Assembly: GCA_942492995.1 (NCBI GenBank)
Contig: OW818653.1
Location: forward strand, 1,500,001 to 1,532,000
DNA from: an uncultured Erysipelotrichaceae bacterium
Lineage (GTDB): Bacteria; Bacillota_I; Bacilli_A; Erysipelotrichales; Erysipelotrichaceae
Reading direction: 5' to 3'
DNA: 32,000 nucleotides
Positions 1 through 32,000 of the stretch are shown here, in pieces. A program made the position numbers and the translations under genes. The notes beneath the pieces were generated by a model, which made no database searches, had not been told where the DNA came from, and worked only from the letters and a program-made list of their open reading frames with translations. Every line of letters begins with the position of its first letter. Within the stretch, counting starts at the first letter, position 1.

Positions 1-1836
1 GAAGACAACTTTCATAAACTTAGATACATATGGATCGTTATTAATCTTATCCCCTACAGAATGAATTAGTTTAATAACCTTCTTCGCAAAGTAATACGCA
101 GGCGCTGCTTTTGCCGCAAAGATAAAGCTATGTGGAACCATTGTGAAGTTAGGATCTGATTTTAACTTCTGATAGAGATAGATAATATGCATTACATTTA
201 ATAATTGACGTTTATATGCATGAAGACGTTTAGCTTGAACATCGAAGATCGAATTAGTGTCTAATTCAACACCTGTAACTTCTTTAATATATTTCGCTAA
301 GATTTCTTTACGTTCTAATTTAACTTTTAAGAAGTCTTTTTGAAGTTTCTTTTTCTTCACATGAGGCATTAAGTTAATAAGATGTTCAGGTTGATAAACA
401 TAATCATCTCCGATTGTCTTATCCAATAATTCTCTTAATTGAGGATTGGAATACACTAACCATCTACGATGAGTAATACCATTGGTTTTATTGTTAAATT
501 TAGTACTAAAGATACGGTAGAAATCTTTCATGACATCATTAATCAAGATTTCAGTATGTAATTTCGCAACGCCATTAACCGACATACTCGCAACAATCGC
601 CAAGTTAGCCATGTGGATTTGTCCATCTTTAATAATGGATACACGTTTTACGAGATCTTCTTCATACGGGAATTGTGCTTTCACATTTTCCACAAAACGA
701 CGATTAATTTCTTCGATAATCATATAAATTCTTGGTAATAAGAGTTGTACGAAATGAATTGGCCATTTTTCAAGTGCTTCAGCCATAACAGTATGATTGG
801 TATACGCAACACATTTTGTGACTATTGCCCAAGCATCATCCCAGTTATAACCATACTCATCCATGAGTAAACGCATAAGTTCAGGAATCGCTAGAACAGG
901 ATGTGTATCATTTAATTGGAACACAACCTTATCTTGTAGATTATCTAGACTTGGATAAACTCTTAAATGTGCTTTTAGGTAAGAAATAATACCTGCCGAC
1001 ACAAAGAAGTATTGTTGCTTAAGACGTAAGTAACGACCATGTTCAGTAGAATCATCTGGATAGACATTCTGACAGATTTCACGTACTTCTGTAATATATT
1101 GTCTAAAGTCCTTATTGGCAGGTAAAATATCACTCGCCTCAGCACTCCATAAACGTAATGTATTGGTTGTATCAGTTGATTTACCTACAACTGGCATATC
1201 ATACGGAACCGCTAAGACATGTTCGCAATCCACTTGATTGAAGATAATTCTTCCATCATCGGTTTTACCCATTTCAATGCGTCCCCAAAACTTAACATCT
1301 ACCGCATGTTTAGGTTTACGCACTTCCCAAACATTTCCAAGTCTTAACCATTGGTCCGGAACTTCAATTTGAGCCCCATCCACAATCTTCTGTCTAAACA
1401 AACCATATTCATAACGAATACAGTTGCCATGACCTGGTAATGATTTTGACGCTAGTGAATCTAAGAAACACGCAGCTAAACGACCTAAACCACCGTTGCC
1501 TAAACCAGCATCGGATTCTAAGTCTTCTAACTCATTAATATCAATGTCGAGTTCTTTTAAGCCATCTCTAACCACTTCATAAATCCCTAGATTCATCAAG
1601 TTATTGGTCATAAGACGTCCAATTAAAAACTCCATTGAGAAATAAAACATTTGTTTTGCTTCTAATTGTGCAATCGTTTCTTTACTATGTTTCCAATGAA
1701 TAGACGCATAGTCTCTAACCATTTCACCTAAAACGATATAACGTTCTGTACGATGTGATTGCTCAACTGAACGCCCATATAATTCCACAACGCGTTGTGT
1801 AAAGTCGCGTTTGAATTCAAATTTATCTTTAAACAT
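1..1836 (-). CDS. glgP: glycogen/maltodextrin phosphorylase (GT35), first 612 codons; gene runs off the left window edge
   Basis: Missing from the ORF track only because it has no stop codon in the window. My reverse-strand translation from ATG 1836 (AGGAGGA 5 nt upstream) reads MFKDKFEFKRDFTQRVVELYGRSVEQSH... It contains the phosphorylase hallmark DAGLGNGGLGRLAACFLDS. The frame is open to base 1 (...DPYVSKFMKVVF). Confidence 0.93.
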   Translation of the reverse strand, partial: MFKDKFEFKRDFTQRVVELYGRSVEQSHRTERYIVLGEMVRDYASIHWKHSKETIAQLEAKQMFYFSMEFLIGRLMTNNLMNLGIYEVVRDGLKELDIDINELEDLESDAGLGNGGLGRLAACFLDSLASKSLPGHGNCIRYEYGLFRQKIVDGAQIEVPDQWLRLGNVWEVRKPKHAVDVKFWGRIEMGKTDDGRIIFNQVDCEHVLAVPYDMPVVGKSTDTTNTLRLWSAEASDILPANKDFRQYITEVREICQNVYPDDSTEHGRYLRLKQQYFFVSAGIISYLKAHLRVYPSLDNLQDKVVFQLNDTHPVLAIPELMRLLMDEYGYNWDDAWAIVTKCVAYTNHTVMAEALEKWPIHFVQLLLPRIYMIIEEINRRFVENVKAQFPYEEDLVKRVSIIKDGQIHMANLAIVASMSVNGVAKLHTEILINDVMKDFYRIFSTKFNNKTNGITHRRWLVYSNPQLRELLDKTIGDDYVYQPEHLINLMPHVKKKKLQKDFLKVKLERKEILAKYIKEVTGVELDTNSIFDVQAKRLHAYKRQLLNVMHIIYLYQKLKSDPNFTMVPHSFIFAAKAAPAYYFAKKVIKLIHSVGDKINNDPYVSKFMKVVF

Positions 1837-1889
1837 CCTATCCTCCTAAATACCCTTTAACATAATATCACTAATGAAGTAATTGGTCA

Positions 1890-3716
1890 TTATTTTTTAT
1901 ATTCGAGGTAAATTCCTGCAAATGGCGCAATTCTGACTAAAATACTATGATCAAATCGATGCGATTCAATCGGTTCACTATTTACCGGGAAATAATTGCA
2001 CATATTACATCCATCATAAATATCCTTTTCGGTATTTAATACCTCAGTATAAACCCCTGCATATGGAACTCCAAAGCGATATGATTCATACGAAGCTGGT
2101 GTCATATTAAATATACATAATACAACGGATTGTTGGTCTTCACGATAGAACGAGTAAATAGATTGTGACGCATTATCCGCATCGATCCATTTGAATCCAT
2201 GATGCTTATAATCGAGATGACTTAAAGCACTATGATATTTATACACATGCGATAAATCACGTACATAACGATTAAACGCATTATGTGAATAGTAACCCAA
2301 CAAGAACCAATCTTGTTCTACGTTCTCATCAAACTCTCTAAAGTGCGCAATTTCATTGCCCATAAAGTTTAATTTCTTACCAGGATGAGCATACATATAC
2401 GCATATAAGTTACGAGCTTGCGCAAACTTTTGTTTGTATTCGCCCCACATCTTATTCACAATTGTGCCTTTACCATGTACAACTTCATCATGTGATAAAG
2501 GTAATATAAAGTTCTCTGAATAGAAATATGCCATTGAGAACGTTAATTGGTGATGATGGAATTGGCGATAGATAGGATCTAAACTATAGTATTTTAAGGT
2601 ATCGTTCATCCAACCTAAATCCCATTTATAATCAAATCCTAAACCCATTTCAGTTGTTGGATGTGTTACTTTAGGGAAATCAGATGAATCTTCTGCCATC
2701 ATCGTAATACCAGGATAGCGAACATTAAGATAGTAATTAAGTCTACGAACAAACGCAGTTGCGCCATCATTCGATCCGTTATTCTTATTCCCATGCCAAT
2801 AGATGATATTTGAAACCGCATCGATTCTTAATCCATCCACATGATACATTTCTACCCAGAAACTAGCAGAAGACATTAAGAAACTACGGACTTCTTCTTT
2901 CCATAAATCAAAGTTTAAGGTGTCCCATTGACTGTTCGCATCACTTGAATTTGGATATTCATACAGTGGTGAGCCATCAAATTGACGTAATCCATACGCA
3001 TCCTTCACAAAATGAACAGGTACGAAATCGAGGATAACACCGATTTCATTTAAGTGACATTCATCCACAAACGTCATGAATTGTTTAGGGGTGCCATAAC
3101 GACTGGTAAGCGAGAAATAGCCATGAGCTTGATAGCCCCATGAACCATCAAAAGGATATTCGGTTAATGGCATTATTTCAATATGTGTGTATCCCATTTC
3201 TTTAATATATGGGATTAATTTATGCGCTATTTCTTCATAATTAAACCATTCATGTGCATCGCGCTTCATCCAACTTCCAAGATGTAATTCATAGATATTA
3301 ATTGGTTTATCAAACCCTTTTTCTCTACGATTTACCCACATCGCATCACGCCATGGGAAGTTATGTAAATTAACAACTAAATTAGCACTCTTAGGTCTAA
3401 GTTCTGACGCAAAGGCATAGGGGTCACTCTTTTCAACCCATTCACCACTTGATTGTTCAATACGATATTTATACATTGTCCATTCTGCCACATCTGGCAC
3501 AAAGACTGTCCAAGAACCATCTTCTAAACGAGTCAATTCAACTGGTTGACTCCAATAGTTGAATGAGCCAAGTAACTGAACTCGTTTTGCATGAGGTGCA
3601 TATACTGTAAAACGAACCCCAGGCGCATTATCATAATCAAAATGAGCACCAAATACTTTATGTGCGTCTAAACAATGTCCTTGATGAAATGATTCCACAA
3701 TTTTTTGTTTATACAT
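1890..3716 (-). CDS. glgB: 1,4-alpha-glucan branching enzyme (GH13)
   Basis: 608 aa. GH13 catalytic motifs are present: DGLRIDAVS, MMAEDSS, LSHDEVVHGK. The N-terminal region has a CBM48-like sequence (VRFTVYAPHAKRVQLLGSFNYW). Confidence 0.93.
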   Translation of the reverse strand: MYKQKIVESFHQGHCLDAHKVFGAHFDYDNAPGVRFTVYAPHAKRVQLLGSFNYWSQPVELTRLEDGSWTVFVPDVAEWTMYKYRIEQSSGEWVEKSDPYAFASELRPKSANLVVNLHNFPWRDAMWVNRREKGFDKPINIYELHLGSWMKRDAHEWFNYEEIAHKLIPYIKEMGYTHIEIMPLTEYPFDGSWGYQAHGYFSLTSRYGTPKQFMTFVDECHLNEIGVILDFVPVHFVKDAYGLRQFDGSPLYEYPNSSDANSQWDTLNFDLWKEEVRSFLMSSASFWVEMYHVDGLRIDAVSNIIYWHGNKNNGSNDGATAFVRRLNYYLNVRYPGITMMAEDSSDFPKVTHPTTEMGLGFDYKWDLGWMNDTLKYYSLDPIYRQFHHHQLTFSMAYFYSENFILPLSHDEVVHGKGTIVNKMWGEYKQKFAQARNLYAYMYAHPGKKLNFMGNEIAHFREFDENVEQDWFLLGYYSHNAFNRYVRDLSHVYKYHSALSHLDYKHHGFKWIDADNASQSIYSFYREDQQSVVLCIFNMTPASYESYRFGVPYAGVYTEVLNTEKDIYDGCNMCNYFPVNSEPIESHRFDHSILVRIAPFAGIYLEYKK

Positions 3717-3736
3717 ACGGACCCCCTAATCCTTGT

Positions 3737-5422
3737 TTATTCAAGGTGTGTCTTTAATGCTTGATTAATTGAATTAAACTTCGCTTTAACGTCTTCTTCA
3801 CTATTTCCTAAGACACAGAAATAGAACTTACATTTTGGTTCAGTTCCTGATGGACGAATCGCCAACCAAGTCCCATCTTCTAAATAATACTTAATGACAT
3901 CAGATGCAGGGAAATCCAAAGGACTTATAACATTATTCTTGGTCTTCTGTTTAAGTAGATAATCTTCTTTACCGATAACCTTGATACCCGCAAACTCTTC
4001 AATCACGTTATTTCTAAAATGATTTAATATCGCTTTAATTCTCGCAGATCCATCACTACCTTTTAGTGTTAATGATACTTGATCTTCATGATGATAACCA
4101 AAACGTTTATATAAATCATTTAATACATCGACGAGTGTTAAACCTTCATGTTTATAGTAACTAATACATTCCGCAATTAATAAACATGCTTGTATCGCAT
4201 CTTTATCACGTACAAATGGTTCAACTAAATACCCATAACTTTCTTCATAACCAAACACAAAGTTCTTTTCATGGGTAACTTCATATTTCGCAATTTTTTC
4301 TCCAATAAACTTAAATCCGGTTAATGTCTTTTCAACTTCTACTCCATACGAGTTTGCGACCTTCTCACCTAAATCAGATGTCACAACCGTATTAAAGATA
4401 ACTGGGTTTACTGGTAATGTGTTTAATTGTTTCTTCGTTTTTAACAAGTACTCGATTAGAATAGATCCAGTTTGATTACCCGTTAATAAAACATATTCAT
4501 TATTATGCTTAACCACAATCCCAACACGATCCGCATCTGGATCAGTACTCAATACCCCATCCGCATTCACTTTACGAGCTAGCTCAATCGCTTTCTCATA
4601 CGCTACTTTTTCTTCTGGATTTGGTGACTTTGTGTTAGGGAATTCTGGATCAAAAGTACATTGTTCATCGACAAGAATATATGGATAACCTGTTTTATTA
4701 AACACTTCCGTTACTGGCATTAATGCGGTGCCATGTTGGGGAGTAAAGACTAAACTAATATTTGATTTATCCATTTCAGGACGATTTTCGATTTCAATGA
4801 CACGTGCAATGTACTTATCATCAATTTCTTTATCAATCCAGTGGACTAACTTAGTTTGTTCATCGCTTAAATGAACTTCTATCGCAAGTTCATCTTTAAT
4901 ATTATTAATTTCAAATATAACTTGATCAATAAGTTCAGGAATTAACTGACATCCTCTATTATCATAAACTTTATATCCGTTATATTCTTTTGGATTATGG
5001 GATGCTGTAATTACGATACCACCTTCACAACCTAATTCACGTACTGCATACGATAATTCAGGTGTAGGTCTAAGTGACGTAAAAACATAGGTAGGGATAT
5101 TAAAACTTGCTAATACGTTCGCAGATTCAACCGCAAACTCATAGGACATATAGCGATTATCATAGGCAATCGCAACACCTGTATTAAATACATTTGGATA
5201 TTGACTTAAATAACGTGCAAATGCGACATTTGCTTTACGAATTGTGTGTATGTTTAATCGATTACACCCAACGCCTAACAAACCACGCATCCCTGCAGTC
5301 CCAAATTCAAGATTCGTATAAAATGCATCTTTTAATTCTACTTCACTTAATCGATTTAATTCTTCTTTAAGCTTAGGATCTAAATTAGGATGATTCTTCC
5401 AATGTTGAATTGTTGTTTCCAT
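3737..5422 (-). CDS. pgcA: alpha-phosphoglucomutase (phosphohexomutase family)
   Basis: Phosphoserine loop TASHNPKEYNGYKVY and metal loop DPDADRVG. The track ORF starts at 5461, but that stretch overlaps the ptsH terminator hairpin. ATG 5422 (METTIQHW) follows AAGGTGA and is the better start. Confidence 0.9.
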   Translation of the reverse strand: METTIQHWKNHPNLDPKLKEELNRLSEVELKDAFYTNLEFGTAGMRGLLGVGCNRLNIHTIRKANVAFARYLSQYPNVFNTGVAIAYDNRYMSYEFAVESANVLASFNIPTYVFTSLRPTPELSYAVRELGCEGGIVITASHNPKEYNGYKVYDNRGCQLIPELIDQVIFEINNIKDELAIEVHLSDEQTKLVHWIDKEIDDKYIARVIEIENRPEMDKSNISLVFTPQHGTALMPVTEVFNKTGYPYILVDEQCTFDPEFPNTKSPNPEEKVAYEKAIELARKVNADGVLSTDPDADRVGIVVKHNNEYVLLTGNQTGSILIEYLLKTKKQLNTLPVNPVIFNTVVTSDLGEKVANSYGVEVEKTLTGFKFIGEKIAKYEVTHEKNFVFGYEESYGYLVEPFVRDKDAIQACLLIAECISYYKHEGLTLVDVLNDLYKRFGYHHEDQVSLTLKGSDGSARIKAILNHFRNNVIEEFAGIKVIGKEDYLLKQKTKNNVISPLDFPASDVIKYYLEDGTWLAIRPSGTEPKCKFYFCVLGNSEEDVKAKFNSINQALKTHLE

Positions 5423-5432
5423 GTTCACCTTA

Positions 5433-5459
5433 TAATAAAAAGAAGATGAGATCATCTTC
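5433..5459 (-). terminator. intrinsic terminator after ptsH
   Basis: On the minus strand the stem is GAAGATG / CATCTTC (5442-5448 / 5453-5459) with a 4-nt loop, followed by TTTTTATTAT. Confidence 0.7.
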
Positions 5460-5476
5460 ATTTTATGACATTCTAT

Positions 5477-5743
5477 TTATTGAATGACCTTTTGAGTTCT
5501 TAGTACATCTTCGATCGTCTTGATTGCTTCTTCTTCGTCTTCACCTTCACAAGAAATCATGACTTCTGATTGAGTAGGAATACCCAATGACATAACGCCC
5601 ATAATAGATTTCATATTAACTGAACGACCTTTAAACGCAACCTTGACTTCACATTTGAAACGGCTAGCTGCACTTACAGCTACTGTTGCTGGACGTGCAT
5701 GCAATCCTACTGGATCAATTACTAAAACATTAATTTGCTTCAC
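5477..5743 (-). CDS. ptsH: phosphocarrier protein HPr
   Basis: 88 aa. His15 site GLHARPA and Ser46 site MKSIMGVMSLG are both present. GTG start at 5743 with AGGAGGG 8 nt upstream. No ptsI lies next to it in this window. Confidence 0.9.
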   Translation of the reverse strand: MKQINVLVIDPVGLHARPATVAVSAASRFKCEVKVAFKGRSVNMKSIMGVMSLGIPTQSEVMISCEGEDEEEAIKTIEDVLRTQKVIQ

Positions 5744-5851
5744 ACAAATACCCTCCTACTTGTTGTTTCTATTTTAGCTTATATATTCATTAAATACAAC
5801 AAAAAAGGGCTTTCATTAAAAGTCCTTTAATATTCATTTGTCAGCGTTTTC

Positions 5852-6322
5852 TTACTTATGATAGGCTTGATTATTCAAAATACGATACGAGCGATAGATT
5901 TGTTCTAAGACCAATACACGTACTAAACCATGTGGAAATGTATTATTAGATAGTTTCCATACAGAATTAGCTCTTTGTACGACCGTTTCATCTACACCAA
6001 GCGACCCACCAATCACAAATACGATATTCTTTGAACCGTAAACACTCGCTTGATCAATTATCTGACTTATCTCAACGGAAGTATAATACTTACCTCTTAA
6101 GTCCAATAAAATCACAAAGTCATCATTCGTTATCTTATCTAAGATTGATTTAGATTCTTTTTCAATGCTTAATTTATTACTCGCATCATCATCGTAATTC
6201 GGATAATCTTTTAATTCATCGATACTAATTTTACTATATGGTAAGATACGCTTTAAATAATCATTCACTAAGGAGATAATTGCCTTCTCTTTTAGCTTAC
6301 CAACACAAACAATCTTTATCAT
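5852..6322 (-). CDS. rlmH: 23S rRNA (pseudouridine1915-N3)-methyltransferase, SPOUT family
   Basis: 156 aa with RlmH-type sequence (MIKIVCVGKLKE..., FVIGGSLG..., HGLVRVLVLEQIYRSYRI). Its start overlaps the htrA stop by 4 nt. Confidence 0.88.
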   Translation of the reverse strand: MIKIVCVGKLKEKAIISLVNDYLKRILPYSKISIDELKDYPNYDDDASNKLSIEKESKSILDKITNDDFVILLDLRGKYYTSVEISQIIDQASVYGSKNIVFVIGGSLGVDETVVQRANSVWKLSNNTFPHGLVRVLVLEQIYRSYRILNNQAYHK

Positions 6323-7401
6323 TGAAGAACAACATTTACTGTTGTGCTCTTGCCATCTCTTTCATAGCTAATTGACACAACATCTCCAACATTCTTCGTA
6401 TAAAGTAATTTTCTAAATTCTTTGAAACTTGTAATATTCGTATTATCAAACGCAGTTATAACATCACCTTCTTTTATTCCAGAAAGTTCTGCAGGACTAT
6501 CTTTTATTACACTCATGACATATAATCCTGTATTTAGATCTAAACGAATTCCATAATAACTCTTTTGATATACCGCTAATTCATCTAAACTAACTGCCGA
6601 AATTCCAACTACAGGACGAATGACTTCGCCATTATCTTTTAATTGTTGGATTATTGGAATAATTTCATTAATTGGTATCGCAAATCCCATACCTTCTACA
6701 GAACTGTCCGCAATCTTCATTGATGTAATCCCAATTAATTCACCCGCTAAGTTAATTAATGGTCCACCGCTATTACCAGGATTAATTGCCGCATCGGTTT
6801 GAAGTACGATACTATCCCAATCATCTGTTCCATTATTATCAAGATCAACAGGCACAACGCGATCTTTACCAGATATGATTCCCATTGTGACAGAACCTTG
6901 GAAAGATAGACCTAATGGACTACCAATCGCTAATGCATTTTCACCAACTTTGACTAAGGATGAATCACCTAATTTAAATGCGTTAACTTCGAAATCTACT
7001 TTAACTTCAAGTAATGCTAAATCGGTAAATACATCAGAACCAATCAGTGTAGCCTCAAGTTCTTCACCATTCGCAAAAACTACTTGTATTTTTGAAGCGT
7101 TTTCGACGACATGATTGTTCGTTATAATATGTACAACATTATCTTTACTATCAAAAATAGCTCCACTACCTGTAGATACTACTTCATCAAATTCAATCGC
7201 TTGAATTCCAACTACCTTTTCGATGGAATCTTCCACAACGCGTGTAACATCTGTATCAAATTCAGTCACAACGGTTTGTACAACTGTTCCATCTGGATTA
7301 ATGGTTGTGTCTGCTTTTGTGTTAAAAAATACTTCGTAAGTTAAAACACTATTCCAAATGAGCAATACTAAGATTAGGCTCTTAGTTAGTAATTTCTTCA
7401 T
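6319..7401 (-). CDS. htrA: HtrA/DegP-family serine protease with C-terminal PDZ domain, N-terminal membrane anchor
   Basis: Catalytic triad contexts TNNHVV, DLALLEV and GNSGGPL. The tail is PDZ-like (GLYVMSVIKDSPAELSGIKEGDVI). The N-terminus is hydrophobic. Confidence 0.88.
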   Translation of the reverse strand: MKKLLTKSLILVLLIWNSVLTYEVFFNTKADTTINPDGTVVQTVVTEFDTDVTRVVEDSIEKVVGIQAIEFDEVVSTGSGAIFDSKDNVVHIITNNHVVENASKIQVVFANGEELEATLIGSDVFTDLALLEVKVDFEVNAFKLGDSSLVKVGENALAIGSPLGLSFQGSVTMGIISGKDRVVPVDLDNNGTDDWDSIVLQTDAAINPGNSGGPLINLAGELIGITSMKIADSSVEGMGFAIPINEIIPIIQQLKDNGEVIRPVVGISAVSLDELAVYQKSYYGIRLDLNTGLYVMSVIKDSPAELSGIKEGDVITAFDNTNITSFKEFRKLLYTKNVGDVVSISYERDGKSTTVNVVLQ

Positions 7402-8149
7402 AATCTAATCCTCCTTGTATCATGATACTTTGTGAAGCACATCGTATTGAATAATCGTTTGGGTTTAATCCTTCTTTTTCAAATGCCTCGACAACACATT
7501 GAATCGCTATACTTGGTTGATTCGCTTCTTGAGACAAATGTGCTAAAACAATATCTTTCGTCTTATGAGTTACTAATTGTGATAATAAATACGCACAATC
7601 TTCATTACTTAAATGTCCTGTATCCGATAAGATACGCTGTTTCGTCATATATGGTCGATTTGATTTCATCAATAAATCGACATCATGATTACTTTCTATA
7701 ATATAATAGTCCGCATCCTTAATAAGATTAAAGTCTTTTGACTTAACATACCCAGTATCCGTCATATATACGAGTTTTTCGTTCGCATGTTCGATAATAT
7801 ACCCAAATATCATTTCACAATCATGAGAAAGTACAATTGGCATAATATCGACATCATTTATTCGATGTTTAATATATGGCATCCATACTTGACTATCCTC
7901 ACGTAAATTTAACAATACCGGCGCTACTACTCGATCAATTTGATTGAATACTTTTAGTTGTGAGATGTGATCACTATGATCATGAGTGATTAGTAGTGCA
8001 TCGATACTATTTAAGTCTACATTAATACTGTGAAAAGATTGTGTCAAATATCGCTTTGTCGTGCCACAATCAATAACAAGCTGGGTTGAACCAGCTTGTA
8101 TGTATGTACAATTCCCTTTTGAACCACTTGCGAATATACTATATTTCAT
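7382..8149 (-). CDS. MBL-fold metallo-hydrolase, YycJ/WalJ-like
   Basis: HDHSDH metal motif. N-terminus MKYSIFASGSKGN resembles YycJ-type proteins. Start moved from 8161 to ATG 8149, which lies just after the upstream stop (TAA-A-ATG). Confidence 0.8.
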   Translation of the reverse strand: MKYSIFASGSKGNCTYIQAGSTQLVIDCGTTKRYLTQSFHSINVDLNSIDALLITHDHSDHISQLKVFNQIDRVVAPVLLNLREDSQVWMPYIKHRINDVDIMPIVLSHDCEMIFGYIIEHANEKLVYMTDTGYVKSKDFNLIKDADYYIIESNHDVDLLMKSNRPYMTKQRILSDTGHLSNEDCAYLLSQLVTHKTKDIVLAHLSQEANQPSIAIQCVVEAFEKEGLNPNDYSIRCASQSIMIQGGLDYEEITN

Positions 8150-8150
8150 T

Positions 8151-9647
8151 TTAACATCCATCCAAATAACTACATGGATTCTTAGCTAAACCACTAACGT
8201 ATATACCAAAGTGTAAATGGGCACCGGTTGAACGTCCTGTACTTCCGACGTTACCAATAAAGTCACCTTTTTCGACACGTTCGCCAAGTTTTACTGGAGG
8301 CATACGAACCATATGCGCATACAATGTTTTAGTTCCATTATTATGATCAATGTATACATGATAGCCATTACGCCAATCATAACCTACACGTGAAACTTCG
8401 CCTCTATCGGCCGCATATATCGGACCATTCTTGTTAAAGTTATAGACTAAATCGACTCCTTGATGTCCCGCGTAACAATACCAACGACACGATACATGTG
8501 AATCTGAACCCAATGGCCAACGATATGTACCTGAACCGATACCTGGCACAACCTTTGTCCCAATACGTACAACTTCACGTACAGGTTGTTTAATAATTGT
8601 GGATGAAACAAGTTCACTATCAGAGATAACTCCATTGATAAATGTTTCTTTATACATTACATCCTTATAACCTAATTCTTCTTTAGTCTGTACAACACTA
8701 AAGCCTTCTTGCATCGTATTATCCTTGATATACATCGTAGATTGAGGATAAACGGTTTCTTTTGCGAGACGCTCTTTGGTTACTATGATATTAATTGGTG
8801 AATTGAAATAGGTAACATTTAATTCTGATCCAACTTCTAAGATTTGATTCACTGATTTAATTGATTCAGAATTGATTGTGACAACTTGTTGCGGTGCTAA
8901 ACCAGCTTTATACGCAATCCCTTCAACGGTGTCATATTCTTTTACAGTATAGAGTTTAATATCTGTTCCATATCCATAACTTAAGAAATAAACAATTTCA
9001 GAGATCGATTTTAGAATCTTTGTGGCAGGCGCTAATCCTCTTTGATATACTGCTTTTTCCACAATACTAAAGCCTATTTCACGTGTTCCATAGGTTGTGA
9101 GTGGTGGAGGTAATTTATTAACCCGAATTAATCCAATCGCATCCTTTGAGATAAAGTTTTCTAGATATAAATCTTTCGCTTGTTCAAATAGTTCAATACT
9201 CTTAACATAGATTATTGCCCCATTCGAGAATTCAACTTTATCTGCTTCTACTGAAAACAAATCTTGATTCGCTAGATAATTAAAAATAGCTTCATCTTGA
9301 TTCTCATAATTAAAATTCGTTTCTTCTTCTGATATAAAGATATCTTCCCCAAATCCTAATTTCGTATTTGGAAAATCTGTTTGGTATTTCTCTAGATAGA
9401 TTCTTGATAAAAACGCTTCCGTATCCGCATCATCACTTAAAACCCCAATAAGTTGTTCCTTCTGATAAACTTTCTGAACTTTTTGATAACTTGAATTTAA
9501 GGTTAAAACACTTTGTGGAATAATCGAATCTTCTTGTACGACATTTAAATCAAGATTCGCATATGTGTTATATTCAATCGTTTCATTCATCGAAACGATG
9601 CCAATGGCTATAATGAACGAGAAAAGTATTGGTAATATTTTACGCAT
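8151..9647 (-). CDS. membrane-anchored M23 metallopeptidase with LysM-like and G5-like domains
   Basis: M23 motifs HQGVDL and GSTGRSTGAHLHFGI. LysM-like segment YTVKEYDTVEGIAYKAGLAPQQVV. G5-like segment ending VREVVRIGTK. N-terminal TM segment. Its start overlaps the dnaB stop by 1 nt (TAATG). Confidence 0.8.
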   Translation of the reverse strand: MRKILPILFSFIIAIGIVSMNETIEYNTYANLDLNVVQEDSIIPQSVLTLNSSYQKVQKVYQKEQLIGVLSDDADTEAFLSRIYLEKYQTDFPNTKLGFGEDIFISEEETNFNYENQDEAIFNYLANQDLFSVEADKVEFSNGAIIYVKSIELFEQAKDLYLENFISKDAIGLIRVNKLPPPLTTYGTREIGFSIVEKAVYQRGLAPATKILKSISEIVYFLSYGYGTDIKLYTVKEYDTVEGIAYKAGLAPQQVVTINSESIKSVNQILEVGSELNVTYFNSPINIIVTKERLAKETVYPQSTMYIKDNTMQEGFSVVQTKEELGYKDVMYKETFINGVISDSELVSSTIIKQPVREVVRIGTKVVPGIGSGTYRWPLGSDSHVSCRWYCYAGHQGVDLVYNFNKNGPIYAADRGEVSRVGYDWRNGYHVYIDHNNGTKTLYAHMVRMPPVKLGERVEKGDFIGNVGSTGRSTGAHLHFGIYVSGLAKNPCSYLDGC

Positions 9648-10999
9648 TACGATCCTCCTTGTGTATTGGATTCTGAGAAGTTATAGAATGCGTTGATATT
9701 CGCTTCGAAAGCTAATTCAACTTGACCAATTGGTCCGTTACGATGTTTAGAGATTAATACTTCTGTCTTCTCAGTTGATGGTCTTTCTTCATCTTTTTCA
9801 TAATATGCATGACGATATAAGAAGATAACTAAGTCCGCATCTTGTTCAAGTGCTCCTGATTCACGTAAATCAGATAGTTGAGGACGTTTATCAGAACGTT
9901 GTTCAACACTACGTGATAATTGGGATAATGCGATAACAGGTACATTTAATTCACGAGCTAGAGCTTTTAAGCCACGAGAGATTTCAGATACTTCTTGTTG
10001 GCGATTTTCACCATTACTCTTTGAACTACTTGCAATCAATTGGATATAGTCAATTACGATAAGTCCTAATGGATGCTCAGTTTGTAGTTTACGACATTTT
10101 GAGAAGATTTCCGCTACACGAATGGTTGGTGAATCATCGATGTATATTTTAGTTTGTCTTAAATCTGCCGCAGCTTCATTTAAGGCATTCCATTCATTGT
10201 TTGAATTTAATTGACCAGTTCTTAGAATCGATCCTGTAATTCTTGATTTAACCGATAACATACGCGTAATTAATTGTTCAGCTGGCATTTCAAGTGAAAA
10301 GATTGCGACAGCTGATTTGGTAATCTGTGCCGCATTTAACCCAATATTCAACGCAAACGCGGTTTTACCCATCGAAGGACGTGCCGCAAGAATGATTAAA
10401 TCACCTCGTTGAAACCCATTGGTCATACGATCAAGTGCTCTAAAACCAGAAGAAGTACCTGTAACACTACTGTGTTGTGTACTCATCTTCTGTATGTTTT
10501 CTAATACATCTTTTACAACTTCACGTGCACCTTTAAATTCTGATGTACGGCGTGTACGTGTAACATTTAATAATTGTTTCTCAGCTCGATCCATCACATC
10601 GTCTAAATTAACGGATGTGTCATACCCATCTTGAGCAATTTGTTGAGCTGTGATAATTAGATTACGTAAGTATGCTTTATCTTGAATAAGTTCAACATAA
10701 TACTTTGTATTTGCGGATGATACTGAAGTATCGGATAGTTCTAAGATAAAATTAATTCCACCTACTGCATTTAACATCTTTAAATCATTTAAACGACCTA
10801 AAAGAGAAGGTGAATCAATAGGTTTACCTTCTTCAAACATCGTCATCATTACACCATAGATACGCTTATGAGCTTCCACGTAAAAATCTTCGGAATGTAA
10901 ACCGAGTTCTATCGCAGTTTGAACACTGTTGGGATAGGACAACATACTAGAGATTAAGGCTTGTTCAGCTTCGGTACTATTAGGTAATGTTTGATTCAT
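9647..10999 (-). CDS. dnaB: replicative DNA helicase
   Basis: 450 aa. Walker A ARPSMGKTAF, FSLEMPAEQL, and a RecA-like C-terminal domain. Sits at the conserved position after rplI. Confidence 0.95.
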   Translation of the reverse strand: MNQTLPNSTEAEQALISSMLSYPNSVQTAIELGLHSEDFYVEAHKRIYGVMMTMFEEGKPIDSPSLLGRLNDLKMLNAVGGINFILELSDTSVSSANTKYYVELIQDKAYLRNLIITAQQIAQDGYDTSVNLDDVMDRAEKQLLNVTRTRRTSEFKGAREVVKDVLENIQKMSTQHSSVTGTSSGFRALDRMTNGFQRGDLIILAARPSMGKTAFALNIGLNAAQITKSAVAIFSLEMPAEQLITRMLSVKSRITGSILRTGQLNSNNEWNALNEAAADLRQTKIYIDDSPTIRVAEIFSKCRKLQTEHPLGLIVIDYIQLIASSSKSNGENRQQEVSEISRGLKALARELNVPVIALSQLSRSVEQRSDKRPQLSDLRESGALEQDADLVIFLYRHAYYEKDEERPSTEKTEVLISKHRNGPIGQVELAFEANINAFYNFSESNTQGGS

Positions 11000-11003
11000 A
11001 GGT

Positions 11004-11450
11004 TTATTGTGCTTTTAGTTGTATTTTAATTGTTGCGATAACTTGTTTATGAAGTTCAATTTGTACATTGTAGAAACCAACTGTATTAAATGGTCCTTCA
11101 TCTAGGATTTTACGTTTATCAATCGTAATCTTATGTTTCTTCAATAGTTCTTCACCAATTTGTTTAGAACTAACCGATCCAAATACTTTACCATTCTCAC
11201 CCGTTTTTACAGGAAAGACTAAGGTTAAATCGGATAATTTAACTTTTAATGCTTCAGCGTTTTTAATATCTTCTTTTTCTTGATCGATTTTTTGTTGTTT
11301 CTGTTGTTCAAGAATTGCTTTACTCTGTTCTGTTGCCGCAACAGCTAGTTTATTACGAATTAAGAAATTTCGTGCATAACCATCCGCAACTTCAAGGATA
11401 TTACCCTTCTTACCAACATTCTTTACATCTTCTAGTAATATGATCTTCAT
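11004..11450 (-). CDS. rplI: 50S ribosomal protein L9
   Basis: 148 aa, [30 protein letters not shown] is typical of L9. Confidence 0.95.
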
Positions 11451-13408
11451 TTTTCATCCTCTTGTGCTAACCATTGTTCAATAACAAGTTCTAGTTCAAC
11501 TAAAATTTGTTCAACACTGGTATTATCTCTTTGTAATGCGGCAGCGGTAAAGTGACCGCCTCCACTCATTTTTTCCATTATAACATGAACGTTGATATTC
11601 CCATTCGATCGAGCAGAAATACCCACTGTTTTTTCACTAATTTTTGATACAACAAATGACGCTTCAATATCTTTAATGATAAGTAAACTATTCGCTACTT
11701 GTGATATTAACGCACGATCGAGAATTGTATCATCTTTCATCGATGCGACCACAATACCCTTTTTAAATCGAGTAAGGTTTTGCATCAACTTTGTCTTAAG
11801 TATAAATTCTTGATAATTATCTTTTAAGTAATTATCACATATGATAGGATCTGCTCCATATTGTTTTAATAAAGCGGATACTTCAAATGTACGACTTCCT
11901 GTACGTGTACGGAATCGATTTGTATCAATCAGAATACCTGTTAGCGCAAAGTTCGCTTCTTCTTCTGTTAACTCAATTGTATTCTGTTGATATGGAATAA
12001 GCTCAGTAACCATTTCGGTTGTACTAGACGCAGCTGTTTCCATATAAACTAACAATGGATTGAAGCTATAATCTTGGTTTCTTCGATGATGATCAATTAC
12101 AACAATCTTCTTAACTCTCTCAAGTATTTGAGGTAATGATGATTGAGTTGCTAAATGATGGTCCACCATTATTAATAGTGTTCTCTCATTAATTAATGCG
12201 TATATTTCATGTTCTTTGATGAAATGATGTTCTTTATTAAATTTTTCTTTTTCAGTCGCATACGCTAATGATAGTTTACTCTCTAATGCACCATGCATAA
12301 TGATTGATACTGGTATGTTGTATGATCCAACAATCTTACTTAATACAAGTGCTGAACCGAAACAATCAAAGTCCATATCTTTATGTCCAAGTATCATTAC
12401 GTTACTTGAATTAACGATTAGTTCTTTTAAGGTTTGTGCAATTACACGAGCACGTACTTTACTACGTTTCTCAACAGCTTCACTACTTCCACCCATATAA
12501 ATAACATCTTCGCCATAGGACTTAATCGCAACTTGATCGCCACCTCTACTTTGAGCTAACGCTAGTGCCCCATTCACCATTTCTTCAAGTTCTAAGAACT
12601 CAAGCGATCCACGTGCAAATGCCATGGAAAGTGTAATTGCGACATCTAGCTCAGAGGATGCTTCACGAATGATTTTAAGGATAGAGAATTGTTCCTCTAC
12701 CATTTGTTTAAATAACATCTCATTCAACACCAATAACATTCTATTGTTTCTTAATCGTTTAATAAATACACCACGATCATTTGCCCAATGATATACAGCC
12801 TGTCGTATTTTACTATCGATCAATGAAATGCGTTGTTCTTCTTCGTATTGTGTTGTTTCTTCGTAGTTATCAAAATGGATCAACCCTAATACGATTTGTT
12901 TATCTTCACTTGCGACTCTAAGTATCGTTAAATCTGTCACATCTTTAAAGAAAAGTGTTTGTCCATTTTCTTTACGTCTAATCTGATAGATATGATCATT
13001 AATCGTGACTTGTACCATATCTGCTTCGTTATTAAATAATAACTTAGTCTCAGGTAACCAATTCATAATCTTCTGTCCTATGACATCGTATGCACGTGTA
13101 TGTAGAAGTTCACTTATCCAAGTAATTTCATAATTATGATCAATGGTTAATAAACCTAATTCACCAAAAAGGAACGCTTCTTGTGAATCTTTACCAAGAA
13201 TTTTAGAAATGGTTAATAGTCTTTCATTATGATATTCTTCTGAATATTCCATGAACACAATAATTAATACAATATTAACCAACGCAAAGAATCCGTCCAC
13301 AATCGAAAAAGGCAGTCTAAACAAGGTGTGACTGAGTCCTAATGCGATAACTTCTATGGCTAAAACGAGCCACATAAGACGTTTTACTTTTTTATATTGA
13401 TTAAGCAT
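11447..13408 (-). CDS. gdpP: cyclic-di-AMP phosphodiesterase, GdpP/YybT type (2 TM, PAS-like, degenerate GGDEF, DHH/DHHA1)
   Basis: 653 aa with two N-terminal TM helices, DHH motif (VIDHHRR) and GGGH motif ([11 protein letters not shown]). Conserved yybS-gdpP-rplI context. Confidence 0.9.
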
Positions 13409-13411
13409 ATT

Positions 13412-14320
13412 TTATAGTGTAATGAGTTCGATTCGTTTACGTATATCCGTAAAACAATCCAATAGTCCTAATCCAATGAAAACATAGATTACAAGACTTG
13501 GCAAGAAAAGAAAACCTAATAAGGCGAAAGTGGTTACAGATTTATTACCTGTTCTTTTACCATAGAACTTGATTAAGCAAAACCCATAAAATGTAGCTAT
13601 TAATTGTGAGAACACACCTAAATTTATTCCAATAACTTGATAAGTAACAGAACTTGTAGTTACCAAGTATTTTCCTGAAAATAAAGCAATTGTCACTATG
13701 ATTCCAGCCCAAATTGGTAATCGTAATGATTCTATTGGTCTAGATTTTCTATATGAAATCTTTAATCTTCTTAATAATACTATTGATATCATATGAATTA
13801 TTAACGCTTGCATGATAGACATGGTTATTAATAATAATGGAATCAACGACAGGATCAATGCTTCACCATTCAATATTGCCGCAAACTCTGGTATTTTGGA
13901 TAATTCAGATACAACTACGTTTATTTCAGTAACAATATCATAACCAAATAGCTTAGCTAAAACATAAGTTTCAAGAAAAATACTAATTGAATTAACAATT
14001 ATAGATGTTGTAATAATCCAGTCGTTCGTACGATTCTTTATTATTCCATACCCGTACACTAAGCCTAAAATTAAGCCTGTGAAAGTATAGAATAAAGTAG
14101 TAAATTGACCTAACATCAACGTTAAAATAATAGCTGATGTAAATAAAATTATTCCATTCTTAAAACCATATCTAATTGTATAGATAATAATTGGAATAGG
14201 AAATACAAATACAAAATAGGATTGTAATAACAATCCAAACTGTAAATTTAAAAATAGGAGAATACCAATAATGCCAAGCATTACTGATCCTTCTGTAATT
14301 GTGCGTACTTGTTTTTTCAT
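13412..14320 (-). CDS. polytopic membrane protein, YybS-like (DUF2232-type)
   Basis: 302 aa and highly hydrophobic. It occupies the conserved position between rpsR and gdpP. Confidence 0.7.
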   Translation of the reverse strand: MKKQVRTITEGSVMLGIIGILLFLNLQFGLLLQSYFVFVFPIPIIIYTIRYGFKNGIILFTSAIILTLMLGQFTTLFYTFTGLILGLVYGYGIIKNRTNDWIITTSIIVNSISIFLETYVLAKLFGYDIVTEINVVVSELSKIPEFAAILNGEALILSLIPLLLITMSIMQALIIHMISIVLLRRLKISYRKSRPIESLRLPIWAGIIVTIALFSGKYLVTTSSVTYQVIGINLGVFSQLIATFYGFCLIKFYGKRTGNKSVTTFALLGFLFLPSLVIYVFIGLGLLDCFTDIRKRIELITL

Positions 14321-14331
14321 ATATAAAGTTA

Positions 14332-14356
14332 AACCTCCACCGACATAGTGGAGGTT
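14332..14356 (-). terminator. hairpin (probable partial terminator) between rpsR and yybS-like gene
   Basis: 9-bp GC-rich stem AACCTCCAC / GTGGAGGTT with a 7-nt loop. The tail on the minus strand is TAACTTTATAT, which is only moderately U-rich. Confidence 0.5.
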
Positions 14357-14363
14357 ATAGTTT

Positions 14364-14594
14364 TTAGTCGGCTACGTATGGTAATAAAGCCATTTGACGT
14401 GCACGTTTTACTGCAGTTGCTAGAATACGTTGGTACTTAGCTGCTGTGCCAGTCACACGTCTTGGTATAATCTTGCCATTTGCAGAAATGAAACGTTTTA
14501 ATAGTTCTAAATCTTTATAGTCAATGACAGTGATGTTGTTTTTTGTGAAGTAACAGACTTTTTTGCGTACTGTTCTTTGTTTTTTGAATGCCAT
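14364..14594 (-). CDS. rpsR: 30S ribosomal protein S18
   Basis: 76 aa; [37 protein letters not shown] is typical of S18. Confidence 0.95.
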
Positions 14595-14609
14595 GAGATG
14601 CTCCTTTCG

Positions 14610-15056
14610 CTAAAATGGTAGGTCATCGCTGGAGATATCCAGTAATGGTCCTGTGTTGAAATCATCGTCTGAAACATCGTTATCCGCAAAGTATCCTGTA
14701 GATTTCGGTGCTTGTTGACTTGGTTGTTGTGTTTCGCTAGAATTGCGAGATCCGATAAGTTGGACATTATCTGCAGTCACATCCGTCGTATAGACTTTCT
14801 TGCCTGTAGTTTTATCATCATAACTTCCCGTTGTAATATGTCCTTCAACCCCAACTGTGCTTCCTTTTTTAGCGTATTGATTCAAGAAGTCAGCGGACTG
14901 ACGCCAAGCAATACAACTAATAAACGAAGTTTCATCGTTCTGTCCAAACTTACGATTTACAGCAACTGTAAAGCGTGCGTAGGATATTCCCGACTGGGTT
15001 TTAAAGTATTGAGGATCTCTTGTAAGATTGCCTACCAATACAACACGGTTAATCAT
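14610..15056 (-). CDS. ssb: single-stranded DNA-binding protein
   Basis: OB-fold N-terminus MINRVVLVGNLTRDPQ and acidic C-terminal tip DDLPF. Confidence 0.95.
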   Translation of the reverse strand: MINRVVLVGNLTRDPQYFKTQSGISYARFTVAVNRKFGQNDETSFISCIAWRQSADFLNQYAKKGSTVGVEGHITTGSYDDKTTGKKVYTTDVTADNVQLIGSRNSSETQQPSQQAPKSTGYFADNDVSDDDFNTGPLLDISSDDLPF

Positions 15057-15067
15057 AATTTCCCCTT

Positions 15068-15358
15068 TTACTTATCTTCTAAGTTTAATACTAAGAAACG
15101 TACAACATTTGTGTTAATGCGTGCTAGACGATCGAACTCTTTTACCGCCGCTGGCGTAGTTTCAACCTTAATAACACTGTAATAACCCTTCGTCATATCA
15201 TCAATAGGGTACGCGAATTCGCGAAGTCCCCACTCATCAACGTGTTTTACCGTTCCCCCATCAACAGATAGGATTGCGTGTAAATTCGTAACAAGCTCTT
15301 GACGTGCAGCTTCTTCTAAAGTTGCTTTGACGATGTACATGATTTCATAATTTCTCAT
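15068..15358 (-). CDS. rpsF: 30S ribosomal protein S6
   Basis: 96 aa, MRNYEIMYIV..., at the conserved rpsF-ssb-rpsR position. Confidence 0.95.
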   Translation of the reverse strand: MRNYEIMYIVKATLEEAARQELVTNLHAILSVDGGTVKHVDEWGLREFAYPIDDMTKGYYSVIKVETTPAAVKEFDRLARINTNVVRFLVLNLEDK

Positions 15359-15424
15359 GTGTTCACCTCCTTGTGGTCAATTGGCCTTTTCAGGCAAGGA
15401 GTAAATAAATTTTATCTACTCGTG
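15359..15424 (-). promoter_or_regulatory. rpsF 5' leader with SD-sequestering hairpin (candidate S6:S18 autoregulatory leader)
   Basis: In the mRNA, CUCCUUG (15401-15395) pairs with CAAGGAG (15373-15367), which is the rpsF Shine-Dalgarno sequence. An inner GCC-UGAAAA-GGC hairpin lies between the two arms. Confidence 0.45.
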
Positions 15425-15430
15425 CTTAAG

Positions 15431-15459
15431 ATTATACCATTCAAACAATGAAAAGTAAA
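15431..15459 (-). promoter_or_regulatory. sigma-A-type promoter of rpsF-ssb-rpsR
   Basis: On the minus strand: -35 TTTACT (15459-15454), 17-nt spacer, extended -10 TGgTATAAT (-10 hexamer 15436-15431). Confidence 0.6.
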
Positions 15460-15691
15460 CTCTATTTTTGATACGCATATTGAGTAATTACTCAACCTTT
15501 TTTTAAGAAATAAATAGATACCAAATCAAGATAATTTTTTCTCTTAATCTTGGGATTGATATCAAATTTAATTTAACATCTAAACTAATGAACTTATATA
15601 AATTAGCTAATTCATGTAGAACTACCTTACCATTTTTTCAAAAAATATCTCTACACCTTTTTAAATTTAGTCACTTTTAAATCAAACAAGT

Positions 15692-16504
15692 CTATTTCAC
15701 AAACATATATTGATATTTACGCATTTGATTGAAAATAATATTTTTCACTCTTTCTTTTACTTCTTTGGAATAACAACTATTGTTATCTATAATTTCTTCA
15801 ACATTCTTTTTATTAAAATTAAACTTCATATGCCTACCATAGACTTTTTCAATAGTATCAAGTTGATCATCAAAGTTATCGCAAAATGTTTTTGATTTCA
15901 CTTTCTTCATTAAAAGAAATATGTCCTTATTCATTGGATAATCCACTTTCGTGTCTGATAACAAACTCGCACCATTATCGAATATTGGGCAATAATGATA
16001 ATTTCCTTCGTTATCTAATAAAACAGCAATATTATGTGTATGCCTATCTTCATTTAAAAAAATCGCATCTATTGCTAGTAATTTACTCATGTATTCTCCA
16101 AAATCTTCTAAGTTCGTCATCCTAATTGTTTGTTCAACCAGAAATTTGATTCTATTTTCGTAAGACTCAATTGAAAATATATTTTTATGTAAGCTCTGAC
16201 CATAATAACTAATGAATAATCTCTCTAATGTAATTAATTGCCAACCCTTTGGCAAGAAATCTTTGCTTTTGCATCCTAGAAAATTCGTTTCACTATATTC
16301 AATTTCAACCGAATCATATTCTGTATATTCTTGTCCCTTTAAATTAGAAAACTTTAATAAATTAGATATTACATATTCCGCAAAGCCTTCATATCCTGTA
16401 TAGTCCGCTTTATACCACGTTTTATCAAAGTACCACTTCATTTGATTGCCTTTTGAAGATTGGACCGTGTTAGTTTTTATGTCATTTTCATCTAATTTAA
16501 TCAT
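15692..16504 (-). CDS. short HipA-family Ser/Thr kinase (core kinase only, HipT-like), putative toxin
   Basis: 270 aa. Gly-rich loop S16-S-K-G-N-Q-M-K23 resembles HipA S-x-x-G-x-Q-x-K. Catalytic loop N151-E-D-R-H-T-H-N158 resembles HipA D-x-H-x-x-N. Metal-binding I-F-D176-N-G. No N-terminal subdomain precedes the Gly-rich loop. SD GAGAGG overlaps the upstream stop. Confidence 0.7.
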   Translation of the reverse strand: MIKLDENDIKTNTVQSSKGNQMKWYFDKTWYKADYTGYEGFAEYVISNLLKFSNLKGQEYTEYDSVEIEYSETNFLGCKSKDFLPKGWQLITLERLFISYYGQSLHKNIFSIESYENRIKFLVEQTIRMTNLEDFGEYMSKLLAIDAIFLNEDRHTHNIAVLLDNEGNYHYCPIFDNGASLLSDTKVDYPMNKDIFLLMKKVKSKTFCDNFDDQLDTIEKVYGRHMKFNFNKKNVEEIIDNNSCYSKEVKERVKNIIFNQMRKYQYMFVK

Positions 16505-16508
16505 ACTA

Positions 16509-17063
16509 TTACCTCTCTAGTTTAATCCAAAATTCATCATCAGCCATTTTTCCATTAGTCTTCTCTATAATCATTAATGGTTCATAAAATGGTATATCAA
16601 GTTCTCTTAAATATAATTTCAAATTATCACGACTGCGCGGTAAGCATCTTGTTTCAAGAAATTCCTCATATTCTTGATATGTTGGGTTTTCATTATTACC
16701 AAATGCACGATAGATTAAATCACCAGTGTAATTTCGAATAGTTACTTTTCTGTTTTTTTCATCTACATCTATTATTGTACAAACTTCATTTCTAAACATA
16801 TACCATATGCGTAACCGATGCTTCATCGGAAATATTCTATAGTTCATTACAAACTCTGGGTTTTCATTTAACATTTTTATTAATGTAACAATGGGTCCTT
16901 TAATCAAATCAGTACTTGACTCCCATTTTTCTATTGTTTTGGTTGAAGCATTAACTAAACTTGAAAATTCTTGTTGAGTTAAGTTCAATTTCTTTCTTAT
17001 GTTTTTGATTTCTATACTTGATAATCGATCACTTATCGCAAATAAAGGTCTATTTTTAGTCAT
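16509..17063 (-). CDS. XRE-family HTH protein with C-terminal HipS-like / HipA-N-subdomain-like extension, putative antitoxin-repressor
   Basis: 184 aa. HTH at residues about 17-70 (IRKKLNLTQQEFSSLVNASTKTIEKWES...KGPIVTLIKMLNENPEF). Residues about 82-184 (RLRIWYMFRNEVCTIIDVD...YEEFLETRCLPRSRDNLKLYLRELDIPFYEPLMIIEKTNGKMADDEFWI) follow the HipS / HipA N-domain pattern F-F-x-N-L-L-P-E-G-x-x-R ... L-G-I ... L-L-x-x-x-G-x-D-x-x-G-A. GGAGG lies 7 nt before ATG 17063. Confidence 0.6.
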   Translation of the reverse strand: MTKNRPLFAISDRLSSIEIKNIRKKLNLTQQEFSSLVNASTKTIEKWESSTDLIKGPIVTLIKMLNENPEFVMNYRIFPMKHRLRIWYMFRNEVCTIIDVDEKNRKVTIRNYTGDLIYRAFGNNENPTYQEYEEFLETRCLPRSRDNLKLYLRELDIPFYEPLMIIEKTNGKMADDEFWIKLER

Positions 17064-17081
17064 ATTTTTACCTCCATTTAA

Positions 17082-17110
17082 ATTATACCCTATATTATAG
17101 GGTTTATCAA
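17082..17110 (-). promoter_or_regulatory. near-consensus sigma-A promoter of the HTH/kinase pair
   Basis: On the minus strand: -35 TTGATA (17110-17105), exactly 17-nt spacer, -10 TATAAT (17087-17082). The predicted start site falls at or near the GGAGG, so the leader would be very short. Confidence 0.55.
17087..17103. promoter_or_regulatory. operator-like perfect palindrome ACCCTATA-T-TATAGGGT
   Basis: 17-bp perfect inverted repeat filling the -35/-10 spacer of the promoter above. Confidence 0.6.
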
Positions 17111-17119
17111 TGTATATTT

Positions 17120-17136
17120 ACCCTATTTTATAGGGT
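17120..17136. promoter_or_regulatory. second operator-like palindrome ACCCTAT-TTT-ATAGGGT
   Basis: Same 7-bp arms as the first palindrome. Its centre is 33 bp from the first centre (about 3 helical turns), upstream of the -35. Confidence 0.55.
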
Positions 17137-17164
17137 TATTTAGAAAATTGTCATATTATAACTT

Positions 17165-17195
17165 AAATAAAAAAGACTACGCGTTAGCGTAGTCT
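17165..17195 (-). terminator. intrinsic terminator of the PTS operon
   Basis: Stem AGACTACGC / GCGTAGTCT (17174-17182 / 17187-17195), 4-nt loop, followed on the minus strand by TTTTTATT. It lies 5 nt after the EIIC stop. Confidence 0.85.
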
Positions 17196-17199
17196 AAGA

Positions 17200-26438: not shown

Positions 26439-26942
26439 ATGATTACTGTCCGTAAACTTGTGTTGTTGGCTCTATTGGCCGCAAGCGCATTAGCTTTACA
26501 ATTTGCCTTAGCCTTTTTACCTAATATAGAACTCGTTACCTTATGGTTTCTACTTATTGGGTTAACTCTAAGCTTTAAAGAAAGTTTGATCGTCGTTTTT
26601 GTGTTCTCTTTTCTTGAAGCATTAGTCTGGGGATTTGGAGATTGGGTACTTGGCTATTTATGGATATGGACAGCGTGGATTATTCTTGTTAGACTCTTTA
26701 AACCACTCTTAAAAGACAAAACACATGCTTGGGCGCTGCTGGGTGCGTTCTATGGTTTTGTCTTTGGTTTTCTATTCGCAGTTCAACATGCAGTCCTCTA
26801 TGGATTCAATATGGGGGTTGTTTATTGGATTCGGGGCATAAGTTTTGACATTATACATGCTTTCTCGAATTATAGTCTTATACTAATATTATTTTCACCG
26901 ATATCAAAGGTGTTTAATAATTTATTAAGAAAGTGGGAATAA
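26439..26942 (+). CDS. small 6-TM membrane protein, ECF-transporter S-component-like (candidate corrinoid substrate-capture subunit)
   Basis: About 167 aa from ATG 26439 (alternative TTG 26415), with six hydrophobic segments. The size and topology fit ECF S components. No ecfA or ecfT is in the window. Confidence 0.5.
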   Translation: MITVRKLVLLALLAASALALQFALAFLPNIELVTLWFLLIGLTLSFKESLIVVFVFSFLEALVWGFGDWVLGYLWIWTAWIILVRLFKPLLKDKTHAWALLGAFYGFVFGFLFAVQHAVLYGFNMGVVYWIRGISFDIIHAFSNYSLILILFSPISKVFNNLLRKWE

Positions 26943-26943
26943 T

Positions 26944-27408
26944 ATGCCAGTCACTACAAAAACAGGGGATAGAGGATTTACAAGCGTTAAAAATGGACGT
27001 GTTTCGAAGGATGAACCCGTTATTGATGCATTAGGGAATATCGATGAGTGCAGTAGTTTAATCATCCATATGCAAGCTCAATTGGGACTTGATAAAGAAC
27101 CATGGGAAAGAATTGTGAAAGAATTGTATGAGATATCCGCATATATCGCTGGCTATACAGTAAAGATCGATGTAGAACCTGGAATTAAACGTTTAGAGAC
27201 GTTTATTGAGTTAAATCAATCCAGTTATTCGAATTTTATCTATCCATTCGACCAACCAAAAGCTGCTTTTCTACACTATGTTAGAACTGTTGTACGAAGA
27301 GCTGAAAGAAGTCTTGTTAAACTAAATGAAACACAGTTGATTGATTCAGCTGTATTACAATATATGAATCGTTTATCCGATTATTGTTTCGTCAATGAAT
27401 TAGTCTAA
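26944..27408 (+). CDS. pduO: ATP:cob(I)alamin adenosyltransferase, PduO type
   Basis: 154 aa; N-terminal TKTGDRGFTS motif and ALGNIDECSS are typical of PduO-type adenosyltransferases. Confidence 0.85.
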   Translation: MPVTTKTGDRGFTSVKNGRVSKDEPVIDALGNIDECSSLIIHMQAQLGLDKEPWERIVKELYEISAYIAGYTVKIDVEPGIKRLETFIELNQSSYSNFIYPFDQPKAAFLHYVRTVVRRAERSLVKLNETQLIDSAVLQYMNRLSDYCFVNELV

Positions 27409-27455
27409 ACAAATTATGAATGTAACGACTTTCAAAGTTTACCGATAATTTTGTA

Positions 27456-27464
27456 TGTTAAAAT
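27456..27464 (+). promoter_or_regulatory. possible internal extended -10 promoter ahead of nrdJ
   Basis: TGtTAAAAT at 27456-27464. Only a weak -35 is present (GTTTAC/TTTACC at a suboptimal spacing). No terminator is visible between pduO and nrdJ. Confidence 0.3.
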
Positions 27465-27489
27465 TGAAATTACTAAAAGGGGTGTTTTT

Positions 27490-30006
27490 ATGAGCTATAC
27501 ACAATCCACTATTAAAAAATTAAACGCGGATATTCTGAATAACTTTCATCATATTTTTCCAATCGAAGAACATTTTAAACTAACACATGCAGGTGTTAGT
27601 CGTTTGGTCATGTTAGATCGTTATTCACAAAAAGATCGTAGTTTAAAAACACTGGGTGTTACCGATATTGTTGTGACGATTGTTAAAGAAGATCCTAAAT
27701 TTCCTTCCCGTGGGATTGGGCAGGTTATTGATGTGGATTATGAACATGAGTATGTCACATTAAAGTTAGAAGAAGAATTTAGAGCGTCACTTGAGAATGA
27801 AGTTGAAGCGAGTACGGGTATCATTACACGTCCGTTCAAACAAGTGGATAAACCGCTTGAGATTTATTATGAACAAATTGCGAAACGTGTTGGTAAGTCT
27901 TTGGCTTCAACAGAGTTATCCGATGATTACAGAGAAGGTTTTGGAAAAGTCTTTGCGGAAGAATTAGCTGAGATGAATGTTATTCCTGCTGGACGTGTTT
28001 TATATGGAGCAGGTTCACAGACTCAAGTAACGTATTTCAACTGTTTCGTTATGCCGTTTATCCATGATTCTCGTGGTGGTATTTCTAATCATCGTAAAGA
28101 AGTTATGGAAATCATGTCCCGTGGGGGTGGCGTTGGAACGAATGGTTCTACGTTACGTCCAAAAGCTGCACCTGCTAAGGGTGTTGGTGGTAAATCAAGT
28201 GGTGCAGTTAGTTGGTTAAATGATATTGCGAATTTAACACATCTTGTGGAACAAGGCGGATCACGTCGTGGTGCACAGATGATTATGTTAGCGGATTGGC
28301 ATCCAGATATTATTGAGTTTATTATCTCGAAGATGCAGAATCCTAAAGTATTGAAATGGTTAATCGAGAATTCAAAAGATGATCAGATTAAATATGAAGC
28401 TGAGAAGAAGTTGAAATTTACTGCGTTAAGTCGTATTGATAAAGAAATTTATGAATCACTAACGGATAATAAGAATATACCTGTTCATATTGCGGATTAT
28501 GCACGTGAACAATTAGCGAATGGTGGTAGCTTAAGTGTTATGAATCCTGAGTTCTTATCAGGGGCTAATATTTCTGTTACTCTTACAAAAGACTTCATGG
28601 ATGCAGTGAAGAGTGATTCTGACTTTGAATTACGTTTCCCTGATCTTGAAAATTATAACGCTGAACAAAAAGCCGCATACGATGAACATTGGCATGAAGT
28701 TGGCGATGTACGTGAATGGAAAGACTTAGGTTATCCTGTTAAAACGTATCGTTCAATTCGTGCGCGTGATTTATGGGATTTAATTAGTTTCTGTGCGACG
28801 TATTCTGCAGAACCTGGTATCTTCTTTATCGATAACGCGAATGAAATGACAAATGCGAAAGCATATGGACAAAAAGTTGTCGCAACAAACCCTTGTGGTG
28901 AACAGCCTTTAGCTCCATATTCTGTATGTAACTTAGCTGCGATTAATCTTGCGAACTTCGTAGATCGTAAGACTGGCGAAATATTATATGACAAACTTAA
29001 GACTACAGTAGCTGTTACAGTTCGTATGCAAGATGACGTTATAGATGATACGCCATACTTCTTAGAACCTAATAAGAAACAAGCTCTTGGTGAACGTCGT
29101 ATCGGACTTGGTGTTATGGGTCTACATGATTTACTCATTTGGGCACGTAAACGTTATGGTTCATTGGATTCAATTAAAACAATCGATTCAGTCTTCAAAG
29201 TAATTGCGGAAACTGCGTACAGTACTTCGGTTGAATTAGCGAAGGAAAAGGGTTCATTCCCATTCTTAGAAGATCGTGAAGCATTTATTAATTCTGGTTA
29301 TATGAAGACATTGGATGATTCCATTCGTCAAGATATCTTAAAATATGGTATTCGTAACTCACATCTATTAACTATCGCGCCTACAGGTTCGACTGGGACA
29401 ATGGTTGGCGTATCAACAGGTCTTGAACCTTACTTCTCCTTCTCTTACTTTAGAAGTGGAAGATTGGGTAAATTTATTGAAGTTAACGCGAAGATTGTGG
29501 AAGATTGGTTGGAACTTAACCCAGGTTATACTAAACAAACACTTCCGGATTACTTCGTTAGCGCAATGGAGTTAACACCTGAAGAACATGCCGATACACA
29601 ATGTGCTATTCAACGTTGGATTGATTCTTCAATCTCTAAAACAGTTAATGCCCCTCGTGGATTCTCTGTACGTCAAGTTCAGAAGATTTATGAACGTCTC
29701 TATGATGGTGGTGCTAAGGGTGGTACCGTTTATGTCGATGGTTCACGTGATTCTCAAGTTCTATCATTATCTAATGATGATGAAAGCAACTGGGCACAAA
29801 TGGATATCGTGCATGACTTTGGAATTAGTGTAAAAGAAAAACAAGTTGAAGAGAAGAAGACGGATTTAAGATCAGATCGTCAAGACCGTAATATCGGTGT
29901 TGAAGTTGGGGATATCTGTCCTATCTGTTTAGAAGGAACGGTAGAAGAAATTGGTGGATGTAATACATGTACCAACTGTAATGCACAATTAAAGTGCGGA
30001 TTATAA
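27490..30006 (+). CDS. nrdJ: adenosylcobalamin-dependent ribonucleotide reductase (class II) with C-terminal Cys4 zinc-finger tail
   Basis: Active-site TNPCGEQPL and SSISKTVN. C-terminal tail CPICLEGTVEEIGGCNTCTNC. Start reset to ATG 27490 (MSYTQSTI), preceded by AAAGGGG. The track TTG start at 27451 overlaps the putative -10. Confidence 0.9.
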   Translation: MSYTQSTIKKLNADILNNFHHIFPIEEHFKLTHAGVSRLVMLDRYSQKDRSLKTLGVTDIVVTIVKEDPKFPSRGIGQVIDVDYEHEYVTLKLEEEFRASLENEVEASTGIITRPFKQVDKPLEIYYEQIAKRVGKSLASTELSDDYREGFGKVFAEELAEMNVIPAGRVLYGAGSQTQVTYFNCFVMPFIHDSRGGISNHRKEVMEIMSRGGGVGTNGSTLRPKAAPAKGVGGKSSGAVSWLNDIANLTHLVEQGGSRRGAQMIMLADWHPDIIEFIISKMQNPKVLKWLIENSKDDQIKYEAEKKLKFTALSRIDKEIYESLTDNKNIPVHIADYAREQLANGGSLSVMNPEFLSGANISVTLTKDFMDAVKSDSDFELRFPDLENYNAEQKAAYDEHWHEVGDVREWKDLGYPVKTYRSIRARDLWDLISFCATYSAEPGIFFIDNANEMTNAKAYGQKVVATNPCGEQPLAPYSVCNLAAINLANFVDRKTGEILYDKLKTTVAVTVRMQDDVIDDTPYFLEPNKKQALGERRIGLGVMGLHDLLIWARKRYGSLDSIKTIDSVFKVIAETAYSTSVELAKEKGSFPFLEDREAFINSGYMKTLDDSIRQDILKYGIRNSHLLTIAPTGSTGTMVGVSTGLEPYFSFSYFRSGRLGKFIEVNAKIVEDWLELNPGYTKQTLPDYFVSAMELTPEEHADTQCAIQRWIDSSISKTVNAPRGFSVRQVQKIYERLYDGGAKGGTVYVDGSRDSQVLSLSNDDESNWAQMDIVHDFGISVKEKQVEEKKTDLRSDRQDRNIGVEVGDICPICLEGTVEEIGGCNTCTNCNAQLKCGL

Positions 30007-30013
30007 AATAATT

Positions 30014-30040
30014 AAGTGTTTCGCAAGAAACACTTTTTTT
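30014..30040 (+). terminator. intrinsic terminator after nrdJ
   Basis: Stem AAGTGTTTC / GAAACACTT, GCAA loop, then a T run (30034-30040). Confidence 0.88.
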
Positions 30041-30053
30041 AACGCATCCTTAA

Positions 30054-30082
30054 TTGACATTCGTATTTACTAACCTTAAAGT
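30054..30082 (+). promoter_or_regulatory. candidate promoter of the ABC transporter pair
   Basis: -35 TTGACA (30054-30059), 17-nt spacer, -10 TAAAGT (30077-30082). This placement argues against the track start at 30088. Confidence 0.45.
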
Positions 30083-30105
30083 AAGATATGAGTATTGGAG
30101 GATTT

Positions 30106-31020
30106 ATGAAGCTCGAAGTAAAAGGCATAAATAAGAGTTTTTCTGGTAAACAAGTTTTACATGATGTCACATTCACAGTCACATCGGGTAAGGCAATGGG
30201 ATTCTTGGGACGTAATGGAGCTGGTAAGACAACAACCATTCGTACATTAATGGATGTATTCAAGGCAGATAGTGGTGTGTTTATGTTGGATGGTAAACCA
30301 TTTATACCAACTCATTATCGTGTTGGATATCTACCTGAAGAAAGAGGTTTATACGGAAAAGAAAAGATTTTAGAACAATTGATTTATTTCGCTACCCTAA
30401 GAGGTGCTACACATAAAGAGGCTAAAGAGAGTGCAGAGTATTGGATAGAACGATTTGAATTGAGTTATGCGAAGAATCATAAGTTAGAGACATTATCAAA
30501 AGGGAACCAACAAAAGATTCAGATTGCTCAATCATTATTGAATAATCCTGAGATTGTGATCTTAGATGAACCCTTTAGTGGATTAGACCCAGTAAACTCT
30601 CAGATACTAAAAGATGTGATTATAGAATTAATCAATCAAGGAAAGTTAGTTATTTTCTCAAGTCATCAAATGAATTATGTCGAAGAGTTCTGTGATGAAA
30701 TTACATTGATTGATAAAGGTAAAGTTATTCTAAGTGGTAACTTAAAAGAGATTAAATCTGATATGGGTCGAAGTCGTTTGCGTTTGAATGCGAGTAATTA
30801 TTCAAGTGAAGAACTTATAAAATATCTTGATACGAACATACAAGACATTGAGTTAAGCCAAGATAAACATTCACTGATTATTGAATGTCTAAATAGTAAG
30901 AGTAAGCAGGATTTACTTGAAGATTTAGTTAAGCACAAAATAGATATTGAACTCTTCACGCATTATGAACCTAGTCTAAACGATATCTTCGTAATGAAAG
31001 TAGGTGAAGAACATGCATAA
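30106..31020 (+). CDS. ABC transporter ATP-binding protein (ABC-2 / NatA-like)
   Basis: Walker A GRNGAGKTT, signature LSKGNQQK, Walker B IVILDEPFSGLD. ATG 30106 (MKLEVKGI) has GGAGGA 4 nt upstream. Confidence 0.88.
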   Translation: MKLEVKGINKSFSGKQVLHDVTFTVTSGKAMGFLGRNGAGKTTTIRTLMDVFKADSGVFMLDGKPFIPTHYRVGYLPEERGLYGKEKILEQLIYFATLRGATHKEAKESAEYWIERFELSYAKNHKLETLSKGNQQKIQIAQSLLNNPEIVILDEPFSGLDPVNSQILKDVIIELINQGKLVIFSSHQMNYVEEFCDEITLIDKGKVILSGNLKEIKSDMGRSRLRLNASNYSSEELIKYLDTNIQDIELSQDKHSLIIECLNSKSKQDLLEDLVKHKIDIELFTHYEPSLNDIFVMKVGEEHA

Positions 31021-32000
31021 TGTATTCAAAGTATTAAAGTTTGAATTACAAAGTATCTTAAATAAGAAAGCGGTTCAAGTCACAACACTGATTATGTGTA
31101 TTGTGGTAGTGATTGCGACAAGTATTCCTACCTTAATGGAAATGTTTTCATCCGATGAACCAAGTGATACTGAGAATGAGGTTGGCATGAGTGTTGAAGA
31201 TTTAGGGTTTATGACAAAGAGTGAGTTTGTTTCAATTGATACATTAACTGTTTATTTCGGGAATGATTTAAATGTTTATACAAGTGAAGCTGATTTACGT
31301 AGTGATGTCGAGAATGGTGTTATAAATAACGGTTATATTATAGAAGATACGCAAACAATTCGTAGTATCGTTCAGAATAAAGGGATGTATAGTTCTACGG
31401 ATCAAATGATGATATCTATCCTACAAAGAATTCAACGGGATAAATCATTTGCGGAATTAGGCATTGATCCTATGGTTGTGGATACATTATCCAACACACC
31501 GATTACACTTCATGAAGAAGTCTTAGGTAAAGATGCACAATCAAGTTTCTTGATTTCGTATATCTTAATGTTTGCGGTGTATATGTTGGTTATCATGTAT
31601 GGTTCGTTTGTATCAACGTCTGTAGCACGTGAAAAAGATAATCGTACAATGGAAATACTAATCACATCCACTCAACCGAGTGCATTGATTATTGGTAAAG
31701 TACTCGCGAATGCGATTGGTGGATTAGCACAATTCTCCGTTATATTAGCGGCTGGATTTATTGGTTATTTTATTAATCAAGCTAATTATCCTGAGTTTAT
31801 TACTTCGATGTTATTTACTGGATTATCGTGGGATTCGATTGTTATATTCTTGATCTTTACCGCAATTGGTTATTTATTGTACTTATTCTTATATGCATCA
31901 CTTGGTTCTTTGGTCTCTAAAGTTGAAGATGTTGGGTCTTCAGTTACACCAATCACATTACTCTTCATGGTAGCGTATATAACAGCTTCTGTAGGGATTA
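31013..32000 (+). CDS. ABC-2 type permease (NatB/YhaP-like), 5' 329 codons; continues past the right window edge
   Basis: Not in the track because it has no stop in the window. My translation from ATG 31013 (8-nt overlap with the ATPase gene) reads MHNVFKVLKFELQSILNKKAVQVTTLIMCIVVVIATS... It has a large extracytoplasmic loop, then ...VAREKDNRTMEILITS... and further TM segments. The frame is open to base 32000. Confidence 0.8.
   Translation, partial: MHNVFKVLKFELQSILNKKAVQVTTLIMCIVVVIATSIPTLMEMFSSDEPSDTENEVGMSVEDLGFMTKSEFVSIDTLTVYFGNDLNVYTSEADLRSDVENGVINNGYIIEDTQTIRSIVQNKGMYSSTDQMMISILQRIQRDKSFAELGIDPMVVDTLSNTPITLHEEVLGKDAQSSFLISYILMFAVYMLVIMYGSFVSTSVAREKDNRTMEILITSTQPSALIIGKVLANAIGGLAQFSVILAAGFIGYFINQANYPEFITSMLFTGLSWDSIVIFLIFTAIGYLLYLFLYASLGSLVSKVEDVGSSVTPITLLFMVAYITASVGI

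Follow-up and report, generated by a model that had tools for sequence, protein, structure and literature searches.

This locus raises the question of how the functions of a Hip-type toxin–antitoxin system can be shared between two adjacent genes, one for a short kinase-like protein and one for an upstream partner, on the minus strand of a 32,000-nucleotide window (the whole stretch of DNA analysed, from contig OW818653.1 of an uncultured Erysipelotrichaceae bacterium). A reading made from the letters alone, here called the sequence-only reading, had proposed a HipA-type kinase reduced to its core, together with a partner uniting a repressor and a HipS-like inhibitor. Both proteins are annotated only as 'hypothetical' or 'HTH domain-containing'. 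We consider that the pair is probably a mobile, autoregulated two-gene Hip module resembling type II toxin–antitoxin systems, and that one of its proteins appears, from predicted models, to unite two that are separate in the three-gene HipBST system.

The features of the locus are listed in Table 1. The two open reading frames, their lengths and the gap between them agree with those of the sequence-only reading. The partner gene ends with TAA at 16509-16511, followed by the 4-nt spacer at 16505-16508 and the ATG of the kinase gene at 16502-16504. The location of the kinase ribosome-binding site within the 3′ end of the partner gene, together with this short spacer, suggests that translation of the two genes may be coupled. 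The pair also lies where it had been placed, between the terminator of a PTS gene and a promoter-like site of rpsF at 15459-15431.

Table 1. Features of the two-gene locus (positions in the window).
Feature	Coordinates	Strand	Description
Kinase-like ORF	15692..16504	-	270 aa; short HipA/CtkA-superfamily kinase, putative toxin
Partner ORF	16509..17063	-	184 aa; XRE HTH followed by HipS-fold domain; putative antitoxin and autorepressor
HipS / HipA-N-subdomain-1-like domain	16512..16820	-	residues 82-184; β-β-β-α-α-α-β; fold search of predicted model
GAGG ribosome-binding site of kinase	16512..16515	-	within final codons of partner; sequence read
MqsA/HigA2-type XRE HTH domain	16839..17021	-	residues 15-75; Pfam, NCBIfam, PDB sequence match, Foldseek
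GGAGG ribosome-binding site of partner gene	17071..17075	-	sequence read
Best sigma-70-type promoter of operon	17082..17110	-	TTGATA-17-TATAAT, 11/12; consensus match only
Proximal operator-like palindrome ACCCTATAATATAGGGT	17087..17103	.	between -35 and -10 elements
Distal operator-like palindrome ACCCTATAAAATAGGGT	17120..17136	.	overlaps -10 of second promoter-like site
Weaker second promoter-like site	17125..17154	-	ATGACA-18-TAAAAT, 10/12; consensus match only
Intrinsic terminator of upstream PTS EIIC gene	17174..17195	-	upstream boundary of module, outside it

The pair had also been described as visibly more AT-rich than its flanks. Its GC content is indeed 0.26-0.29, compared to 0.38-0.40 for the PTS and rpsF/ssb flanks, but it is not unique in this, given that the GC content of a nearby membrane-protein gene (13412-14320) is just as low, at 0.28-0.29. 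Low GC is therefore weak evidence of transfer on its own, and was rejected as proof of it. Nothing that could convincingly be read as flanking direct repeats, att sites or a target-site duplication was found around the pair, and an Rfam scan of 13000-20000 matched no family. Within the window, the pair sits alone amid housekeeping genes, with no defence island.

All three of the kinase signatures claimed for the 270-aa protein are present, and they are invariant in 45 relatives of 55-70% identity. These are a Gly-rich loop at residues 16-23 (S16-S17-K18-G19-N20-Q21-x-K23), a catalytic loop at residues 151-158 (N151-E-D153-R-H155-x-H-N158) and a Mg-binding loop (F175-D176-x-G178). They follow each other in the order found in HipA, and the spacing of 23 residues between D153 and D176 is that of D309 and D332 in HipA. 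Pfam HipA_C (PF07804) matches the window kinase with 19.9 bits (E=6.5e-4), under the gathering score of 30.5 bits, and likewise matches 45/45 relatives below threshold (best E=2.2e-4), 8 of which are also matched by PI3_PI4_kinase. The threshold is passed by a homologue on plasmid pBpOF4-02 of A. pseudofirmus OF4 (30.6 bits; 41% identity to the window kinase, E=2e-30) and by a C. butyricum relative (36.7 bits). The kinase family profile aligns with an NCBI-annotated 'HipA domain-containing protein' with an hhalign probability of 93%, and its sole PDB sequence match is CtkA (3akj, E=0.0064).

Alignment of the kinase family with the HipA core using hhalign at default settings covered the catalytic and Mg loops only (P=0.018). 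With a more diverse alignment and greedier settings, residues 10-257 were colinear with HipA 144-426 (P=0.002), pairing S16, G19, Q21 and K23 with HipA S150, G153, Q155 and K157, and K32 with K181. The colinear alignment begins only at HipA residue 144, and N-subdomain 1 is therefore absent from the kinase. It is concluded from these sequence comparisons (sub-threshold HipA_C matches, CtkA, the colinear alignment and the transitive links through above-threshold homologues) that the protein is distantly related to the HipA/CtkA kinase superfamily and lacks N-subdomain 1, which bears out the earlier description of it as a core-only kinase.

The partner is conserved end to end in 59 relatives, which are full-length at ~180-204 aa, and the AlphaFold model of the full-length protein has a pLDDT of 91.6. 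An XRE HTH had been claimed at residues ~17-70, and the searches agree. Pfam MqsA_antitoxin and HTH_3 match residues 15-74 (26.8 bits vs a cutoff of 30, and 22.0 bits vs 23) and NCBIfam TIGR03830 matches at 2.6e-12, all profile scores falling slightly under the curated cutoffs, and a PDB sequence search finds HigA2 (4e-7). The predicted model has helices at residues 16-75, and Foldseek matches this part to HigA2 and MqsA (E from 3.6e-4). The partner therefore carries an XRE-family HTH, as expected for a HipB-type autorepressor.

The same can be said of its putative operators. The two palindromes at the operon's own promoter (Table 1) are 17 bp each, have the pattern ACCCTAT-N3-ATAGGGT, and lie 33 bp apart; 0.03 occurrences of the proximal one are expected by chance. 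No copies of the motif were found elsewhere in 584 kb. It is kept 5′ of partner genes in 44/76 related loci, across genera, and wherever two copies are present (27 loci) their spacing is 32-33 bp. An autorepressor role for the partner is supported by the conservation of these candidate operators, and this half of the dual role proposed earlier, repressor and direct inhibitor in one protein, has gained from the analysis. The other half, direct inhibition of the kinase, we infer from the analogy with HipS and from an asymmetry in the loss of toxin and antitoxin genes, described below.

The remaining part of the partner, its C-terminal domain, had been matched by eye to a sequence pattern of HipS and the HipA N-subdomain. 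Couple_hipA (PF13657) and TIGR03071 gave no match to the partner at E<=10 in Pfam and NCBIfam, and Couple_hipA is absent from the 25 families listed for 85 members of the C-terminal-domain family. The domain has no Pfam or NCBIfam model, and no link to HipS through Pfam, NCBIfam, PADLOC or PHROGs. An hmmsearch of its HMM against the PDB recovered no HipS, and hhalign against 12 HipA N-domains (E. coli K-12 HipA and 11 HipA from Table S1 of Gerdes 2021, PMC8262856) was not significant (P=0.23). By contrast, plain phmmer from the HipA N-terminus does recover genuine HipS proteins. Because the profile tests were all negative, the resemblance seen by eye has no statistical support at the sequence level.

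The fold of the domain tells a different story. An AlphaFold model of the domain alone, of medium confidence (pLDDT 79), was compared with the PDB using Foldseek, and 22 of the top 23 ranks (1-20, 22 and 23) were HipS or HipA N-subdomain 1. These comprise HipS structures 7ab3, 8ezr, 7vkb and 7czo and HipA structures 3tp*, 3dn*, 2wiu, 4yg7 and 4pu3-5, and they come from four organisms (HipS of E. coli, Legionella and Haemophilus; HipA-N of E. coli and Shewanella). The matches have TM values of 0.46-0.66 over ~105 columns (TMq 0.46-0.62; TMt 0.52-0.66 for HipS chains), and subsequent matches fall to TM ~0.2. The E-values of single HipS and HipA-N matches are weak (0.07-2), and the structural alignments show no more than 7-14% identity. 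The full-length model also matches 7ab3_E, with a probability of 0.92, while a BFVD search with the domain model, which serves as a negative control, gave no structural relatives. These predictions support the conclusion that the domain shares the fold of HipS and HipA N-subdomain 1. What stands of the earlier claim is thus the fold, and not the sequence pattern.

The insignificant hhalign alignment places P142-R143-S144-R145 opposite HipA P66-D67-S68-P69; the proline picked out in the sequence-only reading, P142, does pair with P66 there. In this tentative alignment R145, which is >90% conserved, takes the place of HipS Trp65. In HipBST, HipT is neutralised when HipS places its Trp65 next to the Gly-rich loop (PMC10627512). 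If the tentative alignment is correct, the mechanism of inhibition cannot match that of HipS exactly, because the residue aligned with Trp65 is a conserved Arg.

Both proteins come from large families that are well conserved, with 3085 and 173 clusters at 90% identity, and the C-terminal-domain family contains 634 clusters at 50% identity. A survey of how often the fused partner sits beside a short kinase, as had been suggested, shows tight linkage. The kinase is directly downstream of the partner in 71/80 partner-centred genome loci. Seen from the kinase, the partner is directly upstream in 77 of 78 metagenome loci centred on the kinase, and all 14 viral contigs show it there as well; the single exception among the 78 is one intact kinase without a partner. 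The converse is more common, with the partner kept beside a lost kinase (8 deleted, 6 truncated) in 14/79 informative loci. Such survival of the partner is more what one would expect of an antitoxin than of a kinase subunit. Pairwise identities of the kinase track those of the C-terminal domain (matrix correlation r=0.79, Mantel p=0.001), and it is this domain that is best conserved, at 67% mean identity; the kinase averages 59% and the HTH 49%.

The C-terminal domain also occurs in other settings. It has a resolvase-type HTH_7 N-terminus in 23/85 family members, an arrangement also present at viral loci, is fused to further DNA-binding domains, or stands free downstream of related kinases. 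On Bacilli plasmids and a Clostridium butyricum megaplasmid, a free-standing homologue of 129 aa is encoded directly downstream of a related kinase. The predicted HipS fold is therefore encoded beside a kinase that lacks this subdomain in the window, in related loci, and in viral and plasmid loci.

The pair is found in at least 529 species-level genomes, most of them from gut Lachnospiraceae and Erysipelotrichaceae; plasmids and viral contigs carry it too, and its nearest relatives are in Erysipelotrichaceae MAGs. One of the viral-contig pairs adjoins a large serine recombinase at a prophage end, and kinase homologues are present in gut phage records. No flank is common to the 80 related genome loci. 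This, together with the plasmid and viral occurrence, backs the horizontal acquisition proposed earlier better than GC content does.

The mechanism that we propose would work as follows. The downstream gene would encode the toxin, a minimal HipA-superfamily Ser/Thr kinase without N-subdomain 1, and the upstream gene a single polypeptide uniting both accessory functions of HipBST. The XRE HTH of this partner would bind both operators over the promoter and repress the operon. Its HipS-fold domain would dock at the position taken by N-subdomain 1 in HipA, beside the Gly-rich loop, and keep the kinase inactive. The kinase would be released once the partner is lost, be it through proteolysis, through disappearance of the element or in response to a signal from a phage. 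Its target may be an essential translation factor (by analogy, an aminoacyl-tRNA synthetase), whose phosphorylation would arrest growth.

The same fold is consistent with a quite different role, given that N-subdomain 1 is an integral part of HipA. The predicted HipS-fold domain could be a subdomain supplied in trans to a split kinase, for its folding, activity or choice of substrate, with neutralisation left to the HTH part or to sequestration on DNA as with HipB. An obligate subunit would equally explain the near-absence of kinases without the domain, and the high conservation of the domain and the non-conservation of HipS Trp65 also fit this idea. We nevertheless think it unlikely, in view of the partners that survive beside deleted or truncated kinases, and of the only split systems studied by experiment, in which HipS is the antitoxin (PMC10627512, PMC9325769). 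The gene-loss pattern also speaks against a non-toxic signalling pair, in which a regulatory kinase would act on its HTH partner or on a metabolic target to tune transcription. Tight linkage of HTH and kinase would suit such a pair, and HipH/YjjJ provides an example of HTH-kinase coupling inside the Hip family (PMC8262856). Its variable genomic context, its mobile spread over plasmids, viral contigs and chromosomes, and the confinement of operator-like sites to its own promoter make this explanation very improbable.

It could also be asked whether the resemblance to HipS is convergent, a small α/β topology shared by accident; the C-terminal domain would then be a new kind of toxin-binding domain without kinship to HipS, and the module a HipBA-type pair with an unusual HipB. 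The uniformly negative sequence and profile tests and the low identity in the structural alignments are what this would predict. A chance resemblance would hardly give full-length matches confined to a single fold family, spread over four organisms and ending in a sharp fall, with nothing from the control library; moreover, the domain accompanies precisely those kinases that lack this subdomain, in three gene arrangements. We therefore regard convergence as improbable. A role in abortive infection is a refinement of our preferred explanation and not a departure from it. Here the partner would be titrated or displaced by a factor from the phage, in the manner suggested for HipR/Stl, allowing the kinase to stop translation. 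This possibility, which we rate as less likely than not, is suggested by the seven PADLOC PDC-M03A models that match the kinase (best 2.6e-10) and by the viral contigs and phage records already described, and phage defence was proposed for clade XI Hip modules by Gerdes et al. (PMC8262856). It is countered by the housekeeping surroundings of the window pair, outside any defence island, and by the partner, which is matched by no PDC-M03 component.

Read as a two-gene Hip module, the locus is a variant of a known Hip-type system, unannotated and widespread in gut Firmicutes. Its defined operator motif makes the regulation directly testable. An antitoxin with a constant toxin-binding domain and swappable DNA-binding heads would be a tidy system in which to follow antitoxin evolution, and minimal Hip kinases are candidate sources of persistence or phage-defence phenotypes in gut commensals.

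Comparison with known systems places the module between several of them. No account of an HTH-HipS fusion came up in the literature searches. CtkA of Helicobacter pylori (JHP0940, 3akj) has the same D-R-H-x-x-N and F-D-x-G motifs in its catalytic and Mg loops. It is a secreted, stand-alone pro-inflammatory kinase, and is not known to have an HTH or HipS-like partner. The oral-microbiome kinase families LACHF and LACHP were also considered, and are not the family of the window kinase. PDC-M03, whose protein A models match the kinase, is a PADLOC candidate defence system with no described mechanism, and the literature searches found it mentioned in a single, unrelated paper.

Closer parallels are found among the Hip modules described in PMC8262856. 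The hipJS and hipIN modules of clade XI have very short core kinases with the Gly-rich loop near the N-terminus, and putative antitoxins with a HipS-like domain, which in HipN is fused to a DNA-binding HIRAN domain. The hipJS-like order, kinase then free HipS-fold protein, is seen in the Bacilli-plasmid and C. butyricum relatives. Going by the published descriptions, the window module is set apart by its HipS-like domain, which is encoded ahead of the kinase as part of an XRE HTH protein, and neither follows the kinase nor is joined to HIRAN. The hipRG module has an upstream HTH protein with an extra 'Stl-like' domain (Phyre2) followed by a short kinase; HipG, by its published description, has no conserved Ser/Thr next to the Gly-rich loop, whereas S16/S17 are invariant in the family of the window kinase, and Stl matches the full partner model weakly (probability 0.20-0.35, TM 0.22-0.29). 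In hipMP, the partner is 'γδ-resolvase-like', reminiscent of the HTH_7 N-termini in the C-terminal-domain family, but HipP is described as encoded downstream of HipM. It is possible that HipR, HipP or both are fusions of the same kind whose HipS fold has gone unrecognised. A more speculative extension is that the HipS-fold family is the constant, kinase-specific neutralising module of a whole branch of minimal Hip kinases, either free or joined to DNA-binding heads of at least three unrelated kinds (XRE HTH, HTH_7, AbrB-like), with HipR and HipP among such fusions; it might act mainly as a prophage or plasmid abortive-infection switch in gut Firmicutes, with a lock on the Gly-rich loop based on Arg and not Trp.

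HipBA of E. coli K-12 resembles the window module in its two-gene operon with an HTH autorepressor upstream and a kinase downstream, in palindromic operators that overlap the promoter, and in colinear kinase motifs. It differs in that N-subdomain 1 is part of the toxin HipA and is lacking from HipB. Like the window module, HipBST (E. coli O127:H6; Legionella pneumophila Lpg2368-2370; Haemophilus influenzae HI0665/0666) has a short kinase without N-subdomain 1, a HipS fold (7ab3, 8ezr, 7vkb, 7czo) on a polypeptide separate from the kinase, as predicted here, an XRE HTH repressor function encoded upstream, and a Ser three residues ahead of the Gly of the Gly-rich loop, as in HipA S150. HipBST consists of three separate genes, hipB, hipS and hipT, whereas the window has two, with HTH and predicted HipS fold in one ORF. 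The window kinase is also shorter, with its Gly-rich loop at residue 16, while in HipT the pair of phosphoserines next to the loop is Ser57 and Ser59 (PMC10627512); the C-terminal domain has no detected sequence similarity to HipS, with the conserved Arg in place of Trp65 in the tentative alignment; and the HTH is of MqsA/HigA2 type. The module could be a natural intermediate in the shift of N-subdomain 1 from a part of the toxin to an inhibitor of it. It would represent a third way to partition a HipA system: the N-subdomain is on the toxin in HipBA, a free antitoxin in HipBST, and on the repressor in the window.

The two genes of the pair lie on the minus strand (see table), where ORF calls place them as the sequence-only reading had done, with 4 nt between the TAA stop of the partner and the ATG of the kinase. 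A GAGG ribosome-binding site can be read inside the final codons of the partner gene, and together with the 4-nt gap this suggests that translation of partner and kinase is coupled. The pair is indeed bounded by a PTS EIIC terminator on one side and by the promoter region of rpsF-ssb-rpsR on the other. Its low GC content (0.26-0.29 across the pair, against 0.38-0.40 in the flanks on the PTS EIIC terminator side and the rpsF-ssb-rpsR side) had been read as in keeping with horizontal transfer. The difference is confirmed, but composition alone says little and is not specific to the pair, because a gene for a 302-aa multi-pass membrane protein downstream of rpsR is equally AT-rich (GC 0.28-0.29).

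Coordinates of the features of the locus, in window positions
Feature	Position	Strand	Size	Remark
Partner ORF	16509-17063	minus	184 aa	
Kinase-like ORF	15692-16504	minus	270 aa	
PTS EIIC gene terminator	17195-17174			bounds the pair on one side
Proximal palindrome	17087-17103		17 bp	between -35 (TTGATA) and -10 (TATAAT) of the best promoter
Distal palindrome	17120-17136		17 bp	overlaps a second promoter-like site
Spacer, kinase stop to rpsF	15359-15691		333 nt	
Extended -10 promoter-like site for rpsF	15459-15431			within the spacer
TTG-start ORF	14712-15182	plus	156 aa	antisense across ssb and rpsF
Membrane-protein gene	13412-14320		302 aa	downstream of rpsR

The TTG-start ORF listed in the table is a shadow ORF and almost certainly spurious. 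The spacer that runs from the kinase stop to rpsF holds an extended -10 promoter-like site, and contains neither a terminator-like site after the kinase nor an Rfam match. Transcription may run on from the kinase operon into rpsF-ssb-rpsR.

Upstream of the partner are two palindromes of the form ACCCTATAWWATAGGGT, a pattern that is unique in the window, where 0.03 matches are expected by chance. Of 76 related loci, 44 carry the core motif CCCT-N7-AGGG upstream of the partner gene, no more than 170 nt away, and 27 of the 44 have it twice, always at a spacing of 32-33 bp; it occurs nowhere else in the 584 kb of the 76 loci. As a phylogenetic footprint this is strong evidence that the operon would be autoregulated through the HTH. 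The putative operators are newly recognized and formed no part of the sequence-only reading.

The N-terminal half of the partner contains the XRE HTH that had been proposed, at residues 15-75 and of the MqsA/HigA2 type. The C-terminal domain (residues 82-184) is conserved throughout the family, with invariant R85, Y88, D99, A120-F-G122, F135, R139-C140, P142, D146, P158-F-Y160, G171, D176 and W179, and has no match among Pfam, NCBIfam, PADLOC and PHROG models. The AlphaFold model of the full-length partner (pLDDT 91.6) has a β-β-β-α-α-α-β domain after the HTH, and the only non-HTH match of good probability in a fold search was HipS from E. coli HipBST (7ab3_E, probability 0.92, TM 0.59 on HipS). 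When a model of residues 75-184 alone was used (pLDDT 79.4), HipS or the HipA N-subdomain took ranks 1-20, 22 and 23, with HipS chains from E. coli (7ab3), Legionella (8ezr and 7vkb) and Haemophilus (7czo), and HipA chains from E. coli (many entries) and Shewanella (4pu3-5). These matches span 94-110 columns (102-110 in all but one) with TM of 0.46-0.66; unrelated folds come next, with TM falling to about 0.2 and probabilities under 0.1. As a negative control, this model was also searched against the BFVD viral predicted structures, and gave low-probability noise only.

Sequence profiles gave no support for a HipS interpretation of this domain. Couple_hipA and TIGR03071 do not match it, an HMM of 85 family members found no HipS in the PDB, and hhalign against 12 HipA N-domains gave P=0.23, in a register (partner 142-180 on HipA 66-104) that is the same as the match made earlier by eye. 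By comparison, phmmer from the HipA N-terminus finds true HipS proteins at 1.6e-7 to 3.7e-4. The earlier proposal is thus upheld by the predicted fold but not by profile comparison, and the model indicates that the C-terminal domain is a HipS fold, yet a separate and very divergent family.

The three HipA kinase signatures reported earlier in the 270-aa protein are present and invariant in 45 relatives of 55-70% identity, the invariant segments being S16-S17-K18-G19-N20-Q21-x-K23, W30-Y-K32-A-D, N151-E-D153-R-H155-x-H-N158 and F175-D176-x-G178. Pfam HipA_C matches residues 113-197 (E=6.5e-4), but its 19.9 bits are below the cutoff of 30.5; all 45 aligned relatives also match HipA_C, every time sub-threshold, and 8 of them match PI3_PI4_kinase as well. 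Seven PDC-M03A models of PADLOC match the kinase (best 2.6e-10), and the family profile retrieves one sequence from the PDB, CtkA (3akj, E=0.0064). Direct profile evidence for a kinase is thus weak but consistent. With a more diverse alignment, hhalign makes kinase residues 10-257 colinear with HipA 144-426 (P=0.002), pairing S16, G19, Q21 and K23 with HipA S150, G153, Q155 and K157, K32 with K181, D153, H155 and N158 with D309, H311 and N314, and D176 with D332. Because this alignment begins past N-subdomain 1, the protein appears to be a core-only kinase, as had been suggested. Transitive links strengthen the case for a HipA-like kinase: a homologue on plasmid pBpOF4-02 of Alkalihalophilus pseudofirmus OF4 (41% identity, E=2e-30) exceeds the thresholds of both HipA_C and PI3_PI4_kinase, and a C. 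butyricum protein named 'HipA domain-containing protein' by NCBI (HipA_C, 36.7 bits) matches the kinase family profile with an hhalign probability of 93% (E=3e-7).

A search with just the C-terminal domain yields 634 clusters at 50% identity. Some members are stand-alone proteins of about 100-130 aa, and in other members the domain is joined to an XRE HTH, to an HTH of resolvase type (HTH_7/HTH_23) or to an AbrB-like N-terminus. Relatives of the partner occur in at least 529 species-level genomes, mostly Lachnospiraceae and Erysipelotrichaceae. A survey of the neighbourhood, which had been called for earlier, showed close linkage. Among the best 80 partner loci, a downstream kinase is matched along essentially its whole length in 65, is partial, truncated or fragmentary in six and absent in eight; the remaining one is uninformative because of contig ends. 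In a kinase-centred metagenome survey, the partner lies immediately upstream in 77 of 78 informative loci. The sole intact kinase homologue found without it (L150:1181-1996), which may be neutralized in trans or subtly inactive, follows 22 nt after the end of a P-type ATPase-like ORF. An intact partner gene is followed by a kinase fragment in genome loci L012, L031, L049, L063 and L077, and in L031 and proteins P0300 and P0313 a deletion has left only the final 30-40 kinase residues, fused directly to the C-terminal domain of the partner, so that loss of the kinase with retention of the partner looks recurrent. Identity matrices of C-terminal domain and kinase are correlated (r=0.79, Mantel p=0.001), and mean identity is highest for the C-terminal domain (67%), followed by the kinase (59%) and the HTH (49%).

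The flanking genes of the window recur in none of the 80 genome loci. In viral contigs (IMG/VR, L085-L098) the partner is upstream in 14 of 14 loci, with a resolvase-type HTH (HTH_7/HTH_23) replacing the XRE HTH, and one such pair (L097:2394-3768) adjoins a 558-aa large serine recombinase (L097:4011-5687), apparently close to the end of a prophage. The opposite order occurs on four plasmids of Bacilli and on one C. butyricum megaplasmid, where the gene of a short HipA_C kinase precedes that of a 129-aa protein, a stand-alone homologue of the C-terminal domain (HMM E=1e-18 and 4.5e-7). Examples are L083:2980-4167 (pBpOF4-02, where the pair adjoins xerS and a replication gene) and L084:2039-3306 (the megaplasmid); the genes of both pairs are annotated as hypothetical. 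Plasmids of Streptococcus salivarius and S. equinus (H14-H18) carry distant kinase homologues of about 30% identity, each overlapping two hypothetical genes.

Predicted structure and comparative genomics together support a Hip-type interpretation of a module that is widespread yet unannotated. The pair is probably a type II toxin-antitoxin-like Hip module that is mobile and autoregulated. Its HTH part would repress the operon at both operators, while the HipS-fold part would dock on the kinase where N-subdomain 1 sits in HipA and HipS sits on HipT, and so keep it inactive. An inhibitory role is suggested by the precedent of HipBST, where HipS places Trp65 as a wedge next to the Gly-rich loop (PMC10627512), by the constant association of domain and kinase across three gene arrangements, and by the asymmetry of gene loss, since an intact kinase is almost never seen without the partner, which often outlives the kinase. 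A conserved arginine, R145, stands opposite Trp65 in a tentative alignment, so the details of inhibition would have to differ from those of HipS. HipA acts on GltX and HipT on TrpS (PMC8262856), and by analogy the target may be an aminoacyl-tRNA synthetase.

Other explanations were weighed against this one. The pair could be a split kinase, with the HipS-fold domain as an obligate subunit, or a non-toxic signalling pair; the resemblance of the C-terminal domain to HipS could be a convergence of fold. A role in phage defence would be a refinement of the toxin-antitoxin-like module. What is new under the preferred toxin-antitoxin-like reading is the recognition of a conserved operator and of a putative modular antitoxin family.

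The catalogued organizations are hipBA/AB, hipEB, hipBST, hipH, hipL, hipRF, hipRG, hipIN, hipJS and hipMP (Gerdes, Bærentsen and Brodersen, PMC8262856). No entry on that list is characterized as a short kinase preceded by an HTH-HipS fusion, and literature searches found this architecture nowhere described. HipBST has the same parts, spread over three genes. In hipJS a short kinase is followed by a downstream HipS, which is the order of the plasmid relatives, and in hipIN a HipS-like domain is joined to a DNA-binding HIRAN domain. In hipRG an upstream HTH protein with a 'Stl-like' extra domain precedes a short kinase. Two points speak against equating hipRG with the module studied here: Stl gives only a weak match to the partner model, and HipG kinases are said to have no conserved Ser/Thr at the Gly-rich loop (PMC8262856), whereas S16 and S17 are invariant in the family studied here. 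The partner in hipMP is called 'resolvase-like'. Compared by description only, HipR and/or HipP may be fusions of the same type, in which the HipS fold has gone unrecognized.
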